From Thermodesulfobacteriota bacterium (lineage in GTDB: Bacteria > Desulfobacterota > Desulfobulbia > Desulfobulbales > SURF-16), in NCBI GenBank assembly GCA_039715015.1, contig JBDLIE010000010.1:9514-73513 (forward strand): a DNA stretch of 64,000 bases, written 5' to 3'. The notes under the pieces were generated by a model. It saw nothing but the letters and a program-made list of their open reading frames with translations. It did no database searches and was not told the origin of the DNA. Both the position numbers and the translations under genes were made by a program. Positions 1-64,000 of this stretch are shown piece after piece (positions within the stretch are counted from its first letter, which is position 1; every line of letters starts with the position of its first letter).

Positions 1-138
1 GCTGAGCTTCTTGCTGTTGGGGGCGAGGATATCGTAACCCCATTTTTTCTTGAAATAATAATCGATACCACCGCCCACCAAGCCTGAGCCACCGATGATA
101 ACGCCAAATTTTTTCTCTCTATTTTTCTTCTCTGTCAC
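1..138 (-). CDS. N-terminal part of an NAD(P)-dependent oxidoreductase/epimerase (SDR, RmlD-like); runs off the window edge
   Basis: GTG at 138 after a GGAG RBS; translates MTEKKNREKKFGVIIGGSGLVGGG (GxxGxxG Rossmann motif); not in the ORF track. Confidence 0.7.
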   Translation of the reverse strand, partial: MTEKKNREKKFGVIIGGSGLVGGGIDYYFKKKWGYDILAPNSKKLS

Positions 139-469
139 AGCTCCGCTCTCCACTCCAGCCTTATCATGTCCCCTATTTTTTTGCTTTTACATCTCTATCC
201 TTAACCCCACAGGAGGCGATTTCTCCACCCATGTTCAATGTACCGCCTCCATGATGACAAACTCAACAGCAAGTTGAAAAAAATGGTCACAGAAGGCCGC
301 TAAACTGGAGGATGAAAAGGATTGTTATTCGCCAGGCCCTTTTGCAAAGCAATTCTGAATTTGACCGTTTTGATGATAAAAAACGGCATGCAAAAATAGC
401 CGGCCTTAATAAAAGATGGCTGGAAGCAGGTGAGCTCCTCTCACCTTTTATCCAAGGGTATTTAGGAGT

Positions 470-865
470 GGAAAGGGCCAATCGCATGATACTCCCCTCT
501 GCCTGCTGATGTTTGATATCGACTATTTTAAATACCTATGGCCACGAGGTGGCTGATTTTGTTCTCAGCGGGCCCGCCTTTCCAACAACACCCTGCGCGA
601 CCAGGATGTTGTTGCCCGCTGGGGAGGCGAAGAGTTCATGGTCATCCTGCCGCACACCAAAGAGGCTGGCGGCCTGAAGATCGCCGAGCGCTTACGCGCT
701 GCGATTGGCGGCTATGATTTTGTAGAGCCGAAACAGGTTACCTTAAGCATCGGGGTCACTGAGCGCCAGACTGGCGACAGCTGCGATTCGCTGATCAACC
801 GCCTTGATCTTGCCCTGTATGAGGCCAAGAGTGGCGGCCGAAACAGGGTGCAGGTCTCTCGATAA
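470..865 (+). pseudogene. Decayed diguanylate cyclase (GGDEF domain)
   Basis: Fragments in different frames: CLLMFDIDYFK, YGHEVADFVL, DVVARWGGEEFMVILP...ALYEAKSGGRNRV; the xINDT segment is deleted; 5' boundary approximate. Confidence 0.8.
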
Positions 866-885
866 CCCCTGTTTGGCTATCCACC

Positions 886-922
886 AAAAAAGACCTGCCG
901 GACTTATCCAGGCAGGTCTTTT
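886..922. terminator. Bidirectional intrinsic terminator
   Basis: AAAAAAGACCTGCC-loop-GGCAGGTCTTTT between convergent genes. Confidence 0.75.
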
Positions 923-951
923 ATTACATGGTGCTTGCTGGAAAGGCTGCT

Positions 952-2283
952 CTAGTTCTCCTCAACCTCCAACTCGCCCTCTTCAACACTCATTGTTCCA
1001 TCCAGATACCGAGCCTTGCGCCCTTTTCCCTTAAGGACATTATGGCCCATCTCTGCCCTAATGCCGGTGTTGCAGTAGAGGATAAGCTCCTTATGGGGAT
1101 CTAACTCTGCCTGACGCTTACCAAGCTGATCAACAGGGATGTTGACAGCACCGGCAATGGCGCCTTTGGCAAACTCATCAGGGTTTCTCACATCAACCAG
1201 CTGCATTGAACCCGGGGTTTTGCCGGCAACCTTTTCAAACTCAGCCACGGCAATGGTACCGGGTTTTGGCCTGGGCACATAGGTGATGGTGGTTTTGGCA
1301 GCCCCTGTAGCCACAGGGTTGCCGGCCTTCTTCCAGGCCTTAAAGTCCATGGGCAGAATGCGGACAGCTTTGTAGCCCCAGGACACGGCTTGACTGGCAG
1401 CATCTTTACTGTTTGGCCCATAAAAAATGATCGGCGCCTTTTTCCGTTCGGGGAATTTTTCCTTGCTGGCAGCAAGCTTAGCGTATTCAATGCCAACAGC
1501 CCCTTTGATATGACCCTTTTTCACCGTGGCTGCACTGCGCAGATCAATAAGGACATGGGGAATATCCTTGCCAATGGCCATCTTCAGCCAGGCCGGTACC
1601 ACCGTGCCATATTCGTTTTTGCTCCAATCAGGAAAACCACCGGTATAGATGCGGACATTCTCATAACCAAGACTCTTGGTCTTCATGGAGGCGGTGGGAC
1701 TCAGACAGCCGCCCACGCCGTAGAAAACAATGGGGGTGGACTTATCTTTTGGCAGTTTGCCGATGAATTTATCAAAGGCCGGTGCCGGCATCATTCCAGC
1801 GCCGGGGATATGGCCCATCTTATACTTCATGGGTGGCCGGACATCATAGACCTTAACCTTAGGGTCCTTCTGCAACATCTTAAAGGCAGCGCGGTTAAGT
1901 TTCTCATCGTCACTGATGGCGCGCATGATATCAAAGCGGATGATCTCGGTGGCAACCCTCTCGCCCCCCTGTTTCGTATAGTTGATCTGAAAACCCTTCT
2001 TCTTATAATTACGGATATCTTTGAAGTCTTGAACGTACTTGACCCTGGTCTTGTCCGTGAACTTAACCACCTCTTTATGGGTCATAAAATCCATCTGGAT
2101 GGTTTTTGATTTAATGGCGATGTTCTCCAAAAAACCCATCATCACACCTGGTTCCGGCTCATGACACATGCCGCATAGTTTGGCCATGGGCACCTTAGCT
2201 GCTGTTGGTCCCTGGGCAAATACGGCAGGGGCGCATACCATGGCGGCGGCCAGATATGCACTAAAAAATAGCGAGCTCCTCAT
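952..2283 (-). CDS. Exported multi-rhodanese (sulfurtransferase) protein with an N-terminal CxxCH haem-c motif
   Basis: Signal peptide (...PAVFA), CGMCH, three rhodanese repeats (DVRPP..GHIPGA; DLRS..GHIKGA; DVRNP..GAIAGA..YCNTGIRA). Confidence 0.85.
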   Translation of the reverse strand: MRSSLFFSAYLAAAMVCAPAVFAQGPTAAKVPMAKLCGMCHEPEPGVMMGFLENIAIKSKTIQMDFMTHKEVVKFTDKTRVKYVQDFKDIRNYKKKGFQINYTKQGGERVATEIIRFDIMRAISDDEKLNRAAFKMLQKDPKVKVYDVRPPMKYKMGHIPGAGMMPAPAFDKFIGKLPKDKSTPIVFYGVGGCLSPTASMKTKSLGYENVRIYTGGFPDWSKNEYGTVVPAWLKMAIGKDIPHVLIDLRSAATVKKGHIKGAVGIEYAKLAASKEKFPERKKAPIIFYGPNSKDAASQAVSWGYKAVRILPMDFKAWKKAGNPVATGAAKTTITYVPRPKPGTIAVAEFEKVAGKTPGSMQLVDVRNPDEFAKGAIAGAVNIPVDQLGKRQAELDPHKELILYCNTGIRAEMGHNVLKGKGRKARYLDGTMSVEEGELEVEEN

Positions 2284-2702
2284 TTGCTTCCTCCTCTTGA
2301 ATGTTCAGGCAGTCCACCCAAAAGGGCACTGCCGGTGTTGTCACAAGGCGACGTCAAGTCGCAGGACATGCGCTGTTGTACCAAGGCCCTAGGGCCAAAA
2401 CAGAGAGGGTAAAAACGAAATGTATATTGAAAAAAGAGGTGTGTATAAAATTTTGCAGCCGTAAGGAAGGTTGTTTCTCAAGGCCGTTGAATGCCTGAAT
2501 ACGACTTTTTTAGCCTAACAATGGCTTATATTTTTTGCAACACCAATATATCATAGTTCAGGCAACGTATCGGTATGCCAGTGGTTGTACAATTTTCTGC
2601 TTCTGTGTATTTTTATTTTGGCACCCATCCTTAAATCGGGCCCTCAAACAACCACGGCTGGAAAGGGGTTACATATGAAAAACAAATCAACAAATTGCGA
2701 GC

Positions 2703-3389
2703 ATGATGATGTTTCCAGATAGAAAATTAGTTATCTGCGACCTGGACGGCACCTTGGTTGACAGTGTGCCAGATCTGGCCTTTTGCGTGGATGAGATGCT
2801 GGACCAAATCGACCTATCGCCTGCCGGAGAGGCAAAGGTACGGCAATGGGTGGGTAACGGCGTCGAGCGCCTGGTACAACGGGCCTTGCTCGGTGAGATG
2901 GAGGGTGAACCGGATGCAAATTTATTTAGCCGGGCCTTGCCAGTTTTTTTGGAGCTCTATGCCGACAATATCAGCCAGCGCAGCCGCCTTTTTCCAGGGG
3001 TGGAGCAGGGCCTTAACTGGTTGGCGGAGCGGAAAATAAATCTTGCCTGTGTAACTAATAAGGCGGAGCGTTATACCACTCCTCTTTTAAAAAATCTTGG
3101 GATATGCCATCGCTTCGGAATAGTGTTGAGCGGCGATAGTTTGAGCGAGAAAAAACCAAGCGGTCTGCCCCTGCTCCATGCAGCAAAGCATTTTGGCCTC
3201 CAGCCTGAAAATTGCCTGATGGTTGGCGATTCGATCAGCGATGTCAAGGCCGCCAGGGCAGCAGGCATTGCCGTTGTTTGCCTGAGCTACGGCTATAACC
3301 ACGGCATGGATATCCGTACCGCCGAGCCGGACGCAGTGATCGATAGCCTGGCCGAGCTGCCTGCACTTCTTGCTGAAAATTTGAAATAA
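2703..3389 (+). CDS. gph: Phosphoglycolate phosphatase (HAD family)
   Basis: DLDGTLVDS, TNK, KKP and MVGDS..D motifs; YGYNHG. Confidence 0.88.
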   Translation: MMMFPDRKLVICDLDGTLVDSVPDLAFCVDEMLDQIDLSPAGEAKVRQWVGNGVERLVQRALLGEMEGEPDANLFSRALPVFLELYADNISQRSRLFPGVEQGLNWLAERKINLACVTNKAERYTTPLLKNLGICHRFGIVLSGDSLSEKKPSGLPLLHAAKHFGLQPENCLMVGDSISDVKAARAAGIAVVCLSYGYNHGMDIRTAEPDAVIDSLAELPALLAENLK

Positions 3390-3507
3390 AAAAAGGAGTT
3401 ACCGGCTAAACCGATAACTCCTTTGAAAATACAAAAATGGTCGGGGCGAGAGGATTCCCTCTTTTCAGTACCCCCTTGAGGGGTAACCCTCCGATCTCCT
3501 GTTCCCA
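3388..3507 (-). repeat. Duplicated 3' half of tRNA-Pro plus downstream terminator (att-like site), interrupted by an insertion
   Basis: 3388-3457 matches 6274-6343 with 1 mismatch; 3486-3507 matches 6345-6366 at 19/22 and ends at the anticodon; about 28 extra bases in the T-loop. Confidence 0.9.
3460..3485. repeat. Short hairpin (REP-like) element, copy 1
   Basis: TCTTTTCAGTACCCCCTTGAGGGGTA; its reverse complement recurs at 62220-62245 (17-bp exact core, 24/26 overall). Confidence 0.7.
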
Positions 3508-3517
3508 TCCACCGCCT

Positions 3518-4642
3518 TTACGCAGGTTGTCTTGAGGCGGCAATAAATTTTTTGAATATTAGAAAAAACACGACAGTGACAAAGATGATGCTGAAAAAAT
3601 TCACAGCACCGAGAAAGGCACTGGCAAAGTAGAGCTTGTAAACCATTGTACCCAAAACTTGGGTACCGACAAAGCCTCAGACCATCCCCCATTGAGCAGG
3701 AGAAAACTCGGCAGACAAAAACTCCTTTCGCAAATATTCCCTCAACCAGTATACCGCAAAAACAAACCACACCATTGCCCCTGTGTAAGAGAAGGTCATG
3801 GTCAGAAATGAGGCTGTAGACAGATCAACCCCATAACTCTTGCCGGTAAACATCATGAGCTTAAAAGAGCTGAAACCAAGCAGACACATGGGTGGTACGA
3901 ATAAAAAATAGGCCGGCAGGATATTAACCGTGGGCCTCGCCGCCGATTTCACCTGTTGGTAAACAAGGACAGACATTTTAAAGGCAAAGACAACCAGCCC
4001 CAAAGCCAAAGTGATGGAAACCATAATTGCTGCAGTGCTGGAAATCAGATGATTTTCTGATGCGTTGACCAGGCTCGAACCAAACAACGACACTGCTCCC
4101 AAGGCCAGCACATCAAGCAACCAGCCAAAATTCATGCTCGTATAATCAACCTGGTTTGTTAGAAAAACCTGGATAGTTTTTATTTCCAAGGCCAGCAAAG
4201 GCAGCCACAAAAGGCAAAACATCGTAAATGCCGGGGCCATCAGGGCCTGCATGTTTGCCGTTATCTGCGGCATAAAAAAGCTCAGCGGCCCAAAGAGGAC
4301 AATCATGGTCATCGGCAAGGAGATGAGCGGTGAAAACAGCGATGCACAGGTCAAAGGGTTGTGCAGTATCTCTTTAAAAGAGCTGGGACTGGCCAGCCAC
4401 CTTATGAGCTGGTTACAAAAGATGGCCGTCAGGCTGAGATGAATAACAATAAAGCTCGCCATGACAGCAATCAGCAACCAGGCAATGGCGTACTCCACAC
4501 TCGGGCCGGTCAAGAACGATAGGTCAGACAGGGAAATCTGTCCATCGCTTTTAAAAATATTAACCTTCAGAAAAATATAGGGCATCAGGGCAACACCGGC
4601 TGCTGCCAGTGTTCCTTGAAATTTCAAGGGCGTAAATTTCAT
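3518..4642 (-). CDS. tsoY: Polytopic membrane selenoprotein, TsoY-like (374 aa, Sec322)
   Basis: ORF track stops at TGA 3677-3679 (FSPAQWGMV*). The frame continues GFVGTQVLGTMVYKLYFASAFLGAVNFFSIIFVTVVFFLIFKKFIAASRQPA to TAA 3518-3520. Hairpin GUACCCAA-GUU-UUGGGUAC follows the UGA. Family name from recall. Confidence 0.8.
3648..3666 (-). promoter_or_regulatory. Putative bacterial SECIS of the tsoY-like gene
   Basis: Perfect 8-bp stem with GUU loop at +19..+21 after the UGA. Confidence 0.7.
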
Positions 4643-4668
4643 TTGGCGGTACCTCCTTGCATTGGGGT

Positions 4669-4975
4669 TTACGTTAAAACCTTATCAGCCTCCTTTGCTA
4701 TTTCATACAAATCATCCATCCAACCTATGGAGCATGGCTTGATCCCTCCAGACCGTGGGATTTCATACACACGCCTCAGACGTAAAAATCTCCCTCAAAT
4801 TTGTTGACCTGCTCCATGACATCAAACTCTGCGCTGCCAACCTGGAAAAAGAGTACGCCTTTACCAAGCATGAAGACGCTGATGTCATCCTCCTTTTTAC
4901 GCCAACATTGGCCAGGCGCATGGCATTGAAGATCGACTCACCATCACTTGTGCTGATGATAATAAGCATATTCAT
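4669..4975 (-). pseudogene. DsrE/DsrF-like selenoprotein with a UxxC motif, broken by two 1-nt deletions
   Basis: Restoring one A in the runs at 4894-4898 and 4739-4740 gives 102 aa: MNMLIIISTSDGESIFNAMRLANVGVKKEDDISVFMLGKGV...DFYV-U-GVCMKSHGLEGSKPCSIGWMDDLYEIAKEADKVLT; UGA at 4776-4778. Confidence 0.75.
4742..4761 (-). promoter_or_regulatory. Putative SECIS of the DsrE-like gene
   Basis: AUCCCA-CGGUC-UGGAGGGAU hairpin with GGU at +22..+24. Confidence 0.6.
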
Positions 4976-4993
4976 CGACTCTCCTCCCTGTTG

Positions 4994-5236
4994 TTAAATA
5001 TTCTCTGAAAGAAACGTTTCCAGCTTTTCCTTATCCGTTGCCACGTCCAGCGCTATAAATTCACCGTTTAGGAGTACATTGGTTGCCCTCGCTTTGGCCT
5101 CCTCTGGATCCGTGGTCAGGATCTTTACTTCAAGGCTCTTGCCATATTTATCCTTCATCTCCTGGGCTGCATCCATAGCCCTCTTGCAGGTTACTCATGC
5201 CGGGTTGCCGATGTGAAAAACCGTTAATGTGACCAT
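4994..5236 (-). CDS. tsoX: Thioredoxin-fold selenoprotein with UxxC, TsoX-like (80 aa, Sec14)
   Basis: AAGGAG RBS then MVTLTVFHIGNPA-U-VTCKRAMDAAQE..., in frame with ORF 4994..5176; UGA at 5195-5197; resembles the HSGNPxU motif (family name from recall). Confidence 0.82.
5164..5181 (-). promoter_or_regulatory. Putative SECIS of the tsoX-like gene
   Basis: GGGCU-AUGGAUGC-AGCCC hairpin with loop Gs at +21/+22. Confidence 0.6.
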
Positions 5237-5246
5237 ACCTTCTCCT

Positions 5247-5693
5247 TTACGTGTTTTCTTTGGTGAGCTTTGCCAGCAGGAAAGCGGCGCCGCTTACTGA
5301 GATACCCAGGACTGCTGCAAGGTCCTGGGGGCTGGCATCCATGTTTGATTTCAGGAAGGATTGCACCTCTTCTTCAAGCTCGTCGAGCCAGCTTTCAAAG
5401 AGAATGAGAATGTCCGGGTCGGCAACGGCCATGAGCTGTTTTGACTGGGCAACCTTATGGACCAAACTCTGACACATGCTTGTTGGATCGACACCTTCGT
5501 CCATGCATTCGGAAAGTCAGAGATTAACCATGCTTGAAACCTTATCGGCCCCGGCATCGCCAACCAGTGACACGACAAAATCAAGGCGGGCCTCGTCACT
5601 TATCTGCGAAAGCAGGCTGTTGGCAGCCTTGGCAATTGCCGCTAAGGCCTGCTCTGGCTCCATCCGAGCTATTACCTCTTCAAGTTCAACCAT
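5247..5693 (-). CDS. tsoA: Selenoprotein with LULxxC motif, TsoA-like (148 aa, Sec59)
   Basis: GGAGG RBS, MVELEEVIARMEPEQALAAIAK...SSMVNL-U-LSECMDEGVDPTSMCQ..., joining ORF 5247..5504 in frame; UGA at 5517-5519 (family name from recall). Confidence 0.82.
5484..5503 (-). promoter_or_regulatory. Putative SECIS of the tsoA-like gene
   Basis: UGGA-CGA-AGGUG-UCG-A-UCCA hairpin with GGU at +22..+24. Confidence 0.65.
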
Positions 5694-5711
5694 TTTAAAA
5701 ATCCTCCAGCG

Positions 5712-6026
5712 TCAAAAAGTCGTCCGGCACCGTAACAGATCTTCCCCCAACTCGTTTAGCTGTTCGAGTATGGTGAGGATACGGTCATCGGTTAGCTCAT
5801 AGTATACGAAAGGCCCTCGGCGCTCGACGCTTACCAGCAGAGACCTTTTCAGCTCTTTTAGATGGTGGGAGACAAGGGGCTGGGAAAGGTTGAGTTCCTC
5901 CACAATGGTGGAGACAGACTTCTTCTCTTTGACACTAAGCAGTATGCGCAACCTATTTTCATCGGCCAGGCATTTAGCCAAAAAAGCCTGGATATGCAGA
6001 TTAACCCCATCTCTGTTTTTTGCCAT
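5712..6026 (-). CDS. ArsR/SmtB-family transcriptional repressor (TsoR-like)
   Basis: KCLADENRLRIL...SQPLVSHHLKELK...GPFVYY winged-HTH signature. Confidence 0.9.
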   Translation of the reverse strand: MAKNRDGVNLHIQAFLAKCLADENRLRILLSVKEKKSVSTIVEELNLSQPLVSHHLKELKRSLLVSVERRGPFVYYELTDDRILTILEQLNELGEDLLRCRTTF

Positions 6027-6093
6027 AATGACTTGTTTTTACATTTATTACTGAACCACTTTTCAGCGTGTTTCTAAAAAATTTCCTCGCCGC

Positions 6094-6131
6094 CATAACC
6101 ACATAAATATCCATTTATATGGTTATGTCAA
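6094..6131 (-). promoter_or_regulatory. Sigma70-type promoter overlapped by an inverted-repeat operator
   Basis: CATAACCACATAAAT-ATCC-ATTTATATGGTTATG (15-4-15, 1 mismatch) overlapping TTGACA on the minus strand at 6126-6131. Confidence 0.75.
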
Positions 6132-6273
6132 CACACTTTCTTGTTGAGCCTAAAATGTTATGTTTGTCAGGAGGGATTTGGACTGAAGATACTTTGAGCT
6201 GCTACGAGGTAGCAGATTGAGCGATCAAAAAAGGGTTAAGCATTTTCGGTATAAAAAACTTTCATCAAAAACA

Positions 6274-6310
6274 AAAAAAAGGAGCTACCGGCTAAACCGA
6301 TAACTCCTTT
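6274..6310 (-). terminator. tRNA-Pro terminator
   Basis: AAAGGAGTTATCGG-TTTAG-CCGGTAGCTCC followed by a T-run on the minus strand. Confidence 0.75.
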
Positions 6311-6323
6311 GAAAATACAAAAA

Positions 6324-6401
<78 letters not shown>

Positions 6402-6556
6402 ACTTCAATTGGGAAGAAAACCATGTATCATCCCCTGCCGGTCCAGTCAAGGAAAATATAGTTTGCTGCTTCCGGTGTCATGCTTCCTTTTTAGCTATTT
6501 TTACACCTGTAGTTTGTAAGTGGGGACAATTATTTTCTGTGGACATTCGACAGCTG

Positions 6557-7297
6557 CTATTTATTAACTACCATGGCCAGAGTCGCCACCTCCACCGAGG
6601 CTGCCCCTGCCTTTTTCAAGGTCTTAGCACATTCATTCACCGTGGTGCCGGTGGTAAAGACGTCATCCACCAGGCAGATTTTTTTACCCGCCACCGTCTC
6701 TGGTTTGGGTAAGGCAAAGGCGCCAACAACATTTTTGCGACGCTCATCACCCTTGAGACCGGTCTGAGGTTGGGTGGGGCGGCTGCGGATAAGGTAATTA
6801 CCTATCTTTTCTTTTTGTTCCGGAAAGAGAACCTTGGCCAGCAACAACGATTGGTTGAAGCCGCGGCTTCGCAGCTTATCAAGGTGAAGAGGGACAGGAA
6901 CGATGATATCCGGGGTGTTAAGTCCGTTTAGGGACGAGTTGCCGGCCAGTGTTGCCATGGTGCGCAGCCCTGTTTTTTTACCAGCAAATTTGAGGCTGTG
7001 AATAAGGGTGCCAATCTCCTCATTATAACAAAAGACGGAGCGGGCCCGATCAAAGGCATATTTCTTCTCCAGACAAAGACCGCAGATATGGGAACCGCCG
7101 CCGCTTTTGGCATACATAACACCGCAGACCGGGCAATGGGGTGTTGTCATCGAATCTAATTTAGGCAGGCAGGTGGGGCAGATTTCTATTTTGCCAGCCC
7201 AGGGAAGCGGGGTGGCACAACAGAGGCAATGGGGAGGGAAGCAGAGATCGGCCAGGGCTTGGAACCAGTTTTTCAGGGGCATAACCGTTGTTGGCAA
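6557..7297 (-). CDS. comF: ComF family protein (double Zn-ribbon plus phosphoribosyltransferase domain)
   Basis: CxxC pairs, VPVPLH..RGFNQS, LVDDVFTTGTT. Confidence 0.88.
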   Translation of the reverse strand: MPTTVMPLKNWFQALADLCFPPHCLCCATPLPWAGKIEICPTCLPKLDSMTTPHCPVCGVMYAKSGGGSHICGLCLEKKYAFDRARSVFCYNEEIGTLIHSLKFAGKKTGLRTMATLAGNSSLNGLNTPDIIVPVPLHLDKLRSRGFNQSLLLAKVLFPEQKEKIGNYLIRSRPTQPQTGLKGDERRKNVVGAFALPKPETVAGKKICLVDDVFTTGTTVNECAKTLKKAGAASVEVATLAMVVNK

Positions 7298-7391
7298 AAT
7301 AGATTAAGAGCTGTATCTTAGATACTCTTTAGATCAACGTCATCCAAGTGGAAAAAGGGTGGCCCAATTACTCTCTTTAAAACCGTTTTCC

Positions 7392-7553
7392 ATGAAATCA
7401 ATTATTTTTCTCTTTATATCAGTCCTGGTAGGCATTGTTACCTTTGTGGTTATCCAAAAAAAATCAGAGGACGGCTGCATTCCCTGACTGCTTATCTATG
7501 GTTCCCTCGGTGCGGGAGCAATCACCTACTACCTGCTGACCCTGTTCTTTTAA
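7392..7553 (+). CDS. Putative 53-aa membrane selenoprotein with a CxxU motif (Sec32); not in the ORF track
   Basis: MKSIIFLFISVLVGIVTFVVIQKKSEDGCIP-U-LLIYGSLGAGAITYYLLTLFF; UGA at 7485-7487; two hydrophobic segments; SECIS-like hairpin; no clear SD sequence. Confidence 0.72.
7501..7519 (+). promoter_or_regulatory. Putative SECIS of the CxxU microprotein
   Basis: GUUCCC-UC-GGU-GC-GGGAGC hairpin with GGU at +22..+24. Confidence 0.68.
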
Positions 7554-7578
7554 CCTTCTAACACGCCAAACAACCATT

Positions 7579-8682
7579 ATGCTTGTCCAGTCAAAACCAT
7601 ATAGAACCATCTGGCCCCATCCCGACACCATTGGTGTGGTGCAGATCATTGACCAGCGCCTTCTTCCCCATCAGTTTGTCATTGTTGATTTACTTAGTGT
7701 GGCAGACTTTGCCATGGCAATCAAGGACATGTACGTGCGCGGCGCCGGACTCATCGGCGCCACGGCCGGTTTTGGCATGTACGCCGCTGCCCTTCATAGC
7801 CGTGATGACCATTTTGACCAGGATATGCAGGGTTTTGCCGACACCCTGGTAGCCACCAGGCCCACGGCCAAAAACCTGGTCTGGGCTGTGGAACGGCAGC
7901 TTGCCGCCATTAAAGATCTGCCGACTCCTGCCGCAAAAAGGGAAAAAACATTTGAGGTGGCCTGCCAGATCGCTGATGAGGATGCCCAGTTCTGTAAACA
8001 GATCGGCGAGCATGGCGTCGAGATCATCCGCGAGATCAGCAAACGCAAAAACGGCGCACCGGTGAACATCCTCACCCATTGCAATGCCGGCTGGCTGGCC
8101 TTTGTTGATTACGGCTCTGCCACCGCCCCCATCTACGAGGCCCAGGCCCAGGGTATTGATGTCCATGTCTGGGTGGATGAGACCAGGCCCTGGCTCCAGG
8201 GAGCACGACTCACCACCTGGGAGCTCAAAGAGCAGGGCGTCTCCCATACCCTGATTGCTGATAATACCGGCGGCCATCTCATGCAGCATGGCATGGTGGA
8301 TCTTGTCATTGTCGGTACGGACCGCACCACCTATTGCGGTGATGTGGCTAATAAGATCGGTACCTATCTCAAGGCCCTGGCTGCCCATGATAACGATGTG
8401 CCCTTTTATGTGGCCCTGCCCTCATCCACCTTTGACTGGCAGATCTGTGACGGTGTGGACGGCATTCCCATTGAGGAGCGCTCCGGCGATGAGGTTAACC
8501 TGGTGAGCGGCCAAAGCGAATCGGGCCTGACTACCGTGGCCATCACCCCGGCAGATACCAAGGCAGCCAACTATAGCTTTGATGTCACCCCGGCCCGCCT
8601 GGTAAGCGGCCTTATCACCGAGCGTGGTATCACCAAGGCCGATAAGGAGAGTATTCTCGCTCTCTATCCAGAAAAGAAATAA
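7579..8682 (+). CDS. mtnA: S-methyl-5-thioribose-1-phosphate isomerase
   Basis: VRGAGLIG, TRPTA, ILTHCNAG, ETRPWLQGARLT, NKIGTY, FDVTP. Confidence 0.95.
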   Translation: MLVQSKPYRTIWPHPDTIGVVQIIDQRLLPHQFVIVDLLSVADFAMAIKDMYVRGAGLIGATAGFGMYAAALHSRDDHFDQDMQGFADTLVATRPTAKNLVWAVERQLAAIKDLPTPAAKREKTFEVACQIADEDAQFCKQIGEHGVEIIREISKRKNGAPVNILTHCNAGWLAFVDYGSATAPIYEAQAQGIDVHVWVDETRPWLQGARLTTWELKEQGVSHTLIADNTGGHLMQHGMVDLVIVGTDRTTYCGDVANKIGTYLKALAAHDNDVPFYVALPSSTFDWQICDGVDGIPIEERSGDEVNLVSGQSESGLTTVAITPADTKAANYSFDVTPARLVSGLITERGITKADKESILALYPEKK

Positions 8683-8690
8683 ACTCTAGG

Positions 8691-8756
8691 GGCCACGGAA
8701 TCCACTGAAAAAATTAAACATAAATATTCAGTGTTTTTTCCGTGGATTCCGTGGCC
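8691..8756. repeat. Intergenic inverted repeat built from CCAC(G/T)GAA units (REP-like; may also act as terminator)
   Basis: GGCCACGGAATCCAC ... GTGGATTCCGTGGCC, perfect 15-bp arms. Confidence 0.75.
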
Positions 8757-8765
8757 TAAAAAAAA

Positions 8766-9893
8766 CTATGCCAAGGTCCCAAAAACCAGGTCGTGAAACC
8801 TGGGCCTAAAGGCCTTGATCTTGTCGTTGTCGGCGCTTGGGTGGATGCGGTTGGTAAGCATAACCACTGTGATATCCCTATCAAAATCATGCCAGAACGA
8901 GGTGCCGGTAAAACCTAGATGGCCACAGCTCCTTGGCGAAATAAACTGGCCGGCTGATGAACCAGTCTCAGAAGGGGTATCAAAACCGAGTCCCCAACTG
9001 CTGCCCTTAATTTCGCCCTGACGGCTCATCGCCTTCTTCAAAAGACCTTGGTCTATAAAGGGATGTTTTTTTGCCCCTGAGGCTATTTCTATAAGATTTC
9101 TGACCATATTCAGAACATCTCTCCCCCTGCCAAAGAGCCCGGCCTGGCCACTTACTCCACCTACCACCCAGGTGTTTTGATCATCCACCTCACCCCTAAG
9201 AACCCTTTGCCGCCAGGGGCATTCTTCGGTGGCGGCAAAATTCGTAACATCTTTTTCCAAAGGATTATAGAGAATTTTGTCAGCCGTACCCAAAGGTTGA
9301 TAGATATATTTTTTCACCGCACCATCAAGGGCCAGACCAGTCTGTTTTTCAACAATCAGCCCGAGAAGGATGAAACCGAGATCGCTGTAGATGTCCTTCT
9401 TTCCTGGGGCAAACTCTAAGGGGCCGTCAAGGATAAGACGAAGTATCTCCGCTTTTCTCTGCTCTTTGGCAATTTTCTCGACAATTTTATAAAAATGGCG
9501 ATGGGCAGCCAGACCAGAGCAATGGTTCAGCAGTTGAAAAAGAGTTATCTCCTCTTTGTCTTTTGGTATTTTCTGCTGGAGGAGATGGCCTAATCGATCA
9601 TCAAGGCCTATCTTTTTTTGAGAAAGAAGGGCAAATACAGCCAGGCTGGTGGCTAGAGGTTTGCTAAGAGAGGCCAGGTCAAAAAAGGTTTCCTCCGTTA
9701 CCTGTTCACTATCATCCCAACTCAGCGTGCCAAAATTTTTTAAGAAAGACTCTTTTCCTTGACTAACAGCAAGAGAACAGCCGGAAAAAACGCGCTCATG
9801 GATGGCTTGGTCTATGAAAGAGGATACTCTGTTTTCTAGGTTCTCGAATGGAGCCATAATGGGTGGGCTGATGAAGTTCTCCTTTGGGATCAC
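8766..9893 (-). CDS. Serine hydrolase, beta-lactamase/AmpC-like family
   Basis: FDLASLSK (SxxK), YSD, HLGFTGTS, LTNR. Confidence 0.85.
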   Translation of the reverse strand: MIPKENFISPPIMAPFENLENRVSSFIDQAIHERVFSGCSLAVSQGKESFLKNFGTLSWDDSEQVTEETFFDLASLSKPLATSLAVFALLSQKKIGLDDRLGHLLQQKIPKDKEEITLFQLLNHCSGLAAHRHFYKIVEKIAKEQRKAEILRLILDGPLEFAPGKKDIYSDLGFILLGLIVEKQTGLALDGAVKKYIYQPLGTADKILYNPLEKDVTNFAATEECPWRQRVLRGEVDDQNTWVVGGVSGQAGLFGRGRDVLNMVRNLIEIASGAKKHPFIDQGLLKKAMSRQGEIKGSSWGLGFDTPSETGSSAGQFISPRSCGHLGFTGTSFWHDFDRDITVVMLTNRIHPSADNDKIKAFRPRFHDLVFGTLA

Positions 9894-10895
9894 CTATTTT
9901 ATAAATATTTTTCTATACTTGTACTTTCTATCAATGGCTATTCCACCTCCCTTGACCACCGTAACAAGAGGTTCTTTATCCTGTACTACAGGAATGCCAA
10001 GCTTATCAGTCAAAAAGGTCTTTAGGCCTGAAAGAAGAGAACCACCCCCCACGAGTAAGACACCGTCTTCCATGGCATCTTTCATGTGTTGAGCGCCTAT
10101 TTTAGTAAAGGAGTCTTTTATAAAATTTTCAAGAACCTCCAAAGGTTCGCTGATCGCCTGCCCTAATCCAACACTATCAACCTCAATGGGGCGAGGGGCA
10201 TTTGTTTGTATATCTTTACCGGTGAGGGAAAAAGATTTGCCGGCCTCCGGAAGTGCAGAGCCGATGTTTTCCTTACATTTTTCTGCCGTATATTCGCCAA
10301 TATGAACACCATATTCATCCCTCAGATGTCTAATAACGGCATCATCAATGGCGTCACCGGCAAAACTTGTTACCCTGCTAAAACTAACGGTTGAATTTAT
10401 AATAACGGCAACCTCACAGGTACTGCCGCCAATATTAATTATAAGCCTTCCCCTGTTTTCGCTGATATCAAGACCTGCTCCCAGGGCTGCTGCCATAGCT
10501 TCGGAGAGAAAAAAAACTTTCGAACAACCAACCTCTTTGGCAGCTCCTCTTATGGCTTTTTTTTCTTCATCTGTAATGGCTGTGGGCACAACAAAGACAG
10601 CCTTTGATTTCATTTTTTTATTACTTGAAATCTTCTTATAAAATTCTGCCAACATTACCTTGGTAGAAGTAAAATCAACCATGAGACCATCTTTTAAAGG
10701 CCTGAAGGATTTTATATGCTGGGGGGTTCTCCCCATAAAACCTTTAGCCTCGTGGCCGATGGCTATGGCTTTTTTTTCCAAATAATTAATAGCAACAACT
10801 GACGGTTCATTAAGGATAATTCCTGTGCCTTTCATATAGACAAGGGTATTTGCCGTGCCCAAATCTATGGCCAATTTTTTCTTAAAAATGGGCAT
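9894..10895 (-). CDS. mreB: MreB/Mbl-like actin homologue (divergent paralogue)
   Basis: IDLGTANT, EPSVVA, RPLKDG, EAMAAALGAGL, INIGGST, LLVGGGSLL. Confidence 0.85.
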   Translation of the reverse strand: MPIFKKKLAIDLGTANTLVYMKGTGIILNEPSVVAINYLEKKAIAIGHEAKGFMGRTPQHIKSFRPLKDGLMVDFTSTKVMLAEFYKKISSNKKMKSKAVFVVPTAITDEEKKAIRGAAKEVGCSKVFFLSEAMAAALGAGLDISENRGRLIINIGGSTCEVAVIINSTVSFSRVTSFAGDAIDDAVIRHLRDEYGVHIGEYTAEKCKENIGSALPEAGKSFSLTGKDIQTNAPRPIEVDSVGLGQAISEPLEVLENFIKDSFTKIGAQHMKDAMEDGVLLVGGGSLLSGLKTFLTDKLGIPVVQDKEPLVTVVKGGGIAIDRKYKYRKIFIK

Positions 10896-10899
10896 AGTT

Positions 10900-11570
10900 A
10901 TATATCTCTATTTTTTTTAATTTTTTCATTCTTTAAGGATTTTTTAAGCCTTCTTAAAAATTACTTTCCCAGCCATGCAAAAAGTAAGAAATGGGATCAT
11001 ACCATCTCCCTTTCTTCAGACAATATTTTTTAAAAATTAAGGTTTTTTTCGGTCCTTCTTTTCTTCCTTTTTTCACCCCCTAAAAAAAGGGTCTGCAAAG
11101 CCTTATTTTAAAGGGGTTTCCAGAGGGGGTATGGAATTCAAAAAAATGTCGTATTTTTAAGTATTTTTTACACTATAACTTATTGAATTTTTTTTAATTT
11201 TCGGCTAATATTTCTAACATTTCCACCAGACCTTTTACTTTAAAAAAGAGTTATCTTATCTGTTTGATTTATCGTTATTTTTTGTTCGTTTAAATTTTTT
11301 TTAATTTTAGTGGTGTTTTTTCTCTTTGTTTAAAATCTTTTTATAACCTGTTGATAAGTTTTTCATCCCTTTTTTTAGAAAATTCGCCAAATATTAAATC
11401 TTTATATTTTTTTAAACAATTTTAGATAGTTAGAGTAGATATAAACATATCAACACCCTTAATAATTATAATCTTTTTATTTTAAATATATTTACTACTT
11501 AAAACCTCTTGGTAAGTCGTCCTTTTGCCAGAAAAGGATTTAACTGAAAATGTTTTCTATGAGGAGCTGA
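10900..11570. other. Candidate chromosomal replication origin (oriC)
   Basis: About 670-bp very AT-rich non-coding region upstream of dnaN; DnaA-box variants TGTTGATAA (11349-11357) and tandem ATATAAACA/ATATCAACA (11439-11455) followed by CCC and TAA-rich triplets. Confidence 0.6.
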
Positions 11571-11574
11571 TCAC

Positions 11575-12705
11575 ATGTCCATCGTTGTCAATATTGCCAG
11601 GGATGATTTGTTAAACGGCCTTGCATCTTTACAAAATATAACGGCCAAGAAAGGAACCATCGCTATTCTTTCCAATGTCCTTATTAGTACGGGCAATGAC
11701 CTTGTCGAGCTTACTTGTACAGATCTCGAAATAGGACTCCGTTGCAGCCTACCAGCGGAAGTAATGTCACCAGGAAACATCACCCTTCCCTGTAAGAAAC
11801 TTTTTGAGATAGTCAGGGAGGCCGATTGCGACCATATTCATATAGAAGAAAAAGAAAACAGCTGGGTCCAAGTCTCTGTGGAAACCGGCGACTATAATAT
11901 TGCCGGTATGGAAAGTGATGAATTCCCTAATTTTCCTGAGTATGACCAGGAAAATCTCATCACAGTAGAAGCAGAGAAACTTCAGGAACTTATTGATAAA
12001 ACGTATTTTTCAATGGCAAACGAGGGAGAGAGTCAATTCACCCTCACCGGCGTTTTGGTTGAAAGAAAAGAGCGTGATAACCAAAAATTTCTCCGCTTTG
12101 TATCTTCAGACGGCCATAGATTATCCCTTATGCAGGTCCCCATGGAAGCGGATGTGGATTCTTTGACTATCAACAAAACCACCCTCATTCCTAAAAAAGG
12201 CATCCAGGAGATGCGTAAATTCTGTGAAGGAATGGATGAGGTGTCTTTTGCCATTGAGGAAAAACAGGCAGTTTTAAAAACAGAGAGCAATATTCTTATT
12301 ATCCGTCTGATAAATGGTGATTTTCCAGACTATAAGCCCCTTGTCAACGTCATTGACCGGGAAAAATATATTGAGATAGCAAAAGAACCTCTTATCCACG
12401 CCTTTCGCAGGATGAACCTCTTTGCCGAGGATAAGTTCAATATAGTTCAATTTTCCCTGGTGGAAGGCAAGATAGTCCTTTCATCCCAGTCCATGGACAT
12501 TGGTAATGCCAGGGAAGAGATAGACGTAACGTACCATGGTGATGAATTAAAACTGGGCTTTAACGGGAAATATTTCATTGAAACCCTGTCAGCCATGAAG
12601 AGCGATACGGTTCGGGTTTATCTTTCATCCAATGAAAGCCCCTGTATGGTTCTTTCAGCAAATGATCCTGAGTTTATTTCAATCATTATGCCCATGCATT
12701 TATAA
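11575..12705 (+). CDS. dnaN: DNA polymerase III beta sliding clamp
   Basis: ILSNVLI, TDLEIG, SDGHRL, GDFPDY, GFNGKYF, IIMPM. Confidence 0.96.
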   Translation: MSIVVNIARDDLLNGLASLQNITAKKGTIAILSNVLISTGNDLVELTCTDLEIGLRCSLPAEVMSPGNITLPCKKLFEIVREADCDHIHIEEKENSWVQVSVETGDYNIAGMESDEFPNFPEYDQENLITVEAEKLQELIDKTYFSMANEGESQFTLTGVLVERKERDNQKFLRFVSSDGHRLSLMQVPMEADVDSLTINKTTLIPKKGIQEMRKFCEGMDEVSFAIEEKQAVLKTESNILIIRLINGDFPDYKPLVNVIDREKYIEIAKEPLIHAFRRMNLFAEDKFNIVQFSLVEGKIVLSSQSMDIGNAREEIDVTYHGDELKLGFNGKYFIETLSAMKSDTVRVYLSSNESPCMVLSANDPEFISIIMPMHL

Positions 12706-12796
12706 GAGAGATTTTAAGAAATTAAAAAAATATGAGAGGAGGCTATGTAGCTTCCTTTCATAACTTTATTTCTTTTATCTCCTATTACTTCTTTAA

Positions 12797-15214
<2,418 letters not shown>

Positions 15215-15282
15215 CTGAAAGAATTAAAGAATGTTGTTTGATTCACACCTCTTTAAACACTTTAGGATACTAAAAAAATAAT

Positions 15283-17781
15283 ATGACAACCGAAGAGCAA
15301 ATATCCCAACCCACCATCAGTATCGAGAAGGAGTTAAAAAAATCCTATCTTGACTATGCCATGAGTGTCATCATTGGCCGGGCCCTACCAGATGTCCGCG
15401 ACGGTCTGAAGCCGGTGCATCGCCGCGCCCTCTTTGCCATGCGGGAGTTGGGTAATTACCACAACCGGCCCTACCTGAAATCAGCCCGTATTGTCGGTGA
15501 TATCATTGGTAAGTATCATCCCCATGGTGACAGCGCCGCCTATGACACCATTGTCAGGATGGCCCAGGATTTCTCCATGCGCTACCAGCTGGTGGACGGC
15601 CAGGGTAACTTCGGTTCAGTGGATGGCGACTCCCCTGCTGCCATGCGTTATACCGAGGCGCGGATGACCAAGCTTGACCAGGAGATCATCGCCGACCTGG
15701 AAAAGGACACCGTTGATTTTGTCCCCACCTACGACAACTCGATGACCGAGCCTTCGGTGATGCCCACCAAGGTTCCCAATCTGCTGATCAACGGCTCTTC
15801 CGGTATTGCCGTTGGTATGGCCACCAATATCCCGCCCCATAATATCACCGAGGTGGTAAACGGCCTGATCGCCATGATTGACAACCCCAATATCACGGTC
15901 AATCAGCTCATGGAGCATGTCACCGGTCCTGATTTTCCGACGGGCGCTTTTATCTGCGGCCGGGCCGGTATCCGCGAGGCCTATGAAACCGGGCGCGGTT
16001 CGGTGCTCATGCGGGCCAAGACCCATATCGAAAAGAGTAAAAAGGCCAATAGGGAGTCCATCGTCATCACCGAGATTCCCTATATGCAGAACAAGGCCAA
16101 GCTTGTTGAGAAGATCGCCCTTCTCATCAAAGACAAGCGCATCGAATCGATTTCTGCCCTGCGCGACGAGTCTGATCGCCATGGTATGCGCATCGTCCTT
16201 GATCTCAAGAAGGATGAGATTGCCGATGTGGTCATTAACCAGCTTTACAAGATGACACCGCTGCAGAAGAGCTTTGGTATCATCATGCTTTCCATCGTCA
16301 ACCAGAAGCCGGAGATTCTCAACCTTAAGCAGGTCCTTGAGCATTTCCTCCTCCATCGTAAGACCGTGGTCTACCGCCGCACCGCCTTTGAACTGAAAAA
16401 GGCCGAGGCCCGGGCCCATATCCTTAAGGGTCTGAAGGTTGCTCTGGACAATATCGACGAGGTAGTAGAGCTGATCAAGAAATCAGCCAATGCCAGGGAG
16501 GCCAAGGACGGCCTCATAGAACGCTTTGAGCTCACCGAGATCCAGGCCCAATCCATCCTTGATATGCGTCTCCAGAAACTCACCGGTCTGGAGCAGGATA
16601 AGATCCTTAACGAACTCAAAGAGCTTCTTGAAAAAATCGAATGGTATAACAAGGTGCTCAGTGATGAGGCACTGGTCATGCAGATCATCCGCGATGAGTT
16701 CAGTGAGATCATCGAGCAATACGGCGATGATCGCCGCTCTGAAATCATTGATGCCCCGGACGAGATCCTGCCCGAAGATATGATCCAGCAGCAGGACATG
16801 GTGGTCACCGTCACCCATGCCGGCTATATCAAGCGTAACCCCATTGATCTCTATCGTTCCCAGCGCCGGGGCGGTAAGGGTGTCAAGGGTATCAACGCCG
16901 TGGAGGACGATTTTGTAAACGCCCTCTATCTGGCCTCCACCCACGACGCCTTCCTGTTTTTCACCAACCACGGCAAGGTATTCTGGCGTAAGGTCTATGA
17001 AATTCCCCAGGCCAGCCGCATTGCCCGCGGTAAGGCCATTGTTAATTTCCTCGAGTTAGCAGAGGATGAGAAACTGGCAGCCATCCTGCCCATTAAGTCC
17101 TTTGCCATGGAAGAGGGTGAGGAGTATGTCCTGATGGTGACCAAGAAGGGCGTGGTCAAGAAGACCATCCTTTCCGAGTTTGCCCGCCCCATGCGTAAGG
17201 GTAAAATCGCCCTGAAGATCCGTGAGGATGACGAGATTATCACCGCCGCACTCACCAACGGCGATAACGAGATCTTCCTGCTCAGTAGAAATGGTATGTC
17301 GGTCCGCTTTAAGGAGCATGACGTGCGGGCCATGGGTCGTACTGCCAGCGGCGTCCGCGGTATTCGACTGGCTGAGGATGATGTGGTTGTAGCCGCTGAA
17401 GTTCTTAACCGTGAGGAATCGATCCTGGTGGTCACTGAAAACGGCTACGGTAAACGGAGCCCGGTTGATCAGTATCGGATTACCAAGCGTGGCGGCAAGG
17501 GTGTGCGGGCCATTAAACCCAGTGTTCGTAATGGTTTAGTAGTCAAGGCCTGCCAGATCACCGATGATGATGAGATCATGCTTATCACCGATGGTGGTAA
17601 GATTATTCGGATGAATATGGCCCAGATGCGCGTTATAGGCCGGAATACCAAGGGTGTAAGGATGTTCAAGCTTGGTGATAAGGAGAAGGTGGTGGCCATG
17701 GATAAGGTACCGCCTGATAGTGGCAGTGATGAGGAGGAGGGTGAAGAAGCTGATGTGATAGAAGGAGGGGGCGAAGAGTAG
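15283..17781 (+). CDS. gyrA: DNA gyrase subunit A
   Basis: [23 protein letters not shown], GyrA-box QRRGGKG. Confidence 0.98.
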
Positions 17782-17821
17782 GCCTACTAGTTTTATCCTC
17801 TTCTTTAAAATAGAGAGGTTG

Positions 17822-17856
17822 AAGCCTCGGTCCTTTTTGGATCGGGGCTTTTTTAT
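17822..17856 (+). terminator. Intrinsic terminator after gyrA
   Basis: AAGCCTCGGTCC-TTTT-TGGATCGGGGC-TTTTTT. Confidence 0.75.
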
Positions 17857-18179
17857 TGCCTGCAAACAATAAAAGAGGTGGTTGGATATTGGCAGACCTA
17901 TTTGTCAGAGTTGCTAAGAGTTGTTTTATTCCTTTTCGCCGCTTAGCTGCTACGTGTCAAAGGGCCGATTGTTCAGGGCTGGATGGGGAAAAAGAACTAA
18001 CAAAAAAATGGGTAAAATGGTTGACAGCGGACTTGATATCGAGGAACATCCGGACTGATTTTTTTGACAAAACGAAGTTATATCATGGCGATAAGCATCA
18101 ATAGGTTTGGGATTTTTTTCACCCAGAGGTCTTGAAGCCTGGTCACGGGTTGCAGTTAAAAAGACAAGGAGGATTATCA

Positions 18180-18566
18180 ATGAATAGGAATGAAATTTCG
18201 CGATATGCCGTAATAGTGCTGGCTGTTTTGGCCATATGCATGACAAGCGGCTGCGCAACAAAGGATACGGTCAGTTCACGTTTCCCAGCACTGCAAGACA
18301 ATATCAACGCCGCCAAAAAAGCTGACGCCGAAGTATATGCCCCGGCTCCTCTCAAGTCGGCTGAGGCCAAGCTTGCTGCAGCCAAACTTGCTGTCCAGGC
18401 CCAGGATATGGTTTCCGCCAACAAGCTTGTGGATGAGGCCATGGCAGATGCTGATTATGCCCGCGCCATGGCCCCCACCGAAAAGGCCAAGAGCGATGCC
18501 ATGAAACTGCGAGAATCCATCCAGGCCGTGCGTGAGGAAATCTATCAGCTGCCAGCCGGGAAATAA
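18180..18566 (+). CDS. DUF4398-like lipoprotein
   Basis: GGAGG RBS, lipobox MTSGC, AxxYAP..L..A..KL helical pattern; sits upstream of an OmpA-family gene. Confidence 0.75.
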   Translation: MNRNEISRYAVIVLAVLAICMTSGCATKDTVSSRFPALQDNINAAKKADAEVYAPAPLKSAEAKLAAAKLAVQAQDMVSANKLVDEAMADADYARAMAPTEKAKSDAMKLRESIQAVREEIYQLPAGK

Positions 18567-18596
18567 CCACCTGCCCATTCAAAGTGAGGAATTAAT

Positions 18597-19709
18597 ATGA
18601 GTTACCGATGTTTTTTTAGTCAGTTGAAAATCGCAGCCATTGCAATTTCCGCCGGAGCTGTTTTGGCAGGGTGCGCAGGAGTGGCTGATAACAGTGAACA
18701 GATCGCCAATGAGCGCCTGGAAAGTGCGCGTACGGCATATACCCAAGCAAAGGACAATCCCTTTGTAGAATCGTACTCCCTGAAAACACTTCTTGGCGCA
18801 GAAAAGTTATTGAAAGATGCTGAGCAGAAGAAAGAGAAGGTTGATTCTTCCAGTTCCTCGGGCAGTTCCAAAGAGTATAATTATAGCGAGAAGAAGCGCA
18901 TTTTTAATGAGATTTCCCGTCTTGCCTATCTGGCAGAGCGTAAATCGCAGACCTCCGTAGCACTGGCAGAGGGAGTCGTGGCGCGCAACGAGGTTGTCAA
19001 ACTGGGCATGGAAAAGGCTGAGATAGAGTTAAAGAAAAGCCAGTTAGAGAAAAAATTGCTCAAGATCGATTTGGATGAAAAAGCCTCTGATCTTGCGAGT
19101 GCAAAGCAGCAGCTAGAAACGGCGAGCAGCGAGGCTGAAAGGGCGAGAATTTTAGCAGATATTCAGGCTAAAGAGGCAGTACTCGCCAATGCACTGGCTC
19201 AGGCAAAAGCCCAGGAGGCAGAAAAGGCCAGGGCTGAGGCTGAGGAGATGGCCAGAGAGGCGCAAAAGGCAAAGGATGAGCTTGCCATGCTGATGAAGGA
19301 AATGTCGGAGTTGCAGGGGCAATTGACCGACCGCGGTATCGTGCTGACTATCGGTGATGTACTTTTTGCCACTGGTAAGTCTGAGTTAAATGCCAGCGCC
19401 CAGCGCAGTATGGAGAAAATAGCAGAGTTCCTGGAGAAAAAACAGAACCGTAATCTGCTGGTGGAAGGGCATACCGACAACGTTGGCAGCGATATGTACA
19501 ACCAGAAACTTTCCGAGCAGCGCGCCGCGTCGGTTAAAATCGCCTTGGAAAAAATCGGCGTTGCCAGTGAACGGATTGTCACTGTCGGCTACGGGAAAAA
19601 ATATCCTTTGGCCAGTAATGATACTGCAAGAGGCAAGCAGCAGAACAGAAGGGTTGAGGCCATTATTCTTAATGAGGGTGTCCAGCCGGAGAGTCAGTTT
19701 CGGAAATAG
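18597..19709 (+). CDS. OmpA/MotB-family lipoprotein with coiled-coil region
   Basis: Lipobox LAGC; VLFATGK, EGHTD, NQKLSEQRA, NRRVE. Confidence 0.9.
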   Translation: MSYRCFFSQLKIAAIAISAGAVLAGCAGVADNSEQIANERLESARTAYTQAKDNPFVESYSLKTLLGAEKLLKDAEQKKEKVDSSSSSGSSKEYNYSEKKRIFNEISRLAYLAERKSQTSVALAEGVVARNEVVKLGMEKAEIELKKSQLEKKLLKIDLDEKASDLASAKQQLETASSEAERARILADIQAKEAVLANALAQAKAQEAEKARAEAEEMAREAQKAKDELAMLMKEMSELQGQLTDRGIVLTIGDVLFATGKSELNASAQRSMEKIAEFLEKKQNRNLLVEGHTDNVGSDMYNQKLSEQRAASVKIALEKIGVASERIVTVGYGKKYPLASNDTARGKQQNRRVEAIILNEGVQPESQFRK

Positions 19710-19807
19710 CTTTAGAACATGACTTGATTACTCTGCTTAATAAGAGGACAGGCCTTTTTTAGGGTGGTCTGACCTTTGTGTTCTGGTCTTTAGAATAGCG
19801 TAGTTGG

Positions 19808-19840
19808 AGCCCCGGTCCTTCTGGTCCCGGGGCTTTTTTT
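19808..19840 (+). terminator. Intrinsic terminator, paralogous to the gyrA terminator
   Basis: AGCCCCGG-loop-CCGGGGC-TTTTTTT. Confidence 0.75.
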
Positions 19841-19948
19841 ATTTTTAAAAAGGGGGAAATGTATATTGGTACGGATCTATACACTCCCAGACACCGGACC
19901 CATCATTTTTGAGGGTGCATCAACGCCATTTGCTAGGAAATAGCGGCC

Positions 19949-20272
19949 TTATTCCTGGTGACTGAGTTCGCTGGCCCGGATGATGTATTTGATCAGGATT
20001 TTGAAGTCAGCCTTGTTGAGATGAGTACGGCCGATATGCTCCTTCATGGTCTGTTTCCACTGGCGCGGCGTATACTCGGAAGGCCACATATGGTAATGGC
20101 AGCCGGAGCATTGATTAATCAACGATTGGCGGCCCTGGCTGAACTGGGCAAGCTCTGCCTCTGATTGGGGATGAAGGCTCTCGGCCAGGGGCAGCATCTG
20201 CGGGGTGATGGCGGCGGTACAGCCGAGCATGAGAAAGGCGGCAAAGAGCGACAGACCGTGGTGGTTCTTCAT
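19949..20272 (-). CDS. Small monohaem c-type cytochrome lipoprotein
   Basis: Lipobox MLGC; CSGCH followed by P..YT..QW..TM. Confidence 0.7.
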   Translation of the reverse strand: MKNHHGLSLFAAFLMLGCTAAITPQMLPLAESLHPQSEAELAQFSQGRQSLINQCSGCHYHMWPSEYTPRQWKQTMKEHIGRTHLNKADFKILIKYIIRASELSHQE

Positions 20273-20323
20273 TTTTTCCCTTTGTGCAGTAATGACCAGT
20301 CGTGTGCAGAGTCAGGTCAGGTT

Positions 20324-21358
20324 TTATTTGTCAAAAAGGGAAAGATAGTCGCCATAGCCCTGTTCTGCAAGCTTCTCCTTGGGGACAAAGCGCAGGGATG
20401 CGGAGTTTATGCAGTAGCGCAGGCCAGTGGGCTTGGGGCCATCGTTAAAGACATGGCCCAGGTGGCTGTTGCCCTTGATGCCGCGTACCTCGGTGCGGAC
20501 GCTCCACAGGCTGCGGTCCTCCACCTCCTTGATGGCCTCTGGTTTCAGGGGCCTGGTGAAGCTGGGCCAGCCGGTGCCCGACTTATACTTGTCCGTGGAG
20601 CTAAAGAGCGGATCGCCGGAGACGATATCCACATAGATGCCCTCCTTCTTATTGTCCCAATACTCGTTATTAAAGGGCGGCTCCGTGCCGTTTTTGCGCA
20701 CCACCTTATACTGCAGAGCGGTGAGCCGCTTTTTTAACTCAGCCTCGCCATCTCCCACCTCTTTTTTCCAGGTTTTTTCGAGAAAATCATCACGTCCGGA
20801 GCGGTAGCGATAGTATTTATAGCGCACCGGGCTCTCCTTATAATAATCCTGATGATACTCCTCTGCGGCATAGAAGGGCTGGGCTTTTAGGATGGGGGTA
20901 ACAATCTTCTTGCTATAGCGTCCGCTCTTATCCAGGGCATCCAGTGAGGCCTGGGCAAGCTGGCGCTGCTCCTCTGAATGGTAAAAGATGGCTGTGGTGT
21001 ACTGGCCGCCCCTATCGACAAACTGGCCGCCGCTATCCGTGGGATCCACCTGCCGCCAGAAGACGTCCAGAAGCTGTTCATAGCTCACCTTTTGCGGGTC
21101 ATACTCCACCTGCACCACCTCAAGATGGCCGGTTCGGCCGCTGGAAACCTCCGCATAGGTGGGATTTAACGTTTTGCCGCCGCTATAGCCGCTGATCACG
21201 GCTCCGACGCCAGGTAGCTTTTCAAAGGGGGCCTCCATGCACCAGAAGCAGCCTCCGGCAAAGGTCGCCTTCTCAAGGCGCTTGCCAGCCAGTGAGGGGA
21301 CGGGAAGGGCCAAAAGAAAGAGCAGGGAGCAACATAATTTTTTAGCGAGTCCTGTCAT
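20324..21358 (-). CDS. msrAB: Exported bifunctional methionine sulfoxide reductase MsrA/MsrB
   Basis: Signal peptide; [40 protein letters not shown]. Confidence 0.95.
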
Positions 21359-21416
21359 GGTGGTTAACCTCCCGATAATAAAGGTTTTTTAAATTTTTAT
21401 GATTTGCTTTAAATTC

Positions 21417-21547
21417 TTAATATAATCTTAACATTTCTCTGCCATAGTTCTCAGTTCCTATGAATGAGGACTGGTTGGTCGCCTGAATGTTCCGTTGATA
21501 AGGCATTAGCCATGCAACCGTAATGTTTTTTTAATATTTTCATAACA
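21417..21547 (+). promoter_or_regulatory. Putative Pho boxes upstream of pstS
   Basis: Hexamers at 11-bp spacing: TTAATA/TTAACA (21417, 21428) and GCCATG/GTAATG/TTAATA/ATAACA (21509, 21520, 21531, 21542). Confidence 0.55.
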
Positions 21548-21642
21548 TGGGCCTGGCAATATGCCCCCGTATCTATGATTACGGGCCAGAAACAGCCCGT
21601 CACAGGCATCATTCGCCGTCATATAAAACAGGAGAAACTGCC

Positions 21643-22623
21643 ATGAAGCCATTTATCCGTCCCTTAGCCTATGCAGCCCTTTTTTGCTCGGCAACCGTTA
21701 TCTGTGCCCACTCTGCCCTGGCCGCTATTGAGGTCGACCCAAAAATAAAAATGTATGAGAAGACCCGGGGAGTTTCCGGCAATCTCGATTCCATTGGCTC
21801 TGATACCCTTAATAACCTGATGACCTATTGGGCGGAAACATTCCGGAAAAAATACCCTAATGTCAGAATTCAGGTAGAGGGCAAGGGTTCTTCCACGGCT
21901 CCACCAGCGCTCATTGCCGGTACGGCCCAGCTTGGCCCCATGTCCCGCAAGATGAAGAACGTTGAGGAAGACAAGTTTGAGAAAAAATATGGCTTTAAGC
22001 CCACCAGGATCGGCGTGGCCCTCGACTCCCTGGCTATCTATGTCAATAAGGACAATCCGCTAGATTCCATGTCCCTGCCCCAGGTTGACGCCATTTTCTC
22101 CAAGACCAGAAAGGCCGGCATGAAGGATATCTCCACCTGGGGTCAGTTTGGATTAAGCGGTCAGTGGCAGCAGTCGCCGATCAGTGTCTATGGCCGTAAT
22201 TCCGCATCCGGCACCTATGGCTATTTCAAAAAGAAGGCCCTGTTTAAGGGTGACTTTAAAGACACGGTCAAGGAGCAGCCCGGTTCCGCCTCTGTTGTTA
22301 TGGGTGTTACCGAGGATATGGCAGGTATTGGTTATTCCGGCATTGGCTACCGCACCTCCGGTGTTAAGGCCCTGTCTCTTGCCAAGAAAGATGGCGGCAA
22401 GGCCTATTTTCCCAGTTACAATAATGTCCTGAGCGGCAAATATCCGCTGGCCCGGACCTTATATATCTATGTGGTCAAGGAGCCCAATAAGCCCCTGCCC
22501 AATCTTACCAAGGAATTTCTGAAGTTTATCCTTTCCAAGGAAGGACAGGAGATTGTGGTCAAGGATGGTTATCTGCCTCTGCCTGCCAAGGTTGTCGAAA
22601 AGCAACTGGCCATTTTAAATTAA
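21643..22623 (+). CDS. pstS: Phosphate ABC transporter substrate-binding protein
   Basis: [26 protein letters not shown]; start chosen after the AGGAG RBS. Confidence 0.93.
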
Positions 22624-22739
22624 GATCAATCCACTTTTTTCCAGGTAAGACGAGGAGGGGGTCCGCTTTGTCACTCTCCTTGTCTTATATTTAATTGTTG
22701 TGCAAATCTGGTTGATTTAGTCAGGAGTAATTTACACGC

Positions 22740-24944
22740 ATGGACCCCCGCCTGCTTCGCAGAAATAAACAGCTTGATACCCTTGCCCGCCACGTCATCA
22801 CCGTTGGCGGCATTGCTGTTATTTTCAGTGTCATCGCCATTCTCTTTCTTATTTTTAAGGTGACTATTCCTCTCTTTAAGCCAGCCTCGGTTGATGAACT
22901 CTTCCACCTTTCCTTGCAGGGTAAGGCAGCAGAAATTCTGGCTGTGGGTCTTGATGATTATCAGGAAAACATCTACACCATTAATAAGCAGGGCATGCTC
23001 CATTTTCAGCCATTATCCTCGCCTGATAAAGGCTCCTTTGTAGATTTTTCCTCTGGTACTGCCAAAACTGTTAGGCATCTTGCTCCAGCCGCCCCTGGTC
23101 GCTTTTCCCTGCTTTGGGAGGACGGCAGCCTGACCCTTGTGGCCATCAATTTTCAACCCCATTTTGATCAGGATGGCCAGCGTACCATTGTCCCCTCTGC
23201 AGAGATCTTGTTTGAACTACCCGCTCCGCAATCATCAACGCCCATCACCTCCAGTTTCTTTCGTCAGGATGAAGAAGAAGGCCTGTTGCTTCGGGTTAAT
23301 CACCATGCCGACAACAGCTTTTCCATTTGGCAGCAAATAAAGAGTGAGGACCTTTTTGGCGACGAGTCCCTTGAGCACTCAACCAGCCTGATTGAGCCTT
23401 ATTTTGAGGCTATTACTGCCTTTGCCTTAAGCAGCGACGGCCGTTCTCTGTTTGCCGGAACCGCCGGCGGTACACTTTTGCGTTGGGATATTGACGAATC
23501 AATAACGCTGACTGATACAGTTCCCGCCTTTAACGAACCGATTACTGCCATGACCATGGTGTTTGGTTCCCAGTCTTTGGCAGTGGGCACCAAGAGTGGT
23601 GCCATGAGTACCTGGATGGGGGTGCGTGACAGCGCTGTGAGCGAGACCAAGAAACTTCGCAAAATCCACAATTTAAAACAGCACGCCTATCCTGTTTTTG
23701 CCATTTTACCTTCCCAGCGCGATAAGTCCCTGGTTTCCATTGGCCGCGACGGCCCTCTTCATCTCGATCATATGACCAGCGAGCGCCATCTTTTGCAGAT
23801 GAAGGGGCCTTATCTCCAGGCTGCCCTGTCCTCCAGGGGCTCTGGAGTTATTACCCTGGACAGCAAGGGCGCCTTACGGGTCCATGCCCTGCATAACCCC
23901 CATCCTGAGGTGAGCCTTCGCACCCTCTTTGGCCAGGTCTGGTATGAGAACTACGATACACCGGATTATGTCTGGCAGTCCTCTGCCGGTAGCGATGATT
24001 TTGAGGCGAAGTTTTCCATAACCCCCCTTCTGTTCGGCACCATTAAGGGCACCCTGTACGCCATGATATTTGCCCTTCCCCTGGCCACTTTCGGCGCCGT
24101 GTATGTCAGCCAGTTTGCCCCTCCCCATCTTCAGCGCCTTATTAAACCGCTGGTTGAGGTCATGGCCTCAGTACCTTCTGTTGTCATCGGTTTTCTTATT
24201 GCCCTGGTGCTGGCCCCTTTTATAGAGGCGCAGATCGTGCCGCTTCTTTTAAGTTTTCTTTTCTTGCCCGCTGGTTTTCTCATATTTATTCTCTGCTGGC
24301 AGTATGGCCAGCGCTATACAGCAGTGCGCGAGTTACGCCATGGCTATGAATTTATCCTGATTTTGCCGGTTTTGCTTGTCAGCGCCTATCTCTCTTATCT
24401 TTTGGGGCCGGTGATAGAGAACCTTCTTTTTGACGGTAATTTCAGCCACTTTCTCTTTCAAAATACAGGCAGCCGTTACGATCAGCGCAACTGTATTATA
24501 ATTGCCTTTGGCCTTGGCTTTACCGTTATTCCCATCATTTTTTCCATTGCCGAGGACTCACTTTCAAATATCCCTCCGAGCCTTACCGCAGCTTCCATGG
24601 CCCTGGGTGCCAGCCGCTGGCAGACCGTTTGGCGTGTCATTTTACCCTCTGCCAGTCCCGGTATTTTTGCCGGGGCAATGATCGGCCTTGGCCGTGCCGT
24701 TGGTGAGACCATGATCGTCCTTATGGCCACCGGAAATACGCCTATTATGGATTTTTCCATTTTTAACGGCATGCGCACCCTTTCCGCCAATATTGCCGTG
24801 GAAATTCCCGAGGCCCCGGTGGACAGCACCCTATACCGTGTTCTTTTCCTGTGCGCGGTGTTGCTTTTTGTTATGACTTTTTTGGTTAATACCGGCGCTG
24901 AGCTTATCCGTGAAAGGCTTCGCAAGAAATATGTGCAGTACTGA
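22740..24944 (+). CDS. pstC: Phosphate ABC transporter permease with a large beta-propeller-like extracytoplasmic domain
   Basis: ASVPSVV, ALGASRWQT, GRAVGETM; WD40-like repeats in the N-terminal half. Confidence 0.9.
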   Translation: MDPRLLRRNKQLDTLARHVITVGGIAVIFSVIAILFLIFKVTIPLFKPASVDELFHLSLQGKAAEILAVGLDDYQENIYTINKQGMLHFQPLSSPDKGSFVDFSSGTAKTVRHLAPAAPGRFSLLWEDGSLTLVAINFQPHFDQDGQRTIVPSAEILFELPAPQSSTPITSSFFRQDEEEGLLLRVNHHADNSFSIWQQIKSEDLFGDESLEHSTSLIEPYFEAITAFALSSDGRSLFAGTAGGTLLRWDIDESITLTDTVPAFNEPITAMTMVFGSQSLAVGTKSGAMSTWMGVRDSAVSETKKLRKIHNLKQHAYPVFAILPSQRDKSLVSIGRDGPLHLDHMTSERHLLQMKGPYLQAALSSRGSGVITLDSKGALRVHALHNPHPEVSLRTLFGQVWYENYDTPDYVWQSSAGSDDFEAKFSITPLLFGTIKGTLYAMIFALPLATFGAVYVSQFAPPHLQRLIKPLVEVMASVPSVVIGFLIALVLAPFIEAQIVPLLLSFLFLPAGFLIFILCWQYGQRYTAVRELRHGYEFILILPVLLVSAYLSYLLGPVIENLLFDGNFSHFLFQNTGSRYDQRNCIIIAFGLGFTVIPIIFSIAEDSLSNIPPSLTAASMALGASRWQTVWRVILPSASPGIFAGAMIGLGRAVGETMIVLMATGNTPIMDFSIFNGMRTLSANIAVEIPEAPVDSTLYRVLFLCAVLLFVMTFLVNTGAELIRERLRKKYVQY

Positions 24945-24973
24945 TCCATGCTGTTTTAAGATTGAAAAAGATT

Positions 24974-26560
24974 ATGAAAAATAAATTCTGGCAGAATGGC
25001 GAACCCTTTGTGTGGGGAACCGGGGCGGCATTGACCCTTATCCTCCTTCTTACCTTTTATCTGCTCTTTATCATTTTTAAAAATGGCATCGCCGTTTATT
25101 GGCCTTGCCCCCTGGTTCTTTTTGATATGGAGGATGGCAGTTCCTATCTCGGCGAGGTCGTTAAGGATAACGAGTATGATAATAAATTACGCCACCAGGT
25201 TAAAATTGCCAACCGGGACCTATACTCCTTAGATTTCAAATGGATTGACGCTTCTGCTATCTCCCAGAAAAGCACACCCAAAGATGCCACTGTTCTTGAA
25301 CGTGACGAATACGGTAATTTTCATGGCTTTTTGTCCTCTTTGAACCTGCCTAATCTCTCTGTTAAAGATGGTGTGCTGTGGCCCCGTTTTACCGCCGCCC
25401 TTGCTGCCTTGGCACCTGATACTGCCAAAATTGAAGACATTCAGGATGAGTTGAAGCGCCTCAACTATCGTCTTGAACGCCTTGATTTGAAAATTGCCAA
25501 AAGGACCTATGATGGCGAGGTAGGTACCCCTGTTCTCCTTGATCTCATGAAAAAAAAGGAGTCTCTCCATCATGACTTTGATCTCTTAGTTGCCCGTCTC
25601 GCCTCCCTTGAAGCGAAATTGCTGAAAAACACAGCCCTCTTTAAAGATGCCACTGGCCAGGAACAGGTTATCCCCCTTGCCTCCATTGTCCGGGCCTACA
25701 GACCCAATGACATGTCCGTATTTGCTAAGGCTTTTATCTATCTTGACAAAGTTTGGGAGCTCTTTTTTGCTGAACCCCGTGAATCCAACACTGAGGGGGG
25801 CCTTTTCCCGGCTATTTTCGGGACCATTATTCTCATTTTTATTATGAGTATTCTGTCCTTTCCCCTTGGCGTTCTTGCTGGGATCTATTTGCGCGAATAT
25901 GCCAAGGAAGGATTTCTTGTTCGCCTGGTTCGAATTGCCGTCAACAATCTTGCCGGTATCCCCTCCATTGTTTACGGTATTTTCGGCCTCGCTTTTTTTG
26001 TTTATGGTATTGGTTCATCAATCGACCAGCTTTTCTTCCCACAGTATCTGCCCGCTCCCACCTTTGGTACCGGAGGTATTCTGTGGGCCAGCCTTACCCT
26101 GGGCCTCCTTACTGTGCCTGTGGTCATCGTTGCAACCGAAGAGGCATTGGGTGCTATCCCCAGCGGCCTGCGGGAATCGTCCTTTGCCCTTGGCTCAACC
26201 AAGTTTCAGACCTTGACCCGCATCCTCCTCCCCATGGCTTCCCCAGGCATTATGACCGGCTTTATTCTGGCCATGGCCCGTGCCGCCGGCGAGGTTGCGC
26301 CACTCATGATTACAGGGGTCGTCAAGCTTGCCCCTTCCCTGCCCCTGGATGCTAACTTCCCGTTTTTTCACCTGGATCGCAAGTTTATGCATCTAGGATT
26401 TCATATTTACGATATTGGTTTCCAGTCTCCCAATGTCGAGGCTGCCAAACCAATGGTCTTTGTGACCACGCTCCTTCTTCTTGGCATTGTTATTCTGATG
26501 ACCAGCTCGGCAATCGTTCTACGCAATAAGATGAAAAAGAAGTTTGCTGTAACCCATTGA
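24974..26560 (+). CDS. pstA: Phosphate ABC transporter permease
   Basis: GGLFPAIFGT, NLAGIPSIVYG, ARAAGEVAP. Confidence 0.92.
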   Translation: MKNKFWQNGEPFVWGTGAALTLILLLTFYLLFIIFKNGIAVYWPCPLVLFDMEDGSSYLGEVVKDNEYDNKLRHQVKIANRDLYSLDFKWIDASAISQKSTPKDATVLERDEYGNFHGFLSSLNLPNLSVKDGVLWPRFTAALAALAPDTAKIEDIQDELKRLNYRLERLDLKIAKRTYDGEVGTPVLLDLMKKKESLHHDFDLLVARLASLEAKLLKNTALFKDATGQEQVIPLASIVRAYRPNDMSVFAKAFIYLDKVWELFFAEPRESNTEGGLFPAIFGTIILIFIMSILSFPLGVLAGIYLREYAKEGFLVRLVRIAVNNLAGIPSIVYGIFGLAFFVYGIGSSIDQLFFPQYLPAPTFGTGGILWASLTLGLLTVPVVIVATEEALGAIPSGLRESSFALGSTKFQTLTRILLPMASPGIMTGFILAMARAAGEVAPLMITGVVKLAPSLPLDANFPFFHLDRKFMHLGFHIYDIGFQSPNVEAAKPMVFVTTLLLLGIVILMTSSAIVLRNKMKKKFAVTH

Positions 26561-26576
26561 TTGAGAACATATAATT

Positions 26577-27371
26577 ATGACTATGAATGATCCAGAACAG
26601 GCCATTGTTGCTATTGATGACCCCATTGTTCAGATGGAGGATCTTTGCCTCTATTATGGTCAGGCCCAGGCCCTTTTTGACCTTACCTTTGATATTCCCC
26701 GCCATCAGGTTACGGCCCTCATCGGCCCTTCCGGTTGCGGGAAGTCCACCTTTATCCGCTGCATTAACAGGATGAATGATCTTATTGACGGTTTGAGCAC
26801 AACGGGCTCTATTAATCTTGATGGCGTTAATATTTTTGATCGGGCAGTGGACGTTATTGATCTGCGGCGGCGGGTGGGTATGGTGTTTCAGAAGTCAAAT
26901 CCCTTTCCTAAGTCCATCTATGAGAATGTCATATTCGGCATGCGTATTGGTGGAGTGAGTGAAAAACCCATTCTCGACGAGACTGTTGAAAAATCTCTCC
27001 GCCGGGCCGCCCTTTGGGATGAGGTAAAGGACAGGCTTCATGATTCTGCCATGGGCCTTTCCGGTGGCCAGATGCAACGACTTTGTATTGCTCGCGCCAT
27101 TGCAGTTTCACCGGAGGTTATCCTGATGGATGAACCCTGTTCTGCTTTGGACCCTCGCTCTACTGCCCATATTGAGGACCTTATTCGTGATTTAAATGGG
27201 GAATACACTATCATTATTGTTACCCATAATATGCAACAGGCTTCGCGTATTTCCGACTATACCGCCTTTCTTTACGAGGGAGAATTAATTGAATTCGGCC
27301 ACACCAAAAAGGTGTTTACCGTTCCTGTCAAAAAGGCGACTGAAGACTATATAACCGGCCGTTTCGGCTAA
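26577..27371 (+). CDS. pstB: Phosphate ABC transporter ATPase
   Basis: [33 protein letters not shown]. Confidence 0.96.
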
Positions 27372-27381
27372 GAGGTGATCC

Positions 27382-28062
27382 GTGACTTCCGATATCCATT
27401 CATCCATCGACACCCTCAAACAACACCTTATTTATTTAGGAACTGTGGTTGAAGAGGGCATAAAAAACAGCATAAAGGCTTTTCACACCTTTGATGCCAC
27501 CCTTGCTGCTGAGATACAGAAAGCTGACTCGAAGATTAACGCCCTTGAGGTTAATGTGGAGGAGGATTGTCTTAAGATTCTTGCCCTTCATCAGCCTGTG
27601 GCCAGCGATTTACGCTTTGTGGTTACGGCCCTGAAGATGAACCGTGAGCTGGAACGTATCGGTGATCTGGCCTGCAAGGTCGCTGATAAGGTTATCCTTC
27701 TTGATGCTGCACGGAAACATGACAAAAATCCAAGCAATATAACCATTCCTGCTGATTTTGAGCAAATGTTCTCCACCACCCTTTCCATGTTCAGCAGCTG
27801 CCTTGATGCCTTTGTCAATGAGGACTCTGACCTTGCCTATCGCATCTGTCTTCTGGATGATGAGGTGGACGAGGCAAAGCGCACCATTCGTAAGGAACTC
27901 GATGAGATCGTCGCTCATGACCAGAAACAGAGGGTTTATCTGCCCATGCTTCTTTCAATTGCCCGTGGCACTGAGCGTATTGCAGACCATACTACCAATA
28001 CAGCTGAAGATATTATCTATATGCTCCAGGGGCGTATAGTTAGGCACGAAGAAGCGATCTAG
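27382..28062 (+). CDS. phoU: Phosphate signalling protein PhoU
   Basis: QPVASDLR, LERIGD, ERIADH. Confidence 0.93.
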   Translation: MTSDIHSSIDTLKQHLIYLGTVVEEGIKNSIKAFHTFDATLAAEIQKADSKINALEVNVEEDCLKILALHQPVASDLRFVVTALKMNRELERIGDLACKVADKVILLDAARKHDKNPSNITIPADFEQMFSTTLSMFSSCLDAFVNEDSDLAYRICLLDDEVDEAKRTIRKELDEIVAHDQKQRVYLPMLLSIARGTERIADHTTNTAEDIIYMLQGRIVRHEEAI

Positions 28063-28070
28063 AGACGATC

Positions 28071-28781
28071 ATGGAAACTCAACCCGCCATACTCGTCATC
28101 GAGGACGAGGAGGATATCCAGCAGCTCGTTACCTATAACCTGGTAAAGGCTGGTTTTCAGGTCATTTGTGCCGATGATGGCGAGGTCGGCCTCCAATCCT
28201 TTGTGGGCAAGAAACCAGATCTTGTCGTTCTTGACCTTATGCTGCCAGGCATTGATGGGCTCTCTGTATGTAAGGAGTTCCGCCTTACTCACAAGAGCGA
28301 TATCCCTGTTCTCATGCTTACTGCCAAGGGCGAGGAGGAAGATATTGTCGCTGGTCTTGCCGCTGGCGCTGATGACTATCTTGCCAAGCCCTTTAGCCCC
28401 AAGGTGCTTATTGCCCGGATTAATGCTCTTTTGCGGCGCAGTCATCTTGCCAGTTCCGCGGACGAAGGTGACGAGGCAAAGCTCATTTTTTCAGCTCTGC
28501 AACTTACCATCGTTCCTCAGCGCTATGAGGTGTCAGTTGCTGACCAGAATATTCACCTTACCCACTCCGAATTTCAGATTCTTCTACTGCTGGCCAAAAA
28601 GCCAGGCTGGGTCTACAGCCGACAGCAAATCATCAATGATATTAGGGGTTTTGATTATAGTTTGACCGAGCGCGCCATAGATGTTTTGATCTCAGGACTT
28701 CGTAAAAAGCTTCTTTCTGCCGCTTCGGCCATCAGCACAGTGCGGGGGGTCGGCTATCGCTTTTCAGAACATCCCTCATAA
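28071..28781 (+). CDS. phoB: OmpR/PhoB-family response regulator
   Basis: Receiver domain (LDLMLP, GADDYLAKPF) plus winged helix (TVRGVGY); located in the pst operon. Confidence 0.82.
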   Translation: METQPAILVIEDEEDIQQLVTYNLVKAGFQVICADDGEVGLQSFVGKKPDLVVLDLMLPGIDGLSVCKEFRLTHKSDIPVLMLTAKGEEEDIVAGLAAGADDYLAKPFSPKVLIARINALLRRSHLASSADEGDEAKLIFSALQLTIVPQRYEVSVADQNIHLTHSEFQILLLLAKKPGWVYSRQQIINDIRGFDYSLTERAIDVLISGLRKKLLSAASAISTVRGVGYRFSEHPS

Positions 28782-28866
28782 AAGCAAGGTTTACTCATCT
28801 GCCCTCTTTTGGTAGAGTTGTTTTTTTGTGCGAAACCTTTTTTATAACTATGCCTCTTTATATATT

Positions 28867-29298
28867 ATGAATACCAAGATATATGTCCTGCATTTCCCCA
28901 AGGAGACAGGTGATAAGCCTATCATCTGTGAACTGGTTAAGAAGTTCGATATTGATTTCAATATCCTCAAGGCCACAATCCTGCCCGGCAATGACGGCCT
29001 CATGGTCCTTGAACTCACCGGTCATAAAAAGAACGTTAAGAGTGCCCTTGAGTTTTTACAGAATTATGGTGTTAAGATAGAACCCATCTCTACCATTATC
29101 CGCCGCGATGATGAGCTCTGCATACAGTGTGGGGCTTGTACAGGAATCTGCCCCACCAGCGCTCTCTTTGTGGAGCGCCCTGACATGGTAGTTCTTTTTG
29201 CTCCTGATAAGTGCACAGGCTGTGGACTTTGTGTTTCTGTCTGTCCGGTGAGGGCCATGGAGGTCACCATGAACCAAGACGTTCTGCCCGAAGGCTAG
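28867..29298 (+). CDS. NIL-domain plus 2x[4Fe-4S] ferredoxin protein
   Basis: FNILKA; CIQCGACTGICP and CTGCGLCVSVCP. Confidence 0.85.
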   Translation: MNTKIYVLHFPKETGDKPIICELVKKFDIDFNILKATILPGNDGLMVLELTGHKKNVKSALEFLQNYGVKIEPISTIIRRDDELCIQCGACTGICPTSALFVERPDMVVLFAPDKCTGCGLCVSVCPVRAMEVTMNQDVLPEG

Positions 29299-29338
29299 GC
29301 CCGCCCGGCCCTACGCACGCCGCCGCCCCCTCCTTTTT

Positions 29339-29704
29339 TTATACCAGTATCGTATCCGCATGCCCATAGGCTGGTGCACAACAACACATGACCACCAGGT
29401 CTTCGTTGTTCGTATTCTCTAAACCATGCACCTGGCCTGGCATGATCACGATTGACACCCCTTTTTCTATCTCATACCTTTTATCTTCTATCCTTAACAG
29501 CCCCTTCCCTGCCATCACCACATACACCTCTTCACTTTTTTTGTGATAATGTGGTTCGGTTTTCATTCCAGGCTTAATCCTTGCCTCAGCCACACTTATT
29601 TTTTTATTGTCTTGATGTTGAGGGTGGATCATTTCTCTTATTTCAGATCCGTCTTTAGTGATATATTCTTTTATGCTACCATACCGGCTTATCTTATTAA
29701 CCAT
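29339..29704 (-). CDS. Cupin-domain protein
   Basis: PHYHKKSEEVY..G.G; PGQVH. Confidence 0.85.
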   Translation of the reverse strand: MVNKISRYGSIKEYITKDGSEIREMIHPQHQDNKKISVAEARIKPGMKTEPHYHKKSEEVYVVMAGKGLLRIEDKRYEIEKGVSIVIMPGQVHGLENTNNEDLVVMCCCAPAYGHADTILV

Positions 29705-29727
29705 TACGCCCTCTTTTAAAAGTTCCT

Positions 29728-30864
29728 ATGTCTTCTTTTTTTCCGATTAACCAAGAACGTCTGGCACACTATTTTATAACCCTTTGCGAGATTGATAGCC
29801 CAGGAAAAGCGGAGGCTAAGGTTGCCGCGTATCTCATAGATTTTTTTGGTGCATTTCCAGGGGTTTCAGCATTTGTTGATGACTCAGCTTCTGTCACTGG
29901 TTCTGATACAGGTAATCTGGTTGTTTCCCTTCCTGGCACTGATTTAGACAAAAAACCGCTTTTTTTTAATTGTCATATGGACGTTATTGCCCCTTGCCTC
30001 GGGGTAAAAGTGTGCCGCCATAATAATATTTTCACTTCCCAAGGGGATACTGTTCTCGGCGGGGATGATAAGGCTGGGATCGCTATTCTTATGGAGATGA
30101 CCCAGGTTCTTTTTGAGAATAATCTTTCCCATTGCCCCCTTGAGTTCCTTTTTACCACAGGAGAAGAGATTGGTCTTTTAGGCGCTAAGGCCTTCGACCC
30201 TTCACTTTTAAGCGCCAGCATGGGTTTTGCTCTCGATTCGACAGGGGTTGATAACGTTATTGTCGGCGCTCCGGCCGCTGTATATGTAAATGCCGAAATT
30301 TCCGGAAAGGCCGCCCATGCCGGCCTTAACCCACAAGACGGCATTAATGCTATCACACTTGCATCTCGCATTATATCTAGACTTCCAATGGGCCGGCTTG
30401 ATGAGCTTTCCACCGCTAATGTCGGCCTTGTTTCCGGTGGTACGGCAACCAATATTGTTCCTGACTTTGTTCAGTTTCAGGGTGAAATACGGAGCCATTC
30501 TGCTTCACTTTTAGCCCGACACATTGCAGCCTTTCGTAAAGTTTTTACCGAAAATATCAGCTTGCAACCGAACGCAACTCTTCCTTCTTTTTCTCTTAAT
30601 TTCCCAGAGCAATATCCGGCCATGGCCCTCGCAGATGATGAGCCTCTCCTGGCCACGGCCCGGTCTGCCGCCACTTTTCTACAACGAGAACTTGACTATA
30701 TTGTAGCCGGGGGCGGAAGTGATGCTAATGTTTTTAACAGTCGCGGCCTGAGCACCGCAATTCTTGGGGTTGGCATGGAGAATGTGCATTCCACCCATGA
30801 ACTTATTTCCCTCGACAGCCTTGTTCGCACCTTGGAGTTGACCGTTTCGCTCGCAACTTGCTGA
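29728..30864 (+). CDS. M20 family metallopeptidase (peptidase T-like)
   Basis: HMD, LGGDDKAG, EEIGLLG, GGSDAN, H..E. Confidence 0.9.
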   Translation: MSSFFPINQERLAHYFITLCEIDSPGKAEAKVAAYLIDFFGAFPGVSAFVDDSASVTGSDTGNLVVSLPGTDLDKKPLFFNCHMDVIAPCLGVKVCRHNNIFTSQGDTVLGGDDKAGIAILMEMTQVLFENNLSHCPLEFLFTTGEEIGLLGAKAFDPSLLSASMGFALDSTGVDNVIVGAPAAVYVNAEISGKAAHAGLNPQDGINAITLASRIISRLPMGRLDELSTANVGLVSGGTATNIVPDFVQFQGEIRSHSASLLARHIAAFRKVFTENISLQPNATLPSFSLNFPEQYPAMALADDEPLLATARSAATFLQRELDYIVAGGGSDANVFNSRGLSTAILGVGMENVHSTHELISLDSLVRTLELTVSLATC

Positions 30865-30879
30865 TTTTGCCTCATAAAA

Positions 30880-30907
30880 CGTAATTGTTCCACGTGGAAC
30901 AATTACG
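30880..30907. promoter_or_regulatory. parS centromere-like site
   Basis: TGTTCCACGTGGAACA (30886-30901) within a perfect 28-bp palindrome just upstream of parA. Confidence 0.9.
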
Positions 30908-31166
30908 GGAGGCCTGCAAAAAGGCAGTTGGAAAATCGAAATAAGTTGTCATTCGTTAAAAATAGCGTATTCTGTCATAAAGGTCGTCAAGGCCTGCCTT
31001 TTTCCCGACATTTTTAATGCTTTTCGGTGAGCGATGCGAGCCGAATTTTACTGGTGGTCTGTCTGGGCTGGTTGCGCATAAGGCGTACTGGTTCTACCCA
31101 AGGGCCACCTGTCTATAGTAAGTGGGCGCCGTAGGCGGCGTATATTGATTCACAAATAAAATAGAG

Positions 31167-31985
31167 GTGAGCATGACACAGCAGAGGGAGAAGGGGGCAA
31201 AAATTATCACAATGGCCAACCAGAAAGGGGGTGTTGGCAAGACAACGTCCGCGGTGAATTTGGCGACGGCCCTGGCAACGATGGGCAAAAAAACACTTCT
31301 TGTCGACTCAGATCCGCAGGGAAATGCCTCGAGCGGTGTTGGTTCTGCGGTGTCGCCGAAAACTAAACATCTCTACCATTGTTATATCGAACCTGAAAAA
31401 ACACAAGGTGCGGTCCATCCGTCCGGCTCAATTCCAAACCTCTGGGTTCTTCCGACAGGCATCGATCTCATTGGTGTTGAGGTTGAGCTTATGTCCGAAA
31501 AAAAGAGAGAAAAATTTCTTGATCGCGTACTTGGGCAGGTTGTCGAGGATTACGACTATATTATTATTGATTGTCCTCCGTCGCTGGGATTGCTTACCTT
31601 AAATGCTCTGAGTGCGGCTGACTCGGTGATTATTCCAATGCAGTGCGAATACTTTGCCCTTGAAGGCCTTAGTCAATTGGTTCGAACGATCAAGCTTGTC
31701 AAGAATTCATATAACCCGCGGTTGGCCATCGAGGGGCTCTTGCTAACCATGTATGACCGGCGTAACAAGCTGACATATCAAGTGGCAAAAGAGGTAAAAA
31801 AACATTTTGGCAACAAGGTGTATAGCACTGTTATTCCGAGAAATGTTCGACTGAGCGAGTGTCCGAGCCATGGGATGCCAGTTATTGAATACGATAAAGG
31901 TTCCGCCGGTGCATTGAGCTATATGAACCTGGGCAAAGAGTTTCTCAAAAAACAAGAAACAGTTGGTGCGGGGAGGGAGGCATAA
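31167..31985 (+). CDS. parA: Chromosome partitioning ATPase ParA/Soj
   Basis: NQKGGVGKTT, DSDPQGN, IDCPPSLG, IPRNVRLSE. Confidence 0.95.
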   Translation: MSMTQQREKGAKIITMANQKGGVGKTTSAVNLATALATMGKKTLLVDSDPQGNASSGVGSAVSPKTKHLYHCYIEPEKTQGAVHPSGSIPNLWVLPTGIDLIGVEVELMSEKKREKFLDRVLGQVVEDYDYIIIDCPPSLGLLTLNALSAADSVIIPMQCEYFALEGLSQLVRTIKLVKNSYNPRLAIEGLLLTMYDRRNKLTYQVAKEVKKHFGNKVYSTVIPRNVRLSECPSHGMPVIEYDKGSAGALSYMNLGKEFLKKQETVGAGREA

Positions 31986-32869
31986 TGATGAGTGGTGATC
32001 GCCTCGGAAGAGGGCTTGGGGCCTTGTTGGCCGATGACAATGACACCTTGGCGGCAGAAGGCAAATATATTCTTTGCGACATTGAAACTATCGACCCCAA
32101 CCCGTACCAGCCACGCAAAGAGATGGATGAAGATGCCCTTCGGGAGCTTGCTGGATCTATTGCTGAAAAGGGCGTGTTGCAGCCGCTTGTTGTAACGCCA
32201 CATGACATCGCTGATAAATACATACTCATAGCTGGGGAGCGGCGGTTGCGGGCCTCTAAGCTTGCTGGCCTGACGGATGTGCCGGTCATTGTCCGGGAAG
32301 TTGAGACGCAGGATCGCCTTGAGCTTGCTCTCATAGAAAACATCCAGAGACAAAACCTCAACCCCATTGAAGAAGCTCTCGCCTATCAGCAGTTGGTTAA
32401 AGAATTTACCTTGACGCAGGAAGAGGTTGCGAAGCGGGTGGGAAAGGAGCGCTCCACGGTTGCTAACACCATGCGTCTTCTTCAATTACCTGATTTTGTC
32501 AAAGATGATATTGGTGCGGGCCGGTTGTCCATGGGACATGCCCGCGTCCTTTTGGCCATTAAGGATCACACGGAGACCAGAGAGGTTCGAGATAAAATAA
32601 TAAAGAAGGAACTCTCTGTTCGCCAGACAGAGGCCTTGGTCCGGGCAAGCAAACAAAAAAATGGTTCGCCAGGCACACGGCGGCCTGCTGTTAAAAAACC
32701 TATTCCAACTTCCTATTGCCGGACCCTTACTAATGATTTTGTCCGCCATTTTGGAACCAAGTCGAAAATTATCCAGCAGGGTGGCCGTGGCAAAATAGAA
32801 ATCGAGTACTATTCACTGGATGATCTGGAGCGTATTCATGGTCTCATCAGTAAATTGCCGGTAGAATAA
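31985..32869 (+). CDS. parB: Chromosome partitioning protein ParB/Spo0J
   Basis: LGRGLGAL, PNPYQPR, AGERR, ENIQRQNLNP. Confidence 0.95.
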   Translation: MMSGDRLGRGLGALLADDNDTLAAEGKYILCDIETIDPNPYQPRKEMDEDALRELAGSIAEKGVLQPLVVTPHDIADKYILIAGERRLRASKLAGLTDVPVIVREVETQDRLELALIENIQRQNLNPIEEALAYQQLVKEFTLTQEEVAKRVGKERSTVANTMRLLQLPDFVKDDIGAGRLSMGHARVLLAIKDHTETREVRDKIIKKELSVRQTEALVRASKQKNGSPGTRRPAVKKPIPTSYCRTLTNDFVRHFGTKSKIIQQGGRGKIEIEYYSLDDLERIHGLISKLPVE

Positions 32870-32932
32870 GGTGGATTTTGCTCTTTCTCCTTGTAATATC
32901 GTTTAAAAATCACTCTATACATACCTAAAAAG

Positions 32933-33718
32933 TTGCAATATTTAGAAAACGGTCAAATTCTAGAAAACGTGGCAGTGGGTCCTGACAGCTGGCGCATGGA
33001 AATTCATGCCCCAAAGGTTGTTGGTGCCGCTCAACCCGGTCAGTTTGTCATGGTCTCTGTGGGCCATGAAACCACCGACCCTCTGTTGCGCCGCCCCTTG
33101 TCAATCCATCAGGCTCAGAGCGATGTGCTCACCCTCCTTTATCGTATTGTCGGTAAGGGCACGAAGCTCATGTCTATCATGAAAAAGGGGGAAGAAATTT
33201 CTTTGCTCGGCCCTCTGGGTAAAGGCTTTGACGTACAGCCCACGCCACACCACTGCTTGGTTGGTGGTGGCCTTGGCGTGGCTCCCCTCCTCTTTTTGGC
33301 CTCGCAGATAAAGCAACGTTTTCCAGACAGCAAGCTTTCTATCTTATTGGGCGGCCGCAGCCGGGATGAACTGCTGGTCCTTGAAGATTATCAACAGGTG
33401 GCCCCTGTATTTTTGGCAACAGATGATGGTTCCCAAGGTATGCATGGCCTGGTAACTGATCTTTTGGCCAAAGAGATTGATGGCCCAGCAACTATCTATT
33501 CCTGCGGCCCAACACCCATGATGAAAGGCGTCGCCGCCCTTGCCCGTCAGCGTAACTGGCCCTGTCAGGTTTCCTTGGAAACCATGATGGCCTGCGGCAT
33601 GGGGGCTTGTCTCGGCTGTACAGTCCAGCGGGCAGGAATAGCTGAAAACGAAGAACAGAAATATGTCCACGTTTGCAAGGATGGGCCGGTTTTTGAGGCA
33701 GGCGAAATATGGCTGTAG
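32933..33718 (+). CDS. pyrK: Dihydroorotate dehydrogenase electron-transfer subunit
   Basis: LRRPLSI, GPLGKGF, CGP, MACGMGACLGC, CKDGPVF. Confidence 0.92.
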   Translation: MQYLENGQILENVAVGPDSWRMEIHAPKVVGAAQPGQFVMVSVGHETTDPLLRRPLSIHQAQSDVLTLLYRIVGKGTKLMSIMKKGEEISLLGPLGKGFDVQPTPHHCLVGGGLGVAPLLFLASQIKQRFPDSKLSILLGGRSRDELLVLEDYQQVAPVFLATDDGSQGMHGLVTDLLAKEIDGPATIYSCGPTPMMKGVAALARQRNWPCQVSLETMMACGMGACLGCTVQRAGIAENEEQKYVHVCKDGPVFEAGEIWL

Positions 33719-34626
33719 ATACCAGCGTAAAAATAGGGGAGTGGCAGCTTGCCAATCCAATTATGACCGCTTCAGGTACCTTTGGATACGGCGAAGAATT
33801 CACGCCCTTTGTGGATCTCTCATCCTTGGGCGCCATTGTTGTCAAAGGTATTTCGCTCAATCCCCGCCCTGGAAACCCGCCACCAAGGGTGGTTGAAACT
33901 GCCAGCGGTATGCTTAATGCCATTGGCCTGCAAAATGTCGGCATAGAGCGCTTTATCGCTGAAAAAATGCCGATGATTAGAAAATTGGGCGCTCAGGTTG
34001 TGGTCAATATCTTGGGCGATTCTTTGCAAGATTACCAAGAGCTGGCAGCCAGGCTTGATGATGTCGAGGGCATTGCCGCCCTTGAGGTCAATATATCTTG
34101 TCCCAATGTCAAGAAGGGAGGCGTAGCCTTTGGTACGGACCCCAGCATGGCCGCAAAGGTCGCTGAGGTGGTGGCAAAGGAGTCCAGCCGGCCGGTTATT
34201 ATCAAGCTATCCCCCAATGTTACAGATATAACCTTGATTGCAAGGGCAGTTGAAGAGGCAGGAGCCACAGCTGTCAGTTTGATAAACACCCTCATCGGAA
34301 TGGCCATTGACATCAAAACAGGCAGACCAAAACTGGCCAATATTATTGGTGGGCTCTCTGGTCCGGCCATTAAGCCGGTTGCCCTGCGCATGGTGTATCA
34401 GGTCGCTGCTGCCGTTAAAATTCCTGTTATTGGTGTTGGCGGAATCACCACTCTGGAGGATGTCATTGAATTTATGATGGCAGGTGCCACAGCTGTACAG
34501 ATCGGCACGGCAAACTTTGTTAATCCGGCCGTAAGCGGCGAATTGGTCACTGGCTTAAGGAAATATTTACAGGAAAATAACAGGAAAGCAGCAACAGAGC
34601 TTATCGGCAGCGTACAGGAGGGGTGA
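33709..34626 (+). CDS. pyrD: Dihydroorotate dehydrogenase (family 1B) catalytic subunit
   Basis: ASGTFG, NAIGLQN, NISCPN, KLSPN, GGLSG. Confidence 0.95.
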   Translation: MAVDTSVKIGEWQLANPIMTASGTFGYGEEFTPFVDLSSLGAIVVKGISLNPRPGNPPPRVVETASGMLNAIGLQNVGIERFIAEKMPMIRKLGAQVVVNILGDSLQDYQELAARLDDVEGIAALEVNISCPNVKKGGVAFGTDPSMAAKVAEVVAKESSRPVIIKLSPNVTDITLIARAVEEAGATAVSLINTLIGMAIDIKTGRPKLANIIGGLSGPAIKPVALRMVYQVAAAVKIPVIGVGGITTLEDVIEFMMAGATAVQIGTANFVNPAVSGELVTGLRKYLQENNRKAATELIGSVQEG

Positions 34627-34901
34627 TGGGTTTTTTTGCAAAAATAAAGCTCCTGTGGAATATTTTCCTCCATGAAGAGGCGCCCTGGAGCGTTAAGCTT
34701 CTCCTCCTCGTTGGTTTTTTCTACATTATATTTCCCATGGACATTTTCCCGGACCAGATTCTGTTGGCCGGCTGGCTTGATGATCTTGTCCTGGCCATTG
34801 TCATGTATATTCTGGCCATGAAAATTACTCCAGAGGATCTCATCAACAAGCTCCTCGGTGGCAAAAGCACCAACAAAGACAAACAGGGTGATGAGCAATG
34901 A
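34623..34901 (+). CDS. YkvA/DUF1232-like small membrane protein
   Basis: YIIFPMDIFPD...GWLDD motif. Confidence 0.75.
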   Translation: MMGFFAKIKLLWNIFLHEEAPWSVKLLLLVGFFYIIFPMDIFPDQILLAGWLDDLVLAIVMYILAMKITPEDLINKLLGGKSTNKDKQGDEQ

Positions 34902-35632
34902 GCACTCTGCGTGAAAAAATTGTACAGCGCATCTACCATCAGTTTGAGCAATGGATAGGGCAGAATAAACTCCAATTTTCCTGCCAAAGGGGCTGTGCCA
35001 GCTGCTGCACCCACAATGTCACGATGACAGCTACAGAAGGGGAGCTCATCCACCGCTTTATCAATGAGAATGGCCGGAACAGCTGGTTTGCCGACAAAAT
35101 TCAGTCCATAAAAAATCGACAACAGTTAACGGAAACGACAAACGAATTAGCTCAAAAATGTCTGGCGGCCGAGGAAAGTAGTACTCTTCCGCCAGAGAAA
35201 AAAGAGACTGTCTGCCCCTTTTTAGAGGATGACAGCTGCCAGATTTATGAGGTCCGGCCATTTTCCTGCCGTAGTTTCGCCTCAGTGAAGAAATGCCGCC
35301 CCGGACAAGCGGCAGAGCTGCCGCAATACTATATCAGCGCCACCACTGCTGGCCAGCAGCTCATTGAGCACGTAGGGCAGGGGGAATATTGGGGGAATAT
35401 GCACGACGTACTTCTCGCCCTGTGTGACATTAAGGAAAATGAAGGAACCGCAGAGCTCCTTGCTTCGCAGTCCGTGGCAGACCAAGCCAGGTCTCGGTTA
35501 ACAAAGGCCCAGCCTTTGCCCGGGTTTTTGATTGGCCAGGATGAGTATGAAAAAGTAAGTCCCTTTATTCTGGCGGTATTTAACGATAAAATCGGTGAAA
35601 AAAACGTAGAAGATATCCTGAACGGCAAATAA
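34898..35632 (+). CDS. YkgJ-family cysteine-cluster protein
   Basis: CQRGCASCC, CPFL...CQIYEVRPFSCR. Confidence 0.85.
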   Translation: MSTLREKIVQRIYHQFEQWIGQNKLQFSCQRGCASCCTHNVTMTATEGELIHRFINENGRNSWFADKIQSIKNRQQLTETTNELAQKCLAAEESSTLPPEKKETVCPFLEDDSCQIYEVRPFSCRSFASVKKCRPGQAAELPQYYISATTAGQQLIEHVGQGEYWGNMHDVLLALCDIKENEGTAELLASQSVADQARSRLTKAQPLPGFLIGQDEYEKVSPFILAVFNDKIGEKNVEDILNGK

Positions 35633-35644
35633 GCCCTGATAATT

Positions 35645-36319
35645 ATGAAAAAAAAAGCGAACATAGATTGGCAAACCATTGACACGGTGCTTTTGGACAT
35701 GGATGGCACCCTGCTTGATAAACATTTTGATGATTATTTCTGGGAGGAGTATGTCCCGGAGATTTATGCCAAGCAAAATAATATTTCTATATTTACAGCT
35801 GAAGAAGAGTTGCTCGCCAAATATAAGGAACGGCAAGGTTCTTTGGAATGGACAGATTTGGATTTTTGGTCACAGGAGTTAGATTTAGATCTGGAAAAGA
35901 TGAAGCTCGATGTGAATCATCTCATCAATGTCCATCCGTATGTTCTTGAATTTCTGGAGTTTTGCAGAAATTTGGGCAAAAAAATCGTCCTTGTTACCAA
36001 TGCCCATCCAAAAACCTTGGCCATCAAGATGGACAAGACCAAAATGGAGGGGGAATTTGACGCTCTGATCTGTGCCGATGACATTGGCGTTGCCAAGGAA
36101 GATCCCGTCTTTTGGCAAAAGTTGGCAGAGAAAGTAGAGTTTGATAGGGCACGTACCCTGCTGGCCGATGACAATGAGGAAGTTCTGGCCAGCGGTGAGG
36201 AGTATGGCATCGCTCATATGATCTTTGTTGCCAAGTCCAGCAGCACAAAACCGACGCTTTATTCACAGAGATTTTCGTCGATAATTTTCTTCAAAGAATT
36301 GATGGATATAGAGACATAA
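35645..36319 (+). CDS. HAD-family hydrolase (YrfG-like nucleotidase)
   Basis: LDMDGTLLD.HFD, VTNAH, KEDP.FW, ADD. Confidence 0.85.
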   Translation: MKKKANIDWQTIDTVLLDMDGTLLDKHFDDYFWEEYVPEIYAKQNNISIFTAEEELLAKYKERQGSLEWTDLDFWSQELDLDLEKMKLDVNHLINVHPYVLEFLEFCRNLGKKIVLVTNAHPKTLAIKMDKTKMEGEFDALICADDIGVAKEDPVFWQKLAEKVEFDRARTLLADDNEEVLASGEEYGIAHMIFVAKSSSTKPTLYSQRFSSIIFFKELMDIET

Positions 36320-36528
36320 GAGGGCAAAAAAGCAAAGGAAGGCCAAAAAAATAAGTATGTTATTACAGTGAGATACCACTGAGCACCCATTCATTGCCCT
36401 GAAAAAAATAGGGGCACACCATTGACAAAAGAAATGGGATACTGTAATTAGGATCATCTTTTTACTTATTAATAGTTTTTAGATATAGATAACCCCTATT
36501 TTAAGGAAAATTTAACGGAGGATTTGAT

Positions 36529-36849
36529 ATGGCTTCTATCGAGTACGACGGATCTAGCTTTGGTGTTGATGAGGACGGCTTCCTGACCAATGGTATGGAA
36601 GAGTGGAACGAGTCTTGGGTTGATTATGTTAAGGCCGAAGAAGGTATTGGCGACATGACCGACGAGCACTGGAAAGTTATTAACGCTCTTCAGGATTACT
36701 ACAAGAAGAATGGTATTGCTCCCATGGTACGTATTCTTTCCAAAACCACTGGTTTCCCTCTGAAGCGCATCTATGAGCTCTTCCCCTCCGGACCTGGTAA
36801 AGGCGCCTGTAAGATGGCCGGCCTGCCTAAGCCTACCGGTTGTGTATAA
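36529..36849 (+). CDS. dsrC: Dissimilatory sulfite reductase partner DsrC
   Basis: DEDGFL, YELFPSGPGKGACKMAGLPKPTGCV with both C-terminal cysteines. Confidence 0.93.
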   Translation: MASIEYDGSSFGVDEDGFLTNGMEEWNESWVDYVKAEEGIGDMTDEHWKVINALQDYYKKNGIAPMVRILSKTTGFPLKRIYELFPSGPGKGACKMAGLPKPTGCV

Positions 36850-36891
36850 TTAAGTTTATTGCGACTGCCTAGGCAGTCAGACATAGCTTAT

Positions 36892-36933
36892 AAAAAAGGA
36901 GATTGAATCTTTTGATTCAATCTCCTTTTTTTT
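36892..36933. terminator. Bidirectional terminator after dsrC
   Basis: AAAAAAGGAGATTGAATC-TTTT-GATTCAATCTCCTTTTTTTTT. Confidence 0.85.
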
Positions 36934-36974
36934 TGTCCTGTACCATGGGGGACATGCTGCGTCAGGTAATGGTG

Positions 36975-37745
36975 CTAGGGTGTGATGCGGTTTTGAGCAA
37001 GAAAGCCGTCGTGAATAAGGTTAAGGGTTTCCCGGTACGTGGCACCCTTGATCCGGGCTCCCCGTAAACCGCCGCGCAGATTAATTTCGCCCAGGTAGGA
37101 GCGGCCATCAGCGGTACGTAGAATGTCGATATGGGCGTATGGGAAGGAACCCCGTTCCATGACAGCTTGGCAAAGGGCCTGCTGGTCTGGGTCAAGGGTA
37201 ACGGCACGGCTTTCGCCGCCGCAATGAAGATTGTGGCGGAAATTGTCTGGGTTAATCCGTTGGTAACTCTCCTGATAGGAGCCGAGAATAATCACACGGA
37301 TATCATCTGCATCAGGGTAAAAGGGCTGAAGAACAAAGGGGTAAGGAAGGCCCCCTAGAGTAGCCTGATTAAAGACGTCTTCAACAGAACTCCATTTGTG
37401 GACGCCAAGACCACCGTTTTTGCGGTCCTCCTTGGTGACAACATCGCTAATCCCATTATGGCCATATAGATTGACAGCGGCAAGGAGATCATGGTGGTCA
37501 AAAACAGCCTGAGTGAAAGGGGGCATGTATTCAGAAAACACACGAGCCTGGACAACTTTGGAACGGGCGACAATCTGGGAAAAAGCGCTGGGAAAAAGAA
37601 GGACGCCACGTCGTTCAAGGTCATGGAGGATGAATTCCTCTCCGGCCTTGACCCGAACGCGACCGATAAAACAATGGTCGTCGCCCAAGGTGTGAAAGAG
37701 CCTGTGCAGGGTGTTGTTGTCAGGAATGAGCTGCATTGCCTTCAA
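36975..37745 (-). CDS. ATP-grasp (RimK-like) protein
   Basis: K...GG.GV, LQPF, DIRV, NFRHNLHCGG, HIDIL, LGEIN. Confidence 0.75.
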   Translation of the reverse strand: MKAMQLIPDNNTLHRLFHTLGDDHCFIGRVRVKAGEEFILHDLERRGVLLFPSAFSQIVARSKVVQARVFSEYMPPFTQAVFDHHDLLAAVNLYGHNGISDVVTKEDRKNGGLGVHKWSSVEDVFNQATLGGLPYPFVLQPFYPDADDIRVIILGSYQESYQRINPDNFRHNLHCGGESRAVTLDPDQQALCQAVMERGSFPYAHIDILRTADGRSYLGEINLRGGLRGARIKGATYRETLNLIHDGFLAQNRITP

Positions 37746-38014
37746 AAAAGCATTTCAACAAAACGCTGGTGGTGAGTGGTGAGATCTTCATTGCACTCGG
37801 CGCAAAAAAACCGAATTTCGCCTAAAATCTGTGATTCATCGCCATCCTGGCTGAAGCTGCCATCACTGTTCTGAATATATCTCGTGGTGAGAATAACACC
37901 ATCGGCCACCTCGAAGAAGTCGCTGTCATTACCGCAACTGGGGCAGATAATACGCATGGTATTTTTCTTGCGAAGCTGCTGATGTATCTTTGCTAAATCA
38001 CGTTCTGTTTCCAC
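37742..38014 (-). CDS. Small CxxC...CxxC (Zn-ribbon-like) hypothetical protein
   Basis: CPSCGN and CAECNE; overlaps the start of the ATP-grasp gene. Confidence 0.7.
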   Translation of the reverse strand: METERDLAKIHQQLRKKNTMRIICPSCGNDSDFFEVADGVILTTRYIQNSDGSFSQDGDESQILGEIRFFCAECNEDLTTHHQRFVEMLF

Positions 38015-38087
38015 AAAGCACCTTTAAAATGAGAAAAAATTACTCTAAGAAAGAGGTCATCTTTTGTCAATGACAACAGGTGCGCGG

Positions 38088-38363
38088 TCAGTAGCGAATG
38101 GAAAAGCCAAATAAAGACTCTGCACAGGTAACCTCTTCAACCGCGACATGATCGACCCTGCTAGAGGGAGAGCCCATTGTAAGCCATTCCACCATTTTGT
38201 CGACTTGGCCGCTGGGGCCGGAGATGAGAGCCTCCACCTCGCCAGTGGGCAGGTTGCGCACCCAGCCTGATAGATGCAGATGTTCTGCTTCTTGCTGGGT
38301 GAAGATCCGAAAGTAGACACCCTGTACCTTGCCTGAAATAACGGCCCGTACACATTTATTCAT
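38088..38363 (-). CDS. acyP: Acylphosphatase
   Basis: GKVQGVYFR, GWVRN. Confidence 0.92.
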   Translation of the reverse strand: MNKCVRAVISGKVQGVYFRIFTQQEAEHLHLSGWVRNLPTGEVEALISGPSGQVDKMVEWLTMGSPSSRVDHVAVEEVTCAESLFGFSIRY

Positions 38364-38468
38364 AGTAAAGACCTCACTTCGCAGCATCACTTAGCCCTCC
38401 GACAGGTTGCGAGACTGGTTCTCTCTGCTAAAAAACGCACAGTGGCGGTGAAGGGGAATGATTTTTTA

Positions 38469-40681
<2,213 letters not shown>

Positions 40682-40772
40682 GGTGAATCTCCTTTTTGAA
40701 TTAAGATGGGCAAGATAGTATGATCTTTGCAATTTATATGAAACAGGTAGTGATTTCAAGGCGGCCTCGCAC

Positions 40773-41567
40773 ATGACAAAAAAAAATAGATTCCAGGAGC
40801 TCTGTGAAGCAGGGCAGGTCGGCAACCATCCCCTGCGCCATCTGGCTGAGACGGATTCGACCAATAGAGTGGCCATGGAGCAGGGCAGAAAGGGAGGACA
40901 AACCGGCCTGATCATTGTTGCTGACCATCAAAGCCAAGGACGGGGCAGGTTGGATAAGAAATGGCTGTCCAGCGCAGGAGATGGCCTCTATTTTTCAGTA
41001 ATCCTCAGACCCTTGCTGGCCCTGGATGAGCTGGCCAGGATTACCCTGGCTGCCGGGGCGGCTGTGGCTGAGGCCTTGCAGCCCTTGCTTGCAGAGATGG
41101 TGATGCTTAAATGGCCAAATGACATCATTGTCGGCAACAGGAAATGCGGCGGTATTCTCAGCGAATCAGATATCAGTAATATCGACCGTCCCCTGGTAAT
41201 TTTGGGAATCGGCCTGAACCTGCAGCGCCCTGAAGAAGGTTTTCCTGCCGAGATTGCCGATAGGGCCGGTGCCCTTGCTGATTATAGCTCCGAATTTATT
41301 GAGCCTGGAGTTCTCCTGGAGGAGCTGATTGCAAAGATTGACCATGTTCTCACCGAGCTTGAACAGCAGGGCTGGCCTGCCATCCGCAAACGCTGGCAAC
41401 AGCGCGACATCACCATGGCAAGAAGGATGACCTGGGTGACTGCCAAGGGCGAGGTGATCAACGGTGTTTCGCAAGGCATTGACGAACAGGGGCTTCTTTA
41501 CATCAGGGACGACAGTGGCACCCGCCATGAGGTGCTCTCCGGCGATGTACAATTGCAGCGTCACTAG
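40773..41567 (+). CDS. birA: Biotin-protein ligase (no HTH domain)
   Basis: DSTN, QSQGRGR, KWPND, KCGGIL, GIGLN. Confidence 0.93.
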   Translation: MTKKNRFQELCEAGQVGNHPLRHLAETDSTNRVAMEQGRKGGQTGLIIVADHQSQGRGRLDKKWLSSAGDGLYFSVILRPLLALDELARITLAAGAAVAEALQPLLAEMVMLKWPNDIIVGNRKCGGILSESDISNIDRPLVILGIGLNLQRPEEGFPAEIADRAGALADYSSEFIEPGVLLEELIAKIDHVLTELEQQGWPAIRKRWQQRDITMARRMTWVTAKGEVINGVSQGIDEQGLLYIRDDSGTRHEVLSGDVQLQRH

Positions 41568-41764
41568 CCAAACGTTGTCCTTATCTTCTTGCTGCATTCC
41601 AGATTTTTTTCTGAGGGACTCGAAAAAGTGTAAGAGACAGCGGCCACTTTGGCTAATTTGTGATTGCCCGGAAGAGTATGATGTGGTTAGGGTGGAGGCA
41701 AGGCGCAACCCTTTAATTTTTCAGAAGCGGAAAAGCGATTTTTTAGCACCTAGCACCATCAGCG

Positions 41765-42784
41765 ATGGATCTTATGGCCATGACCGATAAAAATACGCCA
41801 CCCATGAAACGCACCTCAGAAGAACACGTTCTGCTGACGGTCTGTGTCGTCGGCACACTTGGCATTGCGCCATTTGCTGTCTGCCGTTTCATAGGTCAGG
41901 AATGGCTGCTTGGCACCATTGACTCGTTCATTGTCACGACGATGGTTGTGCTGGGCCTGTTTGCCTGGCATAAAAAGAGGGTCCGGCTGGCCTCCATCCT
42001 CCTTTCCGTTTGCTCCATGGCCGGCTTATTTATGGTTGTCCATCTAGGGGGGCCTTCTCTGATCTATTGGGCTTACCCGGTAATGGCCACTGTTTTTTTT
42101 CTTTTGACCCAGCGTGAGGCGATAATCATTGACCTCCTTGCCATGGCAGCACTGGCCCCGGCTATACAGCCGCATATGGCAAATATGGAATTTGCTGGCA
42201 TTCTGGTTAATATGGTTCTGATTATGGTGTTCGCCTACATCTTTGCGGACCGCACCAGACATCAGCGTCAGCAGCTTGCCCTCTTGGCTACGGAAGATTC
42301 CCTGACCGGCGCTGGCAATCGTCGCGCCTTCGATGCAAAGCTCAACGAGATCCTGGCGGCCAAGCCTCGTACCAGGCAACCCGTGTCCTTGCTAGCGCTG
42401 GATCTCGACCATTTTAAATCCATCAATGACACCTACGGCCATGAAACAGGGGATGAGATCCTGTGCAAGATAACCAGCATTATTCAGGAAAGAATACGCG
42501 TCAGCGACGGGTTGTACCGGATCGGAGGCGAGGAGTTTGTGGTGATAGCCGTGGGCGCGAATCTTTCGGATGGCGCCAGAAAGGCCGAACAACTCCGTCT
42601 CCTCGTTGGGCAATGCGGCCTGCTGGCCGATCGACCGGTAACCATTTCCTTAGGAGTGGCGGAGATCAATGAAGGAGAAACCGGGACTGAGTGCCTGAGA
42701 CGGGCAGACAATGCCCTCTATGAAGCCAAACGGGCCGGGCGCAACACAATTCGCACGGACCAATGGCCCGAAAGTCCCTGGTAA
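41765..42784 (+). CDS. Membrane-bound diguanylate cyclase
   Basis: Multi-TM N-terminus; DSLTG, DLDHFKSINDTYGH, GGEEF. Confidence 0.9.
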   Translation: MDLMAMTDKNTPPMKRTSEEHVLLTVCVVGTLGIAPFAVCRFIGQEWLLGTIDSFIVTTMVVLGLFAWHKKRVRLASILLSVCSMAGLFMVVHLGGPSLIYWAYPVMATVFFLLTQREAIIIDLLAMAALAPAIQPHMANMEFAGILVNMVLIMVFAYIFADRTRHQRQQLALLATEDSLTGAGNRRAFDAKLNEILAAKPRTRQPVSLLALDLDHFKSINDTYGHETGDEILCKITSIIQERIRVSDGLYRIGGEEFVVIAVGANLSDGARKAEQLRLLVGQCGLLADRPVTISLGVAEINEGETGTECLRRADNALYEAKRAGRNTIRTDQWPESPW

Positions 42785-42876
42785 GGCGGCAATGCGGCGT
42801 GGAGTGGTCTTTAAGTTTGGGCCAGACGAAATCTTCTTTTCCCGGCAGCAAGCCGGCGAGCAGCAATGGCCGGCAG

Positions 42877-45042
42877 TTATGTGAGATGGCGAATTTCAAA
42901 GACGCGATGGGTCTTCTTGTTGCGGCTGAAGTCCTGGGGCAGGGTCTTTGCTGAAATATCACGGACGCTAAAATTCTTCTTCAGGCTTTCATCAATGCTG
43001 AAATTTCGTGAACTGGTGGCAAAGAGGAGGAGGCCATCACTCTCCAGCACCGACATGGACGCTTCAAGCAACGGGCCATGATCGCGCTGGATATCAAATG
43101 CCCCTCCCCCTCCCCTCTTTGTGTTGGAGAAGGTGGGCGGATCCATATAAATTAGGTCATACCTCTCCACCTTCAGCTTCTGCAGCCAGCCCAGGCAATC
43201 GGCGCGTACCAGGCCATGGCGGTCCGGATCAAAGCCGTTTAATGCCAGGTTTTTACGGGTCCAGTCAAGAAAGGTTCTGGAGGTGTCAACACTGGTGGTG
43301 GTGCGGGCCCCGCCCATGGCGGCATGGACAGTGGACGGGCCGGTATGGCAAAAGAGGTTCAAAAAGCGCCTGCCTGTTGCCAGCTTTTGGATCTGTAACC
43401 GCAGGGTACGATGGCCGAGAAAGAGACCGCCATCAGGATATTCGCTCAGGTTGACCAGAAAACGGCAACCGCCCTCCTCTACCTCCACCAGGCGGGCCTT
43501 GACCGCCTTCTTGTCATGCGCATGCGGTTTCTTGCCCTTCTGCTTGGTCCTGCTCTTAATGAAGATTCGATTACGCTTGCAGTCCAGCAGCTCTGAGATC
43601 GTGTCGATGACCTCCTTGCGGCGGGCTCTTACCTTGTCGGCAGCAATGGTGGCTGGGGCGGCATACTCCTGGATATGGACCCAGGGACCGTAGAGATCAA
43701 TGGCAACGTTATACTCAGGGATATCTCGATCGTAGATGCGCAGGCAATTGACCTTTTGCCGGGGCGCCCATTTGAGAAGGGGTTTGAGGTTCTTTTTCAA
43801 ACGGTTGGCCAGGGTGGAAGAGAGCGTGTCACTCCTGATCTGCCAGGTGGCCTGGCGTTCAGAATGGCTTGCGACCTCATAGAGGCGCAGGGTGCAGGGA
43901 ATGGGGCCGTTGTAAAAGCGGTATTGACCGGCCCTCTTCTGGGCCAGGGCATCCAGGAGATCGGGATTGCTGGAAAAAACAGCAAGCTGCCAATCTTGAA
44001 AGAAGTGGGCGGCAATCCGGCCCAGGCTGCGGTAGAGATACTTCACCTCATCCTTGCCTGAAAGACGCTCTCCGTAGGGAGGATTGGTGACCAGTAGATG
44101 GCGGCCCCTGTTGAGATTGGCAGGGGGCTGCAGGCGGGCAAGATCACGGCGTTCAATATGAATTTTATCCCGTAAGCCGGCCCTGTCGATATTGGCCAGG
44201 GCAGCTTTGACGGCCGCAGGGTCGGAATCAAAACCAAGGAGCCGCGGCCAAGGCTTTTCAGAACCTTCTTCCTCGCGGCCCAGGGCCTCATCAACCAGAT
44301 CCTGCCAGAGAGGTTTTTTATGGCCCCGCCAGTTCAGAAAGCCGAAATGGCTCCGGTCAAGACCGGGTGCTACATCGCCGATAATCAAGGCCGATTCAAT
44401 AAGGAGGGTGCCGGAGCCGCAGAGGGGGTCAAGAACAACGTCGTGACGGGCCATGGTGGAAGTAACACCGGCTCGAGCAACAATGGCGGCAGCCAGGGAT
44501 TCCTTTAACGGGGCCTGACCACCATCCTGACGATAACCGCGGCGGTGCAGACTGGCCCCGGCTAGATCCAGGCTGAGATGGGCCTCATCCTTGCGTAAGA
44601 AAAGGTTGAGGCGGATATCAGGCTGCTTGCTGTCCACAGAGGGTCTTTCGCCCACCATGTCCCGGAAATAATCAACCACCGCGTCCTTGACCCTGAGGGC
44701 GGCAAAATGACTGTGATTGATGGTGCTGTCGCTCAAGACGCAATCCACGGCCAGGGTGTTTTCGGGGTGCATATGTTTTTTCCACTCCACACTCTTTACC
44801 CCCTCGTAAAGGGCGTCAGGGTCAGGGGCTGGAAAGTGGCTGATGGCCAGAAGTATGCGTGAGGCAAATCGGGACCAGAGACAGGCCCTGTACGCCGCTG
44901 CAAGATCCCCTTTGAAGGCCACCGCGCCGGTGAGGATGACAACATCATGGCCGCCAAAACCGGTAACCTCGTGGGCCACCAACTCTTCCAGGCCTGCAGA
45001 ACAGGTCGCTGTTAATTGCAATAAATCAGCCACGTCAAACAC
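42877..45042 (-). CDS. rlmKL: Bifunctional 23S rRNA methyltransferase RlmKL
   Basis: THUMP domain, LHRRGYR, APLKE, DPLCGSGT, NPPYGER; second MTase domain with DPPTFSN. Confidence 0.92.
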   Translation of the reverse strand: MFDVADLLQLTATCSAGLEELVAHEVTGFGGHDVVILTGAVAFKGDLAAAYRACLWSRFASRILLAISHFPAPDPDALYEGVKSVEWKKHMHPENTLAVDCVLSDSTINHSHFAALRVKDAVVDYFRDMVGERPSVDSKQPDIRLNLFLRKDEAHLSLDLAGASLHRRGYRQDGGQAPLKESLAAAIVARAGVTSTMARHDVVLDPLCGSGTLLIESALIIGDVAPGLDRSHFGFLNWRGHKKPLWQDLVDEALGREEEGSEKPWPRLLGFDSDPAAVKAALANIDRAGLRDKIHIERRDLARLQPPANLNRGRHLLVTNPPYGERLSGKDEVKYLYRSLGRIAAHFFQDWQLAVFSSNPDLLDALAQKRAGQYRFYNGPIPCTLRLYEVASHSERQATWQIRSDTLSSTLANRLKKNLKPLLKWAPRQKVNCLRIYDRDIPEYNVAIDLYGPWVHIQEYAAPATIAADKVRARRKEVIDTISELLDCKRNRIFIKSRTKQKGKKPHAHDKKAVKARLVEVEEGGCRFLVNLSEYPDGGLFLGHRTLRLQIQKLATGRRFLNLFCHTGPSTVHAAMGGARTTTSVDTSRTFLDWTRKNLALNGFDPDRHGLVRADCLGWLQKLKVERYDLIYMDPPTFSNTKRGGGGAFDIQRDHGPLLEASMSVLESDGLLLFATSSRNFSIDESLKKNFSVRDISAKTLPQDFSRNKKTHRVFEIRHLT

Positions 45043-45060
45043 TCCATAGCGGGTTCTTGG

Positions 45061-45984
45061 TCAATCGATTTTGCCGGCCGGTTTTTTCAGCGCCAACACC
45101 TGTTTGACTAATAATTCATTTTCGGAGACAGGGATAGCCAATTTCTTGGCCTCGGAGAGCAGGGCGCCGTTTATGGCCATAATCTCTGTTTTTTTGCCGT
45201 TTCTGACGTCCTGAAGCATTGAAGAGACATTACCGGCCGTGGCTTGGCACACTTCCAGAGTTCGGCCCACAGGGGCGGTGCCGACATCAATGCCCTTGCG
45301 GTGGGCAACATGAACTCCCTCCTCGACAAGGGCAATGAGGCGTGAACGTGCCTCGGGAATTTTTAGGAGATCGCCATTTGGGCAGTCATAGAGAACGGTG
45401 AGGCCATTTATGCCGACATTGACCAAAAGCTTTTGCCAGAGGCGGTTCTTAATGTCGTCAACAATCTCAGTGGCGAGACCTGCAGCAGACAGGGCTGTGG
45501 CCGCTTTTTTCAGCAGTGCCCCGTGGCGGTCAGGGGGAGGCTGAAGAAAGCCGATAACTGTAGGGCCGTCTCCGCCATGGCGCACAGAGCCCGCTTTGAC
45601 CAGGGTTGCACCCTGAGAGGTCACCCCAAGGGCCAGACCGGAAGCAGCATCTGTGAAGAAATGGAGATGGCCTATGCCGTTTTGGAGGCCGAGAATAAGG
45701 CGTTCAGGGCCGCTAAGGCCTTGGACAACGGGCAGAAGGTCAGCAATTTGCTGGGACTTGACTGCCAGAATAACCAGTTCTGCCTGTTTCAGGCAGGCAG
45801 GATCGGCAGTTATGGATAAATCTACATCGCGTTCCTGGTCGGCAGTTATCAAGGTTAGGTGGTTGCCAAGAGCGTTGGCCCGCTGGGCATTATGGTCAAG
45901 AAGGGTGACGTTTTGGCCGGCAGCAGCGAGCCGGGCGCTAAAGAGTGAGCCCAGGGCTCCCGGGCCTATGACCACAATGTTCAT
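45061..45984 (-). CDS. panE: 2-dehydropantoate 2-reductase
   Basis: GPGALG, LQNGIG, WQKLLVN, SSMLQD, TEI.AING. Confidence 0.9.
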   Translation of the reverse strand: MNIVVIGPGALGSLFSARLAAAGQNVTLLDHNAQRANALGNHLTLITADQERDVDLSITADPACLKQAELVILAVKSQQIADLLPVVQGLSGPERLILGLQNGIGHLHFFTDAASGLALGVTSQGATLVKAGSVRHGGDGPTVIGFLQPPPDRHGALLKKAATALSAAGLATEIVDDIKNRLWQKLLVNVGINGLTVLYDCPNGDLLKIPEARSRLIALVEEGVHVAHRKGIDVGTAPVGRTLEVCQATAGNVSSMLQDVRNGKKTEIMAINGALLSEAKKLAIPVSENELLVKQVLALKKPAGKID

Positions 45985-46009
45985 AATACCACCCCGTTAA
46001 ACCAAAAGA

Positions 46010-46044
46010 GGAGGGGCAGGGCTTTCAAAAAGCCCTGCCCCTCC
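46010..46044 (-). terminator. Intrinsic terminator hairpin
   Basis: GGAGGGGCAGGGC-TTTCAAAAA-GCCCTGCCCCTCC. Confidence 0.7.
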
Positions 46045-46077
46045 GAGACAACCATTACCTGTGCCGAAACAGGGGTA

Positions 46078-46953
46078 CTATTTAGAAATAACGGCTTTTT
46101 CTACCATGGCCTCATAAAAATAGCCCATGCCGAAATCTTTTTTGGCAGCAACAGTGCCCTCAACCATGACGACGCTGCCCTCGTCAGCCATCTCATCGGT
46201 GGTGACAACCAGATCATGGCTGCTTTGCATGGGATTACCGGTGCCGTCCTGGATATGGAGCCAGTTAACCCCCATGATCTGGGGAGATACCTTGACCACC
46301 TTGCCGCGTACCTTGATCTTTTTGCCGTTTAAGGCATCAGCCTCGGTAAAAACTTGTTCAACAGTTTTACCACTATCACCTTCAGCCTTGGTAACCTTGA
46401 TTTCCTGGGCGGAAACAACGGCCTTTGTGCTGCCGCCGTTGGCTGCTCCTTCATCCATTGCCGGGGCTTGCGCCGGGGTGCCGGAATTGAGGGCTGCCAT
46501 GAAGTTTTCTTCAGCAGAGCCGTCGGTTTTGGTAGCCGGCGCCGCTGTCATACTGCCATGGGGGTTGGCCTGAGCAGCGCCTTTCATCCCTGATGAAAAG
46601 ATAATTTCCGGGAAGGTACGGTTAAGAGAGGGGCTGTGAAAATCTTTCATCACCGGGCCATTGGCCAGGCTGATCTCTTGACCATTTTCAACCTGGGTTT
46701 GGCCAATGGCTGCCCAGACTTTATTTTGACCATTATCAACCTGCAGGTAGGTGTAGCCGCCGCTGTTAAAGGTCTCGACAACGGTGCCTGTCAAGGCATT
46801 GTCGTTGACAGGGGCGCCAACCTGCATGGTCTGAGGGGCGCTGGTTTCGGCGTTTTCCGCCTTTTCCGGGGTGCTGTCTCCCGAACAACCGGTCAAGGAC
46901 AGGCTAAGGGCCAGAGCAGGTACCAGGTACATTTTTTTCGCTTCAATCATCAT
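46078..46953 (-). CDS. Lipoprotein with two OB-fold-like domains (NrfJ-related hypothetical)
   Basis: Lipobox LTGC; G.VVET..GGYTY...W.A; VRGKVVK..IMG.NW.H..DG; KDFG.GY. Confidence 0.7.
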   Translation of the reverse strand: MMIEAKKMYLVPALALSLSLTGCSGDSTPEKAENAETSAPQTMQVGAPVNDNALTGTVVETFNSGGYTYLQVDNGQNKVWAAIGQTQVENGQEISLANGPVMKDFHSPSLNRTFPEIIFSSGMKGAAQANPHGSMTAAPATKTDGSAEENFMAALNSGTPAQAPAMDEGAANGGSTKAVVSAQEIKVTKAEGDSGKTVEQVFTEADALNGKKIKVRGKVVKVSPQIMGVNWLHIQDGTGNPMQSSHDLVVTTDEMADEGSVVMVEGTVAAKKDFGMGYFYEAMVEKAVISK

Positions 46954-47073
46954 TCACCTCTGTTGTGTGTGAAAAAATTAAACGTTCCAGTGTGTTAGAA
47001 GTGTTCAAGAATAGGAATATAGTTCCATATTTTTTTGAAGACTACCAGAGAGTGGAAAAAATTTCCTGGAAAA

Positions 47074-49302
47074 TCAGGAACCATAGGAAAAGCTGAAAGC
47101 ATCTTTGCTGCGCCCAACCTTGACATTGCCGCCTTTCTGCAACTTGCCGAAAAGAATTTCTTCAGACAGGGCATCGCCTATCTCAGTCATCACCAGACGG
47201 CGAAGGGGACGGGCCCCGAAATCAGGGTCCAAACCGTTCTTGGCCAACCATTTGCGGGCTTCTTTGGTAAGGGAAATGGACACCTTGCGCTCAGCAAGCT
47301 GGGCGGAAAGCTCAAGGATGAGCTTGTCGACGATTTTTTCTACAGTTTCGAGATTAAGCTGGTTAAAGGAGATAATACCATCGAGGCGGTTGCGGAACTC
47401 AGGTGAGAAGAGGTCCTTAATGGCCTTTTGGTCTTTACCTTTCTGCTGGCTGACAAAGCCTATGGCCTGGCCGCTCATCTCCCGGGCTCCGGCATTGGTG
47501 GTCATGATAATAACCACATTGCGAAAATCCGCCTTGCGGCCGGAGTTGTCGGTGAGGGTGGAGTGGTCCATGACCTGGAGGAGGATGGAGAAGATATCCG
47601 GGTGGGCCTTTTCAATCTCGTCAAGAAGCAGAACACTGTAAGGATGTTTGCGGATGGCATCGGTGAGCAGGCCGCCCTGATCAAACCCTACATAGCCGGG
47701 AGGCGCACCGATAAGGCGGGCCACGGCATGCTTTTCCATATACTCAGACATGTCAAAACGTTCAAAATGAACACCCAGGGTATGGGCGAGCTGGCGAGCC
47801 ACCTCTGTTTTACCAACCCCGGTGGGACCGGCAAAGAGAAAGGAACCAGTGGGCCGCAAGGGGTCGCTCAGTCCAGCCCGGCTTCGTTTTACCGAAGTGA
47901 CTAAGGCGTCAATGGCGTGGTCCTGGCCAAAGATGAGAAGCTTCAGGGTGCCGTCCAGGCCCTTGAGCTGCTCGGCGTCAGAGCCGGAGATATTTTTGGC
48001 GGGGATGCGGGCGATTTTGGCAATGGCGGCCTCAATGTCACGCACCGTAATGGTTTTTTTCTTACCCTTGCCCCGGGTGAGCCTGAAGGCGGCACCCACC
48101 TCGTCAAGGACGTCGATGGCCTTGTCGGGCAGAAAGCGATCGTTTAGATAGCGGTCGGCAAGCTCGGCAGTCACCTTGATGGCTGCATTAGAGTAACTCA
48201 GATCGTGGTGTTCCTCGTAACGGGACTTAAGGCCCTTAAGAATGGCAAAGGTCTCATCCACAGAGGGCTCTTCCACGTCGATTTTCTGAAAGCGCCGGGC
48301 CAGGGCCCGGTCTTTTTCAATATAACCCTTGTACTCCTCATAGGTGGTGGAACCAATACAGCGTAACTTGCCGTTTTGCAGGGCAGGCTTGAGGAGGTTG
48401 GAGGCGTCCATACTACCGCCGCTGGTAGCGCCAGCGCCGACAATGGTGTGGATTTCGTCAATGATGAGGATGGTTTCAGGGTCTTGCTCCACCTCGCCAA
48501 TCACTGCTTTGAGGCGTTCTTCAAAATCACCGCGATACTTGGTGCCGGCAAGCAATGCCCCCATGTCAAGGAGACGGAGCTTGGAATTGGCCAATAAATT
48601 TGGCACCTCGCCGTTGTGGATCTTAAGGGCAAGGCCTTCGGCCAGGGCGGTTTTGCCCACGCCAGGTTCGCCCACCAGAAGGGGGTTGTTTTTTTTGCGC
48701 CGACAGAGAACCTGCATAATCCGTTCAAGCTCAGGTTTGCGGCCGATCAGCGGATCTATGGAGCCTTCTGCGGCGCGCTGGCTGTAGTTGATGGTGTATG
48801 CTTCCAGGGCATTGCCGCCCTTCTGGACATCCTCGGGGCAGCAGCTCTTATTTACTATTTTAAAGGGGTCCTCCTGGTCAAGGCGATGGGAGATATAGTC
48901 AACAACATCAAGACGGCCCAGGCCTTCAGATTCAAGATAGTAGACGGCAAAAGAGTCGGGCTCGTTAAAGATGGCGGCCAGTACATCGCCGGAATCAACC
49001 TCTTTCTTGCCGCTGCTCTGAACATGGGCAATGGCCCGTTGCAGGACCCGGTTAAAACCAATGGTCTGGATGGGGTCGGTGGGAGATTCCTGGTCAAGAA
49101 CCGGCATATTGCTGGCAAAGAAGGATTCCAGGTTCAGCTTAAGGCTGTCCACATTGCCGCCGCAGCCAATAATAATTCTACGAGTCAAGTCGTCATGGAG
49201 CAGGCCGTAGAGGATGTGCTCCACCGTGACATGTTCGTGACGCCTGGTTTTGGCCTCACGAATGGCCATAACCAGAGCTATTTCAACTTTTTGACTTATC
49301 AT
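47074..49302 (-). CDS. clpA: ATP-dependent Clp protease ATPase ClpA
   Basis: Two AAA+ modules (GEPGVGKT, GPTGVGKT), IGF loop; adjacent to clpS. Confidence 0.95.
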   Translation of the reverse strand: MISQKVEIALVMAIREAKTRRHEHVTVEHILYGLLHDDLTRRIIIGCGGNVDSLKLNLESFFASNMPVLDQESPTDPIQTIGFNRVLQRAIAHVQSSGKKEVDSGDVLAAIFNEPDSFAVYYLESEGLGRLDVVDYISHRLDQEDPFKIVNKSCCPEDVQKGGNALEAYTINYSQRAAEGSIDPLIGRKPELERIMQVLCRRKKNNPLLVGEPGVGKTALAEGLALKIHNGEVPNLLANSKLRLLDMGALLAGTKYRGDFEERLKAVIGEVEQDPETILIIDEIHTIVGAGATSGGSMDASNLLKPALQNGKLRCIGSTTYEEYKGYIEKDRALARRFQKIDVEEPSVDETFAILKGLKSRYEEHHDLSYSNAAIKVTAELADRYLNDRFLPDKAIDVLDEVGAAFRLTRGKGKKKTITVRDIEAAIAKIARIPAKNISGSDAEQLKGLDGTLKLLIFGQDHAIDALVTSVKRSRAGLSDPLRPTGSFLFAGPTGVGKTEVARQLAHTLGVHFERFDMSEYMEKHAVARLIGAPPGYVGFDQGGLLTDAIRKHPYSVLLLDEIEKAHPDIFSILLQVMDHSTLTDNSGRKADFRNVVIIMTTNAGAREMSGQAIGFVSQQKGKDQKAIKDLFSPEFRNRLDGIISFNQLNLETVEKIVDKLILELSAQLAERKVSISLTKEARKWLAKNGLDPDFGARPLRRLVMTEIGDALSEEILFGKLQKGGNVKVGRSKDAFSFSYGS

Positions 49303-49313
49303 CTTGCCAGGCC

Positions 49314-49628
49314 CTACATCTGCTCAAGAGAACATTTCAACGGATATTCATGTTGGCGGGCCAGATCATGAACCAGGGTTATCTTCGTTTCGGCAATATC
49401 CCTGCTGTAGACACCGGCAACGCCAACCCCCTGCTGATGGACATTCAACATAATTCTGGAGGCGTCTTCAGCTCTTTTCTGAAAGACGGATTCCAGAACC
49501 ATGATAACAAAATCCATGGTGGTGTAGTCATCGTTATGGAGCAAAACCTTGAACATGGGAGGCTCTTTAACCTCATGCCGATGTTCTGTGGCCACCCCAC
49601 CTTTTACGTCATAGTCAGCTATTGCCAT
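49314..49628 (-). CDS. clpS: Clp adaptor ClpS
   Basis: LLHNDDYTTMDFV, ML.VH..G. Confidence 0.95.
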   Translation of the reverse strand: MAIADYDVKGGVATEHRHEVKEPPMFKVLLHNDDYTTMDFVIMVLESVFQKRAEDASRIMLNVHQQGVGVAGVYSRDIAETKITLVHDLARQHEYPLKCSLEQM

Positions 49629-49690
49629 TGTCGCAAACTACTCCTTAATAGTCAACGCACCACGCGGTCTTTCTGGGGTAAACACTCCTT

Positions 49691-51031
49691 CTAGACAAGC
49701 ATGGAAAAGAAAAAGTTCTCTAAAATCAAAGACTCTCGTATTCCAGATCCTTTTAATTTAAATTCTGCTAAAAGCAAGGCCGTAAGGCCGTTAATAAGCT
49801 CCTGCCGTGAAAAGCCTTCAGCCTGCTGAAAGCCCTTGTAGACGACAAAGGGATGCCCTTTTAAAAATTCGTTGTCACCCAGCGCCTCTTTGATGGCAGT
49901 GAGATAGCCCTTTTGAAAGACATTGTATGCCTGACCCGGACAATAGGATGGCTCGCTCTTATCCTGCAGGGCGCGAAGAAACAAAAGGCGGCGGATCAGG
50001 TTGCGCAGGGCGGAAATAAGCACCAGAGGGTGGAGCCCGGCCCGCAGCAGGCGGCCCTGGAGGTAGAGGGAGCGATTCAGGTCACGGGAGGCAAAGGCGT
50101 CGTTAAGTTCAAAGAGGGCCTCCTCCCTGGTTTGACCGGTGACGGCATTGACGTCATCACTTGTCACTACCGGCGCCTCGTCACAGTAAAGGCAGAGTTT
50201 TTCGGCCTCGCGCACCGCAGCCACCGGATGGAAACCCACCCGGTCAAGAACCATCTCCAAAACCCTGGGGCCCGGTTTTTTGCCCATCTGGTCAAAGGTC
50301 TGGTTGACCAGGTCGCGGATCACCGCATCCTGATCCTTGCGGGCCGCCGTGGCTGCTCCAGTATCCACAGACAGGTCGACAATAACGCCGATCTCATCAA
50401 TGGTTTTAAAAAGTTTTTTGCGTTTATCAACGGTTTCCGCCACCAGGACCAGATGATTTTTTTCAGGAACGCCCTTTTCCAAGGTGTTCTGAACCAGGGC
50501 AGCATTATCAGGGGCTGCAGGGCCGTCATCTCCGGGGAGCAGGGAAATTCCCTTGGTCCAGGCCACATCCTGAGGCTTGGCAAAACCAAAGAGTTTCTTC
50601 CACTGGCCGGCACTGAGTTCGTCAACCTTGTCTTCAGCATCCAGGCCGCCAAGGCCAGCCAGCTGGGCCAAATAGCGGCCCGCCTTTTCCTGGTCGTCCT
50701 TGTTGTGGGCTTTCAGGGCCTTATCCCAGATCGATTTGCCCACTGCCTTGGAATGAAAGAGGCGGGAATCAAGGACCCGGATGACCTGGCGACCTCCAAA
50801 AAGGCTGAAGGTGCGCAGCTCATTGATGGTCTGGCTCACCACCTCTTGGTCGCCGTCCACGGCCCGCATGTTTTGTTGACGGCTGGCCTGGTCAGGGAGA
50901 AGGCGGCCAATGATTTCCTGGGCGGCCTGGGCGCAGAGGTAGCGCTCGCCAAAGAGTAGATAAACCGGGCGCAGGCTGCCTTTGTCTAGCTCGGCAAGCA
51001 GGCTGGGGAGGTCGTGACGGGTGTACTTCAT
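49691..51031 (-). CDS. holA: DNA polymerase III delta subunit
   Basis: PVYLLFGERYL, DKRKKLFK, EAEKL, LFEL.DA, KLKGS. Confidence 0.8.
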   Translation of the reverse strand: MKYTRHDLPSLLAELDKGSLRPVYLLFGERYLCAQAAQEIIGRLLPDQASRQQNMRAVDGDQEVVSQTINELRTFSLFGGRQVIRVLDSRLFHSKAVGKSIWDKALKAHNKDDQEKAGRYLAQLAGLGGLDAEDKVDELSAGQWKKLFGFAKPQDVAWTKGISLLPGDDGPAAPDNAALVQNTLEKGVPEKNHLVLVAETVDKRKKLFKTIDEIGVIVDLSVDTGAATAARKDQDAVIRDLVNQTFDQMGKKPGPRVLEMVLDRVGFHPVAAVREAEKLCLYCDEAPVVTSDDVNAVTGQTREEALFELNDAFASRDLNRSLYLQGRLLRAGLHPLVLISALRNLIRRLLFLRALQDKSEPSYCPGQAYNVFQKGYLTAIKEALGDNEFLKGHPFVVYKGFQQAEGFSRQELINGLTALLLAEFKLKGSGIRESLILENFFFSMLV

Positions 51032-51141
51032 TTTCTTTAATGAAAATTAAGGGCAGAAATCATGGAAAAAAGTGATAAGGAAACTTATAAATAAATTTCG
51101 TTGTCCCGTAAACAGGCAAAAAATACCAGGAGTGGTAATTT

Positions 51142-52011
51142 ATGTTTTTAGGTGCCCATATGTCGGTGTCAGGCGGTTTGCACCTGGCCATTGAGCGGAT
51201 CAGGAAGGTGCAGGGGACTGCCCTGCAGATTTTTTCAAGAAACCAGCGGCAATGGCAGGCCAAACCAATCAGTGACGAGGAGGCCCGGCTCTTTAGCGGG
51301 GCCTGGCAGGCCTGGGGCCCTTATCCCATTGCTGTTCATGCCTCCTATCTGATTAATCTGGCCACAGCCAAAGAGGAGGGGAGCCAGAAAGGTATTAAGG
51401 CCTTAGCGGCTGAATTGGCTAGAACGCAATCCTTGGCAATCCCCCATATTGTCATCCATCCCGGCTCCCATGGCGGCATGGCGGTTGAGCAGGGTGTTGA
51501 GCGGGTGGCAATGAGCCTGGATCAGGCCTTTGCTCTGGCCCCCGTGGCAGACGAGGCGAAAAAGCCCATGATTCTTCTGGAGACCACTGCCGGCCAAGGA
51601 ACGGCGCTGGGTGCCTGTTTTGAAGAGCTGGCAGCTATTAGAGCCGCCAGCAGCAATCCTGAACGGCTGGGGGTCTGCCTGGACACCTGCCATGTCTTTG
51701 CTGCAGGTTATGACATCAGTACCCCACAGGGTTTTACCAAAACCATGGACGATTTTGAGCGGATCATCGGCCTGGAACATCTTCACTTTATCCATGTCAA
51801 TGACTCCAAGAAACCTTTGGCCTCAAGGGTGGATAGGCACGATCATATCGGTGCGGGTGAGATTGGCCTGGAGGCTTTTCGCCTGTTGATGACGGATAAA
51901 CGCCTCCGACAAATACCTAAAACCCTGGAAACACCCAAGGCTGAGGATTTGGCTGAAGATCGGCTCAATCTAAAGCTGCTTCGGGAGCTTGCCGCTGAGA
52001 AAAACGAGTAA
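51142..52011 (+). CDS. nfo: Endonuclease IV
   Basis: GAHMS, HASYLINL, HPG, ETTAGQG, DTCH, NDSK, DRH. Confidence 0.95.
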   Translation: MFLGAHMSVSGGLHLAIERIRKVQGTALQIFSRNQRQWQAKPISDEEARLFSGAWQAWGPYPIAVHASYLINLATAKEEGSQKGIKALAAELARTQSLAIPHIVIHPGSHGGMAVEQGVERVAMSLDQAFALAPVADEAKKPMILLETTAGQGTALGACFEELAAIRAASSNPERLGVCLDTCHVFAAGYDISTPQGFTKTMDDFERIIGLEHLHFIHVNDSKKPLASRVDRHDHIGAGEIGLEAFRLLMTDKRLRQIPKTLETPKAEDLAEDRLNLKLLRELAAEKNE

Positions 52012-52035
52012 TCGCCTGCCTAAAGAGTAAAAAAA

Positions 52036-52743
52036 ATGTCGAAATCAATTCCCCATAAAGAACGACAACCCGCCTGCCTGCTTATCCTGGGTATCGACGC
52101 TTCAGGTAAGAACCATGTGGCCAACGTCATAAGCGACCATCTGGCTGCTGGCGGCCGGATGGTGGAAAAGCGGCAGGGTAGCTTCAGTGCCCCGGCCTCG
52201 GCAGCCACCAGCAGTGAAGATAAGGGTTTTTTAAATCTGGCCAAAGAGGCTCTTTTCCTGAAAGCCTACCCGCTCCTTAAGCCCCTTATTTTTCCGGTTA
52301 TCAACCTTTTACTTAACAGGGACCTGCAGGCCTTTAGGCAGAGCCGCGGCGCCCTGCTGGTGATCAGTAATACCGCCCTGCGGGTCCTGGCCTTTCACCT
52401 TGGCCATGTCTTTTCTCGGCCTGAAGAGATCAGGCTGCCGGCCTATCTTGCCACCACCCTTGGGGCCATCCAACCACGGACCCAGGTCGCCAGCCTTGTC
52501 CTGGATGTTGACCACCATGTCAGGGAGGCCCGGGTGGGCCATCGTCTCGCCAATAATAAAGCGGATCATTTTGATCAATATCTGGCCGGAGATGGCCTGC
52601 TCTCAGAGCGGATTGAGGAGTTTCTTGTCTGGCTTGCCACCACCTATCTTGGCGCCCGGGTGCTTATCAATAATAATTTGAGGGATGAGGAAATTATCGC
52701 CTTTATGCAGGAGGTAGTTGCCCCTGGGGAAGCGCTGCCATGA
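52036..52743 (+). CDS. Hypothetical P-loop protein (thymidylate-kinase-like N-terminus)
   Basis: LILGIDASGKN; lies between nfo and dinB and overlaps the dinB start. Confidence 0.6.
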   Translation: MSKSIPHKERQPACLLILGIDASGKNHVANVISDHLAAGGRMVEKRQGSFSAPASAATSSEDKGFLNLAKEALFLKAYPLLKPLIFPVINLLLNRDLQAFRQSRGALLVISNTALRVLAFHLGHVFSRPEEIRLPAYLATTLGAIQPRTQVASLVLDVDHHVREARVGHRLANNKADHFDQYLAGDGLLSERIEEFLVWLATTYLGARVLINNNLRDEEIIAFMQEVVAPGEALP

Positions 52744-53942
52744 CATGCCGGTCAATCATCCATCTCGATATGGATGCCTTCTACGCCTCGGTGGAGGTGC
52801 TGGATAACCCGGAGCTGGCAGGAAGGCCGGTTATTGTCGGCGGCAGCTCGGAGCGTGGCGTGGTGTCGGCCGCTTCCTACGAGGCCAGGGCCTTTGGGGT
52901 TCATTCTGCCCTGCCCATAGTGATGGCGCGGCGCCGTTGCCCTCAGGGCATCTTTCGCCCGGTACGTATGGCCCGCTATCAGGAAGTATCGCGGCAGGTG
53001 ATGGCCATCTTTGCTGATTTCACCCCCCTGGTCGAGCAGATTTCAGTGGATGAGGCCTTTCTTGATGTCAGCGGCTGCACCAGGCTTTTGGGAGATGCCG
53101 AAGCAATTGCCACCAGGATCAGGCAAAGGGTGCGGGATGAGGTCGGCCTCACCGTCTCCGCCGGTATCGCCAGCTCCAAGCTGGTGGCCAAGATTGCCTC
53201 GGACCAGCATAAGCCGGATGGGCTCACCCTTGTGCCGCCAGGAGCAGAGGCCGCCTTTTTAGCTCCCTTGGAGATCAAGCGACTCTGGGGGGTGGGCAAA
53301 AAGACGATCCCCAGTCTCAATATGCTGGGAGTAAAGACCATCGGTGATCTTTGTCGTTTTGACCTGGATTTTCTCGAAAAGAAATATGGCAAGCAGGGCA
53401 GGCATATGTATTACTGCGCCCGCGGTCTGGATCTGCGGCAGGTTGAAACGGTGGAAACCGTGAAGTCCATCGGTAATGAAGAGACCTTTGCAGAGGATGT
53501 TGTCGATCTTGGAAAAATCAAAAAGGAGCTCCTTTATCTCACCACCAAGGTTGGCGAGAGGCTGCGGGGCCAAAACGTTAAGGGGCGCACGGTGACCTTG
53601 AAGATCAAATATCATGATTTCAGCACGGTGAGCAGATCCACCACCTTGGAGAGGCCAAGCAGCGATAGCCGCCTGCTCTATGAGACCATCCTTGTTTTAC
53701 TTGCCAAGACCCAGGCCGGGGTTAAAGCGGTTCGTCTGGCCGGCCTGGCGGTGGGAAAGTTAAGCGATGGGGATGGCCCCTGCCAGCTCGGCCTCTTTGC
53801 CTGCAATGAGGATGAAAATCGCCAGCAGCTCACCCAGGCCATGGATACCATTAACCGGCGCTACGGTTCTTTGACCATTAAACCTGCCCTGTTGACCGGG
53901 GAGGGCGGTGGAAAGTCTGAGGGGAAAAAGAATGTTGAATGA
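52740..53942 (+). CDS. dinB: DNA polymerase IV
   Basis: HLDMDAFYASVE, SYEAR, SVDEAF, KPDG; C-terminal QLGLF clamp-binding motif. Confidence 0.95.
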   Translation: MTCRSIIHLDMDAFYASVEVLDNPELAGRPVIVGGSSERGVVSAASYEARAFGVHSALPIVMARRRCPQGIFRPVRMARYQEVSRQVMAIFADFTPLVEQISVDEAFLDVSGCTRLLGDAEAIATRIRQRVRDEVGLTVSAGIASSKLVAKIASDQHKPDGLTLVPPGAEAAFLAPLEIKRLWGVGKKTIPSLNMLGVKTIGDLCRFDLDFLEKKYGKQGRHMYYCARGLDLRQVETVETVKSIGNEETFAEDVVDLGKIKKELLYLTTKVGERLRGQNVKGRTVTLKIKYHDFSTVSRSTTLERPSSDSRLLYETILVLLAKTQAGVKAVRLAGLAVGKLSDGDGPCQLGLFACNEDENRQQLTQAMDTINRRYGSLTIKPALLTGEGGGKSEGKKNVE

Positions 53943-54044
53943 CGAATTTTAAATTTCGAATGTCGAGGGAAGGTAGTTTTCTTTTATGTACGTCACCACC
54001 CGTTCTCCATTATTCGAAATTTAAAATTCAGAGTTCGGATATTC
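53930..54044. repeat. Inverted repeat built from GAAT-heptamer units (REP/MITE-like)
   Basis: GAATGTT-GAATGAC-GAATTTT-AAATTTC-GAAT and its mirror; perfect 18-bp arms at 53944-53961 and 54012-54029. Confidence 0.75.
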
Positions 54045-54389
54045 CTACGCTTCATGCTCCTCAGCGCACTGCACACACATGGTACTCTCGGGCATGAGGA
54101 GAATACGGCCGATGGGAATGGGTTCGCCGCACTCAAAGCAGACCCCGAAATCAGGATCATCCACCTGGGTCAGGGCATGCTGCAGCCTTGCCAGTTTGCG
54201 TTTGGCATTACTTAAGGCTGCCTCGTTAATCCCCTTCGTAGTGATGGCCTCCATCCGGGAGAGGCGGCCCACGGCATTGTCCGGGGCAATGGGCCTGCTC
54301 AACTCGTGGAGGGCGGCCACCTTGGCCTTGCTCTCCTCGATCTCGGCCACTATCCTCTCTTTAATTTTGGCGCGTTCAGGGCCTTCCAT
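54045..54389 (-). CDS. TraR/DksA C4 zinc-finger protein
   Basis: FGVCFECGEPIP.GR...P....CVQC. Confidence 0.88.
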   Translation of the reverse strand: MEGPERAKIKERIVAEIEESKAKVAALHELSRPIAPDNAVGRLSRMEAITTKGINEAALSNAKRKLARLQHALTQVDDPDFGVCFECGEPIPIGRILLMPESTMCVQCAEEHEA

Positions 54390-54518
54390 GATTTTTCCTA
54401 TTTTGTGGTGTTAAAAACGCTCAATCAGCAAGGGCTCACTCGTATCTCCCTCATAAATAAGGTAGAGTGGGGCTAAATAAGAGAGCAACGTTGAAGCCCG
54501 TTAACCTGAGATGCAAAC

Positions 54519-54716
54519 ATGACCATCGTAAACAAACTCTGGGATGATATTGGCAGCCTGGCCGAAGAGGAAGCCCTCCATGTTATCACCAAACTCTATG
54601 CCAGCTACGAAGCCAGGCTGAGCCGTGAGCCTGAAAACAAGGAGTGCCTCCAGTTCTTCCAGGAGCTTGACAACGCCATCAGCCAGACCCTGGAATGCAA
54701 CCTTAATCGCCGATGA
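54519..54716 (+). CDS. Small hypothetical protein
   Basis: 65-aa ORF filling the intergenic gap, helical, with host-like codon usage. Confidence 0.55.
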   Translation: MTIVNKLWDDIGSLAEEEALHVITKLYASYEARLSREPENKECLQFFQELDNAISQTLECNLNRR

Positions 54717-54722
54717 TAGCCT

Positions 54723-56171
54723 CTAGGGTTTAAACTCAATCTCCACCGGGCAATGATCTGAACCCATGATATCATTTAAGATAGCCGCTGATATGACCTT
54801 CTTTTTACTCTTGGCATCCACGACAAAATAGTCAATACGCCAGCCGATATTCTTGCTTCTGGCGTTGAAGCGATAGCTCCACCAAGAGTACTGTCCCGGC
54901 TCCTGGTTGAAAATGCGGAAGGTGTCTACGTAGCCAGCTTCAAGAAATTTGTCCATCCAGGCCCGTTCCTGGCCCGTAAAACCAGGATTGTTTTCGTTTG
55001 ACTTAGGGTTGGCCAAGTCGATTTCCCGATGGGCGACATTGAAGTCCCCACAAATTACCACGCTCTTCCGGGCGGCTAACTCGTCGACAAAATCGTGGAG
55101 GGCCTCGTTAAAGGCCAATTTATAATCGAGACGGTTCAGGCTGTGCTGGGCATTGGGGAAATAGCCGTTAACCAGGTAAAAATTGTCAAATTCCAGGGTG
55201 AGGAGGCGGCCCTCATTGTCAAACTCTTGCCGCCCCAGGCCGGTGATGACCTTCAGCGGCTCCAGGCGTGAGTAGACGGCCAGGCCTGAGTAGCCCTTTT
55301 TCTGAGCCTGGGCAAAATAGGCGGTGTAGCCGTCAATCTTCTTTAATCCATCAGAGAGCTGTTCTGGATGGGCCTTGGTTTCCTGGATCGCAAAGATATC
55401 CGGCCCTAGTCCCTGGACAATATCGGTAAAGCCCTTCTTTTCCACAGCCCGGATACCGTTGACGTTCCAAGAGATGAGGCGCAGGGCTTGTCTTTTATCT
55501 GCTTTTTGGCCGGGTAGGCGTCTGGGAGTTACCCCTAGTTTGGGACACTCTGCCCCCAGTACACAGATATCGCAGCGCGGCCCCACCGGCTTGCAGGTCC
55601 CCTGGCCAAAGGCGACCAGGATGGAGTTAACGGTGAGCCAATATTTCTCCGCCAGTTTCTGGCGGAGGGCCATCTCTGTCTGTTCCGGAGTTTTGGTGTC
55701 GACATAGCCCCAGATATTCATGATCCGGTGGACATGGGTATCCACGCAGATAGCCGCTTTGCCGAAGGCCACTGCCACCACCAGGTTTGCGGTCTTTCGC
55801 CCCACCCCGGGCAGCTTTAAAAGATCATCAAGCTCTGAAGGGACCTCACCGCCAAAGGCATCCAGGGCAGCAGACAGGGCGGCCAGATATTTTGCCTTGT
55901 TTTTAAAAAAACCAACCGGGTAGATAAGTTTGCGGATTTCATCCTCGCTAAGAGCGGCAAGGGAAGTCGGGTCCGGTGCCTTTTTAAAGAGGCGGCCACT
56001 GGCCTTGGCAGTGGTCTCGTCCTTGGTACGGGCCGAAAGGATGGTGGCAACCAGCACCTTGAAGGGGTCGCGGGTCTGCACCGCTATCAGGTCCACCACT
56101 GGAACCTGATAGGATGCCACCTCCTCCTTTAAGACAGCAAGAAAATGATCAATATTAATTTCAGTCATCAC
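54723..56171 (-). CDS. Fused endonuclease III (Nth) - exodeoxyribonuclease III (Xth)
   Basis: N-half: HhH motif LPGVGRKTA, VDTHV, FeS motif CKPVGPRCDICVLGAEC; C-half: SWNVNG, QETK, GDFN, WWSYR, GWRIDY, SDHCP. Confidence 0.92.
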   Translation of the reverse strand: MMTEINIDHFLAVLKEEVASYQVPVVDLIAVQTRDPFKVLVATILSARTKDETTAKASGRLFKKAPDPTSLAALSEDEIRKLIYPVGFFKNKAKYLAALSAALDAFGGEVPSELDDLLKLPGVGRKTANLVVAVAFGKAAICVDTHVHRIMNIWGYVDTKTPEQTEMALRQKLAEKYWLTVNSILVAFGQGTCKPVGPRCDICVLGAECPKLGVTPRRLPGQKADKRQALRLISWNVNGIRAVEKKGFTDIVQGLGPDIFAIQETKAHPEQLSDGLKKIDGYTAYFAQAQKKGYSGLAVYSRLEPLKVITGLGRQEFDNEGRLLTLEFDNFYLVNGYFPNAQHSLNRLDYKLAFNEALHDFVDELAARKSVVICGDFNVAHREIDLANPKSNENNPGFTGQERAWMDKFLEAGYVDTFRIFNQEPGQYSWWSYRFNARSKNIGWRIDYFVVDAKSKKKVISAAILNDIMGSDHCPVEIEFKP

Positions 56172-56516
56172 GGTATTTTAGAACAAGGGAGCAAAGGGCA
56201 TCTTTCGGTAGTTTCGCCTATTTCCCGTCCTGCCGCTGGCAAGAAAAACCAAAAAAAGCGTGCTTTCCCCCTTGACTTTCTCGGTAAGAGCGCTAAGACT
56301 AGCCCACCAAATTTTAAGAAATGAATAAGCACTCATTTTTAACCATACCTAAGGCCATCCATAAAGCTTTTTATGGCCGGCCTTTTCCATGGCAATGAGC
56401 GCTTTAGCTTTTTTTTGGCTTCCTACTGCCTGCTTCAGGTGTGTTCAGCCGCTTACATCTCTTGTGATGCAACCGACTTGTTGCGAAGCCTTAACTTTTT
56501 TTGAAGGAGAGGAATC

Positions 56517-57110
56517 ATGGGAGATGTTAATTCTATGCCCACCAGTGACGAAGCGCTTGCCATGCTTTTGGATGGCAATAAACGTTTTGTCAATACTCAA
56601 GCCACCCACCCCCATCAAGATCCTGAATACAGGGTTTCCCTCGGAAAGGGCCAGGCCCCGTTTGCCGCTGTGCTGGCCTGTGCAGATTCGCGCGTTCCAC
56701 CCGAGGTAATTTTTGATGAGGGGCTTGGTGACCTTTTTGTGGTCCGGGTTGCCGGCAATATTGTTTGCGACCAGCTCCTGGGCAGCCTTGAGTATGCTGC
56801 CGCCCATCTCCACACCCCGCTGATTATGGTCATGGGCCATACAAAATGCGGCGCCATTGGTGCTGTGGCCAGCGGGGCAGAGCTTGAGGGACATATCTCC
56901 TCCCTGGCCCCTGCCATTCAGCCGGCGGTTGACAAGGTCAAGGGCCAAGAGGGTGATCTCACCGATAACGCTGCCAAGGAAGTGGCGCGGATGACCGCTG
57001 ATCAGCTCGCCAGCTCGCAGCCTGTACTGGCCGACCTGGTTAAGGCCGGCAAGCTCAAGGTCGTTCCAGCCTTTTACGACCTGGAATCGGGCGTTGTTGA
57101 TATGCTCTAA
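56517..57110 (+). CDS. Beta-class carbonic anhydrase
   Basis: CADSR, GDLFVVRVAGN, GHTKCGA. Confidence 0.93.
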   Translation: MGDVNSMPTSDEALAMLLDGNKRFVNTQATHPHQDPEYRVSLGKGQAPFAAVLACADSRVPPEVIFDEGLGDLFVVRVAGNIVCDQLLGSLEYAAAHLHTPLIMVMGHTKCGAIGAVASGAELEGHISSLAPAIQPAVDKVKGQEGDLTDNAAKEVARMTADQLASSQPVLADLVKAGKLKVVPAFYDLESGVVDML

Positions 57111-57265
57111 GGTTGAGCCTTAATTTTTTACAATCTGGTGTCCGTTCAGAAGTGAGGGGTGATTTCTGCCAACTGCTAGGGATCAAGGATCGTTTCTGAG
57201 TGGACATTATTTTATTTTATCCCGGCCTAAGGCCGGGCACAGAATTCATATAGAGGAAAGAAAAA

Positions 57266-59482
57266 ATGTTAACCAAGTTTTTCCCGTTTCTTGACTGGTT
57301 CAAGGGATACAAAGGGGCTGATTTTAAACTCGACCTGGTGGCCGGTATCACCGTTGCCATGGTTCTGATTCCCCAATCCATGGCCTATGCCCAGCTGGCT
57401 GGTCTGCCGGCCTATTACGGCCTCTACGCCGCCTTTCTGCCGCCGATGATTGCCGCCCTGTTCGGCTCCAGCCGTCAGCTTGGCACCGGTCCTGTTGCTG
57501 TTGTCTCCCTGATGTCTGCCGCTTCTCTGGAGCCCCTGGCCACGGCCGGCTCCCCTGAGTTCATCGCCTACTCCATTGTTCTGGCCCTGGTTGTCGGTAT
57601 TTTCCAGTTCTCCCTGGGTGTTTTACGTCTGGGCATGGTGGTAAATTTTCTTTCCCATCCGGTGATCAACGGTTTCACCAATGCGGCGGCCATTATCATT
57701 GCCTCTTCCCAATTCTCCAAATTTTTTGGCGTTTATGTGGACAAGGCCCCCCATCATTACGAGACCATGATGCGGGTGGCTGCGGCTGCCATTGATTATA
57801 CCCATATCCCCACCCTGATCTTTGCGGTGAGTGCCACAGCCATCATGGCGGTATTGAAGAAGAAGGCCCCTAAGGTGCCCAACGTGCTGGTGGCCGTGGT
57901 CATCACCACAGTGATCTCCTATGCTATCGGCTTTAATAATGATGCCAAGGTGGACGTCTCCACCATCCAGGATCACTCTGTTGCTGAGAAGATTGTTGAA
58001 TTCAACGCCGCTACCGCCCTTATTGAGGAGCATGGCGTCAATCGCGCCAATATTGGTAAGGATATTGATGAACTCAAAGCCGAGGCCAAGGAACATGGCG
58101 GCCATGGCGGCCCCTCCATTGATCAGTTGAAATTGGAGTCTGAGGTAAGATATCTCACCGTCCACATGGACAATGCCAAGGAAGAGGCCCACCAGCTGCG
58201 CAAGTCCCTGCGTGGCATGAAGTTTGAGGCCGTCAAGACCGGTGAGGGCGATGCTGCCACCTACGCCTTCTACGCCAAAGAGAATATCCCGGCCGGGGTG
58301 ACCACTGACGGCGGTACCTGGCGCCTCAAGGTAAAGAACAAGCCCCTGGACAGCACCACGCTGACCATGATGGGTGGCGGCGCCATTGTTGGTAAGATTC
58401 CTAAAGGCCTAAGCTTTAATATGCCTGGTACCAGCATAGACCCTGAAACCAAGGAAAAGACCGGGGCGCCTTCGCTCCTTACTATGAAGACCTTTATGAA
58501 GTTGCTGCCCACCGCAATCATCATCTCCCTGCTCGGCTTCATGGAGGCCATTGCCATTGCCAAGGCCATGGCAGCCCAGACCGGCCAGAAGATCGACGCC
58601 AACCAGGAACTCATTGGTCAGGGCCTTGGTAATATTTTTGGTTCCTTTGGTGGTTCCTATGCGGTTTCCGGTTCATTCTCCCGTTCTGCCGTGAACCTGG
58701 CAGCCGGTGCGGTTTCCGGTATCTCCTCGGTGGTGACCTCGGTGGTGGTTGTCCTCACCCTGCTCTTTTTCACCCCCCTGCTCTACCATCTGCCCCAGGC
58801 CACCCTGGCTGCGGTTATCATGATGGCGGTTATTGGTCTGGTGAACGTCAAGGGTTTTGTGCATGCCTGGCATGCCCAGAAGTATGACGGCATCATCTCT
58901 GTGCTCAGCTTTGTGGTTACCCTCTACTTTGCCCCCCACCTGGACAAGGGTATCATGGTTGGTTTTGTTCTCTCCATGGGTGTCTTCCTCTACAAGTCCA
59001 TGCGGCCGGTGGTTGCCAGCCTCTCCATGCATGAGGACAAGGCCCTGAAGAGCTCCGAGCATTACCGCCTCAAGGGTTGCCGCCACATCTCAGTGGTCCG
59101 TTTTGACGGCTCCCTGTTCTTTGCCAATGCCTCTTATCTTGATGAGCAGGTGGCCAAGTTCCGTACCGAGCAGCCTGATCTGCGCTACATCCTCCTTGAT
59201 GCCAAGGGCATCAATGATATGGATGCCTCGGGTGAAGAGGCCCTGGAACAGCTGGTGGCCCGGGTTCGCGCTGCTGGCTTGGGTTTTGCCATGAGTGGCG
59301 TCAAGGGTCAGGTGATGGCGGTTATGGGCCGCACCGGCCTTGATCAGAAGATCGGTGCCGACCACTTCTTTAACACCACCAGGGACGCGGTTAAGGCCAT
59401 TGTCGATGAGATCCATACCGATTCGGATCTGCCGGCTGAGGGCTGTGCAAACTGTCCGCTAACCAAGTATATCCCTGCCTAA
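57266..59482 (+). CDS. SulP/SLC26 anion transporter with STAS domain
   Basis: PQSMAYA, GPVA, NQELI, GSFSRSAVN, STAS (LFFAN, DMDASG). Confidence 0.92.
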   Translation: MLTKFFPFLDWFKGYKGADFKLDLVAGITVAMVLIPQSMAYAQLAGLPAYYGLYAAFLPPMIAALFGSSRQLGTGPVAVVSLMSAASLEPLATAGSPEFIAYSIVLALVVGIFQFSLGVLRLGMVVNFLSHPVINGFTNAAAIIIASSQFSKFFGVYVDKAPHHYETMMRVAAAAIDYTHIPTLIFAVSATAIMAVLKKKAPKVPNVLVAVVITTVISYAIGFNNDAKVDVSTIQDHSVAEKIVEFNAATALIEEHGVNRANIGKDIDELKAEAKEHGGHGGPSIDQLKLESEVRYLTVHMDNAKEEAHQLRKSLRGMKFEAVKTGEGDAATYAFYAKENIPAGVTTDGGTWRLKVKNKPLDSTTLTMMGGGAIVGKIPKGLSFNMPGTSIDPETKEKTGAPSLLTMKTFMKLLPTAIIISLLGFMEAIAIAKAMAAQTGQKIDANQELIGQGLGNIFGSFGGSYAVSGSFSRSAVNLAAGAVSGISSVVTSVVVVLTLLFFTPLLYHLPQATLAAVIMMAVIGLVNVKGFVHAWHAQKYDGIISVLSFVVTLYFAPHLDKGIMVGFVLSMGVFLYKSMRPVVASLSMHEDKALKSSEHYRLKGCRHISVVRFDGSLFFANASYLDEQVAKFRTEQPDLRYILLDAKGINDMDASGEEALEQLVARVRAAGLGFAMSGVKGQVMAVMGRTGLDQKIGADHFFNTTRDAVKAIVDEIHTDSDLPAEGCANCPLTKYIPA

Positions 59483-59512
59483 AAGCAGAGATTAAATAGT
59501 CGTAACCTTTTT

Positions 59513-59549
59513 AAGCCAGGCTTCCCCATTGGGGATGCCTGGCTTTTTT
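59513..59549 (+). terminator. Intrinsic terminator
   Basis: AAGCCAGGC-TTCCCC-ATT-GGGGAT-GCCTGGC-TTTTTT. Confidence 0.8.
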
Positions 59550-59769
59550 ATTGCTCAAATCGCCGGGCGCGGCAAGGTGTCGCACCTGATGGTTGAGAGA
59601 GACTTTTTCTTGACAGGCCTATAGAGTAAATGGTGAAGTATCAGCACAAAACTTGTAAGCAAGTAAAAATGTAGACTATTTTGCACAGGGGAGACCGCAT
59701 TTACTTGCCTCATAATTTCATTATTCGCTGTATAAACTACTTACGTTTTTTGATTGTAGGGAGGAAGAG

Positions 59770-60639
59770 ATGAGTATTCGTGTTCAGTTTTTGTTTTGGG
59801 TGTTACTTGTGAGTCTGCTCGCCATTGGAGCTCTTGGCTATGCAAGTTACGAATTTAGTAAAGAGGCCGCTCTTAAAGAGGCCAGAGACAAGGTCACCAT
59901 TCTCGGCAGTTATACAGATGCTGCCCTCCACTACTCGCGAACCCAGGCCGTACCCATGGTCAAGCATCTGGTTGGTGAGGAGCGTTTTTATCCCGAAATT
60001 ATGTCCGGCTTTGTAATGGCGCGAAACGTTGCTGACCGTTTCAAAAAGAGTCAGCCAGGCTATACCATCAAAAATGCCGCCATTGATCCACTCTGGCCAG
60101 AAAACAAGGCGGACCAGCAGGAGGTGAGAATTATCGCCGACCTGAAGGTTAATAAGGGGAGCAAAAAGACCACCGGCGTCATGGTTAAGAACGGTGAGCA
60201 GTATTATTATGAAGCCCGGCCCATGAAGGTGGCGGAGAAATGTCTGCGCTGCCATGGTGATCCAGACGATGCCCCCAAGGACCAGATCATGATCTATGGC
60301 GCTGAAAACGGCTACAATTGGAAGGCGGGTGATGTGGCCAGCGCCATGTTTATCTATGTTCCTTTCTCTGACGCCTTAGAGGCTGCCAAGGTCTCTGCTA
60401 TTAAACTTGTGGTTATCGGCACCGGTTGCATTCTCTTTTCACTGCTTCTGATTGCTGTCTTTCTTGGCATCAAGATCGTAACCCCCATTGAAACGCTCTC
60501 CAAAAGGACCGAGGAGATCAGCCTTGGTAAAAATCTGGATACGCCTATTACGGTAAAGCCAAACAGGGAAATTGGTGATCTAAGCCGTTCCATAGATCGC
60601 CTGCGCCTTAGTATCGCTCGTTTGATCAAAAAGAGATGA
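59770..60639 (+). CDS. Membrane haem-c sensor (DUF3365/Tll0287-like) with HAMP domain
   Basis: TM - periplasmic domain with CLRCHG - TM - HAMP (P...L...EIGDL). Confidence 0.8.
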   Translation: MSIRVQFLFWVLLVSLLAIGALGYASYEFSKEAALKEARDKVTILGSYTDAALHYSRTQAVPMVKHLVGEERFYPEIMSGFVMARNVADRFKKSQPGYTIKNAAIDPLWPENKADQQEVRIIADLKVNKGSKKTTGVMVKNGEQYYYEARPMKVAEKCLRCHGDPDDAPKDQIMIYGAENGYNWKAGDVASAMFIYVPFSDALEAAKVSAIKLVVIGTGCILFSLLLIAVFLGIKIVTPIETLSKRTEEISLGKNLDTPITVKPNREIGDLSRSIDRLRLSIARLIKKR

Positions 60640-60657
60640 TGGAAATAATTCTACTCA

Positions 60658-60697
60658 GCCGCCAGCCACCTTCTTGAAGGGGGGCTGGCGGCCTTTT
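60658..60697 (+). terminator. Intrinsic terminator
   Basis: GCCGCCAGCC..CCTTC-TT-GAAGG..GGCTGGCGGC-CTTTT. Confidence 0.65.
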
Positions 60698-60737
60698 GGA
60701 CTATATGGACAACGATAACCATGCAGGGACATTTACC

Positions 60738-61166
60738 ATGAAGCAGATTATCATAGCCCTTGTCACCATCGCGATTTCCTTAGCCGGGGCCTCCCACCTC
60801 ATGGCCGCAGATTGTGAGACCTTGATTAAGGACATTAATAAGCAACGCAATTTCTTGTTAAGAAAGGAGATGGTGGAAGCGGCGGCAAAACAATGCCCTG
60901 AAAATGCCATTCTTGTCTTCAAATATGGTTTTAGCCTGGAGCGTTTTAACAAGACGGAAGAGGCGCTGAAATATTATAAAAAGGCCGCTGAACTCGACCC
61001 CAAGATGGCCCAGGCTTTTTTTGGCCAGGGTGACATACATCAAGAGTTAAAACAGTATAATAAGGCCATTGAGGCCTATAAAAAAGGTCTGGAGATTGAT
61101 CCCACCAATGTCCGGGCTATTAAATGCCGCTTAAAGGCCGAAGGTAAGTTAAAAGCTGGCAAGTAA
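60738..61166 (+). CDS. Exported tetratricopeptide-repeat protein
   Basis: Signal peptide; TPR motifs (YKKAAELDP, YKKGLEIDP). Confidence 0.8.
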   Translation: MKQIIIALVTIAISLAGASHLMAADCETLIKDINKQRNFLLRKEMVEAAAKQCPENAILVFKYGFSLERFNKTEEALKYYKKAAELDPKMAQAFFGQGDIHQELKQYNKAIEAYKKGLEIDPTNVRAIKCRLKAEGKLKAGK

Positions 61167-61254
61167 CCCCTTTCACCTCCTAAAAAATCTCTGGAGGCAA
61201 GGATTTTCTTTCCTCCACAGGTTTTTTCGTCTTTTCACGTGCTCCACCCCACCT

Positions 61255-62130
61255 TTACTTTCTTCTTTCATGGACCACTACCCTGACGGCGGGTTCAGCC
61301 CGGCCAATTCGAGAGTAGACCAAGACAATTCCACCCGTAATGATGAGCAGACCACCAACCCATGCCAAGGATTGTGGAATTTCCTGCCAGAAAAAATAGC
61401 CATATATCACGGACAGGATGACAGATGAGTAACTGGCTGCCGCCACAGCCGGAGCGCGGTCATACCGGTAGGCCAGGGTCAAGAGGAATTGACCAAGGCT
61501 GGCAAAAAGAGCCACCCCGGCAACCAGAAGCCATTGTTGGCCTCTTATAGGCGATATGTCGCCGCTTAAACACCACATGCCGGAACCTAGGGCCGTAAGG
61601 GTGAAAAAATTAAAAACAATGGTGAGGGGCTGCTCCGTGCGGTTTAACCTGCGGACCATGAGGTGGGCAAAGGCTGCCAGCAAGGCACCTGCTATGGCCG
61701 CCCATGCTGCCCGGGGCCAGGTCATGGCCGGCTGGAGTATAAACAGAACTCCCAGGAGACCGGCAGCAATGGCAATCCAGGCTGAGCGCGGTGCTTTCTC
61801 GCCAATGATAAAGGGGGCCAAAAGGGCAAGGAAAAGAGGCTGGGTACGGCCCAGGAAAATACAATCAGCCAAGGGCATGTGGGTGAGGGCGTAGTAAAAG
61901 CAGGCCATGGCGCACCCGCCAAACAGGCTCCGTAAAAAGAGATATCCTTTAGCCCCAACAAGAAGCGGCTGCTCCTTGGCCCTGATAATAGAGATGAAAA
62001 GAGGCAGCGGCAGCAGGCAGCGCAGAAAAATGAGTTGAGCAATAGGCAGATCAGCCCCCAGGGCCTTGACCATGGCTGCCATGGTGGCAAAAGATGCGGA
62101 GGAAAGAAGCATGCACAAAACCCCCATCAC
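61255..62130 (-). CDS. DMT/EamA-family transporter
   Basis: About 10 TM helices; PLF...LAPF.IGEK; AYRY..A; start position uncertain. Confidence 0.85.
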   Translation of the reverse strand: MMGVLCMLLSSASFATMAAMVKALGADLPIAQLIFLRCLLPLPLFISIIRAKEQPLLVGAKGYLFLRSLFGGCAMACFYYALTHMPLADCIFLGRTQPLFLALLAPFIIGEKAPRSAWIAIAAGLLGVLFILQPAMTWPRAAWAAIAGALLAAFAHLMVRRLNRTEQPLTIVFNFFTLTALGSGMWCLSGDISPIRGQQWLLVAGVALFASLGQFLLTLAYRYDRAPAVAAASYSSVILSVIYGYFFWQEIPQSLAWVGGLLIITGGIVLVYSRIGRAEPAVRVVVHERRK

Positions 62131-62219
62131 AATTGCCCCTTTCCTGGTCTCTGTTTTATGAGCCTTTTGATCCTTTCCATAAATCTTCTTCTTTTTGAGA
62201 CATTCCTTTGAGTTCTTTG

Positions 62220-62245
62220 TACCCCTCAAGGGGGTATTAAAAAGA
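62220..62245. repeat. Short hairpin (REP-like) element, copy 2
   Basis: TACCCCTCAAGGGGGTATTAAAAAGA, the reverse complement of 3460-3485 with 2 mismatches. Confidence 0.7.
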
Positions 62246-62305
62246 ATCTTTCTATGGTTAAATGTGGGGCCAATAAATTCAACACAAAATAGTAAGGGCA
62301 TCACT

Positions 62306-62704
62306 ATGGCAACGGACCACCACATGGGCGATGAAGAAATGATCCAGGTCATTGCCGATTTCCTGGAGCAGGGGCTGGTGGGCAATATTGTCTCCATGTT
62401 TAAGGCGGACACAAATTATTACCCCCTGGTGGGAGAGGTCCTCAAAGATGAACGTTTTGCCGTCCGCCTCGGCGTTGCCGTGCTGTTCGAGGAGCTAAAA
62501 GAAGAGCGGCCCCAGGATGTGGCCATGGCCCTACCGGCCTTGACCCCCCTTCTCGACACCTCTACCCCAGCCTACGTCCGTGGAGAAGTGGTCAGCATCA
62601 TCGGCACCATCGGCACCTCTGAGTCCTTAGAGCTTCTTAAACCATTGGTCAAAGATCCTGACCCGCAGGTCGCGGAGATCGCCAGAGATTTTGTCGGCGG
62701 TTGA
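62306..62704 (+). CDS. HEAT-repeat protein
   Basis: DERFAVRLG, YVRGE..IIG.IG, DPDPQVAE. Confidence 0.7.
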   Translation: MATDHHMGDEEMIQVIADFLEQGLVGNIVSMFKADTNYYPLVGEVLKDERFAVRLGVAVLFEELKEERPQDVAMALPALTPLLDTSTPAYVRGEVVSIIGTIGTSESLELLKPLVKDPDPQVAEIARDFVGG

Positions 62705-62777
62705 AGTCTCGGAGCAGAAAGTCTCTCTCAAAGGTACCCCGCTGCATTAACAAGACGCGTGCCGATATAAGGGGTTG

Positions 62778-64000
62778 CTAACAGTTGCTGCCCGTTTTTT
62801 TCTTACGTTTTTGGATTCTCTGAAAACTCTTTTCCATCTCTTCCAAGACTTCAGGATGGAGCCTTCGGTAGTTTTGTTGCTCTTGACGAATACGGCTGAT
62901 TACGTCTTCCACGGATTGCCGAGTAAGACGGATACCTATGCTATGATCGCCCTGGCCATACATCCGTTCGACCATGAGCTGGCCAAAGGCCTCTGAAAAA
63001 TGGGTGGAATCGATGTACCATTTCATTCTGCCGCCAGCCACGGGAAAATCTTCCATGGTATGGGCGCTGTAGCCGCTGAAATCCCAAAGTTCGATGGCTG
63101 ACCCGGGATGACTTCTTTTAACCTCGGCAATGACATCCACCATATCCCGCTTCCACTGTTCATACTGTTGCCAATGCCCGGCAGCACTGAGGGCCTCCAT
63201 GAGCCTGGCATGGGCCGGTGGCACAAAGAGTTTGATTTCAATGTCGTGGGCCACCGCTCGCTCAAGCAACTCGGTTAATATTGCCATGCTGTCAAAGCGA
63301 CCTTGTTTGTAGGTGTAGGCGTTTGATTTGCATGGCGACCAGATAATATCCATAAAGGAGTCGGCAAAGCGCTTAAAGCGGCCCTGATAGCCCTTTTTTT
63401 GGGACTTGGCTGTCTCGCGCTCACTGTTCATCTGGCCGCTGGCCCGATACTTGTCATGTTTGGGGCGTTGTCTCGTCAGGGTATAGAGGCTGGAACCGGT
63501 AATGTTAAAGGAGAAAAGGGTGTAGGCAGCCTGGTTTAGAAGGATCTCCAGATCATTATTATACTGGGCAAGGGCCTGGGGCGACGAGTAGGAACCCAAG
63601 GTGTGGCCGTTGAACATAAAAAAATCAGCACCGATGATCACGCTTTTGATGGGAGCCACGAGGGTGGCATGGTGGAGGATCTCTGCCACCTCGGTAAGAC
63701 GGGCGCCGCTCACCGCGCCATTCATGCCCGGTCCTGTATGCTTTCCCCAGCCGGCCTCGCTGATGGGGATGCCAATCTCAGTGCGTGAAGAGCCAAGGGC
63801 CAGCCGCTCATAGGGCCGGGCCTTAAGCCACAGAGGTTTGGCCAGGCGTGAGTATTTGTCGAGACGGGGCTTGATCTCGTTAAAACCAGGGATGCGGACC
63901 AGGCGGTAGATGTCTAAGGGGTCGACAACGGCGTTGAAAAGGGCAACCCCCAGGAGGCCGGTGAGGATGAGCAGCAATGTTTTTTTGACGTATCTCTTCA
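62778..64000 (-). CDS. Hypothetical membrane-anchored protein (SGNH/DltD-like, possibly polysaccharide acylation); 5' end at the window edge
   Basis: N-terminal TM then VDP, LGSSR, WDFS, YIDSTH motifs. Confidence 0.6.
   Translation of the reverse strand, partial: KRYVKKTLLLILTGLLGVALFNAVVDPLDIYRLVRIPGFNEIKPRLDKYSRLAKPLWLKARPYERLALGSSRTEIGIPISEAGWGKHTGPGMNGAVSGARLTEVAEILHHATLVAPIKSVIIGADFFMFNGHTLGSYSSPQALAQYNNDLEILLNQAAYTLFSFNITGSSLYTLTRQRPKHDKYRASGQMNSERETAKSQKKGYQGRFKRFADSFMDIIWSPCKSNAYTYKQGRFDSMAILTELLERAVAHDIEIKLFVPPAHARLMEALSAAGHWQQYEQWKRDMVDVIAEVKRSHPGSAIELWDFSGYSAHTMEDFPVAGGRMKWYIDSTHFSEAFGQLMVERMYGQGDHSIGIRLTRQSVEDVISRIRQEQQNYRRLHPEVLEEMEKSFQRIQKRKKKTGSNC

Follow-up and report, generated by a model that had tools for sequence, protein, structure and literature searches.

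A gene for a membrane selenoprotein of only 53 residues was found at 7392..7553 on the forward strand of the window, the whole 64,000-nt stretch of DNA analyzed here. The gene represents a family of very small membrane selenoproteins that has apparently not been described before, a conclusion that is well supported. The architecture and the family are new, and the recoding follows a known mechanism. Taken jointly and as read from the sequences, the gene, its recoding signal, the Sec/Cys pairing, the hairpin fold and the distribution are almost certainly as described below.

Reading frame and its continuation past the UGA

The ORF ran from an ATG at 7392 to a TAA at 7551-7553 (53 codons). A single in-frame TGA at 7485-7487 specifies residue 32 and completes the motif C29-I-P-U32, so that the product reads helix, basic loop, C-I-P-U, helix. 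Upstream lay a divergent comF-like gene (6557..7297, reverse strand) with DZR_2 and Pribosyltran domains and a TIGR00201 match below cut-off. Downstream, after 25 nt, came the ATG of mtnA (7579..8682, forward strand; TIGR00512 above cut-off), which encodes methylthioribose-1-phosphate isomerase. The initial annotation had proposed a 53-residue ORF with CIPU between two transmembrane helices, lying in the comF-mtnA gap and ending 25 bp before mtnA; the translation, the hydrophobic flanks, the helices of an AlphaFold2 model and the measured distance all agreed with this. It had also remarked on the absence of a clear Shine-Dalgarno sequence. No match was indeed seen ahead of the host ORF (+1.2 kcal/mol), though one was present in 112/155 homologs, compared with 29/154 control windows. 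The gap to comF contained one weak match to a sigma-70-like promoter (7291..7319, forward strand), which was not above chance (0.8 expected in shuffles).

Besides the translation, the gene call was supported by its homologs and by a coding signature before and after the UGA. A total of 168 loci yielded 156 distinct and complete copies, after 12 had been dropped as duplicates or as cut at contig ends. The Sec codon was TGA in 155 of the 156 and TGC in the remaining one; Cys was the only substitute, and TAA or TAG never occurred. Cys29 (7476..7478, forward strand) was present in all 156 counted copies and absent in one further copy (L195).

The 57 nt after the UGA contained no in-frame stop in any of the 156 copies, compared with 129 and 33 copies with stops in the other two frames, a count to be read with the caveat that profile detection favors open frames. 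The post-UGA frame was open for 19-32 codons in every copy, and the stop came exactly 21 codons later in 115. Within the genus, pN/pS was 0.35 before the UGA, 0.09 in the codons overlapping the SECIS, 0.20 past the SECIS and 0.17 over the whole post-UGA part (six genomes, 15 non-independent pairs). Among the profile-found Sec copies, Y36 was conserved in 50/50, G40 in 48/50 and G42 in 47/50. The conservation of these residues may be due to the overlapping SECIS rather than to protein function.

Recoding signal and host machinery

A bacterial SECIS hairpin was located at 7500..7519 (forward strand; +13..+32 past the UGA), over the codons G-S-L-G-A-G-A, with GG at 7509-7510. In the host, the GGU at +22..+24 lay within a hairpin at +14..+32 of -8.9 kcal/mol, which on its own was no stabler than shuffles (z -0.09). 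The case for the hairpin rests, for this reason, on its conservation, as seen in folds, covariation and pairing relative to shuffles.

Over 190 pairs of third codon positions, 15-30 and 21-24 covaried most strongly, and both span the hairpin (0.45 bits; mean 0.08, sd 0.065). Among all pairs more than 3 apart, 19-26 ranked top. Across the family, the stretch +12..+34 had a mean folding energy of -9.66 kcal/mol, compared with -1.71 downstream, and was stabler than synonymous recodings in 94% of the copies. In the hairpin pairing, 87.8% of cells were paired in 35 of the 155 sequences, a level reached by 0/500 shuffles and compared with 33-58% for slid structures, with the caveat that the structure was derived from the sequences tested and that related copies are not independent. 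The compensatory changes fell at synonymous sites.

The SECIS model in the available parts of PMC13188914 places the loop 16-37 nt past the UGA, with a G within the first two loop positions and an energy of -7.5 kcal/mol or lower. The host (-8.9) and the family mean (-9.66) agreed with this model, and the pair 20-25, present in 150/155 sequences, closes the loop with G second. The lowest-energy fold of the host had a 7-nt loop with G third; addition of the C21-G25 pair gave the N-GG-N-N pattern of the model. An Rfam search returned one match, at chance level.

When 6000 TGA triplets of the host were sampled, just 4 had the SECIS characteristics of the family, which were defined after the family had been seen. 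A looser scan for SECIS plus motif returned 77 candidates, most of them implausible, and was therefore no guide to a partner. With an unexceptional hairpin and so many candidates from the loose scan, a single genome proves little by itself.

The host genome possessed selA (618 bits) and selB (373 bits), both above cut-off, and tRNA-SeC(tca). The host thus had SelA, SelB and tRNA-Sec, and the conserved in-frame UGA aligned with Cys elsewhere, as is looked for in a bacterial selenoprotein. Absence of the gene from relatives, loss of the frame past the UGA and lack of a conserved hairpin had been set beforehand as grounds for rejecting the proposal. All three were examined and none refuted it: the gene was found in 270/301 genomes of the order, the frame was maintained (no stops within 57 nt in 156 copies; pN/pS 0.20 past the SECIS), and the hairpin was conserved with compensatory changes at synonymous sites. 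These results supported the bacterial selenoprotein interpretation.

Other selenoproteins are encoded in the same window. On the reverse strand, 3518-6026 carries an ArsR-type regulator followed by TsoA (5247-5693), TsoX (4994-5236) and TsoY (3518-4642), a known cluster. Each Tso gene contained one in-frame TGA and scored above its NCBIfam cut-off (NF045695, NF045809 and NF047643). A multi-rhodanese protein of 443 residues with an N-terminal CxxCH motif lies downstream of the cluster (952-2283, reverse strand), and a tRNA-Pro(TGG) between comF and the cluster (6324-6401, reverse strand) may mark an integration boundary. The Tso genes, 1.7-4 kb away, share the recoding machinery of the host with the small gene, but their sequences are unrelated, they lie on the opposite strand past comF and tRNA-Pro, and the small gene has other neighbors elsewhere. 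The GGU had been described as placed exactly as in these neighboring selenoprotein genes. This held for TsoA (+22..+24), but in TsoX and TsoY the positions agreed only roughly, with the G pairs shifted by 1 to 2 nt.

Distribution, variant forms and genomic context

A search with the single protein gave matches in 32/41 related genomes, with one TGA in 31 of the 32 best matches. A profile of 19 sequences extended this to 270/301 genomes of the order (about 90%), 266 with a single match and 4 with two. One TGA was present in 150/150 among the matches listed for the order, to which 124 further matches are to be added; two of the second matches were inspected and proved to be fragments. At the level of the phylum, two profiles matched 15 and 14 of 401 genomes, and the only true matches beyond the order were those in G341 and G408. 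The class to which G341 belongs gave matches in 12/61 genomes, 11 of which held up. The weak matches in G351, G560 and G712 and the second one in G709 were discarded, as they lacked either the motif or the hairpin.

A DNA pattern scan of the species genomes returned at least 120 stretches, of which 117 were true, all with TGA though the pattern allowed any TGN; three (L089, L094 and L100) scored below 14 bits and were dropped. The pattern fixed SECIS bases and was thus blind to Cys forms in which these had been lost.

Named holders included Desulfobulbus, Desulfopila, Desulforhopalus, Desulfocapsa, Desulfurivibrio dismutans, Ca. Electrothrix gigas, Desulfonatronovibrio and Pseudodesulfovibrio, from which we inferred the order to be Desulfobulbales and the second class Desulfovibrionia. 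By these matches, the gene is near-core in Desulfobulbales, inherited there as a single copy, and patchy in Desulfovibrionales. It is also dispensable. Twenty negative genomes were searched again with a wider profile, giving no match in 18 and fragments only in 2; selA was detected in all but one of these 20, in one case as a partial match.

Several copies deviated from the common pattern. In L196 (G037) and L197 (G123), just a short stretch similar to the motif region was left, the genomes otherwise lacking the gene; both may be pseudogenes. The TGA form was intact in L204, from a genome (G243; 91% complete) in which selB was not found; in G149, of the same genus, searches for selA, selB and the selenoprotein gene gave nothing. 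These two genomes could reflect assembly gaps or ongoing loss of Sec. L142, a true copy, was on a contig labeled uncultured Gammaproteobacteria, which may reflect mislabeling, misbinning or transfer. A longer loop was seen in L157, L170, L174, L192, L194 and L203-L205 (from Ca. Electrothrix records and from similar genomes), several of those from the similar genomes having Arg two residues past Sec.

Cys forms were very rare. Both genomes of one genus (G027 and G042) had CxxC, together with Asn in place of the Tyr at +4 and alanines in place of the glycines. Both retained selA and tRNA-Sec. The hairpin was lost in G027 (-2.6 kcal/mol), and that of G042 still folded (-8.7). Beyond the single TGC copy among the 156, Cys forms comprised L190, P0002, P0014, P0015 and P0021. 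A protein cluster of Oleidesulfovibrio alaskensis contained Cys forms (WP_273193236.1, "hypothetical protein") alongside forms cut or read through at that position. CxxW forms (P0003, P0004, P0006, P0013, P0016 and P0022), which were examined as protein records, were taken as gene-calling artifacts in which TGA was translated as W, since several of them also have an added C-terminal W at the stop position of relatives, and a form truncated there belongs to the same cluster. A search of plasmids with the Cys form gave no match, and one of the ESM Atlas gave nothing at 0.9 or above.

Among the 156 copies, 84 were downstream of typA, 38 ahead of mtnA and 5 convergent with mazG, and 29 had other or too-short flanks. 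A functional link to mtnA was rejected on these counts. In the host, mtnA is probably co-transcribed with the selenoprotein gene, yet it is no fixed partner; the association is purely positional and mtnA is no part of the function. The neighborhoods examined suggested no partner. The retention of one copy through these changes of neighbors fits a housekeeping role.

Novelty, topology and candidate function

None of the 34 members compared with Pfam and NCBIfam 20.0 reached a cut-off in the matches shown, and the same library recognized TsoA, TsoX and TsoY. A profile search of 1.84 billion representative proteins yielded 11. Seven were truncations, six of them 31 residues long and the seventh carrying a long N-terminal extension; of the other four, one was a Cys form and three had W at the Sec position. 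The family has been overlooked because gene callers take the selenocysteine codon for a stop; these truncations bear out the earlier expectation that standard gene callers would not see it. A PDB sequence search gave no match at E up to 10, no longer, fused form was seen among 8000 candidates (weak evidence), and no RNA holder of the gene was listed.

In its available parts, including Table 1, PMC13188914 catalogs 119 families of prokaryotic selenoproteins, and none of them fits; the initial annotation had likewise not recognized the family. The catalogued CxxU selenoproteins (SELENOW-like, GrdA, AhpD-like and the CC/Se family; Table 1) share with it an in-frame UGA, a downstream SECIS, CxxU and Cys counterparts. 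They differ in that here no Pfam or NCBIfam match is above cut-off, a membrane hairpin of 53 residues makes up the entire protein and Cys forms occur only very rarely. In the available text parts and four supplements of PMC12013277, none of five family motifs was present. That paper describes deep-Sep, which, by its own statement there, may miss families without Cys homologs; it scanned three Desulfobulbia genomes, which may or may not carry the gene, and the parts available do not report the family. This blind spot suggests that more short, almost-always-Sec families may stay hidden. Searches of the open-access literature showed no description of the family; the families of Haft and Tolstoy (2025) were covered through a review table and NCBIfam.

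AlphaFold2 predicted a helical hairpin (mean pLDDT 79, pTM 0.50), the motif falling where the second helix begins. Helix 1 (residues 2-24; 7395..7463, forward strand) is hydrophobic, with a family mean hydropathy of 2.51, and ends in the basic KK of the loop. Helix 2 (residues 31-52; 7482..7547, forward strand) carries U32 in its first turn, followed by the conserved Y36 and G-x-G. Fold searches returned generic helical hairpins (Foldseek best E 4.3; VIA best Z 8.2). Lys and Arg averaged 2.29 in the loop, compared with 0.59 and 0.74 at the ends, and the loop exceeded both ends together in 105/156 copies and equaled them in 50. From this concentration of charge, the positive-inside rule places the loop on the cytoplasmic side, where it probably lies. 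In eukaryotes, SELENOK and SELENOS are also small, membrane-anchored selenoproteins; they are single-pass, with a cytoplasm-facing Sec near the C-terminus. The present protein resembles them in size, anchoring and the predicted cytoplasmic Sec, but here Sec sits between two helices in CxxU.

Following the standard mechanism, SelB would bind the hairpin and Sec would be inserted at codon 32. The product would form a helical hairpin in the inner membrane, its basic loop facing the cytoplasm and its two ends outside, and C29-x-P-U32 would cap the start of helix 2. In CxxC redox centers such as those of thioredoxin and DsbB, the motif caps the start of a helix with similar geometry. We favor C-x-P-U as a putative membrane-tethered, cytoplasm-facing Cys/Sec redox pair, which, on the inner side of the membrane, would most likely alternate between the selenolate/thiol and selenenylsulfide states. 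The protein would then be a small redox relay, or else an accessory subunit, working with a partner that is either membrane-bound or membrane-soluble and belongs to the core sulfur or energy metabolism of these bacteria. This reading is supported by the exclusivity of TGA and Cys at the site, the Cys forms, the covarying SECIS, the loop charge, the motif in helix 2 and the single-copy retention. It is consistent with PMC13188914, which, in the parts available, regards uncharacterized CxxU selenoproteins as mostly likely redox proteins. Against it stand L195, which keeps Sec without the first Cys and fits poorly with an obligatory Cys-Sec bond, the genomes that lack the gene despite having selA, and the neighborhoods that suggested no partner.

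Other explanations were weighed against these data. That the UGA is a plain stop, ending a 31-residue single-helix peptide before a conserved non-coding hairpin, is hardly credible. The predominance of 31-residue forms in databases, the unremarkable hairpin of the host alone and the TGA copy of G243 would suit it, but TAA and TAG were never seen in 156 copies, the frame stayed open for 19-32 codons throughout with pN/pS 0.20 past the hairpin, and the Cys forms continue straight through the site. A selenium-sensing leader ORF, in which read-through controls a downstream gene (here mtnA) and the peptide is incidental, is very improbable. The 25 nt to mtnA, its presence after 38/156 copies and the rarity of UGA replacement agree with it. 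On the other hand, typA precedes 84/156 copies and mazG is convergent in 5; many typA loci offer nothing to regulate, the next long ORF being encoded on the other strand. In addition, mtnA still follows Cys forms, and the two hydrophobic helices, Cys29 and purifying selection past the SECIS are all kept.

Marginally less improbable is a split or minimal DsbB homolog, whose helix 1, CxxC and helix 2 would be the counterpart of the N-terminal half of DsbB, with quinone as the partner in electron exchange. The Cys form P0021 matched positions 15-47 of the DsbB model NF002552 (E 4.7e-4) and L018 matched at E 0.009, but such a match occurred in just 2/34 members, far under the 138-bit cut-off. HHalign against a shallow profile of five DsbB proteins gave a probability of 0.3%, and the family profile scored the same five at 1.6 bits or less. 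P40, C41, C44 and R48 are invariant in these five, whereas the family has D, N or S before Cys and Tyr at +4. The DsbB loop is on the side opposite to the cytoplasm, whereas the loop here is predicted to be cytoplasmic. Homology was thus unsupported, the profile comparison being negative, Pro and Arg+4 missing and the helices two, not four. DsbB/BdbC (PF02600), which shares the order helix, short loop and CxxC at the start of the next helix, but has a second Cys pair that is absent here, is at most an analog. The BdbC/DsbB-like gene of the host, its own member of the DsbB family, lies elsewhere, in an operon with a DsbA-like and a TlpA-like gene (contig C16, L187, 269-1914). DsbB was found in just 5/201 genomes of the phylum, and a search for VKOR in the host found none. 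The strongest competitor, which we still judge unlikely, accepts the selenoprotein and has its Cys/Sec pair bind a soft metal or metalloid (Hg, Cu, Ag, As) or ligate a membrane cofactor, with no redox cycling. CxxU can chelate soft metals, L195 keeps Sec without the first Cys, and a Sec-containing MerT-like membrane transporter with C/SxxU is catalogued in the available parts of PMC13188914. Unlike that transporter, the small selenoprotein has no PF02411 match (34 members together matched 21 families at E up to 1, and MerT was not one of them), and no mer-type neighbors were seen. The labeled contexts showed housekeeping neighbors, not resistance operons, the Cys form had no plasmid match, and near-universal, vertical single-copy retention is unlike that of mobile resistance genes.

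Returning to the redox pair, a bolder version, to which we give less credence than to metal binding, is a minimal selenoenzyme joining the membrane quinone or sulfane-sulfur pool to cytoplasmic thiols. If true, the selenoenzyme would act as an inverted, Sec-based, two-helix counterpart of DsbB, and the family would be an unrecognized core part of sulfur and electron-transfer metabolism in Desulfobulbales, cable bacteria included.

The finding adds a family that is missing from the catalog of 119 prokaryotic selenoprotein families (in its available parts) and from NCBIfam 20.0. It is no rarity, being present in about 90% of the genomes of an order that includes sulfate reducers, sulfur disproportionators and cable bacteria; the main text of a 2026 survey of cable-bacteria genomes (PMC13047784), as far as available, contains no word starting with "selen". 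The size of 53 residues and the natural Sec and Cys alleles in O. alaskensis make the protein directly testable.
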